64,000 bases of DNA, taken from a virus. The notes below the pieces were generated by a model. That model ran no database searches. It saw only the letters and a program-made list of their open reading frames with translations, and had not been told where the DNA came from. A program made the translations under genes and the position numbers. The stretch spans positions 1 to 64,000 of IMG/VR virus record IMGVR_UViG_3300032287_002972; one strand, written 5' to 3'. Below, one piece after another: positions 1 through 64,000 of the stretch (within the stretch, counting starts at the first letter, position 1; each line of letters begins with the position of its first letter).

Positions 1-123
1 CTAGATACTAGAGATCCTAGATACTAGAGATCCTAGATACTAGAGATCCTAGATACTAGAGATCCTAGATACTAGAGATCCTAGATACTAGAGATCCTAG
101 ATACTAGAGATCCTAGATACTAG
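1..123. repeat. Perfect 16-bp tandem repeat (CTAGATACTAGAGATC) x7 plus an 11-bp partial copy; runs to the window edge
   Basis: Units start at 1, 17, 33, 49, 65, 81 and 97, with a partial unit at 113-123. No spacers; unit length is not a multiple of 3. Confidence 0.97.
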
Positions 124-142
124 TATATAAAAAAATAAATAA

Positions 143-180
143 AAAAATCCCCAAATATTTCAAAATAAATGGGGATTTTT
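143..180 (-). terminator. Intrinsic terminator downstream of tail sheath gene
   Basis: AAAAATCCCCA...TGGGGATTTTT inverted repeat with A/T tracts, just past the sheath stop codon. Confidence 0.8.
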
Positions 181-198
181 GTATAAAAATAATTAAAG

Positions 199-3042
199 TT
201 AAATATTATCAAAGGATGCACCTGTAGGTGTTATGATAAATTCCAAATCAATAAATTCAAGTGATCTTGTCGGTTTTATATAAATCTTACCTCTAAGAGT
301 ATTTGCATCAATATCTTCTGGTTCGTTTGATACTGTTACACGGAATTCATATAAACCTCTTTCTCTTTTTATTGATTCTAATATCGGGTTTACTAATCTT
401 AAAAATTCATTTCTAACTTGTTCATCATTTTGTTCAAATAACAATCTAATAGCAACCGCAGAAATAAGTTTTCTGGATCTTAGTAACAATCTTCTAACAT
501 TTATTCTATCTAATGCAGATTCTCTAACTTGTAGAGTTTTATTTCCCCAAATTATGGTTCCAGTATCTGAAAAAGTAGCAATTGGATTAATTCTATTTTT
601 GTATAACTCATCTCTTTCATCTAAAGTTAATTTTTTAGTTGCTTTAATAGACTTTACTAAACCTCTAGAATAACCCGCAACTGCAAACCATGGAAAAGAT
701 ACATTATCTGTTAATGCAATATTTCTTACAACTTCACCTGTTGGTGGTATAAAAAGTTGTGTTGCATTATCTGCATCTCTAACTTGTATCCACGGCCAAT
801 ATGTTGCAGAATAATTTGTATCCAAAGAAACACTATCTAATGCGTCTACAACTTCTTCAACGGTTGAATAATTTGGTGGTGAAATTACATATAGTGAATC
901 TGCTCTTTCATTTTCAATCATATCAATTGCTTGTGATGTCAATGAACTGTGGTCGTAAAAATTAATTCCAGGGGTTGCAAAAATATTAATATTTACTGCT
1001 TCAGGATTAGCAAATGTGTTTATACCTTCTAAATACGCATAATAGTCTGAATTTCCAACTGAAGTATTAAATAAACCTCCATTTGATGTGTTACCATTCA
1101 CATATGTTGTTTTACCAAAAATATATTGGTCACCATATGTTCTAACTTGTCTGTATATATCCCAACCATCATAACCACCACATACCGCAAATGTAAACTT
1201 ACGATAATTTATATTTGTTAAAACATTATCAACACCTAATTGACTTTCTAAATTATATGGTGTTGTTATAAATGTAGTGCCTGTTATTGTTAAAGCGTTT
1301 GATGATAAATGAAATCCACTTGTTGAATCGATTGCGTTAGCACCTTTAAATTTAAATAAATCTTTATCAAATCCTACTTGAGAAGATAAACCAAAACTTA
1401 TTTTTTTAACTTTATCACCTGAAGATTGTATTTCAGTACCATCCGTATTGTATCCAATAATATCACCCGCATCATAAAATTCAGTTTTATACATTACTGA
1501 ACCCATTGTTGATCCAGAAAATGAAGTGTTATTTATAAATCCTTTAAAACCAGCAGGAAATGTATCTGATGGATGATTCGGAGCCATACTTAACATGATA
1601 TATTTTGATCTTAATTCATATTCTGTATCTGAAGTACCAACTTTTCTGGCAACATATCCAGGTAAATCAGGGTTCATTGAACATCTTGTGAATTTTTCAA
1701 CAACAACTTGATTTTCATCGGTATCATTAAAATCTCTTACTAGTAAATCAAATTCACCAGTTTCAACATTAATGTTTATTATTGAAATTTTAACTTGTTC
1801 ATTTGCGGCATTTCCGTCTGAAATTGTGATTACTTGAAATAAATCAGAAACTTTTCCTCCTCTTACTTCTGAAACAACCATTGGTGAAATAGGTGTGTCC
1901 CATTGAGAAGCAAAATTATTTCCTTCAGATACATAAACTTCTTCTAAACTTAAACCTCTAATATATCCTTGTTTAAATGATGATGATAAATAATTTGGGT
2001 ATGTTTCGTATACATAAATTGGAATATCACTTTTAGGTTTATCGAATACATCTGTACCTAATACTTTTGTCACGTATTTTGAAGATGTCGTATCCATGGA
2101 ACAAGTAAACGTTTTTGGTCCACTTGTTGAACCGGTTACATTAATTGTGAATTCTGATAATGGATTTTTCAATAATTCATCACCACTAATATTAAATTGA
2201 GTATTTCCTGTTGTTTCAAGTAACAATGTTTGTCCAGAATATGAACCTCTTGGTCTAAAAGATACAACAACTTGACCATCATAATCTGTTAATAATGTTG
2301 AATTATAGGTAAATTTAGTTACGTTAAACGAAGTAGTTGATGAATTATAAACAAATAAATAAGAATATACTTGAGTACCATTACTATTACATAATTGATT
2401 ATACCATTCTTTATTATGTGGACTAGATATGTTAGAAACGCCAGTCAGTAATGATACTTGTTCATCACTTGAAGTTAAACCAGTAATTTGAGATTCAGGT
2501 ACTTGTCCAATAACAAACCATTCTCCATCATTTGAAATAGTATTTGAACTATAATTAGTGAAGATATAGTCTGAAAAAGTATCTCCATCATATGATGTGA
2601 TACCAGATAAAGTATTATAAAATGTACTTCCTGTTATATCATTTACTGTTGATGGGTCACATGTTCCTGTTGTTGATACACTAAGAGAACCTAATTTAAC
2701 ACCTCCTAAAGTTTTTATTGAATACGTTTTAACAGGTTTATAACCTGTTAAACCTAAAATTTTAGTTACAAAAAGTTGATTAGATTCTTCAAGATATGAT
2801 TTTGCAATATATGGTAATTCATATTTAGGATTACCATTACCATCTTTAACTGGTGTTGAACCACCAAAATATAATTTAAATTCATCATAATTACTTATAA
2901 GTATAGGTTCAAAAGCAGGACCTTTTAATGTTTCACCAACTAAACCAAGAGTTGTTACACCCACACTTTGAGCAACAAATGTTAAATCTTTTTCAGATGT
3001 ATATACACCTGGAGATACGAATACTCTATTTGAATTTGCCAT
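199..3042 (-). CDS. gp18: Contractile tail sheath protein (T4 gp18-like)
   Basis: N-terminal FVSPGVYTSEKDLT...GETLKGP; C-terminal YWPW, PWFAVAGYSRG, RINPI, IWGNKTL, RINVRRLL, IKPTRSLEFI. Confidence 0.97.
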   Translation of the reverse strand: MANSNRVFVSPGVYTSEKDLTFVAQSVGVTTLGLVGETLKGPAFEPILISNYDEFKLYFGGSTPVKDGNGNPKYELPYIAKSYLEESNQLFVTKILGLTGYKPVKTYSIKTLGGVKLGSLSVSTTGTCDPSTVNDITGSTFYNTLSGITSYDGDTFSDYIFTNYSSNTISNDGEWFVIGQVPESQITGLTSSDEQVSLLTGVSNISSPHNKEWYNQLCNSNGTQVYSYLFVYNSSTTSFNVTKFTYNSTLLTDYDGQVVVSFRPRGSYSGQTLLLETTGNTQFNISGDELLKNPLSEFTINVTGSTSGPKTFTCSMDTTSSKYVTKVLGTDVFDKPKSDIPIYVYETYPNYLSSSFKQGYIRGLSLEEVYVSEGNNFASQWDTPISPMVVSEVRGGKVSDLFQVITISDGNAANEQVKISIININVETGEFDLLVRDFNDTDENQVVVEKFTRCSMNPDLPGYVARKVGTSDTEYELRSKYIMLSMAPNHPSDTFPAGFKGFINNTSFSGSTMGSVMYKTEFYDAGDIIGYNTDGTEIQSSGDKVKKISFGLSSQVGFDKDLFKFKGANAIDSTSGFHLSSNALTITGTTFITTPYNLESQLGVDNVLTNINYRKFTFAVCGGYDGWDIYRQVRTYGDQYIFGKTTYVNGNTSNGGLFNTSVGNSDYYAYLEGINTFANPEAVNINIFATPGINFYDHSSLTSQAIDMIENERADSLYVISPPNYSTVEEVVDALDSVSLDTNYSATYWPWIQVRDADNATQLFIPPTGEVVRNIALTDNVSFPWFAVAGYSRGLVKSIKATKKLTLDERDELYKNRINPIATFSDTGTIIWGNKTLQVRESALDRINVRRLLLRSRKLISAVAIRLLFEQNDEQVRNEFLRLVNPILESIKRERGLYEFRVTVSNEPEDIDANTLRGKIYIKPTRSLEFIDLEFIITPTGASFDNI

Positions 3043-3159
3043 TTTAAATTTTTTTATTATTTATTTCTTATTTTATAAATATCTTTATATTTAGCAAAGA
3101 TTTTTTTATCTTTCTTTTAAATAATAAAAAAATATCTTTTTATATCTTATATTATCTTT

Positions 3160-3321
3160 ATGGAAAAAATAGAATTAAAGAACATTAAAATAAGTAAAAA
3201 ACATCACGAAATTTTAAAAGAACATTGTGATAAAAATGGTTATAAAATGTATAAAATAATCCAAAAATGGATTGAAGAAAATTGTAACATAAAGAAAAAA
3301 GATATTTATGGTGAAAATTAA
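3160..3321 (+). CDS. 53-aa ribbon-helix-helix-like DNA-binding protein (not in ORF track)
   Basis: My translation: MEKIELKNIKISKKHHEILKEHCDKNGYKMYKIIQKWIEENCNIKKKDIYGEN*. Beta-strand/helix/G/helix pattern of RHH proteins; divergent from the sheath gene. Confidence 0.7.
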   Translation: MEKIELKNIKISKKHHEILKEHCDKNGYKMYKIIQKWIEENCNIKKKDIYGEN

Positions 3322-3786
3322 CTTAAATAAACTACACCTATTTTTGCTCCAATAAAAGGTATACCTAAAAGTTTAATTTTATTTGTGTCCGAAACTTCAT
3401 AGTTTATAGTTTCTTCTTGATGAAGTCCATTTATATCTAAACTAATAACACTATCAATTGGTGATGTTGTGGTAAATTCTATCGAACTACCATCATATAT
3501 AAATTTTTGATGTGTTACACTAAGAGGTTTATCAGATGTATTTTTATAATTAGGATTTCTACGTTTAAAATTTCTCATATTTAATTTTTTAATTAACTTA
3601 AATAAACTACACCTATTTTTGCTCCAATAAAAGGTATACCTAAAAGTTTAATTTTATTTGTGTCCGAAACTTCATATCCAACATTTTCTTCTTCAACTAA
3701 ACCATTTATATCTAAACTAATAACACTATCAATTGGTGATGTTGTGGTAAATTCTATCGAACTTCCATCATATATGAAATTTTGAT
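3316..3786. repeat. ~195-bp near-identical direct repeat (3316-~3510 and 3591-~3786)
   Basis: Both copies begin AATTAACTTAAATAAACTACACC; differences cluster in one ~26-nt patch. Confidence 0.92.
3318..3578 (-). CDS. 86-aa protein duplicating the C-terminal beta domain of 3593..4846
   Basis: FIYDGSSIEFTTTSPIDSVISLDINGL...YEVSDTNKIKLLGIPFIGAKIGVVYLS is nearly identical to the neighbour's C-terminus. Confidence 0.7.
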   Translation of the reverse strand: MRNFKRRNPNYKNTSDKPLSVTHQKFIYDGSSIEFTTTSPIDSVISLDINGLHQEETINYEVSDTNKIKLLGIPFIGAKIGVVYLS

Positions 3787-4846
3787 AAAATACATTAAGT
3801 AGTTTTCCAAATGTGTTTATAAAATTTTCATCTTTACCATTATAATATGTTATTTTTATATCTGAACCATCAATTGGTGGTTCAGAAAATGTTATTTTAG
3901 ATGTTTTATATATATGGAAATAATCTTCATCTCTGATTTGAACAAGACCATTTATTGTTACAGTAAATAAAACATTAATTGACTCATCAACACTAAAAGA
4001 AGTTTGTTCTCCATCACTAGAAAAAGACGCGATAGTAACTTCAATTGTTTTAAAAATATATTTTTTTGCAAAATTATTACTTTTAATAAATTCATTTAAT
4101 AAAAATAATCTACTAATAGCAGGTTTTACTTCAAACTCTTCATCATCAATTAAAAATCCTAACATTAAAAATGAATATGTTTGTATATAAAATCTTCTAT
4201 TTTCTAAAGAATCCATTGGAGTACTATCCTCTATTCTTTCTAAAATTATTGGTATATAGTGACCTTTTACGCTGGTATACGATTGACGTGATGAAAATTT
4301 TTGTAATATTTTTTTATTAAAAAGATTTATATCTCTTAACTTAGTACAAACCACAGTAACATCAAAAGATAAATCAACCGCAATAGGTTGTGGTATTTTA
4401 TAAATATCAGCACCCATTTGAGTACCATTCCACGTTGGAACTGATGAGTAAAAAAATTGTCTTCTATCAGGTATAGTTCTATGTATTGCAGGATTTGATC
4501 CGAATTGAACGTCAGGTTTTCTTATTATCGCAATAAATGGTAATTTTATATTTCCATCACTGTCAGAAAAAGACCAATTGTTTGAAATTTCACCCCATCT
4601 TTGTATTGTTAAAATTTTAGAAATAATAGGGATTTCTTCACCATCAGAAGTTATTTTAAAATTTTCTTTTATAAAATTTAACATACCTAAATCAAGATCT
4701 TCATGAAGAATTGAATCGGGTAAGAAAGTATCTGATTTTGTGATTCTTTCCAATAATTCTTTTCTTCTACCTTTAACAGTAGATTCGTTTAAATTATCTC
4801 TATTAGTGTAAACCTGTATGTCATTTTTTCTTTTAGGTAGTCCCAT
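3593..4846 (-). CDS. Tail completion/terminator protein (gp15-like) with C-terminal beta-repeat domains
   Basis: Lies between the neck gene and the sheath; KLPFIAIIRK and P-x-A-V-D-L-S-F-D-V pattern; two C-terminal 'DG..SF...INGL..Y....I' domains. Confidence 0.55.
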   Translation of the reverse strand: MGLPKRKNDIQVYTNRDNLNESTVKGRRKELLERITKSDTFLPDSILHEDLDLGMLNFIKENFKITSDGEEIPIISKILTIQRWGEISNNWSFSDSDGNIKLPFIAIIRKPDVQFGSNPAIHRTIPDRRQFFYSSVPTWNGTQMGADIYKIPQPIAVDLSFDVTVVCTKLRDINLFNKKILQKFSSRQSYTSVKGHYIPIILERIEDSTPMDSLENRRFYIQTYSFLMLGFLIDDEEFEVKPAISRLFLLNEFIKSNNFAKKYIFKTIEVTIASFSSDGEQTSFSVDESINVLFTVTINGLVQIRDEDYFHIYKTSKITFSEPPIDGSDIKITYYNGKDENFINTFGKLLNVFYQNFIYDGSSIEFTTTSPIDSVISLDINGLVEEENVGYEVSDTNKIKLLGIPFIGAKIGVVYLS

Positions 4847-4856
4847 TTTTTATATT

Positions 4857-5369
4857 TTATATACCTCTAAATTCTGATTCTTGTGCCGGAACACAAAGTA
4901 TCGTTCTATAGTGTGGTTTAAAACCAAACATATTATGTTTATTATCTGATGTAACTTTTCCATCATTTACTACTGTATAATATCTTACCTTTTCCTCTGA
5001 TTCAGGATAACCAATAAAATCACCATATCTTATATCTATTTTTAATTCTTCTAAGTGAGAAATATAAACAGAAACTGTCATGTTACCAGGTTCTAAATAT
5101 CTATTTAATCCTGTTTTATAAGTCGTGTTTTTAGGTTCATCAATTTTAACTAAACCATTAAATTCAACAGGTGGGAAAAATTTTATTTGGTCTTTTCCAA
5201 CTTCACCATAAACATTATCTATATCAGTCTTTTGTGTATTAATTCTAAAAAGAACTAATTTCATATTAATATCTCCATGAAGATATTCTTGACCTATCTG
5301 TTGATTTAATTTAAAATCATCTTCAGAAAAAAATTTAGTGATTCTTGTTATCGGTAATCTATTTTTCAT
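4857..5369 (-). CDS. Neck/head-closure protein (gp14-like)
   Basis: DNVYGE motif, IRYGDFI, size and synteny. Confidence 0.55.
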   Translation of the reverse strand: MKNRLPITRITKFFSEDDFKLNQQIGQEYLHGDINMKLVLFRINTQKTDIDNVYGEVGKDQIKFFPPVEFNGLVKIDEPKNTTYKTGLNRYLEPGNMTVSVYISHLEELKIDIRYGDFIGYPESEEKVRYYTVVNDGKVTSDNKHNMFGFKPHYRTILCVPAQESEFRGI

Positions 5370-5373
5370 ACAT

Positions 5374-5381
5374 TATAAATA
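5374..5381 (-). promoter_or_regulatory. Putative late promoter TATTTATA, 4 nt before the neck-gene ATG
   Basis: Same motif recurs on the coding strand before many structural genes. Confidence 0.65.
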
Positions 5382-5382
5382 G

Positions 5383-5413
5383 TTTGTAAAATAGATTTTA
5401 TTTCGTATATTTG
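5383..5413 (+). promoter_or_regulatory. Bacteroidota-type housekeeping promoter TTTG-N19-TATATTTG for the helicase
   Basis: TTTG at 5383-5386 and TATATTTG at 5406-5413, 19 nt apart; matches the -33/-7 TAnnTTTG consensus. Confidence 0.7.
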
Positions 5414-5418
5414 TTCAT

Positions 5419-8271
5419 ATGGAAACAAAAATACCTGAAATAGAAGCTAGAGATTTATTATTAAAATATGAAGGTTTTAATAATCAAATATTAGAATGGA
5501 AATATAAAATTATTACAAATAAAAAATATAATTTAACACGTACTCAATCTGAGTATATTATTAAATTTTATAATATTATTCCTAAAGTCGCTAAAAAGTA
5601 TATAACAATAACTAAAAGTTTTGCTGAAAAATTAATGGTAGATAAAAATTTATCATCTTTAACTGAAAAAATTTGGTGTGAAAAATTATTGTGTGAAAGT
5701 GATAAAGCATATCACATTTGGGGTAAAATATCTGAAAATGAAAATAATCATGCGTTTTGGTTACCAAAATTTTCTATAATACAGGAAGAAAAAAAATTAA
5801 ACAAAGTTATTGATTATTCACCCTATTCTCATAGAGAACCTATGAATCATCAAAAAGAAGCAATAGAAAAATTATTATCGAATAAAAAATTTATCTTAGC
5901 TGACGACATGGGCGTGGGTAAAGGACTGATTATCAGTACTTTAGTGTATACTCCAAACGGAACTAAAAAAATTGGAGATATAATTGTAGGTGATAAAGTA
6001 ATAGGGTCCGATGGAAATCAATGTACAGTAATTGGTGTTTTTCCTCAAAAAAAACAAGATATTTACGAAGTAACATTTAATGACGGTTATAAGATAGTAA
6101 CTGATGGGTCACATTTATGGTCGGTCTCATCACCTAACTATGGTAAAAATACAAAAAATGAAAGATTAAAAAAATCGTTAATTTTATCTACAAAACAAAT
6201 GTTTGAAGGGGGGGTAATAACAATAAAAGGTGACGGGTATAATTCAGAAAAAAATTATAACATTGAAACTTATTATAAATCTCCAAATGGTAATAACAAA
6301 TGGCAAATTCCAATTGTTAATCCAATAAAATTTAATAATGATAATGAATTACCAATAGAACCATACTTACTTGGATTGTGTCTTGGTGATGGACATTTTA
6401 ACAAGGAAAAATGTACTTTTGTGGTACATCAAGATGATTATGATGAATTATTTGGTAATTATAACCTAACACCTTTAAAAACCAAACCAAATTTAAAGGG
6501 CGGTAAAATTTTTTTAGGTGAAAATACTGATAGAATTGGATTATTAGAATCTCGTTCTCATAATAAATTTATACCTGAGATATATAAATATTCCTCCATT
6601 GAGAACCGACTTGCAATATTACAAGGTTTAATGGATACAGACGGTCATTGTATGTTATCAAAAAATGGTTCTTTTAGAGGAACTGAATATTCAACAATTT
6701 CTGAAAAATTATGTGATGATGTGTGTGAAATTGTTCAAACACTAGGTGGAATTGCAAGAAAAAAATCAAGAATTAGTTTTTATAAAAAAGATGGTAAACG
6801 TGTGGAATGTTCAAAATCTTACCGTGTAAATATAAAACTACCATCAGGGATGAATCCGTTTCGTTTAAAACGAAAGTCAGAAAGATACAATGAACCTCAA
6901 AAATATCCAACTGGTAGGTATATTAAAAATATAGAAAAAATTGGTAAGGAAAATACGGTATGTATATCCGTTGATGCACCTGATAAGTTATATGTTGCTG
7001 AACATTGTATTGTTACACACAATACCACATCAGCAATTATTGCATCATTAGAAAGTGAATCAAAGAAAGTTTTAATTATTTGTCCATCATCATTAAAAAT
7101 AAATTGGTACAGAGAAATTAAAAATTATTCTGATAAAAACATATTAATTGTTGAAGGTAAAAATTGGGAACCAACATTTGATTTTTATATTATTAATTAT
7201 GATATTATAAAAAATTATCATAGTATAGATAAAACAGAAAACATTGAATCATATAAGTTAATAGAAAAAGAAAACTTTGATTTAGTTATTATTGACGAGG
7301 CACATTATATTTCGAATCCTACAGCACAGAGAACTAAATTGATTAATGATTTGGTTAAGAACATCCCAAAAGTTTGGTTATTAACAGGGACACCAATGAC
7401 ATCAAGACCTATCAACTATTATAATTTATTAAAAATTGTTGATTCTCCAATTGCGGCAAATTGGCAAGGATATGTTAAAAGATATTGTGCTGGTTATCAA
7501 TTTAACGTGGGAGGTAAAAAAATATGGAATACTAATGGGTCATCTAATTTAGATGAACTTAGAGAAAGAACTAAAAATATTGTTCTAAGAAGAATGAAAA
7601 CAGATATTTTAGATTTACCAGAAAAAATAGTTAGTCCAATATTTTTAGATTTAGCTAGTACTTTTTATAGTGATGAATTGGAAGATTTTATACGAATTTC
7701 AAAAGATAATAAAAATAAAGAATCTTTAACGGTAACAATAAATCGTTTAATGAAATTAAGACAAGTCATTGCATTTGAAAAAGTACCCTATACTTGTGAA
7801 TTAATTGATAAAGTTATTGAACAAGGAAAGAAAGTTATTGTATTCACAAATTTCACATCAAGTTTAGATATGTTACATGAAAAATATAAAAAAAATTCGG
7901 TAATTCTTGATGGTAGAATGTCAAAAGAAAAAAGACAACAGAGTGTAGATAAATTTCAAAATGATGAAAAAATAAAAATATTTATATCAAATATCAAAGC
8001 GGGTGGTGTAGGTATTACCTTAACATCGGCTGAGTTTGTAATAATGAATGATTTATCTTTTGTTCCTTCTGACCACTCACAAGCAGAAGATAGAGCATAT
8101 AGATATGGACAAAAAAATAGTGTTTTAGTTTATTATCCTGTATTTGAAAATACTATTGAAATGATAATTTATAATATTTTACAAAAAAAGAAAAATATTA
8201 TCGATCAAGTTATGGGTGATGGGGAATATTCAGAAAGTTTTGCCAATTTATTATTGAGTGAGATTCTCTAA
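5419..8271 (+). CDS. SNF2-family helicase containing an intein
   Basis: LADDMGVGK|T Walker A, IIDEAH, LLTGTP, AGGVGITLT, QAEDRAYRYGQ. Confidence 0.95.
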   Translation: METKIPEIEARDLLLKYEGFNNQILEWKYKIITNKKYNLTRTQSEYIIKFYNIIPKVAKKYITITKSFAEKLMVDKNLSSLTEKIWCEKLLCESDKAYHIWGKISENENNHAFWLPKFSIIQEEKKLNKVIDYSPYSHREPMNHQKEAIEKLLSNKKFILADDMGVGKGLIISTLVYTPNGTKKIGDIIVGDKVIGSDGNQCTVIGVFPQKKQDIYEVTFNDGYKIVTDGSHLWSVSSPNYGKNTKNERLKKSLILSTKQMFEGGVITIKGDGYNSEKNYNIETYYKSPNGNNKWQIPIVNPIKFNNDNELPIEPYLLGLCLGDGHFNKEKCTFVVHQDDYDELFGNYNLTPLKTKPNLKGGKIFLGENTDRIGLLESRSHNKFIPEIYKYSSIENRLAILQGLMDTDGHCMLSKNGSFRGTEYSTISEKLCDDVCEIVQTLGGIARKKSRISFYKKDGKRVECSKSYRVNIKLPSGMNPFRLKRKSERYNEPQKYPTGRYIKNIEKIGKENTVCISVDAPDKLYVAEHCIVTHNTTSAIIASLESESKKVLIICPSSLKINWYREIKNYSDKNILIVEGKNWEPTFDFYIINYDIIKNYHSIDKTENIESYKLIEKENFDLVIIDEAHYISNPTAQRTKLINDLVKNIPKVWLLTGTPMTSRPINYYNLLKIVDSPIAANWQGYVKRYCAGYQFNVGGKKIWNTNGSSNLDELRERTKNIVLRRMKTDILDLPEKIVSPIFLDLASTFYSDELEDFIRISKDNKNKESLTVTINRLMKLRQVIAFEKVPYTCELIDKVIEQGKKVIVFTNFTSSLDMLHEKYKKNSVILDGRMSKEKRQQSVDKFQNDEKIKIFISNIKAGGVGITLTSAEFVIMNDLSFVPSDHSQAEDRAYRYGQKNSVLVYYPVFENTIEMIIYNILQKKKNIIDQVMGDGEYSESFANLLLSEIL
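5923..7023 (+). mobile_element. 367-aa intein with LAGLIDADG homing endonuclease in helicase Walker A; class-3 signature
   Basis: Begins GLIISTLVYTPNG, block B DGSHLW, LAGLIDADG motifs LLGLCLGDG and LQGLMDTDG, block F VCISVD, ends IVTHN|T. Removal restores GVGKT. Confidence 0.93.
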
Positions 8272-8529
8272 ATAATTTAACATTTCATTTATTTTATTTT
8301 CAGATTCAATATTTTTTATGATATTTTTCCACCCATTAAATATCACTTCTTCGTTATATTCATTAATATTTTTTGGAATCACAACAGAAACAGTTTTTTC
8401 AGATTCATTAAATTCTAATGAAGTTTTATCGGTTACGTCCATATTATATTGTAATCTTTTTTCCATACAATATATAAAAAATTCATAAAATATTTTTGTT
8501 TTAAATATTTCGTTATTTGAGTTTTCCAT
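8251..8529 (-). CDS. Hypothetical protein
   Basis: 92-aa ORF filling the gap between helicase and neck gene. Confidence 0.55.
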   Translation of the reverse strand: MENSNNEIFKTKIFYEFFIYCMEKRLQYNMDVTDKTSLEFNESEKTVSVVIPKNINEYNEEVIFNGWKNIIKNIESENKINEMLNYLENLTQ

Positions 8530-8575
8530 ATTTAATATTTATAGTTAAATATAACACTATTTATTAATAAAAAAA

Positions 8576-9694
8576 ATGGCATCAACAATAATCACATCAA
8601 CAGAAAGAGAAAAGTTATTCACTCAAGTACTACATGTTTTAGGAATGCCTGTTAGAGGTGTTGAATTAACTGAAGAACAAATGGATACTTTTCTAGAATT
8701 ATCTATATCAGAATACGAACAATATGTTAGTGATTGGTTAATTGAATCACAATGGTCAGCATTAGCTGGTTTAAATGTCGATAACCAATCTTTAAGTAGA
8801 GCCTTTACAACAAGAAGTTTAGATTATGAGACACAATATACACATTCATATTCTAAAATTGTTGGATTACAAGCAGGTGGTGATTCTGAATTAAAAAAAG
8901 ATTATATTTCGTTAAGTGCAAATACACAAACATACATAATCCCTGCAGGACGAGAGATAAATGAATTACTGTGGTTTAGTCGGGCCGAATTAACTGACTC
9001 GATTGTTGACCCATTTTTAGGTGGTTTTGGTGGACTTGGTGGTGTTGCGTTTGGTGGAGTTGGTGGATTCGCTCAACAAGGTTCATCTGGGTCATATTTT
9101 ATGTTACCCGCATATGATTTATTACTTCGTATGCAAGATAGAAATGTTAAAAATCGTTTAATTGGTGGTGAACTAACATATAGAGTTACTGCCGGACCTA
9201 ATGGTACTAAAGTTGTACATTTATATAATGTTCCTGGAGGTAGATTTGATTTTGGTTCTATTCGTAATAATAGACAAAAAGTATGGTATTGGTATTATGA
9301 AACAACAGGTTCAGATACATGTATTGATAAAAATGATGGTATCGTAAAACTACCTTCTGATGTTGAAACAGAAGAATTAACATGGGATATGTTAAATAAA
9401 CCATCAAGAAATTGGATTAGAAAATATTTTATAGCTTACTCAAAAGAAGGTTTATCTAGAATTTGGAGTAAATTTTCTGGTGATTTACAAGTACCTGATA
9501 GTACAATAAAACTTGATTATCAATCTTTACAAACTGAAGCTAAAGATGAAAAATTAAAATTAGTCGAGGAATTAATGCAAAGATTAGAAAGACTTAGACC
9601 AGAAAAAATTCTTGAGAGAAAAGGTGCTGAGGCAGAAAATCTTAATAAGGCATTAAAGTATAGACCAATGCAATCACCGTATAATGTAATATAA
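8576..9694 (+). CDS. Neck/head-tail adaptor protein (T4 gp13-like)
   Basis: LGMPVRGVELTEEQMDTFLELSISEY resembles the gp13 N-terminus; C-terminal W-S-K-F...P...LD...EA..E; TATTTAT at 8558-8564. Confidence 0.75.
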   Translation: MASTIITSTEREKLFTQVLHVLGMPVRGVELTEEQMDTFLELSISEYEQYVSDWLIESQWSALAGLNVDNQSLSRAFTTRSLDYETQYTHSYSKIVGLQAGGDSELKKDYISLSANTQTYIIPAGREINELLWFSRAELTDSIVDPFLGGFGGLGGVAFGGVGGFAQQGSSGSYFMLPAYDLLLRMQDRNVKNRLIGGELTYRVTAGPNGTKVVHLYNVPGGRFDFGSIRNNRQKVWYWYYETTGSDTCIDKNDGIVKLPSDVETEELTWDMLNKPSRNWIRKYFIAYSKEGLSRIWSKFSGDLQVPDSTIKLDYQSLQTEAKDEKLKLVEELMQRLERLRPEKILERKGAEAENLNKALKYRPMQSPYNVI

Positions 9695-9713
9695 AATATT
9701 ATGAACTTATTGA

Positions 9714-12635
9714 TTAAAAATCAATAACATGAAAAGATAAGTCATTTTCATTAGTTCCTATAATTTCATCAGAATTACTTTTAATACTATTTGCTTGTAA
9801 GTTTACAACTTTTCTATTATGGTCTATCCAATATTTATCAACTAAATCAATACTATTTTCTAAGTACATAAAGAAAGGGTCACGTTTAACTCTATTCCAA
9901 AATGAAACTTCACTATCAGATAAAGTCATTACTTCGTCTAATTTATCTTGTCCATCTTCTTTTATTGGAAAACCATTAACTAAATCACATTGAGTTTTTG
10001 TAAAGTATTGTCTATCTTTTGGGTCTTCTATAAGAATTTCATCACGAATCTCAGGTTTAAATACCACAAGTAATGGTTCAATACGTTTATTGAAATTTGA
10101 TAAATAACGAGGTACGTTATAATCTCCTTTTAGGTCTGGGTTATTTAAAATATCTTTTTCTGAAATCATATAACAATTAACTCTAATCATTGATTTCATA
10201 TCATCATCAGGTAAATTATTATTATTATTTTCCATATAATAACTTAAATCATCTTTTCTCCAACCACTTTTTAATTTATTTACTTTTTGTACATCACCAT
10301 CTGATTTTTTGAAACTATTATTTACATAATAAATTGTTTCACCTAAACCAGCGTGGTAATCATTTAACAAAATAAGTTCCATATGTGCTTGTCTAGACAT
10401 TAACGAACCTGACTTCGTTGTTTTTTTGACATATTGTTTGTAATCATCAATTGATTGTTTAACACGTGCTTTATTTGCTATTTTAGATAATGGTATTTCT
10501 TTATTATAAATTTTATTCACATAATCGTAATATAACTCTATAAATGAGACTCCATCACCATTTAATAAATGTTTTAAACCTTCATCCAAAAATTCTACCA
10601 CATATTGTTGTAATTTTTTAGATTTAATAGTATTTCCTGTTAATTTAATTTTTTCTTTTCCTTTCTTTAAAACTTTTATAATATAATTTTTTCTCGAGAC
10701 ATTAATACAAGATGGTGCGACATAATCAATATCAAGACCCATTTCATCCCTCATAAAAATATCATTAAATTCAGCTGTATCTGCCTCTATACCAATATAC
10801 TCTTTTCCTTTTATAACTAATTCATTTAAACCTTTACCGATATATCTATGTTCACCCACATCTTCCGGTGTTTCAAAATTAACCCCATCGGTGTCCATAA
10901 CGAGTGGTTTATATTGTTTTTTCATGTAGAACATAATCACCATTCTTAAAAATTGACGACCAACACAAGTAATTGTTTCACCCATATTCATATCACCCCA
11001 AGGAAATACTTGAGGTGCAGATAATGAACCAAAATATGCGTTAATGAAAATTTTGATAGGTAATTGTTTTCTATCGTACATTTCAGATTTCACTGGATCT
11101 GTTTTAGATAACTCACTTGTTAATCTTTTATATTTAATACGAATATTTCTAAAATATTTTAACATAGATTTTTGAACCCCCATAATATCACAATCAGGGA
11201 AAACATCATATACAAGTTGTATAGAAGGATAAAGTGAAGCATAGTCAAACTTTACAATATTTTTTGAATATCCAACTGTCAATAATCTAGATAAACCACC
11301 AGTTATTGGTCTTTTTTCATCTTTACTTGGTATCGCTAAATTATTTTCATAACTCCACGCTAACATTATTATTTTCCATAACGTAGCAGTACCCATTGTT
11401 GATACCCTTTCATAGGTTGTTGGTATTAATTTAGAAAGTAAAAATGTAGATTGTGAAAATGAATCGTCAACGACCATAGTTTCATATAAATCGTCATCAA
11501 GATATTGTTCTACAATTTTTTTACCTGTCCATATTTCATATTTACCAGGATATCTTTGTAAAAGATTTTCGGTCCCAACTTCTCCGATTTGTTTATAATT
11601 TCCTGTTTTTGGATTTAAATAATAACTCTCATTCTCCAAATATATTTTGGATATTTTTGCACCATCTACGTAAACACGATTTGTTTTTTCTTTCTCTAAA
11701 TATTTTGTGATATATTTTAATCCCCATGATTTTATTTCTGAATTAATCGCTTGGGCTCTACGAACTGAATGGGATATATCAATAATATTAAACCCCCACA
11801 TTATATGTTGTGTGTATGGTTCTACCTCATTAGCTAATTTTAAAATCCCTTCTTTTTCTTTTATTCCTTGTGATGTGAAAATTTGGGTTAAACCTTTTAA
11901 ATCAACATTCAATATTTTTGCTCTTTTTAATATAAAAGGCCAGTCAAAGGATGCTGAATTATATCCTGAAATTATTGTTGGTTTTGTTTCCCTTATTAGA
12001 TTAAAAAATTTTTCAATACATTTTTTTTCACCATCTTCACCAAAGGCATTAATAGTTTCCTTTAAAGAACGATTATCCTTAACACCAATTAATATTATAT
12101 TATTAATGTTTGGGTCTAAACCTGTTGTTTCAATATCAAATACAAAACGATGTACATCAGAATAATCTTCAATACCTTTAAATAATCTTTTATTTTTTTG
12201 AATTAGATATTGTTCAACTGGAGAAAGAATAATAAATAAATGTTTAAATTTATCACTCCAAGGGTCAATTCCTCCTTGTTTAAAGAAATTAATTAAATTT
12301 GTATATCCTTTTATTGACTTTACTAGATATGTAAGACCGTTCTCTAATCTTTTATTACCACCAGTTTGTAATTTTTCAATTAGAATACCGTGTTCCCCCA
12401 TTTTATTTTTTTGGAGAATTTTATCGTTTTTGTAAAAATTTAATCCTGTTAAATCACCAACCCAAAGAAATGGGACGATATTATCTTGTTTTATAAACTT
12501 ACCTTTTTCAGGATGTTGTATTATTTTGAATATTTTATTAGTTCGGTAATCGTATTCTACACCGACAATATATTCTTCTGAATCTGAACCGTTCAAGAAA
12601 TTTTCAATAATTTCTTGAGAAATAATTTCTGACAT
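9714..12635 (-). CDS. polB: Family B DNA polymerase with 3'-5' exonuclease
   Basis: Exo I FDIETTG, Exo II GYNSASFDWPFI, region II KFDYASLYPS, region III KIFINAYFG, region I MDTDG. Confidence 0.96.
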   Translation of the reverse strand: MSEIISQEIIENFLNGSDSEEYIVGVEYDYRTNKIFKIIQHPEKGKFIKQDNIVPFLWVGDLTGLNFYKNDKILQKNKMGEHGILIEKLQTGGNKRLENGLTYLVKSIKGYTNLINFFKQGGIDPWSDKFKHLFIILSPVEQYLIQKNKRLFKGIEDYSDVHRFVFDIETTGLDPNINNIILIGVKDNRSLKETINAFGEDGEKKCIEKFFNLIRETKPTIISGYNSASFDWPFILKRAKILNVDLKGLTQIFTSQGIKEKEGILKLANEVEPYTQHIMWGFNIIDISHSVRRAQAINSEIKSWGLKYITKYLEKEKTNRVYVDGAKISKIYLENESYYLNPKTGNYKQIGEVGTENLLQRYPGKYEIWTGKKIVEQYLDDDLYETMVVDDSFSQSTFLLSKLIPTTYERVSTMGTATLWKIIMLAWSYENNLAIPSKDEKRPITGGLSRLLTVGYSKNIVKFDYASLYPSIQLVYDVFPDCDIMGVQKSMLKYFRNIRIKYKRLTSELSKTDPVKSEMYDRKQLPIKIFINAYFGSLSAPQVFPWGDMNMGETITCVGRQFLRMVIMFYMKKQYKPLVMDTDGVNFETPEDVGEHRYIGKGLNELVIKGKEYIGIEADTAEFNDIFMRDEMGLDIDYVAPSCINVSRKNYIIKVLKKGKEKIKLTGNTIKSKKLQQYVVEFLDEGLKHLLNGDGVSFIELYYDYVNKIYNKEIPLSKIANKARVKQSIDDYKQYVKKTTKSGSLMSRQAHMELILLNDYHAGLGETIYYVNNSFKKSDGDVQKVNKLKSGWRKDDLSYYMENNNNNLPDDDMKSMIRVNCYMISEKDILNNPDLKGDYNVPRYLSNFNKRIEPLLVVFKPEIRDEILIEDPKDRQYFTKTQCDLVNGFPIKEDGQDKLDEVMTLSDSEVSFWNRVKRDPFFMYLENSIDLVDKYWIDHNRKVVNLQANSIKSNSDEIIGTNENDLSFHVIDF

Positions 12636-12665
12636 GGTATATTATTTTTAGTTTAACATATTATC

Positions 12666-12704
12666 TTACGATATAAATCGTAATTAGTCTTGACCACAAA
12701 TATA
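12666..12704 (-). promoter_or_regulatory. TATATTTG (-7) promoter element (12697-12704) and leader hairpin (12666-12683) upstream of DNA polymerase
   Basis: Minus strand reads GGTATATTTG; inverted repeat TTACGAT-N4-ATCGTAA lies in the leader. Confidence 0.55.
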
Positions 12705-12713
12705 CCAAAAATT

Positions 12714-13082
12714 TTAGAATATTGTAATAAATAATTTTTCTTTTATTGGTAAAATTAATTTATTAGTTGGATTAGAATTTGTATCCAAAAATTGTATTGT
12801 TATTTTCCCTTCATATTTTCCAATAACTGAAGTTTGTTGTTCTGTAAATCTATGAATTATATAATATTCATCTGTTGTTTGATTATATTTTTTATTCCTT
12901 GTTGTTATATTACATTCTGAATTTAATATAACAGGTTCATTATCTTCTATTTTGAACATATCAAATACAATAGATGAATTTTCTAATAAATCATTAAATG
13001 ATGATTTATCGTTTAATCCATCATCAATTAGTTTCATTTTTAATATTGGGTCAGTTGAACCCTGTCTGATAAAAAATTCCAT
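12714..13082 (-). CDS. Small virion protein, BppU-like Ig fold
   Basis: FFIRQGSTDPIL...GKYEGKITIQF pattern; TATTTATA 4 nt upstream (13087-13094). Confidence 0.5.
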   Translation of the reverse strand: MEFFIRQGSTDPILKMKLIDDGLNDKSSFNDLLENSSIVFDMFKIEDNEPVILNSECNITTRNKKYNQTTDEYYIIHRFTEQQTSVIGKYEGKITIQFLDTNSNPTNKLILPIKEKLFITIF

Positions 13083-13095
13083 ATCCTATAAATAG

Positions 13096-15336
13096 TTATA
13101 AACCATATTTTGATTTGTCTGCATTGAAATTTTGTAAAACTTCCGATGATGTTAATGATTTATTATATAATCTAGTTATACCAATTCTACCATTCATCCA
13201 TTGAGAGTATTCACCATTGTTATATGAACCTATATATAAATTAGTAGAAGTATTCAATAAACTTGATAAACTATGACTTACACTACCTATACTTGTACCA
13301 TTTACAAATGTTTCAAAGGTATTTGTTGTAATATTAGTAAATACAAATACTATTTGATACCAAGTATTAAGTGTTAAAACTTGTGCTATGCTATCTACAA
13401 ATAATGTTGCACCAGAACCTGACCCTGAACCTAATTGTGAGTATATATTAACACCTGAAACTCTAATACTATAACTAACATCTTGTGACAATCCACCTGG
13501 GTCGAACTTACCTAATATAACTTTACTACCCGTTGAATTTGATAAATACACCCAAGACTCCATTGTCCAGTCACCATTTCCCGGTTCTAACAATTCATTA
13601 TCTACAATTGATATTTGTGATGAAGAACCATTATATGTAAAGTATGGTGATGTATATGTTATATTACTCATTGTTCCATTTCTACCATTACCACTTAAAT
13701 CCGTAATAGTTGTTCCACTACCTGGATATGAAGATGGGTTAGATGGGTCATAATAGAGTCTTAAATTACTTGTAACAATTTCCGATGTTGGTGTTGGAGT
13801 TGGTGTACTCGTTGGTGTTGGAGTATTAGTCGCGGTTGGAGTTGGAGTTGGAGTTGGATTTGATTCCACAAATCTTGGGGATAAGAAATTATATTGTTGT
13901 TTTATTTCGTTCAATGATAATTTCTTGTTGTATAAATATAAATTTGCAACGTGCCCCCAAGGTTGACCTGATAAATCATTATTACCCCATCCCCAATGTG
14001 TAATTCCACCAGAACCTTGTAAGATTGAATTTCCAACTTGTGAACCATTTATATAAAATGTTTGGGAAACATTATCACCAACAACCGCCCATTGAACCCA
14101 AACTCCTTGAAATGATGACGCATCGTATCCCGAACTTCTAAATTCACTATCCCAATAACCCAATGTACTTCCTCCATTTGGAATAGTAATAGGTGCATAT
14201 TTTGGTGAATTTGTGTAAAGTAATGTTCTAAATCCTGCGGTACTAGATATTAATCTTGCCCAAGTGATATACGTATATCCTGTTGTTGGTAACGTAGGAC
14301 CAGTTCCATTTACAACAACTCTGTTAGTTCCTGTTGTACAATCAAAACATTTTACACCATTTAATGTGGTAAATGTTGAACCTAATAAACTATGGTCATA
14401 TGAATTTGTTAAATCATAAACAGTTGTTCCACTACCAGGATAACTTATTGAATTATTTGCATCTAATTGAAGTAATAACCCATCAGTGGTTAAATTAGGA
14501 ATTGTTGATAAAGTAAAATTATAATTACTCAAAACTTCTGCATCTGTCAATGATTTGTTATATACTCTCATTATACCAAATCTACCATTAAAATCAGTTC
14601 CATCACCTTGACTTGTAAAATCTCTATAACCAAAATTCATATAAAATAGTAGAGAATCATCCATCGGTGATTGAAAAGTTAAGTTTACCGAACCCTTAAA
14701 TACCCCATCAAGGTATCCCTTACATACCGAACCATCATAAGTTAAAACTATTTGATGCCATTGATTAAATGAAACTGCACCTATATTGCCGGTTGATACT
14801 AACCCACCTACCCCTGACCACAATCCAACCTCCAAATTACCACCAACTATTTCTATTGCCGAAAAGTGATACGATACATTTGGAGTTGTTGTACCATTAT
14901 ACTGAACTAACACCCCATTATCAGTTGGATATACCCATACTTCTACCGAATGAACTTCATTAGATATTGGTATTACCGAACTTAAATTTGGTGTTGTTAT
15001 ATAATCATCATTAAAAGTAAAATAATTAACAGTCCAAGTTGGAGAACCTGTAATTGTCCCATTTCTACTATTACCACTTAAATCGGTAATAGTTGTTCCA
15101 CTACCATTGTATGATGATGTACTAAATGTGTTATAATATAAAAGTAAGTTACTTGATACGATTCCTGTTGGAGTTGGTGTGATAGTTGGTGTTGGTGTTA
15201 ATGTTGGAGTTGGGGTAATGGTTATTGTGGGTGTTGGTATCGGTGTTAACGGCCATATTTCATTACCATTCAATACCACTCTACTTGCAGAATTACCATT
15301 AAGAACAATATTATCAATATTATCAAATAAACCCAT
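13096..15336 (-). CDS. Fibre/receptor-binding protein with three LamG (ConA-like) domains and Pro/Thr linkers
   Basis: Three 'SYxGSGTT..DL' ... 'YNK.L...E...N' units separated by (TP)n runs. Start placed at MGLF (15336); the ORF track gives 15345. Confidence 0.85.
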   Translation of the reverse strand: MGLFDNIDNIVLNGNSASRVVLNGNEIWPLTPIPTPTITITPTPTLTPTPTITPTPTGIVSSNLLLYYNTFSTSSYNGSGTTITDLSGNSRNGTITGSPTWTVNYFTFNDDYITTPNLSSVIPISNEVHSVEVWVYPTDNGVLVQYNGTTTPNVSYHFSAIEIVGGNLEVGLWSGVGGLVSTGNIGAVSFNQWHQIVLTYDGSVCKGYLDGVFKGSVNLTFQSPMDDSLLFYMNFGYRDFTSQGDGTDFNGRFGIMRVYNKSLTDAEVLSNYNFTLSTIPNLTTDGLLLQLDANNSISYPGSGTTVYDLTNSYDHSLLGSTFTTLNGVKCFDCTTGTNRVVVNGTGPTLPTTGYTYITWARLISSTAGFRTLLYTNSPKYAPITIPNGGSTLGYWDSEFRSSGYDASSFQGVWVQWAVVGDNVSQTFYINGSQVGNSILQGSGGITHWGWGNNDLSGQPWGHVANLYLYNKKLSLNEIKQQYNFLSPRFVESNPTPTPTPTATNTPTPTSTPTPTPTSEIVTSNLRLYYDPSNPSSYPGSGTTITDLSGNGRNGTMSNITYTSPYFTYNGSSSQISIVDNELLEPGNGDWTMESWVYLSNSTGSKVILGKFDPGGLSQDVSYSIRVSGVNIYSQLGSGSGSGATLFVDSIAQVLTLNTWYQIVFVFTNITTNTFETFVNGTSIGSVSHSLSSLLNTSTNLYIGSYNNGEYSQWMNGRIGITRLYNKSLTSSEVLQNFNADKSKYGL

Positions 15337-15337
15337 A

Positions 15338-16552
15338 TTAATCAATTATAATATAAAGTGTACCACTTATAGGTGTTATTGAGGCGTACGATGCAGATGT
15401 TATTGTTTCTATCTTATTAATCGTATCTGATGAAACGATATTAGAATTATTTAATGTTGCACTACCACTAATATCTAATGAACCATCAATTGTTGTACCA
15501 CTTGTTGATTTTATTGTAATAGTAGATGTGCTATCGTCTATTTTTAAAAAATTAGTATCATCACCAAAGAAACTATATGTGGCATTTCCTTTAAAATGTA
15601 TATCAGATGCTGCGGTGTTATAAATTTTAAAATCTCTTGAATCGTTAAAATCTGGTTTTAAGTAAAGAGAACCTGTTCCTTGAATATTTGTTGTTTGAAA
15701 AACTTCGGTAATAAATAACGATCCACTAATAGTTTCATCGCCAGTAAAAATATTTGAACCAGTTATAGCATAACCTAAATTTGAAATTTGTGATGAACCA
15801 GAAACTAGAGATGGAAGGTTTATTAGATTTATCCAATCTAAAGAACCTGTTAAATTAGATGCTGAAACATTAAAGTTTGTTATTATCCCTCCGTTTAGAA
15901 CAGATAAATTACTCCCTAAAATTTCTACATTATCACCATTTGTTATTATATTTAAACTACCACTTAAGTTTTGTATCGTTTCTACTGCTAAATATTTACT
16001 ACCACTTATTGTTTGATTATCTACAAAAATATTTGAACCGGTTGTTGTTAAGTTTGATAAATCTTGTTCATTTGTTGCCGATATTATTCTAGAATCAAAA
16101 GATTCACTTACTGAATTATATGAAGATGTGAATATATTAAATATACTCGACGATAAAAACATAGAAACATTTGTTGGTAAATTAGATAATTGACTACCAT
16201 CACCAACAAAAAATGATGAAGATATTGGACCAAAAATCTTTAAACTTCCTGTGAAAATATGATTATCATCTAAACTATTCCCAAAAGAAGTGGAACCACT
16301 TATTGATTCTATAACAATGTTTGATATTGAAGAACTTAAAATATATTGTTGTGCCGTTAATGAACCACTTATTGTTAAATCACCATTAATTATCTGACTA
16401 CCAGTAAAATAATGTGACCCACTATCAACAAGTACATTTCTTAATGTTTGTAAAGTGGATTTATGTGTTATTCCATTATCAACAACTACAGTGATTCCTG
16501 TTAAACTTGGTGTTGTTGTTCCAGATAATTCCGATATTTTTTTATATGCCAT
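15338..16552 (-). CDS. Tail-fibre-like protein with (I/T)-(S/T)-G-S repeats
   Basis: N-terminal KKISEL, many ITGS/ISGS repeats, C-terminal GTLYII. Confidence 0.7.
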   Translation of the reverse strand: MAYKKISELSGTTTPSLTGITVVVDNGITHKSTLQTLRNVLVDSGSHYFTGSQIINGDLTISGSLTAQQYILSSSISNIVIESISGSTSFGNSLDDNHIFTGSLKIFGPISSSFFVGDGSQLSNLPTNVSMFLSSSIFNIFTSSYNSVSESFDSRIISATNEQDLSNLTTTGSNIFVDNQTISGSKYLAVETIQNLSGSLNIITNGDNVEILGSNLSVLNGGIITNFNVSASNLTGSLDWINLINLPSLVSGSSQISNLGYAITGSNIFTGDETISGSLFITEVFQTTNIQGTGSLYLKPDFNDSRDFKIYNTAASDIHFKGNATYSFFGDDTNFLKIDDSTSTITIKSTSGTTIDGSLDISGSATLNNSNIVSSDTINKIETITSASYASITPISGTLYIIID

Positions 16553-16565
16553 TATTATAAATATT

Positions 16566-17666
16566 TCAATAAATTATTATATTATTGTCTTCAGTATATA
16601 AACTAAAATTATCTTCAGTATAAAGACCCATATTACTATACCCATAAATAATATCTTGACAAATTTCATTACATTCATAAATATTAAAGTACGGTTTTAT
16701 TGATGTCTTGTAATAATGATTAATTTCACTAAATGATAATGGTTCTTTAAAATATTTGACTTGTATTAAATTAAATTGTGTAAATCCTGTGTGTAAATTC
16801 TCAATATTATTTGTTCCACCACCCCAAACCTGAACGATAGGGTTTTCATATTCTCTAGGTATTATTTCCTCCCAATTATTTAATTTATATATAGGTTTAC
16901 CGTTTAAATATATTTTTAATATTCCTAATCTTTTGTTTTTTTCATTAATCCATCTATCATTCAATGTATATGTATATGAAATATCTTCTGTTACACCTGT
17001 TAATACCTCTGTTGGGTTTAAAACTGTATAATCAGAAATCAAGTCATTTATACCACCATAGTTTTGTAAATCACATAAACCATAAATTTCGTTATATCTT
17101 TTGAATGTTATTGTAATATTGAAATCCTCTTGTGTTCCATCGGTACACATTACAGGTGTTTGACCTGAAGAAATATAACTTGTTTCTGTATAACCACTAG
17201 TAGTGTGACAATAACCTGAATATTTATATGTTTCCCATTTAATTCTACCATCTGTAGTAAATGAAAATGATAAATTATTATCTAAATACTTTGATGAGAT
17301 AGTTTCATTTTTAATTCCCCAATAATAGAATGTATTTCCACTTATCCAAGGTAATGAATCTCTATTGAAAACAAAATCTAAAGTCCATCCTTTTTCTGTT
17401 CTTTTTTCTACCTTGAAATCACAACTAAAATCAGTATAATCTGTATCAATTTCAAATTCAAAAGGTTTTACTGAGTTTAATGTTACACCTGTTATACAAG
17501 ATGAATCAAAAATTAAACTATTATAATCAATTTCGTTTTCAAAATCTAAAACTAAAAAATTATAATCCATTTCGGTTCCACCTAACTCATAATCATAAAG
17601 TTCAGATGTGTCTAATTTTAAATCAAGTTTTGTTCCCCAAAATTTTTTTATATTCTGACTATTCAT
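16566..17666 (-). CDS. Putative virion structural protein
   Basis: LKIYLNGK beta-sandwich-like segment; C-terminal LYTEDN x2; TATTTATA at 17671-17678. Confidence 0.55.
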   Translation of the reverse strand: MNSQNIKKFWGTKLDLKLDTSELYDYELGGTEMDYNFLVLDFENEIDYNSLIFDSSCITGVTLNSVKPFEFEIDTDYTDFSCDFKVEKRTEKGWTLDFVFNRDSLPWISGNTFYYWGIKNETISSKYLDNNLSFSFTTDGRIKWETYKYSGYCHTTSGYTETSYISSGQTPVMCTDGTQEDFNITITFKRYNEIYGLCDLQNYGGINDLISDYTVLNPTEVLTGVTEDISYTYTLNDRWINEKNKRLGILKIYLNGKPIYKLNNWEEIIPREYENPIVQVWGGGTNNIENLHTGFTQFNLIQVKYFKEPLSFSEINHYYKTSIKPYFNIYECNEICQDIIYGYSNMGLYTEDNFSLYTEDNNIIIY

Positions 17667-17722
17667 ACTTTATAAATATCTTTCATTTCTTTTGATATTT
17701 ATAAATAAAAAAAAATAATTAA

Positions 17723-18472
17723 ATGGATACATATTTAAGAAAAATTATTGAAGAAACTTTTGCATCTAAATCACAACAAAGATTCTTTTACGCTAAGGCG
17801 GGTGATAAGTCTAAATCACCAAAAGAAAGAAAAAAATGGGGTAAATGGGCTAAAGAATTTTCTAGTAAAACAGATTTTAAAAAAATACCAGATAAAATTG
17901 AAGATGATATAGACGAAGTTGTTGATGAATTTGGTAATATATCAAAAAAGAAAATTCCATTAACTAAAGATAGTAAAGGGGGTAGTAAAAAAACTACAGA
18001 TCAAGTTGTCCAAACAGCCGGTGGTTCTATGGGTATTCATGGTGTACACGGTACACATACTTCACTTAGGTATTGGGCAGAGTCTGATTTAACTAAAGGT
18101 TTGGGATATCACGATACTTTAGGTCAAGATGCTAGTATGAAAGACGCTGAAGAATATTTTAAAAATGAACTTGAGATGGATGATAGAGAAACTGAAGAAA
18201 GATTATCATCATACGGTTATGATAAAAAATTAAAAGGCGATAAACTTAGGTTAATTGAAAATCCAAGTAAATTTATTGAAGACTATGTTGAAAGTATTCT
18301 TAATAAGAAAACAGATAATAATGATTTATTAAAAAGTGACCAATATGAAGATATTGAAAAAGAGATAGATTCATTAACTAAAAAACAAATAATGGCATTA
18401 AAAAAGAATATAAATAACAATAGTATCCCATTGAGTCAAGTAATAAAATTATTGAAAAATAAAGATGAATAA
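17723..18472 (+). CDS. Hypothetical protein, possibly head-internal
   Basis: IIEE followed by FASKSQQRFFYAK; TATTTATA at 17696-17703. Confidence 0.7.
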   Translation: MDTYLRKIIEETFASKSQQRFFYAKAGDKSKSPKERKKWGKWAKEFSSKTDFKKIPDKIEDDIDEVVDEFGNISKKKIPLTKDSKGGSKKTTDQVVQTAGGSMGIHGVHGTHTSLRYWAESDLTKGLGYHDTLGQDASMKDAEEYFKNELEMDDRETEERLSSYGYDKKLKGDKLRLIENPSKFIEDYVESILNKKTDNNDLLKSDQYEDIEKEIDSLTKKQIMALKKNINNNSIPLSQVIKLLKNKDE

Positions 18473-18953
18473 AGATTTAAAAAATAGGATTTTTAAAATA
18501 CCACAAAATATTTTAAATAAAATAAATCATACAATTGTTGGATTAAATGGTAAAAATGTAAAAGGGATTCAAAGAGGGAAGAAACTTTTAGAGGATAAAA
18601 CAGTTAAGTACAGTCAATTGAAAAGAATTATTCATGATATTAAAAACATGGATAAAATAAATGATAAGATAAAATTTGATCTTTGTGGTGGAGAATTAAT
18701 GGAGAAATGGGCATTAACTTTTTTGGATAATGAAAGAGATTTGATTAAGAGTAATAAAAAATCGAGAAAAAAGAATGATGAAAATACTGGTTTTACTGGA
18801 CAAAGAAAAAATAGTTATTTAAGTACTCATACAAAGAATTTTAATTTTAAAATACCAAAAAATTTAATCAAGAGTAATTCAAATAAAAATAGTATTTCAT
18901 CATTAAAACTTTTTGAAGAAATAGAAAAAATAAAAAATTTAATAAAAGATTAA
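18465..18953 (+). CDS. Hypothetical basic protein with C-terminal LFEEIEKIKNLI tag
   Basis: ORF overlapping the upstream gene's stop. Confidence 0.7.
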   Translation: MNKDLKNRIFKIPQNILNKINHTIVGLNGKNVKGIQRGKKLLEDKTVKYSQLKRIIHDIKNMDKINDKIKFDLCGGELMEKWALTFLDNERDLIKSNKKSRKKNDENTGFTGQRKNSYLSTHTKNFNFKIPKNLIKSNSNKNSISSLKLFEEIEKIKNLIKD

Positions 18954-18954
18954 T

Positions 18955-19908
18955 ATGGGAACTCAATTAGAAATTATTGCAGAACAACAAAGACAACAAC
19001 ATCTATCTGTTAATCAATATAATTATAGTCAATTATATGATTCTAATAATCCTAATGCGTTATCAAATAATGATAATAAAGGTAAAGGTGAGTTAAATGG
19101 AAACATAGGTTCAAAAACCGACATATTAGAAAGAAAATCACTATTATCAAAAAATACTTATAATCAAAATTTTTTATATGATTCTAATAACTCAAACGCG
19201 TTATCTAATGGAGATGAAAAAGGTAAAGGTGAGACAACAAAATCAATTGGAGGGTTAACCGATATTAATGTTAGAAACATTCTTTTAAGTAAAAATATAT
19301 ACACATCTAATATTGGTTATGGGAGTGATAACCCAAATGCAATATCTGATGGGGATGATAAAGGAAAAGGTGAAAATAATAATGGTAGTATTGGATCTAA
19401 TAAAGACATACTTGAAAGGACAAAATTATTATCAAAAAATATTTATAAATTTGATACTATATATGGTTCTAATCATCCTAACGCGAAATCTAATGGTGAT
19501 GAAAAAGGTAGGGGAGAACTTGATGGGTTTGTTGGTACTAAAACAGATATGAATGAAAGAATAAATTTGTATTCTAAAAACATATACAAACCAAATTATC
19601 CATATAATTCTAATAATCCTAATGCAATATCTAATGGTGATGAAAAAGGTAGGGGAGAACTTGATGGGTTTGTTGGTACTAAAACAGATATGAATGAAAG
19701 AATAAATTTGTATTCTAAAAACATATATAGACCAAATTATCCTTATAATTCAAACAATCCAAACGCAATATCTAATGGTGATGAAAAAGGTAGGGGTGAA
19801 CGTAATGGTATTGTTGGGACAAAAACAGATATTAATGAAAGAACATTATTAATCGCACGAAATAAATATAACTCTATTGAAGATTATAAGAAAAAAACTA
19901 TTTTTTAA
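18955..19908 (+). CDS. Repeat protein with six ~47-aa repeats (SNNPNAISNGDEKGRG...TDxxER..LxSKNxY)
   Basis: Protein repeats visible; DNA copies starting at 19488 and 19629 are 141 nt apart and almost identical. Confidence 0.85.
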   Translation: MGTQLEIIAEQQRQQHLSVNQYNYSQLYDSNNPNALSNNDNKGKGELNGNIGSKTDILERKSLLSKNTYNQNFLYDSNNSNALSNGDEKGKGETTKSIGGLTDINVRNILLSKNIYTSNIGYGSDNPNAISDGDDKGKGENNNGSIGSNKDILERTKLLSKNIYKFDTIYGSNHPNAKSNGDEKGRGELDGFVGTKTDMNERINLYSKNIYKPNYPYNSNNPNAISNGDEKGRGELDGFVGTKTDMNERINLYSKNIYRPNYPYNSNNPNAISNGDEKGRGERNGIVGTKTDINERTLLIARNKYNSIEDYKKKTIF

Positions 19909-20795
19909 TGAATAATTTTAAAAATATTTTATTAGAAATGTCTATTGGGACTAAAAGGGAGAGGCTTACTCGAGCAATAAAAAATAGAGTTGTTGTTTCT
20001 TTTTATTATAATGGACCTAAAGGTGAGGTTTTACCAGGAAGAAGAATAAAAGCTGAATTAGTTGCACTTGGTTTAACAAAAAAGGGAAATTTAGTTGCTA
20101 GAGGATGGGTTCAACCACCTTCAGTTTCTAAAAAAGGTTTCGAAAAACATGGATGGAGATTATTCATGTTAAATAGAATGTCAGGTATTCAAATATATGA
20201 AGACGAAGTGTTTAACATTAAAAGACCTAATTTAAATGACAATGGTGATAAATCTTTAAGTGTTGTATATGTTACTTCAGATTGGGGCGGGTTATCTGAA
20301 CCAAAAAAAGATGAAAAAAAATTAGAACCAATATCAAAAACAGAACCCGAAACAGAGCCTGAAACAGAACCCGAAACAGAACCTGAAACAGAACCCGAAA
20401 CAGAACCCGAAACAGAACCCGAAACAGGAACTGTGTTACCTGAACCAAAAAAAGATGAAAAACCAACAATAACACCTGAACCTGAAATTGATTTTAGCAC
20501 TGAGATTTATAATGATTTAAAGAAAAAAATTAAAGATGTTGATGGTAAAAAAATGATATCACCTGATGATTTTAATATTTCTATGGATAATTTACGAAAA
20601 AAGAAAGTAAATGATTGGGCTAAAAGAAAAAAAGAAATTGGTGGTAACACAATACCTGGTGAGGGAACTCGTAGACGAATAGAAAAAGAATCTGAGATTG
20701 AATTATTTAATTTATTAAAAAAAGATAATATAATAGTATCTAGTACACCATTACAAGAATCAATAAAAAGAATAAAGACTTTAATCTTTTTTTAA
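19908..20795 (+). CDS. WYL-domain protein with (TEPE)n linker
   Basis: AIKNRVVVSFYY...RRIKAELVALG...GWRLFMLNRMSGI matches the WYL pattern AI...Y...R...R.F..dRi. No HTH seen. Confidence 0.8.
   Translation: MNNFKNILLEMSIGTKRERLTRAIKNRVVVSFYYNGPKGEVLPGRRIKAELVALGLTKKGNLVARGWVQPPSVSKKGFEKHGWRLFMLNRMSGIQIYEDEVFNIKRPNLNDNGDKSLSVVYVTSDWGGLSEPKKDEKKLEPISKTEPETEPETEPETEPETEPETEPETEPETGTVLPEPKKDEKPTITPEPEIDFSTEIYNDLKKKIKDVDGKKMISPDDFNISMDNLRKKKVNDWAKRKKEIGGNTIPGEGTRRRIEKESEIELFNLLKKDNIIVSSTPLQESIKRIKTLIFF
20340..20427 (+). repeat. 12-bp coding tandem repeat (ACAGAACCCGAA)~7 encoding TEPE
   Basis: Read directly from sequence. Confidence 0.92.
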
Positions 20796-20822
20796 AAATA
20801 ATTATATTATAAAAAAAATACT

Positions 20823-21389
20823 ATGTCAAATAAAGGTACTATTACTGAAAATGAACTAATGATGAAATTAGTCCAAGCCAAAAAAGTGTTAAATAAAGTA
20901 GATAACGGTAATTTTGAGAGAGGACATGTAAATGAAACAATTTTAAGGTCAAATCCGGAAGACGTTGATATGGGTACAATTGAAAAAACACAAACATCAT
21001 CTGTTTCTTCACAAAAAATTATGGAATCTAAACTTCCTGATGCTATTAAAAAAGCAATGATTGATACACCAATACCAAGTATAAGTTTAAATGACTCAAC
21101 AGGATATGATTTTGTTAAAAATACAAAAAAATTAATGGAATCTGAGGGTTTTAAAGTTAATAATACAACAAATAAATCAATACAAAGTAATAATGACGGT
21201 TCATTAATGAAAGAATTAACTCCCTTAATTGAGAATATCGTAAGAAAAACAGTTACTGAAATATTAGACAATAAATTAAATCAAATTTTAACAGCACAAC
21301 AAACTATATCAATTAATGAAAGTTTAGTTTTAAAAGTTGGTGATTCTATATTTAAAGGAAAAATTACGGGAGTAAATAAAAGTAAATAA
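20823..21389 (+). CDS. Hypothetical protein
   Basis: Co-oriented with the operon; IMESKLPDAIKKAMIDTPI motif. Confidence 0.75.
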   Translation: MSNKGTITENELMMKLVQAKKVLNKVDNGNFERGHVNETILRSNPEDVDMGTIEKTQTSSVSSQKIMESKLPDAIKKAMIDTPIPSISLNDSTGYDFVKNTKKLMESEGFKVNNTTNKSIQSNNDGSLMKELTPLIENIVRKTVTEILDNKLNQILTAQQTISINESLVLKVGDSIFKGKITGVNKSK

Positions 21390-21456
21390 AAGTAAATAAT
21401 TTTTTATATTTTTTTTTATAATTTTTTTTCGTATATTTTTATATAATTAATTTTTA

Positions 21457-22677
21457 ATGTCAAAAATAAATATTTTAACAATACCACCAGACGTACACGG
21501 AGTAGGTAAGTACAGAATTTTAGATCCATTTAAATTTATAGGTGATAACTATTCAAATGAATTCCATGTTGATATATTAATGAACGTGGAGGATGATGAT
21601 GAAATTTTTAAAAAATATGATATCGTTGTATTTCATAGTTTCATTCATCAAAATACTCATGAACATAATTTAGAAAGAATTAAAAAATTAAGATCCCAAG
21701 GTATCAAAGTGATAATGGATATTGACGACTATTGGTTAGTCGATATTACACACCCGATGTATGGTCAAATCAAAAAAAATGAAATACCTCGTAAAAAAAT
21801 CGAATTAATGAAAGCTTCTGATTGGGTTACTTGCACAACTAAAACTTTTGCTAATTCCATTAGAACAAAATTAGGTATTAAAAATGTTATGGTTTTTCCA
21901 AACGCTATTGATTCAAATGAACCACAATTTAAATCAACACCAGAAAAATCAGATAAAATTAGATTTGGTTGGTTAGGTGGGTCGACACATTATTATGATG
22001 TTAAACTAATGTCTTCTGGAATTAGTTCTATTTTGGGACAGTATCCAAATACACAGTTTGTGTTATGTGGATTTGATTTAAGAGGTAATGTTACAGAATA
22101 TAATCCACAAACAGGTGAACAAAGAGTTAGACCAATTGAACCAATGGAAACTGTTTGGTATCGTTACGAACAAATTTTTACAGAAAATTATAAGTATGTT
22201 GATGAAGAATATAAAAAATATTTACTATCTTTCGGCCAGAAAGACTATGACACCTCTGAAAAGAGATATCGTAGAGTTTGGACACAACCAGTAAATAAAT
22301 ATGCTATGAATTATAATTTATTTGACGTATCTTTCGCCCCTCTTATAGAAAGTGATTTTAATGCTAATAAATCACAACTAAAAGTGATTGAAGCGGGTTT
22401 TCATAAAAAGGCATTAATTGCTAGTGAAACGTCACCATATACGATTGATTTGGTTAACGCATTTGAATATGGAGGTAAATTTAATAATAAGGGTAATGCT
22501 TTATTGGTATCACATAAAAAAAATCATAAACAATGGGCACAACAAATGAAAAGACTTATTGAAAACCCTAATATGATTGAGGATTTAGGTAATAAACTTT
22601 ATGAAACGGTAAAAGACACATATTCCCTTCAAAAAGTTTCTGAAAATAGGACACAATTTTTTAAATCAATAATCTAG
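21457..22677 (+). CDS. GT-B (GT4-like) glycosyltransferase
   Basis: MDIDDYW, FGWLGGSTH, APL...FN..KSQLKVIEAG. Confidence 0.85.
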   Translation: MSKINILTIPPDVHGVGKYRILDPFKFIGDNYSNEFHVDILMNVEDDDEIFKKYDIVVFHSFIHQNTHEHNLERIKKLRSQGIKVIMDIDDYWLVDITHPMYGQIKKNEIPRKKIELMKASDWVTCTTKTFANSIRTKLGIKNVMVFPNAIDSNEPQFKSTPEKSDKIRFGWLGGSTHYYDVKLMSSGISSILGQYPNTQFVLCGFDLRGNVTEYNPQTGEQRVRPIEPMETVWYRYEQIFTENYKYVDEEYKKYLLSFGQKDYDTSEKRYRRVWTQPVNKYAMNYNLFDVSFAPLIESDFNANKSQLKVIEAGFHKKALIASETSPYTIDLVNAFEYGGKFNNKGNALLVSHKKNHKQWAQQMKRLIENPNMIEDLGNKLYETVKDTYSLQKVSENRTQFFKSII

Positions 22678-22681
22678 AAAA

Positions 22682-22918
22682 ATGCATTATTTAGTAACTG
22701 TAGGTTATGAGTTAGAACAACTCGACCGAAATGGAAATCCAAGGCTTCAAAAAGTAAAGTACGTTATTGAAGCAGATTCAGTTGAAGAAGCAACATTAGT
22801 TGTTTCAAAATATCGTTCTGACGATGTTCGTTCAAGTGAAAGTTTATCAATTGTTAAATTACAAATTGACTGTGTAATTGATAGACAAAATACACCACAA
22901 TATTACAAAACAATTTAA
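22682..22918 (+). CDS. DUF4494-like small protein
   Basis: KVKYVIEADSVEEA resembles the Bacteroidota DUF4494 motif Y-x-V-x-A-x-S-x-x-E-A. Confidence 0.55.
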   Translation: MHYLVTVGYELEQLDRNGNPRLQKVKYVIEADSVEEATLVVSKYRSDDVRSSESLSIVKLQIDCVIDRQNTPQYYKTI

Positions 22919-22928
22919 AAAAAAGAAA

Positions 22929-23153
22929 ATGGAATTTTTTAGTCGTGAACTTCAGATTTTAAGACAATCACAAAGTAAAATGGTTGTAGAATATTTAAAT
23001 TCTTTACAAGTAAAAGTGACTGTAGAGGAATTACAAAAAATTACTGATGTTTTTGTTGAATGTTGTATAAGACCACAAGATGATGATTTGAAAGAAAGAA
23101 TAAAAAAATTAGATAAATGGTTGGAAACTAAAAAGAATAAAACAAATGGATAA
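22929..23153 (+). CDS. Hypothetical protein
   Basis: ATG at 22929 after an A-rich leader; ORF track start is upstream. Confidence 0.65.
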   Translation: MEFFSRELQILRQSQSKMVVEYLNSLQVKVTVEELQKITDVFVECCIRPQDDDLKERIKKLDKWLETKKNKTNG

Positions 23154-23730
23154 AAATAATATTGATGATTATGTTAACAGATTACGAGAAATTGAAAATT
23201 ATTTAGAATCCGATGATGTTGATCTTTCACTTATAAGTGATTTAAATAAAGTATTATTGGCAATTGATAATGATATTCAAAATAACGCAATGAATGTTAA
23301 TTCTTCATTAAAAATTAGATTAAAAAAAATAAATCCAAATGCCGTAACCCCGTCTTATTCTAAAGACGGGGATGCGGGAATGGACTTAACGTCAGTTACA
23401 ATTATTTCTAATACATTTGACCAAATAACATATGGTACAGGTATATGTTTAGAAATACCAAGAGATTACGTTGGTTTAGTTTTTCCTAGATCATCCATTA
23501 GAAAATATGATTTAGAATTGTCTAATTCAGTGGGTGTTATTGATAGTGGTTATAGAGGAGAAATACAATTAACATTTAATAAGATTAATACTAAACATGA
23601 TATTTATAATATAGGTGATAGAATCGGTCAAATTATGATTATACCTTATCCTAATATTAATTTTATTGAATCTGATGATTTAACAATAACAGAGAGAGGT
23701 GATGGCGGTTTTGGGTCATCTGGATTATAA
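23146..23730 (+). CDS. dut: Trimeric dUTPase
   Basis: All five motifs present: AGMDL, PRSS, GVIDSGYRGEI, GDRIGQ, RGDGGFGSSG. Confidence 0.97.
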   Translation: MDKNNIDDYVNRLREIENYLESDDVDLSLISDLNKVLLAIDNDIQNNAMNVNSSLKIRLKKINPNAVTPSYSKDGDAGMDLTSVTIISNTFDQITYGTGICLEIPRDYVGLVFPRSSIRKYDLELSNSVGVIDSGYRGEIQLTFNKINTKHDIYNIGDRIGQIMIIPYPNINFIESDDLTITERGDGGFGSSGL

Positions 23731-23751
23731 ATTTTAATAAAAAAAAACAAA

Positions 23752-24465
23752 TTGAAAAAAACACAATTAAATTCAGAAAACAATATTGATAATAAAACAC
23801 CTAAGAAAGAAAGAATTAGGCAAATAATAAAAGAACCGAAAGAAAAATTTTTAACAACTAATCAAGAAGAATATTGGAAAATTTTAGGTGGAAACGAAAT
23901 TACTCTATGTTTTGGTCCTGCCGGTGTTGGTAAGTCATATATTGCTATGAAAAAAGCGGTAACTTTATTATGGGACGATACAAATAAGTATGAAAAAATA
24001 ATCATAGTAAGGCCAGCGGTAGAAGCTGAAGAAAAATTGGGTTCTTTACCTGGAAACTTAGAAGAAAAACTTGACCCATATATTTATCCATCTTATTATT
24101 TATTGAATAAAATTATTGGTAAAGAATGTAGAGAAAAATTAAAACAAGAAGGTTTTATTGAAGTTGTTGCACTTGCATATATGAGAGGGTGGAATGTTGA
24201 TAATTCTATATTAATATTTGAAGAAGCACAAAATACTACTCCATCTCAAATGAAATTATTACTGACAAGAATTGGGTATAATTCTAAATTTTTTATTTCA
24301 GGTGATTTAGAACAATCTGATAGGTTTAAAGATAAAACTAAAACGGGTCTATATGACGCTAAAGTAAGGTTAGAAAATATTAGAAATGTTGGTTTTTTTG
24401 AATTTGATACAAAAGATATTGTACGTAATCCAATAATTGGTGAAATATTAAAAAGATACGATTAA
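23752..24465 (+). CDS. phoH: PhoH-family ATPase
   Basis: GPAGVGKS, RPAVEA..LGSLPG..EKLDPY, AYMRG, EEAQN, GDLEQSD, DIVRNP. Confidence 0.96.
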   Translation: MKKTQLNSENNIDNKTPKKERIRQIIKEPKEKFLTTNQEEYWKILGGNEITLCFGPAGVGKSYIAMKKAVTLLWDDTNKYEKIIIVRPAVEAEEKLGSLPGNLEEKLDPYIYPSYYLLNKIIGKECREKLKQEGFIEVVALAYMRGWNVDNSILIFEEAQNTTPSQMKLLLTRIGYNSKFFISGDLEQSDRFKDKTKTGLYDAKVRLENIRNVGFFEFDTKDIVRNPIIGEILKRYD

Positions 24466-24503
24466 AACTTTATTAATCAATTTTTTTGTATTATATTTTA
24501 AAT

Positions 24504-25154
24504 ATGAAAATATTTTTAAGTATAGATGGTGTTTTAAGAAACACAATACAAAAGTTTGATTATCATTATAGAGATTATTTTCTAAATACTGAAACTGATA
24601 GTGATGATACTTTTGAATATGGTATGGTTAATCCAGTTCATAGTGAAAACATTATTGATTCATATAAGTTTCAATCATATGATGAATTTATTAAATTTAC
24701 CTATTTTGATTTTCCTGTAGAGATTTATGGTCATGCTGGCTTAAGTTATCATCAAGTTTGTACCGAACTAAATTCATTAATTTTTGAAAACCCTAATGTT
24801 AATATCACATTAGTTGGACATAGTGAAAAAGGTAAAGGTAAACCTGCTACACTTTTTTTCCTTTCAAAAAATGGTGTCATGTCTGATTCTATAAGATTTG
24901 TTTCGTTAGATAATTTAAATAAATTATGGAAAGAATGTGATTTATGGATTACGGATAATAAACTAATTATAGACTCATGTCCAAGAAATAAAAAGGTAAT
25001 AAAATTTAATACATCGTTTAATAATCACTTTACAAATACATTAGAAATAAATAAATTATCTGAAATTAAAAAAGAATGCTTGAAATCTTCGGAAAAAACT
25101 ATTACATCGACATTGATGGGATTACTTCAAAATGTCAAATCGAAAATCCTATAA
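24504..25154 (+). CDS. HAD-fold 5'-nucleotidase-like protein with degenerate motif I
   Basis: IFLSIDGVLRN where DxDGVL is expected; C-terminal DLWITDN. Confidence 0.6.
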   Translation: MKIFLSIDGVLRNTIQKFDYHYRDYFLNTETDSDDTFEYGMVNPVHSENIIDSYKFQSYDEFIKFTYFDFPVEIYGHAGLSYHQVCTELNSLIFENPNVNITLVGHSEKGKGKPATLFFLSKNGVMSDSIRFVSLDNLNKLWKECDLWITDNKLIIDSCPRNKKVIKFNTSFNNHFTNTLEINKLSEIKKECLKSSEKTITSTLMGLLQNVKSKIL

Positions 25155-25363
25155 AGAAAGAAGAGGATTTAGATACAATGGAAATTAATATTTTTAAATA
25201 TGAAACCATAAAAATGTGTCTAGAAAGATTATTAAATGAATTTGTAGATGCGGATGATGATATGGTGCCGTTTTCACAAAATGAAGTTTCCGTATCGTTT
25301 AAAATTGCGTTTAATACACTAATAAAGTATAAAATATTAATGGAAGAAGAAGAATATGAATAA
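25076..25363 (+). CDS. Hypothetical protein
   Basis: Stop overlaps the next gene's start; C-terminal SFKIAFNTLIKYKIL. Confidence 0.65.
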   Translation: MLEIFGKNYYIDIDGITSKCQIENPIKKEEDLDTMEINIFKYETIKMCLERLLNEFVDADDDMVPFSQNEVSVSFKIAFNTLIKYKILMEEEEYE

Positions 25364-26420
25364 AGAAAACATTGAAAAATTACAAGATTCGTTAAAAAAA
25401 ATAACATCAAATGAACATGTTATTTATTTTTTAACTTATGATACTAAAAACAATCCTAGAGCATCAGTTAAATATATTTATGACATTGCTTTAACGTTAA
25501 AGAAAAATGGTTTTAATTCTAAAATTTTAGTAGAAGATAAAACATATCAAGGCGTACAATCATGGTTAGGTGATGAATATGATGTATTGGATGTTGTTAC
25601 AATAAAAGAAGATAGAGTTGAGATAAATATTGAAGATATTGTGGTAGTGCCGGAATATTATTCTAATATATTAGAAAATCTTTCTAATATTAAATGTACT
25701 AAAGTTATGTTAGTACAACAAAAAGAATATATATATGAAACACTACCTATTGGTAGTCGTTGGATTAATTTTGGTTTTGATAAAGTTATCACAACAACAG
25801 AGTTATCAAAAAAATATATAAATGAATATTTCAAAGATACAAATGTGTTTATTATTCCTCCTATTATAGGTGATAATTTTAAACCGAACGATAAATCACC
25901 AAATCCAACCATTTCAATTTTTTGTAAGGATAGAACAATTAATAAAAAAATTATATCCGAATTTTATTTAAAATACCCACAACTTAGATGGGTTAACTTT
26001 AAAGATATGAATCAATTATCTTATGACGATTTTTCTGATTCATTAAAAAATTCATTTGTATCTGTTTGGATTGATGATGATTCTACATTTGGTACATTTC
26101 CATTAGAATCAATGAAATGTGGTGTTCCTGTTATTGGTAAAATCCCAAAAAATGAACCTGATTGGTTAGATGAAAATGGAATGTGGACATATGATGAAAA
26201 TAAAATTACCGAAATTTTAGGTAAATATGTTATGGCGTGGATAGAAGGTATTGAATTAACAGATGATGTTAAACAAAAAATGAAAGATACGTTATTACCA
26301 TATGATAAAGAAATTACCGAAAAAAATATCATAGTTATTTTTGATTTATTTAAAACAAATAGAATTACTATGATAGAAAAGGCATTAGAGAAATTAAATA
26401 ACGAAGAAACAAAAGTATGA
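25356..26420 (+). CDS. GT-B glycosyltransferase
   Basis: VVVPE; FGTFPLESMKCGVPVIG (E-x7 family motif). Confidence 0.8.
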   Translation: MNKENIEKLQDSLKKITSNEHVIYFLTYDTKNNPRASVKYIYDIALTLKKNGFNSKILVEDKTYQGVQSWLGDEYDVLDVVTIKEDRVEINIEDIVVVPEYYSNILENLSNIKCTKVMLVQQKEYIYETLPIGSRWINFGFDKVITTTELSKKYINEYFKDTNVFIIPPIIGDNFKPNDKSPNPTISIFCKDRTINKKIISEFYLKYPQLRWVNFKDMNQLSYDDFSDSLKNSFVSVWIDDDSTFGTFPLESMKCGVPVIGKIPKNEPDWLDENGMWTYDENKITEILGKYVMAWIEGIELTDDVKQKMKDTLLPYDKEITEKNIIVIFDLFKTNRITMIEKALEKLNNEETKV

Positions 26421-27199
26421 AAAATATAACAATTATTTTACCAATTCATGAATGGAATGAAGATTATAAATTAATGTTTGAAAATTCAGTAAAATCTGTC
26501 GAAGAATTTTATAATGATGTCAAATTAATTATTGTTGGACCTAAAAATGTTACATCAAATATTAACATTATTTCAGATAAATTAGAATCTAAAATATTAA
26601 TAAATGATGGTAATAGTGATTTTTGTAGTCAAATAAATTTAGGAATTGATAATTGTGACACTGAATGGTTTTCAATACTCGAAATTGACGATGAATATAG
26701 ACCATCTTGGTTAAAATTAATGAATACATATACTAAAGAAAATCCTAAAGTTGATGTATTTTTACCTATAGTTAGAGATATCAATGTTGAAGGAAACTTT
26801 TTAAGTTTTACCAATGAAGCGACTTGGGCCTATGGGTTTTCTGAAAAACAAGGGTTATTAGATAATGAGGCTCTTTTAGAATATCAAAATTTTCAAATTA
26901 GTGGTGCTCTATATAGAACATCCGTTATTAAAGAATACGGTAAGTTAAAAGAAAATATAAAATTAACTTTTGGGTATGAGTTTTTATTAAGATTAACACA
27001 TAATAATGTAGGTATTATGACAATACCTAAAATAGGATATCAACACGTAAATTTTAGAGAAAATTCATTATTTTGGTCATATAAAAATGATGACAAATTT
27101 AAAATATCAGAAGAAGAAGTTAAATTCTGGTTAGAGACTGCAAAGAAAGAATTCTTTTTTAAAAATAAACGAGATATAATAAATTATGTAAAAAATTAA
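26417..27199 (+). CDS. GT2-family glycosyltransferase
   Basis: ITIILPIH, INLGI..CDTEWFSILEIDD. Confidence 0.82.
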   Translation: MKNITIILPIHEWNEDYKLMFENSVKSVEEFYNDVKLIIVGPKNVTSNINIISDKLESKILINDGNSDFCSQINLGIDNCDTEWFSILEIDDEYRPSWLKLMNTYTKENPKVDVFLPIVRDINVEGNFLSFTNEATWAYGFSEKQGLLDNEALLEYQNFQISGALYRTSVIKEYGKLKENIKLTFGYEFLLRLTHNNVGIMTIPKIGYQHVNFRENSLFWSYKNDDKFKISEEEVKFWLETAKKEFFFKNKRDIINYVKN

Positions 27200-27201
27200 T
27201 A

Positions 27202-27900
27202 ATGCCCCGTAAGAGAACCCAAAAAGTATATTTTGGGGAGGACCAAGAAAAAGCGGTGGTGAGATATTTAGAATCCGAATCCGAAACAGAAAAGAATAAG
27301 ATATTCAATGAATATTTAAAAGAACCTCTCATTATAATGGTTGAATCCATTATTCGAAGATATAAACTATATCGAAAAGATTTAGATTTTTCAGATATAC
27401 ATAGTGATACTATGTCTTTTCTGATTACTAAAATTAATAAATTCGACCATACTAAAAACCATAAAGCTTATTCTTATTTTGGTACCATTTGTAAAAATTA
27501 TTTAATGGGATCAATACAAAAAGATGCAAAAGAAACCAATAGAAACGTTTCATATGAAGACATATCTTCAGATATTGAAGAAAATTTTGAATATTCATAC
27601 ACAATAGATGATACTTTAATTGATTATCAGGATCTTATAGTAAAATTTACAATAAGGATGGAAAGTTTTATTGAAAATGAAGACTTAAATGAAAATGAAG
27701 AAAAATTAGGTTATGCTCTTTTAGAAATTTTTTCAAATTTTGAAAAAATATTTCAAGTAGGTGATGGTAATAAATTTAATAAAAATTTAATATTATTATC
27801 ACTACGAGAAATGACATCACTTTCAACTAAAGAAATTAGAATTTCTATGAAAAAATATAAAAAACTTTATAAAGGAATATTATTTAATTTCATAAATTAA
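27202..27900 (+). CDS. Sigma-factor-like late transcription protein (gp55-like)
   Basis: Sigma region 2 pattern: FSDIHSDTMSFLITKINKFD..K.HKAYSYFGTICKNYL. Confidence 0.72.
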   Translation: MPRKRTQKVYFGEDQEKAVVRYLESESETEKNKIFNEYLKEPLIIMVESIIRRYKLYRKDLDFSDIHSDTMSFLITKINKFDHTKNHKAYSYFGTICKNYLMGSIQKDAKETNRNVSYEDISSDIEENFEYSYTIDDTLIDYQDLIVKFTIRMESFIENEDLNENEEKLGYALLEIFSNFEKIFQVGDGNKFNKNLILLSLREMTSLSTKEIRISMKKYKKLYKGILFNFIN

Positions 27901-27921
27901 ATAATATATATTTATTATATT

Positions 27922-28299
27922 ATGAGAAACAAAAAAAATTTTATATCCCTCGATACTGATTCTGCATTAGCATTAATGCAAGAAATTTACAATGATATTG
28001 TTGAACAAAAAAATACTGCATCAATGATAACTAAAAAAATGTTAACTTTTATGAAAGATTCTGAAGACATGAGTGTAATTGGTCCTGTAATAAAAGAACA
28101 ACAAAAAATTTTAAATGATTGTACCGAGAAGAAAATTTCTTTAGTTAAATTACAAAGTGCGTTATTAAAACAAACACAGGGAACAGGTTCTAACACAAAT
28201 ATGGGTAAACTACAATTAACCGAAGAAGATAAATTATTATTAGAAAAATTAATGAATGAACCTGATAATGAAACAAATTCAGGAATTTATAAATTATAA
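27922..28299 (+). CDS. Hypothetical coiled-coil protein
   Basis: ORF with TATTTAT 6 nt upstream (27909-27915). Confidence 0.7.
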   Translation: MRNKKNFISLDTDSALALMQEIYNDIVEQKNTASMITKKMLTFMKDSEDMSVIGPVIKEQQKILNDCTEKKISLVKLQSALLKQTQGTGSNTNMGKLQLTEEDKLLLEKLMNEPDNETNSGIYKL

Positions 28300-30242
28300 T
28301 GAGTAAACTAAGAAACACTAAAAATTCTTTATTATCTTTAATTGAAGGGATAAAAAAAATAAATGATGACCCTAAAGGTTTTTCAAGTTCATATGAGAAT
28401 AAATATTTAAAAAACATCCCATCCACTAATGATTTTGTGGGTAAAAAACTTGATACGCTTAAACAAAAGAGAAACCAAAAAAAAGAGAATAAAAAAGATA
28501 TTTTTAACGAAATAATAGAAATTGTAGAACAATTTTTAAGTGTCGATAAAAAAACAAAAGAATCTGAAACAGTAAAAAATGGTTCAACTGTAAATTCAGA
28601 AAAAAATAGTACGAAAAAAAAAATCAATAGACATGCTATAACCGCATGTGAAAAAGTTTTAGGTTCAGCGAAAGAAATAGTGATAAAAAGATTATCTGAA
28701 TCTTTGTTTATTGGCGATGGGATATGTGGAACTAATAGTTCAATTACTGGGGATACAATTAATTTAAGACCAGAAGAGTTTGATTTATTAGATATGTTAA
28801 CTATCGATCCAGAAACATCATTAGGTCAAATTATATATGAACCAAAATCACCACAAAGAAATAAACAAAAAACAAATAGAGAATTGTACACTATTTTTAG
28901 TGGTGGTACATATGATTTTGTTTCCAACAATAATAATACATTATTTAAAACCAGTTGGAATGTATCAAATCAACAATATCAATTTTCAGGTTTAACACAA
29001 GGTAATGGTTCAGGTATTAAAGTGGTGGATTTTATTTCAGATTATTATTCATCAATTGAATTTCCTGAAATAAATGATATTATTAAAACTGGTATGTTAT
29101 TAACAATTCAGGGCGGTAAAAATAGTGGAAAAACTATTCAATTTGATAAATCATTAAATCTTATAGATAGATTATTAAAAAAATTATTATCTGTTTGTGG
29201 GTCAGACAGTAAAAAAGATGAATTGAAAAATCAAAACGCTGTTGATATGTTTGATGAAAGTGAAGAAGATATCGAATCTTATTTTGATTTTGACGATGTG
29301 GAAGGTATAGATTTAGATGATGAAAATTTAAGATATAGAAGTGTTTTAAAGTTTAAAGATTGTTACAATTTTGAAATGGATGTGGATGATACACATCTTG
29401 AAGATTTTGTTTATTTAATTAAAAATAAACAAGGAAAAAAGGTAATTGATGATGTTTTAACAAAAGTTGCAACTGATGCGAGTGAACAATCAAACGGTTC
29501 ATTAAAAATACCTGATTTATTTTCTAATCTAATAAATAATTTTATTCTGAATTTACCTAAGGCATTAATAATGTCTGTTTTATCTGCAAAAATATTTTTA
29601 CCTTTAATTATTTTATATAAATATTTTAAAACCTTATCATTAAATACTATAATTAATATTAAAGACTTAATGAAAAAATTCCATAAGGCGATTTATAATA
29701 TAGTAAAAGATTTGTTTTGGTTATTTATAAATGAATTTTGGAGATTAATTAAAATAGATTTAATTGCGTTTGTAACTAAATTAGTTAAAAAAATCATTAA
29801 AGAAAAATATAAAAGATATGTTTTAATTGTAACTTCACTAATAAATATAATAAAAAATATTCAGCAAACTAATATTGATAATTGTTTTAGTATTTTTGAA
29901 ATAATATTAAAAACAATTAATGGTGCAATTAACATGAAAGGACCAATATTCATTCCATCTGTTTTATTGTTCAATTCAGATTTAAGTCCTGGGTATAGTA
30001 AAGAACGTTCATTTTTAAGTATTGTAGAAAAAATGACAGCGTTGGGAGTTAACACTGCACCTATCTATGGTGAAGATAATAAATTATTAACAACAATTAA
30101 ATCAATTATTGACGGACACATAGAAGAAGAAGATACTAATTCTTTTGTGAAGATTGTTTTAAAGGGGGGTTATATTCCCGGACCTTTAGGTGGGTCAGTA
30201 ATTCCACCTGGAGTAATTGTTGGTGTTGGAAAAAAAGTTTAA
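28299..30242 (+). CDS. Hypothetical protein, probably baseplate/virion-associated
   Basis: 647-aa ORF in the same operon as the gp5-like gene. Confidence 0.7.
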   Translation: MSKLRNTKNSLLSLIEGIKKINDDPKGFSSSYENKYLKNIPSTNDFVGKKLDTLKQKRNQKKENKKDIFNEIIEIVEQFLSVDKKTKESETVKNGSTVNSEKNSTKKKINRHAITACEKVLGSAKEIVIKRLSESLFIGDGICGTNSSITGDTINLRPEEFDLLDMLTIDPETSLGQIIYEPKSPQRNKQKTNRELYTIFSGGTYDFVSNNNNTLFKTSWNVSNQQYQFSGLTQGNGSGIKVVDFISDYYSSIEFPEINDIIKTGMLLTIQGGKNSGKTIQFDKSLNLIDRLLKKLLSVCGSDSKKDELKNQNAVDMFDESEEDIESYFDFDDVEGIDLDDENLRYRSVLKFKDCYNFEMDVDDTHLEDFVYLIKNKQGKKVIDDVLTKVATDASEQSNGSLKIPDLFSNLINNFILNLPKALIMSVLSAKIFLPLIILYKYFKTLSLNTIINIKDLMKKFHKAIYNIVKDLFWLFINEFWRLIKIDLIAFVTKLVKKIIKEKYKRYVLIVTSLINIIKNIQQTNIDNCFSIFEIILKTINGAINMKGPIFIPSVLLFNSDLSPGYSKERSFLSIVEKMTALGVNTAPIYGEDNKLLTTIKSIIDGHIEEEDTNSFVKIVLKGGYIPGPLGGSVIPPGVIVGVGKKV

Positions 30243-30443
30243 ATGGAAAAAGATAAAATTTTAGAAATCATTAATGACGTTAAAAATAAATCTAATAAAG
30301 ACTTATTGGAATGTGAAGAAGTTCTTTTTAATGAATATGAAAAGACAAAAGAAATAGTTATTGAATTAACTAATCATATGGATACAATAGAAGAAATGCA
30401 TTATAAAATTTCTACTGAAATAGAAAAAAGAAAGAACACATGA
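30243..30443 (+). CDS. Hypothetical coiled-coil protein
   Basis: Short ORF coupled to both neighbours. Confidence 0.65.
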   Translation: MEKDKILEIINDVKNKSNKDLLECEEVLFNEYEKTKEIVIELTNHMDTIEEMHYKISTEIEKRKNT

Positions 30444-31999
30444 AAATAATAGATATTGGAATTTGTATTGATAATGTTGATCCTAAAGGTATTGGGAGAA
30501 TTCGTTGTATTGATTATGATGATTATATTTCTGGTAAAGAAAATTATAGAAAATATACACCATGGAGTGAAGAGGACCCGTTTATTGCGTTACCATTTTT
30601 ACCAAATAATATAAACTTTGTACCTGAAAATTTCCAATCTGTAAAAGTATTAAGATTTAACACAGAAAAAACAACCGTAAACCAAGAATATATTGCAGGA
30701 CCATTTACCACTAGATTTGATTTTAATGGTCAAACATATTCAGAACAAATTACTCCAACAACTTTTGGATCTGGAATAAAAGATAAAATAAACATATTTT
30801 CAGATGGTAAATTACCTAAAGACTGTGAAAATATGTTAACCAAAGATGTTGATTACTCAATATCAGGAAAATTTGGTTCTGATATTGTTTTAACAGAAAG
30901 TGGGTTAGTTTTAAGGGGTGGTAAATTATTATCTAAACAATCGGCAACAATAGAAGAAAGAAAAAGACTTTCTGATTATCCAGTATCTTCTAAAAAAGTT
31001 GCTAAGTTACAGTTAAAAAAATTTTCAGATAAAAAAGTATTAATTGAAGAAGAAAAAGTAATAACAACATATCAGAATGTTAATTTACAATATGTTATTG
31101 AATATGATGTTGACAGTATAACAAATCCAACAACTATCAAATTTTTTATTTATAAGATTAATACTAAAGTTTATGGTGATTTATTTAAATCAAATTATTT
31201 CACAGAATTCACTGAATTACCATTAAGTTCATTTACTTTATTGAATAATGACAATTCAACAACAACTCCCACGTTTAGTATTAATATGTTAGATAAAATT
31301 GATTTTAGCACTAGTAGTTTAAATAAAAAAATAATAGAAATTTGTTCAGAAATAAGAACAACAATTATTAATATAAAAGATAATGGTTTTATTGGTCTTT
31401 TTAGTTCAGATATAAATAAAAATTTTAACAATGTTAATGATTTTAATAATATATATCCTTTTTTCTTTAGACCAACCTCTAAATTAAGAACTTTATCAAC
31501 CTCTAATTCAACAGAATTAACCACAAAAAATAATTTATTATTAGGTGTTAAACTTTCTAAAAATATACAACAAAGTGGATTAGTTTGGTCTAGTATTTCT
31601 TTTTCACCACCACCTATCGTAAAAGTAGAAAAAACAAATAATCTAAAAAAAGATTTAACATCTAGAGAACAAACTTTTGGTAGTATAACATCAGATAAAA
31701 TTTATTTTTTATCAACAGATACTAATTTCACTAATAAAACAATAGAATTTGAAAAATTAAATAATTATGAATATGAACAAGATGATTATTTAAATAAGAT
31801 TGACCCTAATACATATGGTGTAGTAAGAGGGGAAATCTTACTTGAATTCTTAAAATCAATGTATGGTGTCTTATTAAATCATATCCATAATATAAATGAA
31901 CCATATGCTAGGATTTCATTTAGTGACCATGAAACCATGTCACAACTATATAATAAACTGGAAAATGAGTTATTAAATAAGTCAATTAGAATCAATTAA
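30440..31999 (+). CDS. Baseplate hub/central spike protein (gp5/gpV-like)
   Basis: N-terminal OB-fold motif IDNVDPKGIGRIRC; C-terminal VRGE..L...HIH (HxH spike-tip motif). Confidence 0.7.
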   Translation: MKIIDIGICIDNVDPKGIGRIRCIDYDDYISGKENYRKYTPWSEEDPFIALPFLPNNINFVPENFQSVKVLRFNTEKTTVNQEYIAGPFTTRFDFNGQTYSEQITPTTFGSGIKDKINIFSDGKLPKDCENMLTKDVDYSISGKFGSDIVLTESGLVLRGGKLLSKQSATIEERKRLSDYPVSSKKVAKLQLKKFSDKKVLIEEEKVITTYQNVNLQYVIEYDVDSITNPTTIKFFIYKINTKVYGDLFKSNYFTEFTELPLSSFTLLNNDNSTTTPTFSINMLDKIDFSTSSLNKKIIEICSEIRTTIINIKDNGFIGLFSSDINKNFNNVNDFNNIYPFFFRPTSKLRTLSTSNSTELTTKNNLLLGVKLSKNIQQSGLVWSSISFSPPPIVKVEKTNNLKKDLTSREQTFGSITSDKIYFLSTDTNFTNKTIEFEKLNNYEYEQDDYLNKIDPNTYGVVRGEILLEFLKSMYGVLLNHIHNINEPYARISFSDHETMSQLYNKLENELLNKSIRIN

Positions 32000-32023
32000 C
32001 GATATATTTATATAATAAAAAAT

Positions 32024-33400
32024 ATGTCTTATTTTCGTTCGTATTTTAATAAAAATAACACAATACTAAAATTTTCAGCAATAAATACTGCTAAAAATCC
32101 AACTACTGAAATATTTTATGGTTCTAGTTTTTCTAAATTTTTATTTAAAGTAGATTTTACTGATATAATCTCAAAAGTTAATAATGGTGATTTAGTTATT
32201 GATTCAAATACTAAACATTATTTAAGAATGACAAATACAATATTTGGCGATTCTAAATTAATTGGAGAAAAAAGAAACACGGGAAGACAAAGAACAACAT
32301 CATTTGATTTAATTGTTTTTAAAATTTCAGAAAATTGGGATGAGGGTGTTGGATTTGATTATGAAGATGGTGGATATGACTATACTTATGGGAATAATAC
32401 CTTTGACATAAGACCATCAAATTGGTATAACAGAACAACATTGAATCAATGGGCAATTCCTGGTGTTTATTCAACTTCACCAGATATAATTGCAACAATT
32501 CATTTTGATAATGGTAATGAAGATATAAATCAAGACATTACAGAATATGTTAACGGTATTATTGTTTCAGGTAACACTAATCATGGTTTAGGTTTAGCAT
32601 TTGCTCTTTTATATGAAGACATAAATGATGAATATGACCAATCTGTATCGTTTTTTACAAAGTATACACAAACATTTTATGAACCTTTTGTTGAATCTGT
32701 TTTTGAAGATTTAATAGAAGACCATAGACAAAATTTTATTGGTGATAGAGAAAATAATCTATATTTATATGTCACAAAGGGTAGTAATTTTTATGACTTA
32801 GATGAATTACCTGTTGTTGATATTTTAAACAGTTCAGGATTATCTATTACAGGATTAACTGGACTTACAACAACAAAAATTAAAAAAGGTATCTATAAAG
32901 TTACTTTTGGGATAACAGGTGAATTATGTGATGGTAAAAGATTCTTTTATGATAAATGGAAAAATTTAATAATTGATGATGTTACAATATCTGACGTTAC
33001 ACAAAAATTTGTACCTAAACCTTTCTCAAGTTATTATTCATTTGGGTCTAATCCAACAGATTCACAAAATTTTATTATACAATTTTCAGGAATAAAACAA
33101 AATGATAAAATCATAAGAGGTGAATTAAAAAAGATTGTTATTGATTTTAAATCAATTGAAATCTCTAAATCACAAATATTCGAAAATGTTTTTTATAGAA
33201 TATTTATAAAAGAAGGTAAAACCAATGTGATTGTTTATGATTGGACTAAATTAGATATGACAACTAATGAAAATTCATTCTATTTAGATACGTCATTTAT
33301 GATACCTAGAGAGTATTTTATAGAATTTAAAGCATTAACATATACTGAGGAAATTTTTTATCCTAACTATATTAAATTTGAAATAATATCAGAAAAATAA
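32024..33400 (+). CDS. Putative virion structural protein
   Basis: WDEGVG.DY, HFDNGNEDI..DIT..VN, FFTKYTQTFYEPF; TATTTATA at 32005-32012. Confidence 0.65.
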   Translation: MSYFRSYFNKNNTILKFSAINTAKNPTTEIFYGSSFSKFLFKVDFTDIISKVNNGDLVIDSNTKHYLRMTNTIFGDSKLIGEKRNTGRQRTTSFDLIVFKISENWDEGVGFDYEDGGYDYTYGNNTFDIRPSNWYNRTTLNQWAIPGVYSTSPDIIATIHFDNGNEDINQDITEYVNGIIVSGNTNHGLGLAFALLYEDINDEYDQSVSFFTKYTQTFYEPFVESVFEDLIEDHRQNFIGDRENNLYLYVTKGSNFYDLDELPVVDILNSSGLSITGLTGLTTTKIKKGIYKVTFGITGELCDGKRFFYDKWKNLIIDDVTISDVTQKFVPKPFSSYYSFGSNPTDSQNFIIQFSGIKQNDKIIRGELKKIVIDFKSIEISKSQIFENVFYRIFIKEGKTNVIVYDWTKLDMTTNENSFYLDTSFMIPREYFIEFKALTYTEEIFYPNYIKFEIISEK

Positions 33401-33410
33401 ATTTAAAATT

Positions 33411-33893
33411 ATGAAAAATATTAAAACAATTATTAAAAAACAATTAAAAAATATATCCGAATCTGCGTATAGTGAAGAGAATTATATGTTTTTTGAAAAC
33501 ATTTCTCAGATACATAGACAATGTGAGATTTTATTAAAAATGGATGAGAATGAAGTTGATTCAATCTTACAAAATGGTCACGATTGGGCAGATGATCATA
33601 TTTCAGAAGCTAAAACAAATATTGACCAAGTTTTCGATTTTTTAATGAATGAAACTGAAAGTACAGATAAAAAACCTAAAATGGATTCAAGATTAGAACC
33701 AAACATGGATACATTTAGTTTAAATGAAAATGAAGTGATTGATGAGTCTAAAAATAAACCAACTAACCCTAAACTATGGGCAGCGTCTTTAGCTTGGGCT
33801 AAAACTAAATATGATGTTTGTCCAAGTGCATATTGTAATGGTGCCGCTGCTAAAAGATATAAATCAAAAGGTGGTGGATGGAGAAAAAAGTAA
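33411..33893 (+). CDS. Two-domain hypothetical protein with basic C-terminal module (PSAY.NG...YKSKGGGW)
   Basis: Domains separated by LNE/IDES motifs. Confidence 0.75.
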   Translation: MKNIKTIIKKQLKNISESAYSEENYMFFENISQIHRQCEILLKMDENEVDSILQNGHDWADDHISEAKTNIDQVFDFLMNETESTDKKPKMDSRLEPNMDTFSLNENEVIDESKNKPTNPKLWAASLAWAKTKYDVCPSAYCNGAAAKRYKSKGGGWRKK

Positions 33894-33909
33894 ATAAAAA
33901 AATAAAAAT

Positions 33910-34875
33910 ATGAAAATATTAGTAACCGAAGAAGATTTAAAATACATAGAGGAATCTATTATGAATGGTCTAATTATTAAAGAAGACCTAAGAAGGTGGT
34001 TCAAGGAAAAATGGGTGGACGTATCTAAAAAGGTAGGTGGTAAACATCCTCCTTGTGGTAGAAAAGAGGCAAAAGATAAAGGGTATCCAAAATGTAGACC
34101 ATCTAAGAAAGTATCAAAAGACACACCAAAAACTGCTGGTTCATATTCAAAGAAAGAAAAAAAATCAATGACTTCTCAAAAAAGAAGTGCCGAAAAAAAA
34201 GACCCAAAAGTAGGTAAAGGTAATTTACCTACAATGACTAGATTTGATGAGAATAGAGTAATAAATTTGAAATTACCTGAAATAAGTGAAAAAAATCTAC
34301 CACCTACATTAAATGTATTAAATGAATCAGAAATAAATCTGAGTGAAGGACTACAATATCATTTAAAAAATGAAAAACAAATCATTGAAAATGTGTACAG
34401 AGTTTATTCAGAAAAATTTTTTAAATTATTTAATGAATCAAGAGAATTGGTAAATAAAAACATATTAAATGTTTTTGGTGATGATAAAGTACTTTTAAAA
34501 ACTGATATAGGTAAAACAGGTATATATGAAGGTATTGAGGTTTATTTAGATATACCATTTGTTTTAGATGAAGAAGAATATTTAGTTGAAGCAAAACATA
34601 GAGGTAAAGAAGTTAAATTAAACAAACCATTTAGAACACCAGGTGGTCCGAAAAAATTTGCGGTTTATGTTAAAAGTCCAAGTGGTAACATTAAAAAAGT
34701 TACTTTTGGTGATCCTAATTTGAAAGTTAGAAATAATAATAAAGTAGCTGCTAAATCATTTAGGGCAAGACACAAATGTGACCAAAAGAAAGATAGGACA
34801 ACCTCTGGATGGTGGAGTTGCAATGTGTCTAGATATAGGAAGGTGCTCGGTATCAAAAGTTCAAATCCTTGGTAG
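33910..34875 (+). CDS. Multi-module basic protein (LRRWFKEKWVD...YPKCRP; KLNKPFRTPGGPKKF...SFRARHKC...WWSC)
   Basis: Small phage-type basic modules joined at IKE/LNE/LSE/LVE motifs. Confidence 0.75.
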   Translation: MKILVTEEDLKYIEESIMNGLIIKEDLRRWFKEKWVDVSKKVGGKHPPCGRKEAKDKGYPKCRPSKKVSKDTPKTAGSYSKKEKKSMTSQKRSAEKKDPKVGKGNLPTMTRFDENRVINLKLPEISEKNLPPTLNVLNESEINLSEGLQYHLKNEKQIIENVYRVYSEKFFKLFNESRELVNKNILNVFGDDKVLLKTDIGKTGIYEGIEVYLDIPFVLDEEEYLVEAKHRGKEVKLNKPFRTPGGPKKFAVYVKSPSGNIKKVTFGDPNLKVRNNNKVAAKSFRARHKCDQKKDRTTSGWWSCNVSRYRKVLGIKSSNPW

Positions 34876-34888
34876 TAAATAAAAAAAT

Positions 34889-35155
34889 ATGGAATTACCT
34901 TTTTCTGAAAAAATAAATAATGGGTTTTATATTAGAACATTTTTATCAGATTTAAATGAAAATGAATTGAAATGGCATTTTGATGAAGAAGATAGAATTG
35001 TTATATGTGAAAACGATACTGATTGGTTATTTCAATTTGATAATGAATTACCAATTACCATAAATAAAAATAAACCAATCTTTATCCAAAAAAATATTTA
35101 TCATAGGATAATAAAAGGGACTAATAATTTAAAACTTAAAATTAAAAAACTATGA
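34889..35155 (+). CDS. Small cupin-like protein
   Basis: WHFDEEDR...W.FQ.DNELP...IFI....YHRIIKG. Confidence 0.6.
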   Translation: MELPFSEKINNGFYIRTFLSDLNENELKWHFDEEDRIVICENDTDWLFQFDNELPITINKNKPIFIQKNIYHRIIKGTNNLKLKIKKL

Positions 35156-36204
35156 AACTAATCACTTTATTAGAAAGTAAACAAACTGAAGAACTTGGAA
35201 AAAATATCCTTAAAGGTAAAGGAATATCTGAAAATAATATTGAAAATATTGTAAATGATTTTAAAAATGGAGATACGTCTCAAAATCAAAAAAATATTCC
35301 AATAATGTGTTTTTTTTATAATCCAGATACATCCACTAATCAAATTATTAGTGAGATAAATGATTTTAATCTATTAATGGATAATAGAAAAATCACTACT
35401 GAAAATTTTGGTAAAAAAGGGTTAACAATTAAGTACAAAGGCACTAATGGAGAAGATATTGAAAAAACATATACACCAAATGATTGGTTATCTTTTACCG
35501 AACTTATTCATGGTCAATTACAAATTTTTAATAGATCTAGAGAGAAATCTTCAGAATATGAAACTACTAAATATGATGAAGAAAAATCTGCTAACTTACC
35601 AATATACATGAAAGGAGATAATATTAATGTATATGAAGCTAAAGGTAAAAAAGATTGTATTAATTATACACACAGTTTAACAAATAAAACTTATACTTTT
35701 TGTATTGGTAGAACTGAACCATCACAAAATATGTATAATAGTTATAGAAATACTAGATCAGCTAAATTTTATTATATTGTAGATTTAAATAAAATGGATA
35801 AACCAAATGATCCATTACATATGGTTGTCTTACAAACAAATTTATTACCACAAAAAAGTATTACTTTAACGGATGCAAATAATACTTCTGGTAACATTGC
35901 GGAATATGGATCAGATGTTGATGGATATTTAGAATATTTAAAGTCAAAAGGTATTGATACGGATAAATTTGAATATTCTGAATTAACTGAAACTGAAAAG
36001 TATACAAATAGATTGGTTGGTCACTCAATTAATGAGTTAGAAACTCTTTTAAATTTAGATAACCCATCAAATCCAAACTACAAAAAACCTGATATTGAAA
36101 TTGAATCTGATTTAGAAAATTATTATTTAGGTCAATATATTGACCGTGGTCACACTTTAACCGATAAACAATTTGATTACTTCTTGAGTGTAAGTAAAAA
36201 TTAA
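35152..36204 (+). CDS. Hypothetical protein with N-terminal MKLITLLES tag
   Basis: 350-aa ORF; C-terminal YIDRGHTLTDKQF resembles the N-terminal YVNTG..I.E.Q of the next two genes. Confidence 0.75.
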   Translation: MKLITLLESKQTEELGKNILKGKGISENNIENIVNDFKNGDTSQNQKNIPIMCFFYNPDTSTNQIISEINDFNLLMDNRKITTENFGKKGLTIKYKGTNGEDIEKTYTPNDWLSFTELIHGQLQIFNRSREKSSEYETTKYDEEKSANLPIYMKGDNINVYEAKGKKDCINYTHSLTNKTYTFCIGRTEPSQNMYNSYRNTRSAKFYYIVDLNKMDKPNDPLHMVVLQTNLLPQKSITLTDANNTSGNIAEYGSDVDGYLEYLKSKGIDTDKFEYSELTETEKYTNRLVGHSINELETLLNLDNPSNPNYKKPDIEIESDLENYYLGQYIDRGHTLTDKQFDYFLSVSKN

Positions 36205-36218
36205 TTTAAGATAATGTT

Positions 36219-36917
36219 ATGAAACATTCTGAAGTATTAAGTAGATATGTAAATACTGGGTCAAAAATTCCAGAAGAACAATTTAATCAACTAACACCAT
36301 CATTGAAGAAGTCTTATATGAGGATGAGAAGTGTTGCAGGATACTCTGATTGGGAATTCGAATATTTAACTGATGATGAAAGAATAAAATTTATTGCAAA
36401 AAAAGGTAAAGAATTAGATGGTGATGAAATATATTTATTACTTGAATCTTCAAAAGATAAAGACCTTATTATAACAAAAATTATCAAGGTAAAAGATAGT
36501 ACAACATTACATTTCTTTGACATGAGTGTTATTGATAATGGTTTAGGTGCAGTAGAGTTTCTACTTCAATATTCAAATAATAAAGACCTTATTGCCACGA
36601 AAATTATTGAAAAAATAGGTTATGAATTAGATAATTATGAAATATATTTTTTACTTAAATATTCAGTTAATAAAGATGATATTGCGATAAAAATTATTAA
36701 TGAAAAAGATGGTGAGATAATTTTTAATGAATGTAAATATTTACTTTTTTATTCAAAAGATAAAGAATTAATAAAGAAATTATTATTACAAAATGGTGTT
36801 GATTATAAACATATAAATTATGAGATAACAAGGTATAATATAGATACCCCATTAATACCTGATGATTACCAATCAATGTTAAATGAGATAAGAAGGATTA
36901 AAGAAATGATGATATGA
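36219..36917 (+). CDS. Helical-repeat protein, paralog 1
   Basis: ~29-aa repeats (IIxxKGxELD..EI..LL.YS.NKD.I..K); C-terminal LNEIRRIKEMM. Confidence 0.8.
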   Translation: MKHSEVLSRYVNTGSKIPEEQFNQLTPSLKKSYMRMRSVAGYSDWEFEYLTDDERIKFIAKKGKELDGDEIYLLLESSKDKDLIITKIIKVKDSTTLHFFDMSVIDNGLGAVEFLLQYSNNKDLIATKIIEKIGYELDNYEIYFLLKYSVNKDDIAIKIINEKDGEIIFNECKYLLFYSKDKELIKKLLLQNGVDYKHINYEITRYNIDTPLIPDDYQSMLNEIRRIKEMMI

Positions 36918-37684
36918 AACATTCTGAAGTATTAAGTAGATACGTAAATACTGGACAACGAATACCAGAAGAACAATATGACCGTTTAACACCTGTGTTA
37001 AAGAAGTCTTATCTTAGAATGAGAGGTGTTGCGGGTGATTATTTTGAATGGGAATTTAAAGTAATAAGTGATAATGAAAGAATTAAATATATTGAAAAAT
37101 ACGGTGAAAAATTAGATATTAACGACTTACGGTATTTAATTAGTCTCTCAAGTAATAAAGACAATATTATAACAAAAATTATTGATGTAAGAGTTGAAAA
37201 ATTGGATTCTAACGATATATGGGGTTTACTTTATTCTTCAGATAATAAACATGATATTGTGACAAAAATTATTGATGTAAAAGGTAAAAAATTGGATTCA
37301 AGGGAGATAATACCATTAGTTGCTGTTTTAAAAGAAAATAAATATGATACCACACCAAGTATTTTAAAAATTATTGATGTAAAAGGTGATAATTTGGATG
37401 AACATGATACAAACATTTTACTTAAATATTCAGTTAATAAAGATGATATTGCAATAAAAATTATTAATATAAAGGGTGAAAAAATACATTATGATGAAAT
37501 TTATATTTTACTTGAATATTCAAAAGATAAAGAATTAATAAAGAAATTATTATTACAAAATGGTATTGATTATATATTAATAAATGATGTTATAACTAAT
37601 GATGATATAGATACACCATTAATACCAGATGATTACCAATCAATGTTAAATGAGATAAAAAGGATTAAAGAGATAATGAAATAA
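36914..37684 (+). CDS. Helical-repeat protein, paralog 2
   Basis: Identical start MKHSEVLSRYVNTG and near-identical end to paralog 1. Confidence 0.8.
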   Translation: MKHSEVLSRYVNTGQRIPEEQYDRLTPVLKKSYLRMRGVAGDYFEWEFKVISDNERIKYIEKYGEKLDINDLRYLISLSSNKDNIITKIIDVRVEKLDSNDIWGLLYSSDNKHDIVTKIIDVKGKKLDSREIIPLVAVLKENKYDTTPSILKIIDVKGDNLDEHDTNILLKYSVNKDDIAIKIINIKGEKIHYDEIYILLEYSKDKELIKKLLLQNGIDYILINDVITNDDIDTPLIPDDYQSMLNEIKRIKEIMK

Positions 37685-37690
37685 ATATTT

Positions 37691-38131
37691 TTAATAAAAA
37701 TATACCATAACATTACATTCATTAAATAATTTTATACTTTTTTCTTGAGATTCTTCCCATTTCTCTTTATTCTTTGTTGTACACACTTTTTTACACCAAA
37801 CGATTTGTATCCCCACATTTACAATGGCTCGAGCACAGTCCATACATGGTACTCCAGACGTTAAATAAATCGTTGAGTTTTTTAATGAAACACCAATTCT
37901 AGCTGCATTATAAATAGAATTTCTTTCTGCGTGTTCGATCCAAAAATACTTTTCAGGTCTCTCCTGTCTTTCTTGTTTTGAATCATCTAAACCTCTTGGA
38001 AAAGAATTATAACCTGTAGAAAGAATCTCATTATCTTTACCAACAATTACCGCACCTATTTGTGTCGATTCGTCTTTTGATTTTAATTTTATTTGTTCAG
38101 CAATATTTAAAAAATATTCAGTCCAGTTCAT
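37691..38131 (-). CDS. dCMP deaminase
   Basis: SKD..TQIGAVIV, GYNSFPRG, HAERN, PCMDC. Confidence 0.95.
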   Translation of the reverse strand: MNWTEYFLNIAEQIKLKSKDESTQIGAVIVGKDNEILSTGYNSFPRGLDDSKQERQERPEKYFWIEHAERNSIYNAARIGVSLKNSTIYLTSGVPCMDCARAIVNVGIQIVWCKKVCTTKNKEKWEESQEKSIKLFNECNVMVYFY

Positions 38132-38325
38132 GATAATTTTTGTTTGGAGATATAATGTACTTTGTTGTTTTGGTATAATCCCATATTTTGGGCAATACCT
38201 TTTTCTACTAATTTACCTATTTCAGTAAAACTTTTGGTGTCATTTAATGAAATTCCAATAATGAATTTTTCATTATCAACTTTTTCATAAGTTACTGGTT
38301 TAATAATTTTACTTTGGTCTTCCAT
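38128..38325 (-). CDS. Hypothetical protein
   Basis: ORF coupled to the deaminase by an ATGA overlap. Confidence 0.55.
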   Translation of the reverse strand: MEDQSKIIKPVTYEKVDNEKFIIGISLNDTKSFTEIGKLVEKGIAQNMGLYQNNKVHYISKQKLS

Positions 38326-38348
38326 TTTTTTAAGACAAAAATAGTAAT

Positions 38349-38387
38349 AAAAAAACTTATTAAAAGGGTTTTTTAATAAGTTTTTTT
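38349..38387. terminator. Intrinsic terminator
   Basis: AAAAAAACTTATTAAAA-GGGTT-TTTTAATAAGTTTTTTT inverted repeat after 38413..39252. Confidence 0.7.
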
Positions 38388-38412
38388 AAAAAATTTTATA
38401 TTTTTTTTAAAA

Positions 38413-39252
38413 TCATAAAATTAATTTACCATTATAGGATTTTGCTTCTGAAAGTATTGATATGGTATTAGTAGAAAATGATATATATCTTTCATACATT
38501 TCTGATAAGAAACCTTGTATTCCACCCACTACATTACCAACACCTTTTGACACGGATTGACCCAATTGACTTGCTGTATTTTGAACTTTCTGAACGGCTG
38601 ATTTAAATGCCCCTTTTGCCCAATTAGATGCGTTTTCCCAAGTAACACCAATTTGATTTTGTATTGATGACCAAGATGTTTTTAAAAAATTACCTAACAT
38701 ACTTGAAAATTCTTTAATACCGGCAGCTGCAATTAAAACTTTTGCAAAAGTTTGTGAACCAAATTGTTTAAATAAGTTTACAGACCATTTAGCAACTGAA
38801 ACAGTTTGGTCACGTAAACTGGCAAATTGTTGTCCAACATATTGCGAACCTTTTTCGATTGCAATACCTGCAAGTTTAAGTGAATCAAGTGTTGCTTGTG
38901 TTGCTTGTGTGTATTGTTTAACTACAGATTTTCCTGTTGCAGATAAAAATTTCAGAATTGCATTTGCCGCTGCTTGTTGAATTTTAAATAAAGTTTTACC
39001 AATTAAAAATACTACAACTGCACCATAAATAATAACTTTAAAACTAAATTTACCGACAGTAATTGTAGTTTCTTTCATACCTTTTGATATTGCAATTGAC
39101 GCCTGATTAACGGCTTGACGTGCTTGTTGTCCTTGAACCATACCCATCTGTTTTCCCTGATTAAATGATGTGGATACTGATTGTTCTTCTATAATTTTTG
39201 AAATCAATTTCCTAAGATCTGATTCAGTTAAGTGGATTATTTTTCTTTTCAT
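38413..39252 (-). CDS. Amphipathic/membrane protein with N-terminal IHLTESDLRKLISKIIEEQ tag
   Basis: Hydrophobic segment FSFKVIIYGAVVVFLIG; own TATTTATA upstream. Confidence 0.75.
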   Translation of the reverse strand: MKRKIIHLTESDLRKLISKIIEEQSVSTSFNQGKQMGMVQGQQARQAVNQASIAISKGMKETTITVGKFSFKVIIYGAVVVFLIGKTLFKIQQAAANAILKFLSATGKSVVKQYTQATQATLDSLKLAGIAIEKGSQYVGQQFASLRDQTVSVAKWSVNLFKQFGSQTFAKVLIAAAGIKEFSSMLGNFLKTSWSSIQNQIGVTWENASNWAKGAFKSAVQKVQNTASQLGQSVSKGVGNVVGGIQGFLSEMYERYISFSTNTISILSEAKSYNGKLIL

Positions 39253-39288
39253 TTTATTAAATTTATATTATATAAATATATGTTAAAT

Positions 39289-39319
39289 AAAAAAACCCCC
39301 GAATGTTCGGGGGTTTTTT
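39289..39319 (-). terminator. Intrinsic terminator after major capsid gene
   Basis: AAAAAAACCCCCGAATGTTCGGGGGTTTTTT. Confidence 0.9.
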
Positions 39320-39336
39320 ATATATAGATAAAAAAA

Positions 39337-41058
39337 TTATCTTAATGTATCAATTCCAAATGTAGTCAAACCAAATACGTCAATTACACCATAGTAACGG
39401 TTATTAACCATTTTCTTTGCGTAACGAGTCATAATACCCTTAATTGGGGTAAAGTTAAATGGATTGTACATAGTTGGGGTCAACTGTAATGGTACGTAAG
39501 GTGCGTAAATATAACCTGCGTCCAATAATGATTTTCCTTTATGACCAATCATAATTTTACCAGCTGGTAAATATGGGTCACGGAATACTTGGTAACGACC
39601 TGCTAATGAACCAATTTTCTCAATACCCATGTTATATTGGTCTTGTTCAGGATGTGCGTTTGATACGTGGAAATATTCCAAATCATCAAATACCGCAGAT
39701 ACTTCTGAAGATACTACAATCCAGTTAGCACCACCACGAAGAGTTGTCTTATGGATTTGTGCAGAAATTTGGTTAATTTTAGTTACCAATGTTTGGTTCC
39801 AGTCTTTCTGAGTGTAACCTAAATATGGAGTGTTTCCTGTTGCACCATATCTCCATTCGTTATAATCCCACTTACTTCTCCATGCAGCACCCTTACGGAT
39901 ATCACGAAGAATTTCACGGTCAATTTCTGCTGCAATTTGTTCAGACAATAAAGCAGTTAATTCAGCCTCAGCGTCAATGTTATGGAATGCAGAAACGTCT
40001 TGTGCTAGTTCAGGGGACCAGCTTGCTCTTAACTTTCTTTCAGTAACTGATACAGTTACAGACTGAAGGTCAAAAGAAACTTCACCAATTACCTCTTCAA
40101 ATTCAAGAGATGCATATGTGTTATAAGTAATTTTAAAATCACTAATAAGTACAGGGTCAGTTACTGTAAGTGGAGAAAATCCAGCAGTTGTACTATAAGA
40201 TTCTAAATCTACACTTAAATAGATTTTACCTTCTTCATCACAAATATCTTGATATTTCTCTAAGTTAGTACCATTTTTAATTCCGTATTCAACAATACCT
40301 TTTCCGTATTTTTGAGTTACAACGTTAAAGTTTTTAACACCATTTGCGTTTGTACTAGTATTACCTGTAATTTCAACTGATAAAGATGCTAAAAATTCTT
40401 CAGTATCCATAACGTTACCATCAGCACCAATCATTTTACCTTGTCCGGCCTTAGTGAATCCACTAAGTACAAGAATTGTGCTTGAATGTGTTGTTCCGGT
40501 AGCTAACGATGATGTTGATTCTGATGGAACACCCGTATTGAATTGAACAAATGCATATGGGTTAGTTAAAGTGGTAGTTTTAGCTCCCCTTGAATAATCA
40601 AAAAGACCTTGGTCTGCGTCATCACTCTCTTCATAAAAACGGTCATAAAGACTTCTAGAAGAAGTGTAACCAGCAGCAGGGTCACCTTCGTTATTTGGAT
40701 AACCAAAAGGTGCTGATTTCGTGTCTTGAATTTTAGGTATAAAGAAAAATAATTTACCAATAGGTAAATTCATTGCTTGTACAGATACGATATCGTTAGC
40801 TAATAATTTAGAAAACACCCTACGAATAATAGGGAATACAACTGTTTCAAATGAACCACTTGCGTCAGAAACCGCAGCTTCGTTAATTAAATAACTTGCT
40901 TGGTTCTCATATAATTGTGCTACGTTATCTTTTTGATGTCCATCAAGTCCCTCTAGGAAACCTAGGTCATCCCATTTTTTAATGGTATCTTCTTTGATAA
41001 CACGTAGGTGTTTTAAACCAATGTTACCAACAATACCAGATTCTAATAATGCTCCCAT
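39337..41058 (-). CDS. gp23: Major capsid protein (T4 gp23-like)
   Basis: PIIRRVF..L.ANDIVSVQAM..P.G..F, RKLRASWSPELAQD..AFH.IDAEAELT..L..QI..EIDREI, YAPYVPL, KGIMTRY. Confidence 0.98.
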   Translation of the reverse strand: MGALLESGIVGNIGLKHLRVIKEDTIKKWDDLGFLEGLDGHQKDNVAQLYENQASYLINEAAVSDASGSFETVVFPIIRRVFSKLLANDIVSVQAMNLPIGKLFFFIPKIQDTKSAPFGYPNNEGDPAAGYTSSRSLYDRFYEESDDADQGLFDYSRGAKTTTLTNPYAFVQFNTGVPSESTSSLATGTTHSSTILVLSGFTKAGQGKMIGADGNVMDTEEFLASLSVEITGNTSTNANGVKNFNVVTQKYGKGIVEYGIKNGTNLEKYQDICDEEGKIYLSVDLESYSTTAGFSPLTVTDPVLISDFKITYNTYASLEFEEVIGEVSFDLQSVTVSVTERKLRASWSPELAQDVSAFHNIDAEAELTALLSEQIAAEIDREILRDIRKGAAWRSKWDYNEWRYGATGNTPYLGYTQKDWNQTLVTKINQISAQIHKTTLRGGANWIVVSSEVSAVFDDLEYFHVSNAHPEQDQYNMGIEKIGSLAGRYQVFRDPYLPAGKIMIGHKGKSLLDAGYIYAPYVPLQLTPTMYNPFNFTPIKGIMTRYAKKMVNNRYYGVIDVFGLTTFGIDTLR

Positions 41059-41085
41059 TTTTTAATTTTTTTTAATTTTAATTTT

Positions 41086-42387
41086 TTATTTTAATTTTGA
41101 CATTAAGTCTTTCATTCTCCTAAACTGAGGATTTTCATAAGCTTTTGACTCAGAAAGTACTTGAGTTGAAGAAGAAGTACTAGGACTTGTTCTTAATTTT
41201 TCAACTACAGATTCAGATATTGGTTTTTTATTATCTAAATCATTTTTTAGGTTATTATAAAGATTTTTCGATTCTCTCAATGTTGATACTGAATCAAATT
41301 TCTTTAAAATATCAATTTTTTCTTTTTTAGTTGTGGAATGTTCAGTAAATAAACGAGTTGCATAAGCTAAATTTGCATTAAATACTGCAACTTCATTTAG
41401 TTTATCTTTAAAAAGGATTAATGCTTTTTTATATTCAGCATTTTGTTTTTTTAATTTACTAACTTCTTCATTGATAGCACCTGACGCGAATAATTTTTTA
41501 CTTTTTATTCCTGTTCTATTTGCACCACCTTTGTCTCCGTGTATATTCCATTTAGTTCTTGCTGCTTCATCCACATCACCTTCTGGCGACATCATGTCTT
41601 CGTTATCATCAAGATCTATTTCGTATACTACTTCGTCATCGTTATTAAAATCATCATCCTCATCTATTGGTATATCCATCTCATCATATGAATCGTCATC
41701 TTCGTCTACTGACATATCGTAATCACCGTATGAATCATCATCTTCATCTACTGATAGATCGTATTCACCATATGAATCGTCATCTTCGTCCATATATTCA
41801 TCCATTTCTGATTCGTCTAATTTGATGATATACTCACTATCACCATCTTTAAATTCAATCTGATTGTCGTCTTTTTTCACAATAAACCCATCTTCAGGTT
41901 TCATTGCTTTAAAAATTCTTAAAACTTCTGAAGGACTTGCGTCTGTGGCGTTAAAAACTTCATCATTTGTGTCAGAGTCTCCCATACCCATATCTGGATC
42001 TTCATCATCCACGTCTAGTTCTTCATCATCCATGTCTGGTTCTTCATCATCCATATCGGATTCTTCATCATCCATATCGGATTCTTCATCATCCATATCG
42101 GATTCTTCATCATCCATGTCTGGTTCTTCATCATCCATGTCTGGTTCTTCATCATCCATGTCTTGTTCATCAAGGTCATCATCACCATATGATTCTGGTA
42201 CATCTTTTTTACCTTTCTTAGGAGATTGTTTTAAAACATCCTCCTCTTCTTCCAAAGATTCTTTCAACAAATCATTTAGTTCTTGTTTCATTGTAGAAGC
42301 AAGTATACCTTTTGCGTTTGTTTTTACGGCCTCTTCAAGTGTTTGTATTTGAAGCAATGCTTGTTCTAAAATTGATTTTTCGTTCAT
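41086..42387 (-). CDS. Prohead scaffold/core protein (gp22-like), highly acidic
   Basis: Located between protease and capsid genes; LNEVAVFNANLAY; C-terminal FRRMKDLM. Confidence 0.8.
   Translation of the reverse strand: MNEKSILEQALLQIQTLEEAVKTNAKGILASTMKQELNDLLKESLEEEEDVLKQSPKKGKKDVPESYGDDDLDEQDMDDEEPDMDDEEPDMDDEESDMDDEESDMDDEESDMDDEEPDMDDEELDVDDEDPDMGMGDSDTNDEVFNATDASPSEVLRIFKAMKPEDGFIVKKDDNQIEFKDGDSEYIIKLDESEMDEYMDEDDDSYGEYDLSVDEDDDSYGDYDMSVDEDDDSYDEMDIPIDEDDDFNNDDEVVYEIDLDDNEDMMSPEGDVDEAARTKWNIHGDKGGANRTGIKSKKLFASGAINEEVSKLKKQNAEYKKALILFKDKLNEVAVFNANLAYATRLFTEHSTTKKEKIDILKKFDSVSTLRESKNLYNNLKNDLDNKKPISESVVEKLRTSPSTSSSTQVLSESKAYENPQFRRMKDLMSKLK
41996..42170 (-). repeat. 21-bp coding tandem repeat encoding DMDDEE(P/S), ~8 copies
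   Basis: TCTTCATCATCCAT(G/A)TC(T/G)G(G/A)T units on the + strand. Confidence 0.9.
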
Positions 42388-42466
42388 TTGGAAATTTATT
42401 TCTATATAAATATTGCGTTGTTATAAAAAAATTACTTTTTTAATAACAAAAACCAAAATAAATTAA

Positions 42467-43150
42467 TTATTTATATAAAAAATTGTCTAACTTATTCATT
42501 AAGTTTTTCATTTTATCCACGGACTGTGGTTTTTCCTCAGTTGATTCTTCATAATTATTTCTATCATCCAAATTTTTAAAAATATAAGCACCTGGTGTTG
42601 ATGGAGAAGATACTAAATCAAAACAAACTAATTCAAAATCGTCTTGAACAATATTTTGTCCTTTAATATTTTTTAGAGAACCAACTCCTCTTGATGATAT
42701 ACCTAAAGTTGCACCATTCATTAAAAGCATCGCTGCTTGGTCACCTTTAGTACTAACTATCCCCATTTTTCTCCACCCAGGGGATGTAAATAATTTTATT
42801 TTTCCCATTAAAATTTTCCCATCCCACCATGTTTCAGTTATTGAATGAGATACTCTATCTAAATCGATTAATGAACTTGATGGGTGATTTAATTCATTTA
42901 ACGCACCGCCTTTTCTTATTATGTTTTGATATTTTTCATTTTCTCTTTTTAAAAGAGTTTCTGGATATATCCTACCATTTTTATTCGGTGTGTCAAATTT
43001 TTGTAGTACTGCGTGTAATACCACATCTTCAAAAAAATTACTATCTTTCATTTCAGATATAATTTTTTTATTATCATTTGGTGATATTTGACCCGCATCG
43101 TATTCAATTAAAAGTTTTCTACCGTCCTTGAATGTAAATTCTTTTTCCAT
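42467..43150 (-). CDS. gp21: Prohead core protease (T4 gp21-like)
   Basis: NKNGRIYP, ELNHP, VSH.I, GISSRGVGS, FDLVSSPSTPGA. Confidence 0.95.
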   Translation of the reverse strand: MEKEFTFKDGRKLLIEYDAGQISPNDNKKIISEMKDSNFFEDVVLHAVLQKFDTPNKNGRIYPETLLKRENEKYQNIIRKGGALNELNHPSSSLIDLDRVSHSITETWWDGKILMGKIKLFTSPGWRKMGIVSTKGDQAAMLLMNGATLGISSRGVGSLKNIKGQNIVQDDFELVCFDLVSSPSTPGAYIFKNLDDRNNYEESTEEKPQSVDKMKNLMNKLDNFLYK

Positions 43151-43243
43151 ATTCTAATAAATATTATGTTATATCAATTAAACACATTAATTGATGTTGT
43201 TATTTATATATTTAATTAATAATCTTAATATATAAATATTAAA

Positions 43244-43669
43244 TTATTTCTTTTTATCATGGAAATTAAAAAGAACCTGATTGTTTAGTGTTTCATCGAT
43301 AATAAATTTCGATAAATTAGTAATTATTTCTTTTATTTCTTTGGATTTAAATTCAAATTCTTTATTAACATATAACGTTATTTCTAAGTCCATAAAGGAC
43401 CTTTTATTTGTTTTTATACTACTTGTTTTAATATCCAAATCAACAATAGATTCTTTTTTAAACAATACTGAATTTAAATTAAAAATATGATGTTTTATAT
43501 TTTTACTTATTTTTGAAATAATTTTATTAAATTCATAGTTTTCATTTGTAGGTTGTGTCCAAGAATTTAATTGAATATATATTGTTTTTAAGTTTTTAAA
43601 ATCAACTGTACCATATCCTATTTTTACATTATTATAAGATCCGATTTTTATAAATTTTCCTTTTTTCAT
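43244..43669 (-). CDS. Hypothetical protein (start moved to MKKGK)
   Basis: The longer ORF-track start runs through a terminator hairpin; a GTATATTT element precedes 43669. Confidence 0.7.
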   Translation of the reverse strand: MKKGKFIKIGSYNNVKIGYGTVDFKNLKTIYIQLNSWTQPTNENYEFNKIISKISKNIKHHIFNLNSVLFKKESIVDLDIKTSSIKTNKRSFMDLEITLYVNKEFEFKSKEIKEIITNLSKFIIDETLNNQVLFNFHDKKK

Positions 43670-43731
43670 TAATAATTTTTTTATATAAAAATATACAAAA
43701 TATCTTGGAATATTCAAAACTTTTACAGCAT

Positions 43732-43765
43732 AAAAAAACCTTGAATATTTACATTCAAGGTTTTT
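43732..43765 (-). terminator. Intrinsic terminator after portal operon
   Basis: AAAAAAACCTTGAAT-ATTTAC-ATTCAAGGTTTTT. Confidence 0.85.
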
Positions 43766-43783
43766 CATAATTAATATTTTTTT

Positions 43784-44524
43784 TTAAAACAATCCGTTTT
43801 TTAATTCTACTAATTTATAGTAAGAATGTCTTGATACTTTTGTTTCATTAACTTGTTTCTTAACATCACTAAGTTTTTCCACTAACGAATTATCATTTGA
43901 TTCATTTAAGATATTTTCTATTTTATTATTTAATTCAAATTTTAAATAACTTGTTTCATTAATTAATGTTTCTTCATCCATTGACATGATTTCCTTAAAT
44001 GTCTTTTTCTGTTCTTCATTTAAAAAGTCTCCGTATTTTATATTAAAATTATTAACCAGTACTTTATTTAATAATGAAAAATTCTCAATTTGTACATCTG
44101 AAGGATTATTTTTAATAATTTCTTTTTCTTTCATTAGAAAGTTAATAAAATTTTCTTTTGATTTAAATTTATCATTAATATTGTTTATAGTATGTTCTTC
44201 AGATAAAATATCTAACCATTCATATAGTTCATTTTTTTCAACAACTACGTCCTTTAAAATTTTATTAATTTTTTTACATTCAGAATTTATTGTTTTCATT
44301 TTTTGAATAAAATGGGGTTCCAAGGATTCAACAAACAATCTAGCATTATCTTTTTGTGGAATATACGTTGTTTCCATGTCTTCATAGAATTTATACACTT
44401 CAACCAAATCTTTATTTGATTTTAATTTTTTAATTAAATCTTTCAATTCTTTCTTATTACCAGAATTATAAGATTCTGTTAATTTAATTAATAGTTTTGT
44501 TTTTAATTCACCAAATTTTATCAT
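43784..44524 (-). CDS. Hypothetical protein downstream of portal (head-assembly candidate)
   Basis: ORF coupled to the portal stop; LTES and LNES motifs. Confidence 0.7.
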   Translation of the reverse strand: MIKFGELKTKLLIKLTESYNSGNKKELKDLIKKLKSNKDLVEVYKFYEDMETTYIPQKDNARLFVESLEPHFIQKMKTINSECKKINKILKDVVVEKNELYEWLDILSEEHTINNINDKFKSKENFINFLMKEKEIIKNNPSDVQIENFSLLNKVLVNNFNIKYGDFLNEEQKKTFKEIMSMDEETLINETSYLKFELNNKIENILNESNDNSLVEKLSDVKKQVNETKVSRHSYYKLVELKNGLF

Positions 44525-44525
44525 A

Positions 44526-46343
44526 TTATTCTTCATTTAATATATTTTTTAATTTATTTTCTATTTCATAAATATTCTTTTGTGCTTTATTTATGTCAAA
44601 TAATTTACTTAAATCATCACCATCACCTAACATATTTAATAAATTTCTTTTTTTAGTTGATTCACTTAAAGGTGATGAAGCATCGGATGGTGGTGGTGTT
44701 GACGATGCTGCACCTCCTCCCATATCCATACCACCCATATCACCACCAGCTTCACCTGTTTGTGATTTTTCTAATTTTTCTCTTTCCTCTTCTGGTATAC
44801 CATATTTAGAATCTACATCATCAAACACGCCAGATCTTTTAATGATATTTTGAGTATTAGTTAATTCAAACCCCATTGCTCTTTCGAGTCTTTGTTGTTG
44901 TAAATCTAATAATACTTCACTATCACTCATACCAAGAATATTTTTCTTTGCCCATGTGTGTGAAACCGGCAAAATACCCACTTGTGAGTTATCCGATGTT
45001 GCGTCTTTATATAGTAATATTTTTTCTTTCCATTGTTCTATTCTTAATAAATCAGATTGCGCCGATGGGTTAGTTAATGATAAACTAAAATTATCTAACT
45101 CATCTTCCATTCCAAGAAGATAAAGATGCATTAATGCTATCTTATTTAATTCCTGAACCAATGATTTTTGAATTCTATTTATGGTTCTTGCAAAACGTAT
45201 ATCCATTAAGGCTAATTGTTTTCCATCACCAACAATCTCTTCAAAACCAATAAATGCTTTAGGAATACGAAGTGCCGCTAACATTTTTTTCTGTATATAT
45301 TCAATATCAGCAATTTCACCTAAATTTTGTGCACCTGATAATGTTTCAATTGGACTGGTTTGTGCCGGATCCCTAATTGGAATAAAATAATCTTGGTCTA
45401 CCGCCATTTGATTATATCTCATATCCACTTGACCATTTCTTGAATCAACAATTTGGTCTCTTTTAAATTTATTTGCAACACGTTGTACATATGATTCAAT
45501 ATCTTTATCATCCATATTTCCAACAAATACTTTAAAAACTCTTCTTTCAGGTGCTCTGGTTGTTCTATAAATTAACATAGCATCTTCAGCTAAAAGTAAT
45601 TGTTTCCAAATCCTTCTAATTTTATCCAACATACTGGTACCATAGGGTAATTTTCTATCGTCACCTAGTAATCTAAAATGTGCAATTTCCCATGCTTGAA
45701 ATTCTAATTCTTTATTAGACCATTGAAATCTTAATTCCCTTGTTGGTATTTTATTATCTCTCTGATTCGGTGATTTAGATTCTCTTCCTTCAATTCTTTG
45801 TATTTCAATATTAGGTAATTGTTGACATCCAATAATTCCCTTTTCAGGGTCTATTTTTAGATAAATAAAATTATCCCCATATTTACAAACACCTCTAGCC
45901 CACATTTGTAAATTTGTGTTAATATCTAATCTATTAGTGAATAAATCTTCTAATATTGTTTTCACTCTTGAAGATTCTGAAAATATAGTTAAAATTTCAC
46001 CTTTTTCAGAAAGTGTTGTGGATTCTTCAGCATATATATCTAAAGCTGCTGATATCTCTGGAGTAAACTCCATACTTTCATAATCATAATAAGCCGATAA
46101 TCTATTGGGTTCATAATATACAGATTGATTATATAATGATTGTTCTAATTTTGTCCATTTATCTGCAATATATTGACTTTGTTGTGATTGTAGTAATTTA
46201 TTTTCGTACTCTTCTTTACTATTTGTTTTAAGTATTTCATCTTTTGAAAAATTAAATGACGGAGAATCCTCTGGTTTTAGTTTACCAGAAAATCCAAACA
46301 TTTTAGTTAATCTTTGAAATACTGTTGAATTATTATCTGCCAT
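44526..46343 (-). CDS. gp20: Portal protein (T4 gp20-like)
   Basis: PEISAALDIYAEE, LAEDAMLIYRTTRAPERRVF, DYFIP.R, IETL.GAQNL.EI.DIEY. Confidence 0.96.
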   Translation of the reverse strand: MADNNSTVFQRLTKMFGFSGKLKPEDSPSFNFSKDEILKTNSKEEYENKLLQSQQSQYIADKWTKLEQSLYNQSVYYEPNRLSAYYDYESMEFTPEISAALDIYAEESTTLSEKGEILTIFSESSRVKTILEDLFTNRLDINTNLQMWARGVCKYGDNFIYLKIDPEKGIIGCQQLPNIEIQRIEGRESKSPNQRDNKIPTRELRFQWSNKELEFQAWEIAHFRLLGDDRKLPYGTSMLDKIRRIWKQLLLAEDAMLIYRTTRAPERRVFKVFVGNMDDKDIESYVQRVANKFKRDQIVDSRNGQVDMRYNQMAVDQDYFIPIRDPAQTSPIETLSGAQNLGEIADIEYIQKKMLAALRIPKAFIGFEEIVGDGKQLALMDIRFARTINRIQKSLVQELNKIALMHLYLLGMEDELDNFSLSLTNPSAQSDLLRIEQWKEKILLYKDATSDNSQVGILPVSHTWAKKNILGMSDSEVLLDLQQQRLERAMGFELTNTQNIIKRSGVFDDVDSKYGIPEEEREKLEKSQTGEAGGDMGGMDMGGGAASSTPPPSDASSPLSESTKKRNLLNMLGDGDDLSKLFDINKAQKNIYEIENKLKNILNEE

Positions 46344-46399
46344 GTATATAAATAGTTTATATTAAAATATAGTTAAATATTTTATGATTATAAAGAAGT

Positions 46400-48172
46400 T
46401 TATCGTTTTATTTTGTTAAACAACCAAGAATATTCTTTATAATGGTCTTTAGTTGGTGTATTTATGAAATAATTATTTTCAGAATTATCTAATTGCATTG
46501 CACCAATTGAATCAAGTGCAGTACCGTAAGAATAAAATGATTTTTTTGTTTCATATGTTCTTTCTGATAATGTCCATGATTCTAACATTGCTCTGTCTGC
46601 GTTTTGATTCTTTTCAAGTTGATTAAAACACATATCTGCAGCATAAAGTGCCATAGACATACTCATAATTGAATCATCATGATAACCTTTCATGTGATCT
46701 GGTCTACCGTTTATATAAACAAATGTGCTTAATTCATTTAAAAGTCTTGAAGATCTAACTATAAAACCTTTTCTTAGTTGTTCTTCAAATGATGCAATTA
46801 TTTGTGTTCTTTTATTGTTGAAATTTAATCCTGGTATTTTTTCTAATGCTTTTTTATTATAGTCCCAAACATTTTGAGTATTAACTCCGTCAATGTATAA
46901 ATTTTTATAATTCATTTCTTGTAACTTTCTAGACGTTGCAATACCCATACCACCTGTTATATCAATTACAATAAATGATTCATATAATATTCCCCATTTA
47001 TAACATATTGTTGCTAAATCATCAGGGGGTATTTTACCAATATACTCCGCAACTTGTTCTCTTTCATCAAAATCTATAATATTAATTGATGAGAAATCTT
47101 CACTATCTCCACGACTAACGTCTACACCCATCAAATATCTATGACCCTGAACAGGTTCTTTCCATTGCCAAAAAGTACCTTGCATATATTTCTCTTTGGG
47201 TTCTCTTATACAATTTTTTGAGATATCTTGTTGTACACTTCCAGGAATAACACCATCACCAGAACCTAAAAAATCGGCTTCAAGTTCCTGTGAAATTTTA
47301 CGTCTATCGTATTTAAATTTTTTAGACATAGATTCAAACCATGAAGAAAATGGTTTATAACCCATTTCAAGATATTCATTATATTTTTCTGGTTCAAAAT
47401 CATATAAAATTATTTCATCATCATTATATTCTTCTCTATTTAACATATAATGACATATATCAACACATTTAATCCATCTTAAATCTTTAGAGTATCTGGG
47501 GTCTTTAAACCACCTTAAATCCGTTATATGAAAATCATTCATTCCACGAACAGATTGGTCATATACACCATGATATATTGGGTCAAATCCGTTTGGTGTT
47601 GAAATTAAAATAATTTTTCCACCTGTTGACAAAGACGCCATAGATGCTGCCCAAAAATCTTCACCAGCCTCAATATATGCAGCCTCGTCAAAAATCAAAA
47701 TTGTTGGGGTATAACCACGTAAAGCATCTGCTGATGTTGCGACCGCTTTAACCTCACAACCATTATTTAATCTAAATCTACTTTCTGAATTTTTATCTAC
47801 AGAAAATCCAACATTAATCCATTCTGGCCATTGGTCAATAAAATGACGAATTTTATTTGCCATTTCTATTGCAGTGTCTCGTTTATTTGCAATAACAAGA
47901 ACTCTTTCCGGATTTTCAGGTTTAGCTATTTGTAATCTTCTTGATATCCAAGCCGCGGTAACTGTTGTTACACCTGCTTGTCTATATTTTCTTGTGATAT
48001 TTTCATTATATGTTTCATAATCTTTTATTAACTGAATTTGATCAGGAAATAAATCTAATGGGACATATTTTTTTTGAGTATTATCGTAAGTTGTTAAATA
48101 TGTTTTTAATGCATACGGTGCGTCTTTAACTATACGTACATATTCTTTTAATTGTATTATTTTTTGATCCAT
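46400..48172 (-). CDS. gp17: Terminase large subunit (gp17-like)
   Basis: KYRQAGVTT, IFDEAA, ISTPNG, QELEADFLGSG, GVDVSRG...D.S, HDDSIM. Confidence 0.96.
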   Translation of the reverse strand: MDQKIIQLKEYVRIVKDAPYALKTYLTTYDNTQKKYVPLDLFPDQIQLIKDYETYNENITRKYRQAGVTTVTAAWISRRLQIAKPENPERVLVIANKRDTAIEMANKIRHFIDQWPEWINVGFSVDKNSESRFRLNNGCEVKAVATSADALRGYTPTILIFDEAAYIEAGEDFWAASMASLSTGGKIILISTPNGFDPIYHGVYDQSVRGMNDFHITDLRWFKDPRYSKDLRWIKCVDICHYMLNREEYNDDEIILYDFEPEKYNEYLEMGYKPFSSWFESMSKKFKYDRRKISQELEADFLGSGDGVIPGSVQQDISKNCIREPKEKYMQGTFWQWKEPVQGHRYLMGVDVSRGDSEDFSSINIIDFDEREQVAEYIGKIPPDDLATICYKWGILYESFIVIDITGGMGIATSRKLQEMNYKNLYIDGVNTQNVWDYNKKALEKIPGLNFNNKRTQIIASFEEQLRKGFIVRSSRLLNELSTFVYINGRPDHMKGYHDDSIMSMSMALYAADMCFNQLEKNQNADRAMLESWTLSERTYETKKSFYSYGTALDSIGAMQLDNSENNYFINTPTKDHYKEYSWLFNKIKR

Positions 48173-48184
48173 ATATATAAATAT

Positions 48185-48210
48185 AAAAAAAGGTGAAATT
48201 AATCACCTTT
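48185..48210 (-). terminator. Intrinsic terminator
   Basis: AAAAAAAGGTGA-AATTAA-TCACCTTT. Confidence 0.75.
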
Positions 48211-48233
48211 ATATATATGTTCTACAGTTTTTA

Positions 48234-49529
48234 TTAATTTAAACTAATACCTAAATCGTTTAAAAAATCTGTTAAATCATCCTCATCAGTATCTCTTGAT
48301 ATTTCATCTAACTCATCTCTAAATTGATTCATAGATTTTTTATATTCTTCATTATTAAACATTTTATTTACACTATCCATAATTTGGTCCATCATTATTT
48401 TACCTTTATTTGAACCCAATAAAACTTCCTTTGTGAAAACTAAAAATTCTCTTTCTGATAGTTTAAAAATATTATATAGTAGAAAATTTTGTAATTCTTT
48501 TTTATCTTCATCTATGAGAATTTCTTCAGGAAATTCTTTTCTAATTCTTTCCCATATTGAAGGACCTAATCTTATGTCCCATATTTCTTTTTCTAAAGTA
48601 TCTTCACTAGATTCAATATCATCAAAATCATCTGGTCTACCATCCAACGCAAATAATTCCATTGTTCCTTTAATTAATTCATGAACTAATACTGGAAAAT
48701 TAATTCCTCTAGCAATAACTTTACCTGGATCTCCTTCTTCTTTACCGGATTCAGCACTTTCTTTACCCGCCGATGAACCACTTAAACCTTTTATCGTTTG
48801 GTCGCTTAATTGCCAATAATTTAAATCATTTATTGACATCATAACACCGTATAAATTTATAATATCTGGACGACCGGTAATTTCTTCTAATCTTTCTGAA
48901 ACTGTATGAAACATATAATGACCTTTCTTAGACGCTCCTTGAATCATTGCGTTTACTAGTCTTCTTTTTGCTTTTCCTAAATCTAACTTTTCTACATCGT
49001 TTAAAATTTCTATTTCACTTTCAATATTAACTTGTTCAGGATTTTCTTCATTTGGTTTATCTCTATTAAAATCACTCATATCAATTTCATTCATTCCCAC
49101 GATTTTTGCATCATATTCAATAGCACCTTCGGGTATTGCAAATTCTTTCATCGTTAATTCAATAGCTAACTGTTCCAATTCTTTTCTGTGTCTTCTTTCT
49201 ATGTCCATAATAGTATTATGTGCATTAGCTAACATTTGTTGGAGAGGTAAAACACCTGACATACCTCTTTGTAATGGAGATCTATCACCTAAATACCTTC
49301 TTAAATTTGACACAACTTGTCTATATCTATCTGATGCTAAAACTTCTTGAAAGTTTTTATTTGGTTCTTGACCTGTAATAGGGAATGGAACTTTTCTAAG
49401 TGGTGTATCACCTCTTGATAATTTATCTTGTAAACCTTGGTCAGGTCTATCGTCTGTATAAAAATCCATTGCCATTTCTTTAACTGTATTTTCTATTAAA
49501 GATAATAAATTTTTTTTATTTATTTTCAT
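48234..49529 (-). CDS. Hypothetical protein
   Basis: 431-aa ORF; KRRLVNAMIQG and FPVLVHELIKG motifs; N-terminal LLSLIE tag. Confidence 0.75.
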   Translation of the reverse strand: MKINKKNLLSLIENTVKEMAMDFYTDDRPDQGLQDKLSRGDTPLRKVPFPITGQEPNKNFQEVLASDRYRQVVSNLRRYLGDRSPLQRGMSGVLPLQQMLANAHNTIMDIERRHRKELEQLAIELTMKEFAIPEGAIEYDAKIVGMNEIDMSDFNRDKPNEENPEQVNIESEIEILNDVEKLDLGKAKRRLVNAMIQGASKKGHYMFHTVSERLEEITGRPDIINLYGVMMSINDLNYWQLSDQTIKGLSGSSAGKESAESGKEEGDPGKVIARGINFPVLVHELIKGTMELFALDGRPDDFDDIESSEDTLEKEIWDIRLGPSIWERIRKEFPEEILIDEDKKELQNFLLYNIFKLSEREFLVFTKEVLLGSNKGKIMMDQIMDSVNKMFNNEEYKKSMNQFRDELDEISRDTDEDDLTDFLNDLGISLN

Positions 49530-49535
49530 AATTTT

Positions 49536-50231
49536 TTATTTTAATCCTTTTGGTGATGATTTCTTTTCCTCACCTGGTTTTTTTGGTGATGGTGAATATG
49601 GGGTAGATGGTTTAACTATTGGTTTTTTTGTACCAGGTTTAGTTTTAATATCTGGCTCATTTTCTTTTAATCCTTTTGGTGATGATTTTTGTCCTGGTTT
49701 AGGTGAATATGGGGTAGATGGTTTAACTATTGGTTTTTGAATACCAGGTTTAGTTTTAATATCTGATTCATTTTCTTTCATATCACTTTTGGTGATGGAA
49801 TCATATGTCATGAATTCAGGAACGCCATTATGACCCGTTTTTACATTTGGACCAGTATTAACTTCATTTAGTTTACTTTTAATTAATTTTACAATATCAC
49901 CTTTTGATGTGAAATTATGGAAGTATTTATTTTCAACTAATTTTCCAACCAATCTAGATGACCTATTTTTTAAACCTCTTTTTCTTCTTGATTCGTAAAC
50001 TTCTTCTTCTTCTTCATAATGGTCTTTTTCTCTTAATTCAACATTAAGACCACTTTTTGTTAAATTTTTAATGTCAGGTATTGGTGTTTTTTTTGATGCT
50101 ATCACACTCCCCACTTGTTCATTAACCATAATCTTATTTAAAGATATAAGTTGTTTGTCATTTAACATTGATAATGTTCTTTCTGTAAAACCTTCTTTTA
50201 AAAGTTTTTTTATAATATCTATTCTTTTCAT
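49536..50231 (-). CDS. Hypothetical protein with duplicated Pro/Lys-rich C-terminal unit
   Basis: KENE.DIKTKPG..KPIVKPSTPYSP...KSSPKGL occurs twice. Confidence 0.75.
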   Translation of the reverse strand: MKRIDIIKKLLKEGFTERTLSMLNDKQLISLNKIMVNEQVGSVIASKKTPIPDIKNLTKSGLNVELREKDHYEEEEEVYESRRKRGLKNRSSRLVGKLVENKYFHNFTSKGDIVKLIKSKLNEVNTGPNVKTGHNGVPEFMTYDSITKSDMKENESDIKTKPGIQKPIVKPSTPYSPKPGQKSSPKGLKENEPDIKTKPGTKKPIVKPSTPYSPSPKKPGEEKKSSPKGLK

Positions 50232-50629
50232 AATGTTTCTAATTTTATATTTTTATGTTCTAATGTAAATCCTCTGGATTTTAGTTTTTTTGTTATGGAA
50301 TCAATTGATTCACCAAATCTAAAAAATAATCTATCATTTTCAGAATCTAAATTTAATTTTTCCCAAGCCATTGCGATAATTCCATCGACTGAATCAATTA
50401 CACCAAAGTAATCTGAATTTTGAATCAATTCTAAATTTATATCTGAATCTTTTAATAGACCAACAATATTAATATATTCAACATTAGGTGATTTTATGGA
50501 ACTCGTTGAAGATGCTGGTATATCGAACCATTCTTCCATTTCAATCTCTTCATTTTCACTGAATATAAATTCATATTGTTTTTCACCTTTATAATCCAGT
50601 CCAATTTCATTAACATAAATTAATCTCAT
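50228..50629 (-). CDS. Hypothetical protein
   Basis: ORF coupled to both neighbours; DSVDGIIAMAWE motif. Confidence 0.75.
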   Translation of the reverse strand: MRLIYVNEIGLDYKGEKQYEFIFSENEEIEMEEWFDIPASSTSSIKSPNVEYINIVGLLKDSDINLELIQNSDYFGVIDSVDGIIAMAWEKLNLDSENDRLFFRFGESIDSITKKLKSRGFTLEHKNIKLETL

Positions 50630-51714
50630 TATTTAAAATATTTTCCTAAAGTTGAATTGATACTATTATTTATTTCTTTTTTTATTTCATCTAAATCTAA
50701 TTCTTGAATATCTTCATCATTTGAATCATCTTTCATTGGATTTGTCCCAACAAAACCACTATATTTTGGTTTTTCTTGGTATTGATTTGATGATGGTTCA
50801 ACATCCTCCTCACCAAGATCATCGTATGTACTTAAATCAATTTCATCTGTATGAACTGGTGTGTTTATAAATCTATCTAACTTATCCATTACTTCACTTA
50901 AATCCTCATCTTCAGGTTCTTCTTCAGGTAATTCAGGTTCCTCTAATGGAAGTTCTGGTTCCTCCGATGGGAGTTCAGATTCATTATCCTCTTCTCTGTC
51001 GAATTTTTTCCCAATTTCTTCAATATCTTCTTCATCTAATTTTTCTAGATCTACCGCTGATATAATCATGTTTAATACATATTTTATATCATCACTTTCC
51101 ATTTTTGATTTTTGGTCTCTTAATTCTTGACCAAGTTTCCCTGCAAATTTTTGAACTTCAGCCATATAATCAGATGGTTTATTTCCACCTGTTTCTTCAC
51201 TTCCTGGTTCTTCCATAGGTAATTCAGACCCCATATCAGTTGAATCTTCAGGAGATGGTTCTACCGGCATTTCTGCAGACGGTTCTGCTGGTATTTCAGG
51301 TGATGGCATGGGTTCTGATGGCATAGGTGGAACACCTTCACTTGGGTTAGGTGACATTCCTGTTTCATCTGTTGGTTTTTGTTTTAAGACATATTTTGTT
51401 GCTTCTTGTAAATCTTGTCCGCTAAGTAATTTAAGTCTTTTTAATGCCTCGGAATATGATGAAAATCTATTTTTATTTTTCATAAATAAACCTCCAATAT
51501 AATCTAAAGAACTTTCATTAAGACCTTTTTTTACATAATACCCATCTTTTTCTTTTATAATACCATAAACACCATTATATGATTCACTAATATATTCAGA
51601 TTTTTCATAAACTGGTGTTTTAGGTTTATTTCCGTAATAAGTTAATTCAAGGATACGTTTTAATTTATCGTCACCTTGTAATTTTTCACTTCCTAATGGT
51701 TTTAAATCTCCCAT
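50629..51714 (-). CDS. Acidic Pro/Glu-rich protein (prohead-core-like)
   Basis: KRILELTYY, ISES, LNES and LQEA motifs; long P/E-rich linkers. Confidence 0.72.
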   Translation of the reverse strand: MGDLKPLGSEKLQGDDKLKRILELTYYGNKPKTPVYEKSEYISESYNGVYGIIKEKDGYYVKKGLNESSLDYIGGLFMKNKNRFSSYSEALKRLKLLSGQDLQEATKYVLKQKPTDETGMSPNPSEGVPPMPSEPMPSPEIPAEPSAEMPVEPSPEDSTDMGSELPMEEPGSEETGGNKPSDYMAEVQKFAGKLGQELRDQKSKMESDDIKYVLNMIISAVDLEKLDEEDIEEIGKKFDREEDNESELPSEEPELPLEEPELPEEEPEDEDLSEVMDKLDRFINTPVHTDEIDLSTYDDLGEEDVEPSSNQYQEKPKYSGFVGTNPMKDDSNDEDIQELDLDEIKKEINNSINSTLGKYFK

Positions 51715-51787
51715 GTTTTTTATTATTAATAATTTATTATTCTTAGTATATTATAAATATACATATAAATATAAAAAACAACGTTTT

Positions 51788-52573
51788 TCATTGTTTTATA
51801 GATAATTCTTTATCAATGACTTTTGTTTTTATACCCATTAATTTTTTAATATAACCGTTTCTTCTTAACAGTTTAAAAGTTAAATTTTCATAGGAAAATT
51901 CACCACCACTTTCCAAACCACTTTGTCTAAACTTCTTTAATTTATTTTTTATTAATTCTACTTGTTTTATTTTTTCATCACCACTTTTTGTGTCTTTAAC
52001 TAAATCATCAATTTGTTTTTCAAAATCATTACTTTTCTCTAAAATTTTCTTTTCATCTATATCATGTGGTGTTTTTAATTTATTTGGTTCAATAACCCAT
52101 TCATTATTTAAAACAGAATATATTCCAGAAGATATTGATTTATCATTAATATCTTGAACATATAATTCCACTTCATAATTTTTAATTTTAATATTTGTGG
52201 TTAAACCCCAATTTTTTTTCTTTGTTTCAAAAAATTCTTCAATTATTTTTTTATATACATCATTATTCATATTATTTGGTATGATTTCATTTATATCATA
52301 CATAATATGTAAATCAACATCTGAATATTTTGACCAATTATAATTTGAAAGGGAACCTGTCAAATGAACATCAAAAACAAAAAAATCAATTTTTAGATAT
52401 TCTAAAAAATTATCAGTTATTTTTAATAATTTTTCTCTCACATCTTCTCTTAAAATGTAAGATCCATTTTTTTTTTCAAAAATATCTGATGATAAAGAAT
52501 TTTTTATTTTAAAAGATTTTAATATTCTTTTATCTTTTTCAATATCTTCAATTAATTCGTTTAATATACTCAT
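51788..52573 (-). CDS. Pol-beta-superfamily nucleotidyltransferase
   Basis: LTGSLSNYNWSKYSDVDLH (GS...DxD) and VELYVQD. Confidence 0.82.
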   Translation of the reverse strand: MSILNELIEDIEKDKRILKSFKIKNSLSSDIFEKKNGSYILREDVREKLLKITDNFLEYLKIDFFVFDVHLTGSLSNYNWSKYSDVDLHIMYDINEIIPNNMNNDVYKKIIEEFFETKKKNWGLTTNIKIKNYEVELYVQDINDKSISSGIYSVLNNEWVIEPNKLKTPHDIDEKKILEKSNDFEKQIDDLVKDTKSGDEKIKQVELIKNKLKKFRQSGLESGGEFSYENLTFKLLRRNGYIKKLMGIKTKVIDKELSIKQ

Positions 52574-52815
52574 TTTATTTTTTCGTACTTATATTTTTTT
52601 GATATGTTTGAGTTAAAATATTTTCCTTGTGATTCTGCCATTCTTAATTTTGTAAACACTTCCCATGGAACTTCATTATATTGATATAATGAATTATTAT
52701 TAAATTCTACCAATAATGTTTTTTCTTCCGTATTATAGGTCGAGGATTTTATATTAGATGATTGAATTTGAACTTGGATTACTTTACCTTCAATCTTTTC
52801 GGATAGTATTGCCAT
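52570..52815 (-). CDS. KTSC-domain protein
   Basis: SSNIKSSTYN....LLVEFNN..LYQY.EVP.......AES.GKYFN.NI. Confidence 0.9.
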   Translation of the reverse strand: MAILSEKIEGKVIQVQIQSSNIKSSTYNTEEKTLLVEFNNNSLYQYNEVPWEVFTKLRMAESQGKYFNSNISKKYKYEKIK

Positions 52816-52820
52816 ACTTT

Positions 52821-53543
52821 TTATCTTTTAAAACGATTTTTTCTTCTATTTTGTTTTATTTCTCTAAGTACTGAGGATAATGATTCGTTAATATTATTCT
52901 CTTTATTACTACCATCTAGTTTCCATCCACTTGCAATCATTTCTTTTACCAATGATATATTTTCATCAGTTGGTTCAAAACCTAATTCTTTTAAAATCAC
53001 ATATGGATTAATTTCATTTTCTTTCTTTTTAACGTCATATTTTGTTGACTTAATTAGTGTTAGTTTTTTGGGGTCTAAACCTTTTTCTTTTAATGCATTC
53101 TCTCTTTCTCTCTTTTCTTTGTCTCTTAAATCACCTATTTGAACACCTAAAGTTCTTCTTTCGAAATCATTTTTACGGTGTTCGTCACCTGCAAATTCTT
53201 CTATAATATCTTTACATATTTCGGTTAATTCTTTTTCAGTAAAACCATCATATTTTTCAAAAACAATATTTTGCATCTTACTTGGTCTATCTAAACCAGG
53301 TCTTCCTAATAAATGATGAAAATTAGCCGTTTGTTTTAGAAAAGAAGCTTCTGAAGTACCAATAATATCGGCAATTTCTTTTGTATTTACACCTAATTTT
53401 CCTAAATTAAACTTTGCCGAGTAAAATGCTAACAATTGTTCTTCTTCACTCCATTTTTCTTTATATTCTCCTTTTCTACCATATTCGTTTATTTGGTTAT
53501 TAAGAATATTCTTTAATTGATTTTCAGTTATCTGTACTATCAT
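52821..53543 (-). CDS. Hypothetical protein with N-terminal VQITENQLKNIL and C-terminal INES..VLREI tags
   Basis: ORF with TATTTATA upstream; possible HTH-like segment EIADIIGTSEAS. Confidence 0.7.
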   Translation of the reverse strand: MIVQITENQLKNILNNQINEYGRKGEYKEKWSEEEQLLAFYSAKFNLGKLGVNTKEIADIIGTSEASFLKQTANFHHLLGRPGLDRPSKMQNIVFEKYDGFTEKELTEICKDIIEEFAGDEHRKNDFERRTLGVQIGDLRDKEKRERENALKEKGLDPKKLTLIKSTKYDVKKKENEINPYVILKELGFEPTDENISLVKEMIASGWKLDGSNKENNINESLSSVLREIKQNRRKNRFKR

Positions 53544-53574
53544 TTTAATTTTTTATTATAAATATCTCAAAAAT

Positions 53575-53601
53575 AAAAAAACCCCACAAATGTGGGGTTT
53601 T
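53575..53601 (-). terminator. Intrinsic terminator after Hsp20
   Basis: AAAAAAACCCCACA-AA-TGTGGGGTTTT. Confidence 0.88.
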
Positions 53602-53605
53602 ATTA

Positions 53606-53974
53606 TTACTCTAAAGAAATTATTCTTTCTTTATTTTTTTCTTTAGATTTTGGTAAAATTATCTCTAAAATACCATTTTTTACATTCGCACTGATATCTT
53701 CTTCCGATATATCATTTGGAATGAAATAAGATTTTTTAAATGAACTAATAAATGAGAGTTTTTCATCTTCATTATTTTCTTTGTCATATTTAATTGTTAT
53801 CAAATCATCTTTTATCGAAATAGATAAATCTTCTTTTGATAACCCAGGTACTGATAAATAAACTAAGTACCTATCTTCCTTCTCATTAAATTTTACAGAG
53901 TTATTTTTTGAGAAGTCTTTGTCAAAAAGTGAATCTAAGACATCTTTCAACGGATCTTTGTAAATTGTTACCAT
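53606..53974 (-). CDS. Small heat shock protein (Hsp20/alpha-crystallin)
   Basis: VPGLSKEDLSI, SFKKSY.IP, ISANVKNGILEIILPK. Confidence 0.93.
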   Translation of the reverse strand: MVTIYKDPLKDVLDSLFDKDFSKNNSVKFNEKEDRYLVYLSVPGLSKEDLSISIKDDLITIKYDKENNEDEKLSFISSFKKSYFIPNDISEEDISANVKNGILEIILPKSKEKNKERIISLE

Positions 53975-54026
53975 ATTTTTATATTTTTACTTTTTTTTTA
54001 TCAAAAAACATTCCTTTAGAAAAAAA

Positions 54027-54069
54027 AAGACAAAATGTCTTGTTAAACTGAAAAAAAGTCATATATTTG
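54027..54069. promoter_or_regulatory. Two palindromic operator-like sites plus TATATTTG (-7) in the divergent hsp20/clpC intergenic region
   Basis: AAGACA-AAA-TGTCTT (54027-54041), TGAAAAAAAGTCA (54049-54061), TATATTTG (54062-54069). Confidence 0.5.
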
Positions 54070-54114
54070 TACTTTATAATTTTTTTTGTATAATAATTTA
54101 AAAAACAAAAACAA

Positions 54115-56121
54115 ATGGCAGTAGATTATTTTGACGAAGGTCAACAAACATCCTTTAAGAGAGGAAGAAAAGGTTCAAAAACACCAATTCTCGACAATTT
54201 TTCAAGAGATTTGAACAAATTGGCTGAAGAAGGAAAAATTGATCCGGTTATTGGTCGAGATTCTGAAGTAAAAAGAATCGCACAAATTATTTCAAGAAAG
54301 AAAAAAAATAATGTTGTGATTGTTGGTGATGCTGGTGTGGGTAAATCTGTATTAGTTGAAAAATTAGCTTTATTAATCGTTAAAGGAGAATGTCCTTCAA
54401 ATCTTTTAGATAAAAGAATATTATCCTTAGATTTAACTTCATTGGTGGCTGGAACAAAATATAGAGGTCAGTTTGAAGAAAGAATTAAAGCAATTTTAAA
54501 TGAGTTACAAAACGAACCAAACATCATTGTTTTTATTGATGAATTACATACAATGGTTGGTGCGGGTAATGCTAGTGGATCAATGGATGTTGCTAATATT
54601 TTAAAACCAGCACTTGCTCGTGGAGAAATTCAATGTATAGGTGCGACAACTTTTGATGAATATAAAAAACATATTGAAAAAGATGCGGCATTAGTTAGGA
54701 GATTTCAAAAGATTCTTTTAAAAGAACCAACAAAAAGTGAAACTATCCTCATTTTAAATAATCTAAAAGATGTTTACCAAAACTTCCATAAAGTCAATTA
54801 TAGTGATGATGTTGTGGAAACTATTGTGAATTTATCGGGACAATATATTACTGATAGACAATTTCCAGATAAGGCAATTGATATTTTAGATGAACTAGGT
54901 TCTAATAAAAAAATAAATATAAAATCACCCGAAGTAATTGAAGAATTAAAAAAAGAGATAGAAAAAATAAAAGAAAGTAAATTACAGGTAGTGAAAAATC
55001 AAAATTATGAACAAGCTGCCAAACTTAGAGACGAAGAAAAGAAACTTTTAGTTAAACTAGATACTGAAAAAACTGATTGGTCTGAAAAACAAAAGAATAA
55101 TTTAATTCCAATTAACGTAGATGATGTATATAATATTGTTTCTGAAATTACCGGAATACCAATTTCTAAGTTAGATAGTAATGAAACCGAAAAACTAATA
55201 AAACTTGAAGAAAAACTTTCTTCAAAAATTATTGGTCAAAATGATGCTATTTCAATTATATCTAAATCCATAAGAAGAAACAGAGTTGGTATCAAAGATA
55301 ATAATAGACCTATTGGTTCATTTATTTTTCTCGGTTCAACAGGTGTTGGTAAGACATACTTAGCGAAAACTATTGCTGAAGTTGTTTTTGGTGATCCAAA
55401 TAAAATGATTCGAGTTGATATGAGTGAATTCATGGAAAAACATAATGTTTCTCGTTTAATTGGTTCACCACCAGGATATATTGGTCATGACGAAGGTGGT
55501 CAATTAACTGAAAAGATAAAAAATAATCCGTTTTCAGTTATTCTTTTTGACGAAATAGAAAAGGCACATAAAGATGTTTATAATATTCTTTTACAAATAA
55601 TGGACGAAGGTCATCTTACCGATTCTTTTGGTAGAAAAGTTAATTTTACTAATACCATTATTATTATGACATCCAATGTTGGTGCCAAAAAAGTTTCAGA
55701 TTTTGGAAATGGTTTAGGGTTTGTTACATCTTCTAGTGAACTACAAAAAGATGAAGTAAAAAAGTCTATTGTAAAACAATCACTAAAACAACAATTCACA
55801 CCTGAATTTTTAAATCGGATTGATGATATTATATTATTTAATTCTTTAAACAATGATGATATTAAAAATATTATTGATATTGAATTAAATAAATTGGTTA
55901 AAAGACTTTCTGAAAAGAATTATACCATATCTTTTGATAAAAGTGTAAATGACCAAATTATTAATTTAAATACAATGGAAGAATATGGAGCAAGACCGAT
56001 TAGAAGAATTATTCAAAATTTATGTGAAGATTTTCTTTCTGACGAAATATTAAAAGGTAATATAAAGGAAAATTTACCAATAAATTTAAAATTCGAAGAA
56101 AATAAGATAATAATTTTTTAA
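54115..56121 (+). CDS. clpC: ClpC-like Hsp100 AAA+ ATPase lacking the N-terminal domain
   Basis: DPVIGR, GDAGVGKS, AGTKYRGQFEER, FIDELH, UVR-type middle domain QNYEQAAKLRDEE, GSTGVGKT, RLIGSPPGYIG, LGF loop, YGARP. Confidence 0.92.
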   Translation: MAVDYFDEGQQTSFKRGRKGSKTPILDNFSRDLNKLAEEGKIDPVIGRDSEVKRIAQIISRKKKNNVVIVGDAGVGKSVLVEKLALLIVKGECPSNLLDKRILSLDLTSLVAGTKYRGQFEERIKAILNELQNEPNIIVFIDELHTMVGAGNASGSMDVANILKPALARGEIQCIGATTFDEYKKHIEKDAALVRRFQKILLKEPTKSETILILNNLKDVYQNFHKVNYSDDVVETIVNLSGQYITDRQFPDKAIDILDELGSNKKINIKSPEVIEELKKEIEKIKESKLQVVKNQNYEQAAKLRDEEKKLLVKLDTEKTDWSEKQKNNLIPINVDDVYNIVSEITGIPISKLDSNETEKLIKLEEKLSSKIIGQNDAISIISKSIRRNRVGIKDNNRPIGSFIFLGSTGVGKTYLAKTIAEVVFGDPNKMIRVDMSEFMEKHNVSRLIGSPPGYIGHDEGGQLTEKIKNNPFSVILFDEIEKAHKDVYNILLQIMDEGHLTDSFGRKVNFTNTIIIMTSNVGAKKVSDFGNGLGFVTSSSELQKDEVKKSIVKQSLKQQFTPEFLNRIDDIILFNSLNNDDIKNIIDIELNKLVKRLSEKNYTISFDKSVNDQIINLNTMEEYGARPIRRIIQNLCEDFLSDEILKGNIKENLPINLKFEENKIIIF

Positions 56122-56161
56122 TTTTTTTGTTCTTTTGAGAAATTGTATATATTTATATTCA

Positions 56162-56270
56162 TATATCTTTTATAAATAAGGAATCTTTGCCGATATCCTT
56201 TCGTTTAAGTCGTGGAGTTGAATCCACAAATGACCTGTAAGCCTCGACCCCAAATCGAGGCTTTTTTTTT
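56162..56270 (+). ncRNA. Candidate small RNA A (contains 16S-3'-tail-like GAUAUCCUUUC)
   Basis: TATTTATA at 56150-56157; GC-richer island with no ATG-initiated ORF of note; hairpin GTGGA/TCCAC; terminator AAGCCTCGA/TCGAGGCTT plus T-run. Confidence 0.55.
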
Positions 56271-56331
56271 ATCAAAATTTTTTTTTATCAAAAATATTTA
56301 TTATATTTGTCTTATTAATTAAAAAAAAAAC

Positions 56332-56646
56332 ATGACAAAAGATACTACAACATTAAAATTAACCATACATGGTAAATACGATAATTATACTGATTTTTAT
56401 GCGATGAATAAGAATATTATATATAATAACATAATTGATTTATTTGAATGTTTTAAAGAAGATGAAAAAAAACGTTTAGTTTTAAAATTGTCTGCTAATA
56501 TTGAAAATATTAAATGGAAAACTGATTTAGAATTTACAAGAGAAGAGATACATATTCTTAAAAGGGATGTGTTACCTTATTTTGAAGAACTTGAAGAATA
56601 CGAAACTTGTGAACGAGTAATTAATTTATGTAAACTTTTAGAATAA
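56332..56646 (+). CDS. Hypothetical protein with C-terminal UVR-like motif
   Basis: YFEELEEYETCERV; TATATTTG at 56302-56309. Confidence 0.65.
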   Translation: MTKDTTTLKLTIHGKYDNYTDFYAMNKNIIYNNIIDLFECFKEDEKKRLVLKLSANIENIKWKTDLEFTREEIHILKRDVLPYFEELEEYETCERVINLCKLLE

Positions 56647-56677
56647 AAAAGGGAAGAATTTAAAACTCTTCCCTTTT
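56645..56677. terminator. Bidirectional terminator between convergent genes
   Basis: AAAAAAGGGAAGA...TCTTCCCTTTT. Confidence 0.85.
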
Positions 56678-56697
56678 AAAATTTAATTAAAGTAATG

Positions 56698-56865
56698 TTA
56701 CCATCCTTTTCCTGATACATTACTGTCTTTAGCAAGAGTAAATCCTACCGCACTTAGTATAGTGCTAATCATTCCAGCTTGGCTAGCGCTAATCCAATCC
56801 ATGTAAGTTGCGAAAGAAACTAGTGCTAGTACTAATCCTGCAACTGTGGTTTTCCAATTTTTCAT
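56698..56865 (-). CDS. 55-aa two-TM membrane protein, holin-like (not in ORF track)
   Basis: My translation: MKNWKTTVAGLVLALVSFATYMDWISASQAGMISTILSAVGFTLAKDSNVSGKGW*. TATTTATA upstream. Confidence 0.75.
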   Translation of the reverse strand: MKNWKTTVAGLVLALVSFATYMDWISASQAGMISTILSAVGFTLAKDSNVSGKGW

Positions 56866-56927
56866 AATTTTTAATTTTTTAAAAAAATTTATTTGTTTAT
56901 AAATATCAATATTTTTTAAAATATGAT

Positions 56928-57191
56928 TTATTCTTCAGATGTTGATTCATTTTTTTCTAAATTTTTTTTGTTTATCCATTTATCTAATGATGCTATTCCA
57001 AATGAACCAAGTGTGATTACTAGAAATCCATCAAAAATAAATTCATTAATTAAAAGTTGTTTTCCCATCCAACCTGTAATTATATCGACAATCATGGTTA
57101 AAACCATCATTATAAAGGATATAAACCCTACTACTGATTTCTCATTAATTGAATTTTTATCATCAATTAATTCTTTTATAAATTTTTTCAT
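56928..57191 (-). CDS. 87-aa two-TM membrane protein
   Basis: Hydrophobic segments VVGFISFIMMVLTMIVDII and IFDGFLVITLGSFGIAS. Confidence 0.75.
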   Translation of the reverse strand: MKKFIKELIDDKNSINEKSVVGFISFIMMVLTMIVDIITGWMGKQLLINEFIFDGFLVITLGSFGIASLDKWINKKNLEKNESTSEE

Positions 57192-57269
57192 TTTATTTAT
57201 CTTTGGTTAATTATAAATATCAGTTAAACAACTGATATAATATATTTATATATAAGAAAATTATAACAA

Positions 57270-57872
57270 ATGAAAGAATTTTTTTTAATATTCGTATTAA
57301 TACTGTTTCCGATAATTAAACAGGATAATGATATTAGTTTAAATAAAGTCCCTGTTTTATTTATAGGTGATTCTCATACCTCTAATCATTCATGGGGGTG
57401 GCAGATACTTCTTAGAAATAAAACTAAATTAGAATTACATAATACTTCTGTTGTTGGTAAACATGTATCCACAATGGTTAAAACATCTAAAAAAACGATC
57501 ACACCATATTTTAAGTATTGTTTTATATATGGAGGTGTGAATGATATATATTCAAAACGAAATCCATATTTAGTATACAAAGATATTCAAACTATGGTAA
57601 ATATATGTAATTTAAATAATGTTAAACCTATAGTTATTGTTGGTTTAAACATAAACGAATGTATAAAAACCACAAAAAACCAAGAATATTTTAAACAAAA
57701 CTATATTAAATATCAACAGTTATTAAATGATAGTATTGTTGGTGCTAAAATAATTAATATTAATAATATTAACAGAAATGATTGTTTTGATTGGATTTGT
57801 CATATGAAATATTCTGGACATAAAAAATTATCAGACATAGTAATAAAAGAAATGAATTTTAAATCATATTAA
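57270..57872 (+). CDS. SGNH/GDSL hydrolase with N-terminal signal or anchor
   Basis: FIGDSHT, GGVND, DWICH..YSGH. Confidence 0.88.
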   Translation: MKEFFLIFVLILFPIIKQDNDISLNKVPVLFIGDSHTSNHSWGWQILLRNKTKLELHNTSVVGKHVSTMVKTSKKTITPYFKYCFIYGGVNDIYSKRNPYLVYKDIQTMVNICNLNNVKPIVIVGLNINECIKTTKNQEYFKQNYIKYQQLLNDSIVGAKIININNINRNDCFDWICHMKYSGHKKLSDIVIKEMNFKSY

Positions 57873-57922
57873 TTTGGTATTATGATTTTTTTTTTGTATA
57901 TTTATTCAATTAAATATTTTAT

Positions 57923-58609
57923 ATGTCGTATCCTGAAGAAATCATAAGTGTTGTCATTTCAACAAGAAAAATTGATGATTCTAATGTACTAAAACTTAAA
58001 AAAAAGTTTTCACATCCAAGAACAGAAATATTGGTTTATGAAAATAATAATGATTTTTCTCTTTCTAAATTATATAATAAAGGTTTAGAAGAATCATCTA
58101 ACAATATTGTTGTTTTTATGCACGACGATATCGATATTGAAACACCTAACGTTGCTCACATTATAAATCAATTATTTAGTAAATTTCCTGACCATGGTAT
58201 TATTGGTTTGGCCGGTACAGATGAATTAGTAAGTGGTGTGTGGTGGGAAAAAAGAGATAAATTGTATGGTAAAGTAAAACATCAACATAATGGAAAAATT
58301 CATTGTAATCATTACTCAGAAAGTTTAGGATTTAATCTAAAAGATGTTGTTGCCGTTGATGGTTTGTTTTTTGCAGTACATAAGAATAGAATCAAAGAAA
58401 AATTTGACGAGACCTTTGACGGGTTCCATTTTTATGACATACCTTTTTGTGTTTTAAATTATTTACAAGGTGTTAAAATTGGTGTAACAACTAAAATCAT
58501 GGTAGTACACAAATCAATAGGACAAGTAAATGAACAATGGGTAAATAATAAATTAATTTTTGAAAAAAAATATGGTAATCATTTACCATTATTAATAAAA
58601 ACTTTTTAA
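57923..58609 (+). CDS. GT2-like glycosyltransferase
   Basis: YNKGLEES...VFMHDD, GIIGLAG, VDGLF, FDE.F.GFHFYD. Confidence 0.85.
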   Translation: MSYPEEIISVVISTRKIDDSNVLKLKKKFSHPRTEILVYENNNDFSLSKLYNKGLEESSNNIVVFMHDDIDIETPNVAHIINQLFSKFPDHGIIGLAGTDELVSGVWWEKRDKLYGKVKHQHNGKIHCNHYSESLGFNLKDVVAVDGLFFAVHKNRIKEKFDETFDGFHFYDIPFCVLNYLQGVKIGVTTKIMVVHKSIGQVNEQWVNNKLIFEKKYGNHLPLLIKTF

Positions 58610-58646
58610 GTTTAATCCATATATTTATAATTAAAAAAACCGAATT

Positions 58647-58868
58647 ATGAAAAATTTGTTAGAAAACATTAAAACTTTTTTTGGTGTTGGTAAAAATGTT
58701 GAATCAGCAAAAAATGAAACAATTGTTGATGTTAAACCACAAGTAACCGAAAAAAAATCAAGTGTTAAGCAATCGAAACCTAAGAAAAAATCAACGGAGG
58801 AGATTCCTACAATTACACTTGATACTGTAACAATCACCGCAAGTAAAAAAGAATCAGAAGGAAACTAA
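58647..58868 (+). CDS. Hypothetical protein
   Basis: TATTTATA at 58622-58629; directly upstream of the tmRNA. Confidence 0.55.
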   Translation: MKNLLENIKTFFGVGKNVESAKNETIVDVKPQVTEKKSSVKQSKPKKKSTEEIPTITLDTVTITASKKESEGN

Positions 58869-58885
58869 TTTATTTTTTTATTAAT

Positions 58886-59309
58886 GGGGATGACATAGAA
58901 TCGATTGGTGTTAATATTGTGAGTAGGCACGTAGTCGGATTTCATCTACGACTTTAATAAATGGTGGAAAAAATTAGACGGAGACGTTTACAAAAACATG
59001 GAAATTGTTGGTTTACTAGCAACTTCTAACGTGGAAGTAGCCTAAGGGTAAAAACACGAAACGGGTCGGTGGACATATAACCTTGGAACAGAAGTCCCTA
59101 CGGTGTGATACAACCATAAAAGTGTCAAAGGTCTAGTTCAGAGAACTACCTATAAACCCATGAAAATGGTAAAAGTGAACTCGACACAGTTTTCGGTAAC
59201 AATGTCAAAATAGGAACCAAATATTTGTCAGTTGTGAATTAATTGAATAAACGTGTAGTCTATTTATGGTATTGCAAACAAGACCTGGTGGCAGTGACCA
59301 GCATCTCCA
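58886..59309 (+). ncRNA. ssrA: tmRNA
   Basis: 5' GGGGATG pairs with 3' CATCTCC (59302-59308) with a G3-U wobble and discriminator A; T-arm CTGGT-GGCAGTG-ACCAG; internal tag frame 58980-59045 GDVYKNMEIVGLLATSNVEVA*; CCA not encoded. Confidence 0.88.
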
Positions 59310-59317
59310 CTTAAACA

Positions 59318-59349
59318 AAAAAACCCACCAATTGGTGGGTTTTTTTTTT
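59318..59349 (+). terminator. Terminator after tmRNA
   Basis: AAACCCACCA-AT-TGGTGGGTTTTTTTTTT. Confidence 0.88.
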
Positions 59350-59449
59350 GTAAAGATTTTCTTAAATGAATGTTTTAAATTAATAATTTAGATTTTTTAA
59401 TAAATATATCATAATAATATATTTTTTTTTTATAAATGTAAACACTATA

Positions 59450-59548
59450 AACAAACAAAGGAGTCAAATTGACTCCTTTGTTGAGATTTTGATACCTCCT
59501 TTCGTTTTTAGTTTATTTATTATCATATAGCGACCAACCATATGAGTC
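59450..59548 (-). ncRNA. Candidate small RNA B carrying an extended Shine-Dalgarno (GAAAGGAGGU)
   Basis: Minus-strand TATTTAT at 59554-59560; 8-bp 5' hairpin (59523-59545) whose G-U pair works only on the minus strand; SD at 59494-59503; terminator 59454-59482. A 25-aa ORF (59464-59541) is an alternative reading. Confidence 0.55.
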
Positions 59549-59574
59549 TATTAATAAATATCACAAAATTTATT

Positions 59575-60477
59575 TTAGGTATACATTTTAGCTAATGTTT
59601 TTAAAACAGGTAATGATAACATACCCATAAACCCACCCATACCATTAGTTTTTGTTTCTTCTTTATTTGGTGTTAAATCACTCTCATTTGAATTTTGTGC
59701 GATAAATTCACTAAGTTTAGGATTATTAGATATTTCTTCTCTAAAATTTTCGTCTTTTTCTAATCTATCTTCAAAAGAGGTGAAATTTGGTAAACCAAAC
59801 ATTTGTAAAACATTATTTGCCATTATGAATCTTCTAAAAGAATCTCTTCTATCTTGTCTTGATCTAAATTTTAACCACCATTTTTGAATAAAATTACTTG
59901 GTTCCATTCCTCTTTTCGCAATATATTTTGATAATCTTTCACCTTGATAAAATCCTTTAAGACCTGTGCTAAATTTACCTCCTGTTGTTGTACTTTTTAA
60001 TCCTGTTTTAATTGCTGCTAATGGTTTTACTTTTGATAATACATTAGATAAACTACTAAACGCCTCTTTTATTTTACTTCCCCACGATGTATTCACTTTA
60101 CTTATTTGATTAATAGTTTTATTAACTGCTGGATTATTAGTTTTTTCCACAACTTTTTCTAAAGTATTTGTTAATTTTGGGTTTTTAGTTAATGCGTTTA
60201 CTAAATTATCACTATTTTTTAATGATAATTTACTCACACCTTGTAATGATTTAATAAATGGTTTAACTAAAATATCACCTACTGTTGGTATTAAAGCAAT
60301 CAACATTAATGCTGCATATAGTTTTTCACCTTTTTTTAAATAATATAAAATCAATGCAATATCCGCTAGTTCACCTATTACAGGTATGAAACCTGCCGCC
60401 ATTAATATATTTTCTAAAGTAAATAATGCTTCGTTAAGTAACTGTTTTTCCTCTAATAATTGTTGTTTTGTTTTCAT
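59575..60477 (-). CDS. Membrane-associated protein with pre-toxin (PT-TG-like) hairpin
   Basis: AAGFIPVIGELADIALILYYLKKGEKLYAALMLIALIPTVGD; N-terminal LLEE/LNEA. Confidence 0.7.
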   Translation of the reverse strand: MKTKQQLLEEKQLLNEALFTLENILMAAGFIPVIGELADIALILYYLKKGEKLYAALMLIALIPTVGDILVKPFIKSLQGVSKLSLKNSDNLVNALTKNPKLTNTLEKVVEKTNNPAVNKTINQISKVNTSWGSKIKEAFSSLSNVLSKVKPLAAIKTGLKSTTTGGKFSTGLKGFYQGERLSKYIAKRGMEPSNFIQKWWLKFRSRQDRRDSFRRFIMANNVLQMFGLPNFTSFEDRLEKDENFREEISNNPKLSEFIAQNSNESDLTPNKEETKTNGMGGFMGMLSLPVLKTLAKMYT

Positions 60478-60478
60478 A

Positions 60479-61066
60479 TTAATGTATCAATTTACAAAAT
60501 TTTTCAGATAATACTTCTGATATATTTGATTGTCTTATAGCTTCACCAAATAAGTTTCCAGTTAATGTTGTTCCTGCAGATTTTAAATTAAGTCCATAAT
60601 CATTACTATCAATACCAGATATTTTCGACCCTAATTTTCTTACAATTACCTCTAATATTGCGTCTATAAGTTTTGGCATTCCATTATTTGACATACATGA
60701 TTCATGATTTTTAAATGGTCTTAAAAGGTCTAATGGACTGTAATCAGCAAGAAATTGAGCAGCAGTTGTTGAAATATCCGAATTTGCTCCAAAAATTTCT
60801 TTTATAACATATTGAATTATATATTCTCTAACACCAGATAATGTAGAGTTAGTTAATACAGATTTCCAATCAACCTTATCTAATTGTGATTTAATATCAA
60901 TTTCATTAATATCGTAACCTTCGTTTATTAATTTTATTGATATTTCTAATAAACGTTGGTTACGATAAGACTCATCACGAATATCTTTCAATTCATTAAA
61001 ATAATTATCTATTCTTAATTTTCTCTCTTCAAGAATTGTTTCTTTTATTTTTTGTTTTAATTCCAT
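60479..61066 (-). CDS. Hypothetical protein
   Basis: ORF in the same operon; ILEE and INE motifs. Confidence 0.72.
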   Translation of the reverse strand: MELKQKIKETILEERKLRIDNYFNELKDIRDESYRNQRLLEISIKLINEGYDINEIDIKSQLDKVDWKSVLTNSTLSGVREYIIQYVIKEIFGANSDISTTAAQFLADYSPLDLLRPFKNHESCMSNNGMPKLIDAILEVIVRKLGSKISGIDSNDYGLNLKSAGTTLTGNLFGEAIRQSNISEVLSEKFCKLIH

Positions 61067-61078
61067 AATGTTTTTATT

Positions 61079-63025
61079 CTATTCTTCATCATATGAACCT
61101 GTTCTTTTGAATACGATTTTATCACCACGTTTCCAATCTTTTACTGCTTCATTTGGATTTTTTGGTTCAAATCCCCCTCCTTTAAAATATTTAATCAATA
61201 GTTTTTCTTCTTCAGGAGTTAAATCTGGTCCTTTATAAACCCATTTATTTTTTCTTCTCTGTTCTAAATGACCATTTCTTCCTAAATCTTGAAGTAATTT
61301 TTTAGTAGGGTCTGTTGTATCGGTTTTAGTAGGTGTTTGGGTAGTCCCAGGAACTGGTGTTTGTGTAGGTACAGGAACTGGTGTTTGTGTGGTTCCAGGA
61401 ACAGGTGTTTGTGTAGGAACAGGAACTGATGTTGGTTCTGGACTACTACCACAAATTTTCTTAAAATTTTCTTCAGTGACGGCGAATCGTCCACCACCAC
61501 CAGGGAATCTTTCTTTTAGTTCTATATTATTTTTTGTTCCCCAAGATTCAGCAGTTGATTTAGTATTCGGACCTAATTTTCCATCTGCCCCTGACATACT
61601 TAAACATTTTTGTAATTGTGACACTAACGGACCTTTACATCCAAAATATAATGGGAAATTAGGACAATCCTTATACATATCTTTTTTTACTGGTATAATC
61701 TCTTCTTTATTTTTATCATCCCAAGTTATCTCAATACCATCCAATGGGTCACCTGTACTTGTTTCACCACCACCTGTTTTTCCACTTTTTATTTTTCTTA
61801 GTTTATCATACATTTGATTCTTAGCTTGAACCGAACCAGGATTAAAAGTCGCAATGTAATTTAGTGAAGTTTCCAAAGAAGCATCTGCTAAACCAGAATC
61901 GTTATATAGCTGTAAAAATTGTTTACCTTGTCCATTATCTACATATTTCTGTAATAATTTATTGGCTTGTATTAAATCACTTTCAGTAACAGGAAAATCT
62001 AATAGGTCTATCATTATTTCAACATCACCTGTGATGTTACTTGATGATTGTTCGTCGATTGGTTGTACTTTACCACCTTTACATTTCCACGTACCCTTTT
62101 TCTGACCATTATTTGTTAAAACTTTTCCATCGGCGAAAAATAATACACCTTCAGGATATGTTGTGTTTTTAACTTTAACAACTAAACTACCTGATGATAA
62201 TTTTTCAACCCTACCTTGTTTACTATCAAGTATCTTTTTTAAACATGGTGCCCATTCATTATTTGGGTCAATTGGTGGTGTTGTATCCATATCATCAGGT
62301 ACAATATTATCTTGTTTAAAAAGATACCATAATAATAATGTACTAATACCTGCACCTGCAGCATAAGCTAACGCTTTTTTCCAATTTAAATCCTTTATTT
62401 TTTCCCACCAATCCTTATTTGGTGGTGTTGGTTTTTGTGTCGGGATTGGTTTTTGTGTCGGGATTGGTTTTTTACCTTTATTTGCAAAATGTTTTCTAGC
62501 TAATGATTTTGCCGATTGGTCAGAATATTTTAGAACCCCATTTGCGTCTTTTTCTTTTTTCAAAGTGTTAACTAAATCTACTTCAGTACCTATTGATTTA
62601 TATTTATTTGTCCAAACACTATTTTGAACTAATTGGTCAGTTACTGCGTCAATTAATCTTTTACTAGCTTTGGGTGATTTAAGAATTGAAAGTTCAAAGG
62701 CTTTTCTAATTTCTTTTATTTCTGTTGATACAAAAGTACCTAGTTTTGGGTCAACATATTTAAAATCGTTACCTACTAATTTGGCGAAATCATCAACATT
62801 TTTAACACCTTTTGAAGGTAGAAAATTATTTCCGTATGTAAATCTTATATCGCCTTTAACGGTGTCAAATACTGGTTCGATTTCTTTAGCTGTTAATTTT
62901 AGATTACTAAACCACTTTGATTCAGATATTAAAAAATTATCATTTTCATTTACTAACAATTTAGAATTTAAAGATTCAACAAGGTTAATGTATTTTCTTA
63001 TTTCGATAGAATTATTATTTTCCAT
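61079..63025 (-). CDS. TM protein with peptidoglycan-binding-like domain and Pro/Thr linkers
   Basis: TM segment ALAYAAGAGISTLLLWYLF; LYFGCKGPLVSQLQKCL...ADGKLGPNT matches the PG_binding_1 pattern; PVPTQTPVPGTTQT repeats. Confidence 0.72.
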   Translation of the reverse strand: MENNNSIEIRKYINLVESLNSKLLVNENDNFLISESKWFSNLKLTAKEIEPVFDTVKGDIRFTYGNNFLPSKGVKNVDDFAKLVGNDFKYVDPKLGTFVSTEIKEIRKAFELSILKSPKASKRLIDAVTDQLVQNSVWTNKYKSIGTEVDLVNTLKKEKDANGVLKYSDQSAKSLARKHFANKGKKPIPTQKPIPTQKPTPPNKDWWEKIKDLNWKKALAYAAGAGISTLLLWYLFKQDNIVPDDMDTTPPIDPNNEWAPCLKKILDSKQGRVEKLSSGSLVVKVKNTTYPEGVLFFADGKVLTNNGQKKGTWKCKGGKVQPIDEQSSSNITGDVEIMIDLLDFPVTESDLIQANKLLQKYVDNGQGKQFLQLYNDSGLADASLETSLNYIATFNPGSVQAKNQMYDKLRKIKSGKTGGGETSTGDPLDGIEITWDDKNKEEIIPVKKDMYKDCPNFPLYFGCKGPLVSQLQKCLSMSGADGKLGPNTKSTAESWGTKNNIELKERFPGGGGRFAVTEENFKKICGSSPEPTSVPVPTQTPVPGTTQTPVPVPTQTPVPGTTQTPTKTDTTDPTKKLLQDLGRNGHLEQRRKNKWVYKGPDLTPEEEKLLIKYFKGGGFEPKNPNEAVKDWKRGDKIVFKRTGSYDEE

Positions 63026-63054
63026 TTTATTTTATTTTATTTATTTTATTTTTT

Positions 63055-64000
63055 TTATATTTCACTAGGATCATAATCAGGTTGAGTTTCTTTATTACTT
63101 AAAGCACTAATTAAACTATCTTGATATTTTTCTTGTTTATTTTTCCCATAAATACCAAGACCAGCGATTGGTACTACCGTATCTGCCGCCGCGGCTATTT
63201 TTGACCCACCACCAAGTTTTGTAGTTAATTTTCCAGGTGCAGATAAAACATTTAATCCACCTTTAAAAAATGAACTAATTAGATTGATTAGTTTATTTAA
63301 AACCGTTTTTAATCCACCCATAATACCTGATAAAAATTTATAAAACATTGGTGATTTTGTTTTCAAAAAAGACATTGCTTTTTGCATTAATCCAACAACT
63401 TTAGAAGAGGATGATTGTATATTTTTTAAAAACGCAGTTAATTTTTTTGAATTTTTTACTGCTTTAGATAAACCTTCAGATGTTTTACCATACTGATTAA
63501 TTAATCCTGTGATTATATTCTTAGAAACTTTAGCGGATGCACCTGCAATAACCAATCCTAAAATGTCGGTTGCAAAAAATAACAATCTCCATCCTGTTGA
63601 TAATTCTGGATCTTCGTAATCTCCTGTTATAAATTCATATACATCTAATGCAACAACAATTGCCCAAGGTAACATTTTAAAACCAACACCTACACCTGAA
63701 GCTATTAATATTGCGTCAAGTATTATACCAATGGGATGGTATAAAGCACCTCTAATTTTTCTAGCAACATAAAGTGCACCTTTTTTTAATAAATTAACTA
63801 TGTTTTTCCAATCTCCCTCTGAAATTGCTATCCCAAGTTTTTTTAATCCTTCCCAACCTGTTTTTAAAAAATCAGAAACACCTGAAACTGCTGTTGATAT
63901 TGTTTCTTTACCCCAATCTACAATACTTTTACCAATACCTTCTTCTAATATTTCTTTTAAATAAGGTTTTAATACACTCATATTTTGAGTAGATTCAGTA
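63055..64000 (-). CDS. Membrane protein with PT-TG-like motif (probably 5'-truncated by window)
   Basis: ALDVYEFITGDYEDPELSTGWR between hydrophobic helices; the frame stays open from 63981 to the window end. Confidence 0.65.
   Translation of the reverse strand, partial: TESTQNMSVLKPYLKEILEEGIGKSIVDWGKETISTAVSGVSDFLKTGWEGLKKLGIAISEGDWKNIVNLLKKGALYVARKIRGALYHPIGIILDAILIASGVGVGFKMLPWAIVVALDVYEFITGDYEDPELSTGWRLLFFATDILGLVIAGASAKVSKNIITGLINQYGKTSEGLSKAVKNSKKLTAFLKNIQSSSSKVVGLMQKAMSFLKTKSPMFYKFLSGIMGGLKTVLNKLINLISSFFKGGLNVLSAPGKLTTKLGGGSKIAAAADTVVPIAGLGIYGKNKQEKYQDSLISALSNKETQPDYDPSEI

Follow-up and report, generated by a model that had tools for sequence, protein, structure and literature searches.

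Two small RNA genes and their neighbourhood

The window, the whole stretch of 64,000 nucleotides analysed here, comes from a jumbo (giant) lake phage with a host in the phylum Bacteroidota, and holds two candidate genes for RNAs of about 100 nt with putative ends, RNA A (positions 56162-56270, + strand) and RNA B (59447-59548, - strand). RNA A lies directly 3' of its fixed upstream neighbour, the gene for a ClpC-like ATPase that lacks the N-domain and carries a UVR motif (54115-56121, +). RNA B is convergent, here as in relatives, with a tmRNA gene (58886-59312, +; tag frame 58980-59045), which was detected with E=9e-14, below the gathering score, and which ARAGORN missed when run on the window. 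Both RNAs are single copy in G000, A is conserved in position and sequence, and 72 of the 75 matches in the homologue search for B were true. B was absent from five large contigs, an absence accounted for by contig ends, because B sits 15-30 kb past A in most relatives. Judged by this conservation, A and B are real, undescribed genes shared across a clade of Bacteroidota jumbo phages. The Rfam search proposed by an earlier, sequence-only reading of this DNA placed neither RNA in a family at the level of gathering score and E-value, the only matches being the tmRNA and terminator-type chance hits, and 50,697 cultured-phage records contained no match to either. Readings of the RNAs as Y-RNAs, tRNA-like molecules or ribozymes were rejected for want of a fitting core or 5'-3' stem.

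The TATTTAT motifs described earlier are present at 56150 (+) and 59560 (-), and the coordinates given in that reading were correct. The promoter-like motif of A, TATATATTTATAT (56146-56158, +), probably functions as a promoter; 23-24 nt upstream of it, relatives have a conserved TAAATA-n-TTG element which the B promoter lacks. The motif of B, GATATTTAT (59554-59560, -), belongs to the same class as those of the structural genes and of the target gene discussed below, and it is from this motif only that B would be assigned to late infection. RNA A (+ strand throughout) folds into a hairpin P1 with a UUUGYC loop (56179-56199), where one stem position shows compensatory A-U, U-A and C-G pairs, and a second hairpin with an invariant, T-loop-like UUGAA loop (56212-56227), in which three of five pairs have changes on both sides. 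It ends in an intrinsic terminator (56239-56270), a hairpin plus U-tract found in all homologues. RNA B (- strand) begins with its own hairpin P1, with a UUGGUC loop (59524-59544) and compensatory changes on both sides, and ends in a terminator-like 3' hairpin and tail (59450-59482), the tail also pairing in cis with the A-binding site. The earlier claim of a hairpin and terminator for each RNA thus stands for A; for B the terminator is uncertain, because the U-tract is weak and the hairpin is predicted to belong, as one arm, to a three-way junction in which the Shine-Dalgarno (SD) sequence is half hidden.

Most genes of Bacteroidota make no use of an SD sequence. RNA B has an extended one (59494-59503, overlapping the A-binding site), a purine run recognized earlier as a 10-nt complement of the 16S tail, and comparison with real Flavobacteriales 16S 3' ends bears this out, with 10 consecutive pairs in this phage and 9-13 in relatives. 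It is the second-best 16S-tail complement in 168 kb, the best being inside a coding region. Downstream lies an invariant AUCUC (59483-59487), which folds back on the SD (P3) and whose AUC occupies the position of the AUG of rpsU; UCUC formed part of the search pattern for B, its preceding A did not. No AUG follows the SD, as had been noted: among 40 B genes, 11 lack an AUG altogether and none has one at initiation distance, so that the start codon and open reading frame (ORF) of an rpsU-type initiation site are missing. Nor is the 25-aa ORF conserved, which would have been the sign that B is coding. Likeness to rpsU leaders was not seen beyond the SD and its spacing, and GGAGG occurs in only 6 of 31 sampled rpsU leaders. 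Binding of B to the ribosome through the 16S tail is plausible. The view of A as a mimic of that tail found no support: the sequence of A at this point, CCUUU(U)CG or CCUCUCG and partly within P1, makes it a poor mimic, lacking the exposed CCUCC-like core of anti-SD mimics of the RsaE/RNAIII kind.

Pairing and co-evolution of RNA A and RNA B

As reported previously, the same + strand 11-mer in A (56196-56206) and at the B locus (59497-59507) allows 11 contiguous Watson-Crick pairs between A (+) and B (-), with 4 more across a 2-nt bulge; conditional on these two stretches, 1 of 3000 shuffled versions of A reached 11 pairs. Further segments can join the duplex. A 56185-56193 can pair with B 59476-59484, with two mismatches in this phage and with 38 of 40 A/B pairs compatible at the variable position, and the GACC segment of A (56231-56235, +) is complementary to the GGUC of the B loop (59531-59535); both GACC and GGUC are nearly invariant.

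The conservation and covariation check suggested for the duplex was carried out on 40 distinct A/B pairs with a ClpC tree. The pairing register (3 or 4) agrees between A and B in 37 of 37 rows of the tree, with three changes that fall on the same branches in both RNAs (rough branch-length chance, 4e-5), and the variable linkers, which are unrelated to 16S or to cis structure, co-evolve between A and B (p=2e-5; three controls, p>0.9). A divergent clade has gained a second copy of the seed in both RNAs, and predicted binding is stronger for cognate pairs (-10.3 vs -8.3 kcal/mol). The permutation tests remove kinship from these statistics incompletely. The linker test is not significant within the 10-member clade of register 3 (p=0.29), and the phylogenetically independent register contrasts on starred branches number only 2 (sign test, p=0.5). 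The duplex of this phage is the weakest of the 40. Overall, pairing in trans is supported by the co-variation of two separately encoded non-coding RNAs, a hallmark of anti-sRNAs.

A messenger RNA leader and the phage ClpC

The seed of A has a second co-varying partner, which the sequence-only reading missed: the leader (G000:71316-71328, outside the window) of a conserved 119-aa gene (G000:71332). Among 254 leaders this match ranks best (-15.6 vs -5.8±2.2); it is present in 21 of 26 homologous leaders, against an overall background of 3.2%, and heads 28 families. Cognate A:leader combinations are better than swapped ones (p=0.007). In phages whose A has CCUCUCG, a mismatch persists in B but the leader compensates, with G opposite C, and it reverts together with A in L056. 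In 5 of 26 phages, L003 of this subclade among them, the leader match is either weak or lost. In this phage, B and the leader contain an identical 10-mer and both are predicted to bind the seed of A, as expected of a sponge that mimics a target. A:B is stronger than A:mRNA in 16 of 23 cases and the reverse holds here (A:mRNA -10.2, A:B -6.4); since the A:B duplex is also the weakest of its set, sponging may be decaying in this phage. B itself was no outlier as an antisense to phage leaders, and a second leader family with AACGA, that of a 250-aa gene, was rejected because the motif is made up of the last codons of the upstream gene. Because the seed of A co-varies with an mRNA leader as well as with B, A would be the regulator and B a likely sponge or co-target, the conserved leader match of the sponged RNA being again what an anti-sRNA system predicts.

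The 119-aa protein has a UVR-like motif that aligns to the UVR motif of ClpC (E=0.004, pairwise); it had no Pfam hit (UVR, PF02151), and its nearest named Atlas cluster is UVR (39%, score 0.83). A predicted complex with the ClpC M-domain scored 0.55, against 0.00 for the best control, with 100% agreement between runs and a pLDDT of at least 80. This lies within the range up to 0.60 in which 7 of 80 solved complexes attained the passing mark and in which both of the mismatched pairs that passed (2 of 110) also lie. The prediction lends weak support to binding of the 119-aa protein to the M-domain of the phage ClpC.

A probable phage-encoded antisense circuit and its relation to known systems

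We consider it probable that A is an antisense sRNA and B its target-mimic sponge, in a three-part circuit whose genes all belong to a Bacteroidota jumbo phage. We infer the following course for it, from transcription, timing, repression and polarity to the binding of ClpC and of ribosomes. The seed of A would pair with the 12-19-nt leader of the late-promoter mRNA for the 119-aa protein and cover the A-rich bases before the AUG, lowering translation. B, made from the same late-type promoter class as the target and offering two or three more pairing segments besides the seed match that it shares with the leader, would bind A over most of its length. Once late transcription had supplied enough B, A would be titrated and the mRNA released, in the manner of a threshold or a timer, and the freed 119-aa protein would most likely bind the M-domain of the ClpC encoded beside A. 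Free B may in addition hold on to 30S subunits without bS21 by their 16S tail, a step that we put at somewhat below even chances, and A would then mask its SD. Of the earlier proposal of a decoy plus a titrating partner, the trans pair is retained and a decoy function for B is possible. The sequences would fit B sponging A and also A silencing B and the mRNA together, two polarities that look alike at this level, and a sponge role gives no need for an invariant SD, which counts against our preferred explanation.

In a rival explanation B would be the effector: a copy of the rpsU initiation region without a start, which captures 30S subunits free of bS21 by their 16S tail (or pries bS21 off) and thus blocks host bS21 autoregulation. 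A would be the antidote, and would silence the 119-aa mRNA as another late task of the same module. The SD is conserved though it was left unspecified in the search, and its core is nearly invariant yet bulged out of the A:B duplex. Tail pairing extends over 9-13 nt, the 3A and 4A variants fitting the two common host tails with UUUCU and UUUUU ends; the AUC stands at 6-12 nt where the AUG of rpsU stands at 6-10 nt; A weakens tail binding in 36 of 40 cases (-11.8 to -8.0); a 13-bp SD helix excludes bS21 (PMC13000457); and 30 of 37 relatives encode bS21. However, the SD is half hidden in free B (unpaired 0.46), and its conservation has an explanation in cis, since the GGAGA variants in L657 and L658 strengthen P3 while interrupting the SD. 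On rpsU, a single mismatch in the SD is enough to block wild-type initiation (PMC13000453), and this B has 10 nt only. Moreover, at the site where relatives encode bS21 (43670-43783) this phage is empty: where bS21 and the tRNA array normally lie, its subclade has neither, yet it keeps A, B and the tmRNA. Phage bS21 thus seems dispensable for the pair, and the subclade forms a natural control. We regard it as unlikely that B is the effector in this way. A dual use, in which B would serve both as a sponge for A and as a start-less decoy that holds the normally hidden 16S tail and disrupts host bS21 autoregulation, with A holding back B and the ClpC partner until late infection, is a tentative possibility; if true, the remodelling of host ribosomes by a phage module would be gated by a single small RNA.

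Other explanations account for less. A stable structured RNA or ribonucleoprotein to which A and B each contribute one half would suit the three or four collinear antiparallel segments and the invariant T-loop-like and UUGGUC loops, but the covarying folds of the individual RNAs compete with the duplex, their promoter classes differ, a third partner uses the same seed, and there is no Rfam match or ribozyme-like core; we find it very improbable. The 11-mer is a direct repeat on the + strand, and B and the leader carry it just behind their promoters, as might a protein-binding site in RNA or DNA with complementarity as a by-product. The compensatory changes, which include G-U-compatible steps and reach lineage-specific linkers, are unexpected of a fixed site and make this highly improbable. 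Finally, it is scarcely credible that B serves as messenger for a 25-aa peptide or a type I toxin that A, as antitoxin, would counter: an ORF is present in this genome (59541-59464) and A is antisense to B, but frame and length differ in the nearest relative, an AUG is absent or not at initiation distance, as described above, no conserved small ORF lies on the antisense-bound RNA, and the target, with its 119 aa, is no small hydrophobic peptide.

The target-mimic sponge that we favour for B has precedents. AgvB, of the EHEC prophage Sp5, likewise mimics the mRNA target of an sRNA, GcvB, and titrates it (PMC12197685), and SroC (PMC4474525) and a Caulobacter sponge (PMC12559287) are reported to act on base-pairing sRNAs as proposed for B. 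Unlike in these cases, sRNA, target and sponge are here all phage genes, the circuit is a prediction from sequence, and B carries an extended SD; no common sequence family joins them. The c4 antisense RNA of phages P1 and P7 (PMC12197685) also acts in trans over the translation start of a phage gene, but has no known sponge and is unrelated to A in sequence and fold, with no match in Rfam. In the literature covered, which was incomplete, no paper described an sRNA, its mRNA target and its sponge in one phage, or a natural RNA targeting the 16S anti-SD. With the extended SD of Flavobacteriales rpsU and its bS21 autoregulation (PMC7797042, PMC9976891, PMC13000457), B shares the 9-13 nt tail complement and has AUC in place of AUG; it differs in having no start codon or ORF, in an SD folded into a junction and in its putative antisense control, the likeness being limited to SD and spacing. 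The circuit could serve as a handle on antisense control of translation in Bacteroidota, where mRNAs are without SD sequences, and on the question, raised in PMC9976891 with speculation about a phage protease, of how bS21 phages overcome host rpsU autoregulation; its parts are short, and F. johnsoniae reporters and bS21-free ribosomes with which to test them already exist. The bS21-encoding freshwater phages of Chen et al. 2022 (PMC9723584), a study that makes no mention of non-coding or intergenic RNAs or of tmRNA, have the same gene order (terminase, portal, protease, capsid, Hsp20, Clp), and most relatives of this phage carry bS21 as they do, whereas its own subclade does not at that locus.

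The phage and its two complementary candidate RNAs

The window covers the first 64 kb of the 168-kb phage contig G000 (27.5% GC, estimated completeness 50%). By its relatives and its gene order (capsid, protease, portal, terminase, KTSC, Hsp20, ClpC-like ATPase), the phage groups with the freshwater phages of Bacteroidota described by Chen et al. 2022 (PMC9723584); we infer a Bacteroidota host. Downstream of the KTSC gene, a 261-aa nucleotidyltransferase-like protein with weak Pfam hits (51788-52573) is a conserved neighbour of the clp locus. Paralogues starting MKHSEVL, at least six of them, form two clusters (window:36219-37684 and G000:77964-82375), and inteins with LAGLIDADG domains occur in the portal and terminase of close relatives (L565:1-4870, L554:132-1511).

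Two candidate small RNAs, RNA A (56162-56270, +) and RNA B (59447-59548, -), are encoded once each in the contig. The sequence-only reading had described two hairpin-bearing RNAs, each with its own TATTTAT motif, able to form 11 + 4 base pairs (seed 56196-56206 with 59497-59507), B also having a 10-nt Shine-Dalgarno (SD) sequence (59494-59503) that no AUG follows; all of these elements are present, and one shuffle in 3000 reaches 11 pairs. Neither RNA matched any Rfam family. A further TATTTAT downstream of B (59400-59406, -) points antisense into the tmRNA terminator, without an ORF.

Both RNAs are retained across the clade. In almost every one of 80 relatives RNA A sits 3' of the clp gene (54115-56121, +), next to it or one inserted gene away, and pattern searches matched A in more than 120 stretches and B in 75, of which 72 are real. 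The pattern for B left the SD unspecified, and every distinct real copy that it found contains GGAGG or GGGGG. Covariation is seen in the UUGAA hairpin of A and in both outer hairpins of B, with one compensatory position in P1, the first hairpin of A (56179-56199).

Co-evolution of RNA A and RNA B

We compared 40 distinct A/B pairs, each from one and the same contig. The spacing between CC and CG in A, three bases in 15 rows and four in 22, is matched by the spacing between CG and GG in B in every one of the 37 rows placed on the ClpC tree. Pairs were dropped for a ClpC fragment of insufficient length (L311/L179, L366/L406) or an ambiguous run of G (L069); of these, L311/L179 is an exception, 4 versus 3, that pairs in a different register. 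The register changed three times in A and three times in B, on the same branches; a rough branch-length estimate puts the chance of this at about 4e-5, and a sign test on independent contrasts, with only 2 pairs, cannot reach significance. Because both RNAs could track the host 16S tail, we chose variable linkers that contact neither 16S nor any cis stem: cognate pairs outperformed swapped ones overall and within the larger clade (p=2e-5; 1e-4 after thinning), with p=0.29 within the smaller clade and p>0.9 for three control segments. In a divergent clade A has acquired an additional CGUU and B an additional AACG, and a variable position of a further A:B helix is compatible in 38/40 pairs, the exceptions being this phage and L001. 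Direct A:B pairing is the simplest reading of these data, and the proposed trans pair is supported by register and linkers alike.

A predicted mRNA partner of RNA A

Elsewhere in the 168 kb, AACGAAAGG occurs once, in the leader upstream of a gene encoding 119 aa (G000:71332-71691; L667:2333-2689, beyond the window). This leader follows its own GATATTTATA motif and is the best match to A among 254. The gene is present in 29/50 records, including all four near-complete ones. Seed matches occur in the leaders of 21/26 homologues versus 3.2% of all leaders, far above 27 other families, and pairing of -9 kcal/mol or stronger in 81% versus 4.5% of neighbours; cognate combinations exceed swapped ones (p=0.007), and five phages have a weak match or none. 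In the clade with CCUCUCG in A, B retains a mismatch and the leader reads CGGGAGG or CGAGA, and in the relative L056 both A and leader have reverted to the U-A form. Such leader changes, tracking A where B keeps the mismatch, are the most telling sign of partnership, and we predict that this leader is a target of A.

The 119-aa protein has no Pfam match. A conserved stretch in it, ENYEFAAIL, can be aligned to the UVR motif in the M-domain of ClpC (a lead from an Atlas search), and co-folding with the phage M-domain scored 0.55 versus 0.00. Passes in this range are frequently wrong and may stem from resemblance to solved UVR pairs; binding is weakly suggested. Directly 3' of RNA A, a 104-aa gene (56332-56646) with a host-type promoter motif encodes a similar motif, EEYE..ER, at its C-terminal end; its product, which has no Pfam match, is possibly a second ClpC partner. 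Between RNA A and this gene, close relatives have a cREC_REC (PF20274) gene (L560:12220-12675, L565:12236-12694), absent from this phage.

The promoter of A has a conserved upstream element that the promoter of B lacks, and B shares with the 119-aa gene a simple motif clustered before structural genes, so A would be present earlier and B and the target late. Upstream of A in relatives (e.g. L026:10015-10060) lies a TAAATA/TATTTA inverted repeat about 24 nt apart, degenerate in the window, which might serve as a promoter firing divergently into the 3' end of clp or as the binding site of a dimeric regulator. A pairing over the 12-19-nt leader should hinder initiation, which in Bacteroidota is reported to depend on upstream adenines (PMC13000457). 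B would offer A this seed match together with flanking helices, and its predicted binding exceeds that of the mRNA in 16/23 phages, not in this one. B would therefore act as a target-mimic sponge, or else be silenced by A along with the mRNA; the sequences fit both.

Possible ribosome binding, probable bS21 loss and known systems

B pairs over 9-13 nt with 16S tails from Flavobacteriales genomes, its 3A and 4A forms fitting the two commonest tails, and an invariant AUC lies 6-12 nt 3' of GGAGG (the rpsU AUG at 6-10 nt). The SD is predicted to be half hidden in a small hairpin in free B, and A reduces predicted tail binding in 36/40 pairs. As an extended SD helix is reported to exclude bS21 (PMC13000457), a ribosome decoy is plausible. 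Some of the SD conservation could be due to the SD hairpin by itself: in L657 and L658 (about 1550-1570) B carries GGAGAG instead of GGAGG, a fit to the UCUCC tail variant or, with a bulge, to the canonical tail, and the hairpin is strengthened. We put ribosome binding by B at somewhat below an even chance, and consider a categorically new ribosome-decoy function possible but less likely.

Between two fixed genes, 30/37 relatives encode bS21; in this phage, L001, L002, L003 and three close copies the gap is empty (here about 115 nt, 43670-43783, retaining a terminator-like hairpin), and a profile of phage bS21 found no match in the 168-kb contig, about half of the genome. This subclade, which also lacks the tRNA array at its locus, nests among bS21-bearing phages (98/89 support; host ClpC outgroup), which points to loss of bS21, provided that the gene has not relocated to the missing half. 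All nine members with the region read retain A, B and tmRNA (L553 shows B and tmRNA only), so the pair appears not to need phage bS21; the predicted duplex is weakest in this phage.

B is convergent with the tmRNA (58886-59312) throughout the clade. Most relatives have a tRNA array separating A from B; here it is gone, leaving 3.3 kb versus 15-30 kb. The tag (58980-59045) ends EVA, relatives' tags VAA or AVA, and the proximity of tmRNA and Clp ATPase, both encoded by the phage, suggests that it has its own route of tagging and degradation. One relative has a Group I intron match inside its tmRNA region (L400:628-842; Rfam RF00028).

Other readings fared less well. An rpsU-type initiation site in B was rejected for want of a start codon; the 25-codon ORF occurs in this genome only, which argues strongly against B as a mere 25-aa ORF and against a type I toxin pair; and the earlier view of A as a 16S-tail mimic was not borne out. 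The pair is a member of no described RNA family. It would work like an sRNA with its anti-sRNA, as in GcvB and AgvB, and shows sequence features of such circuits: separate genes for two RNAs that co-vary in trans, a predicted mRNA target of A, and in B a copy of the target site for the A seed.
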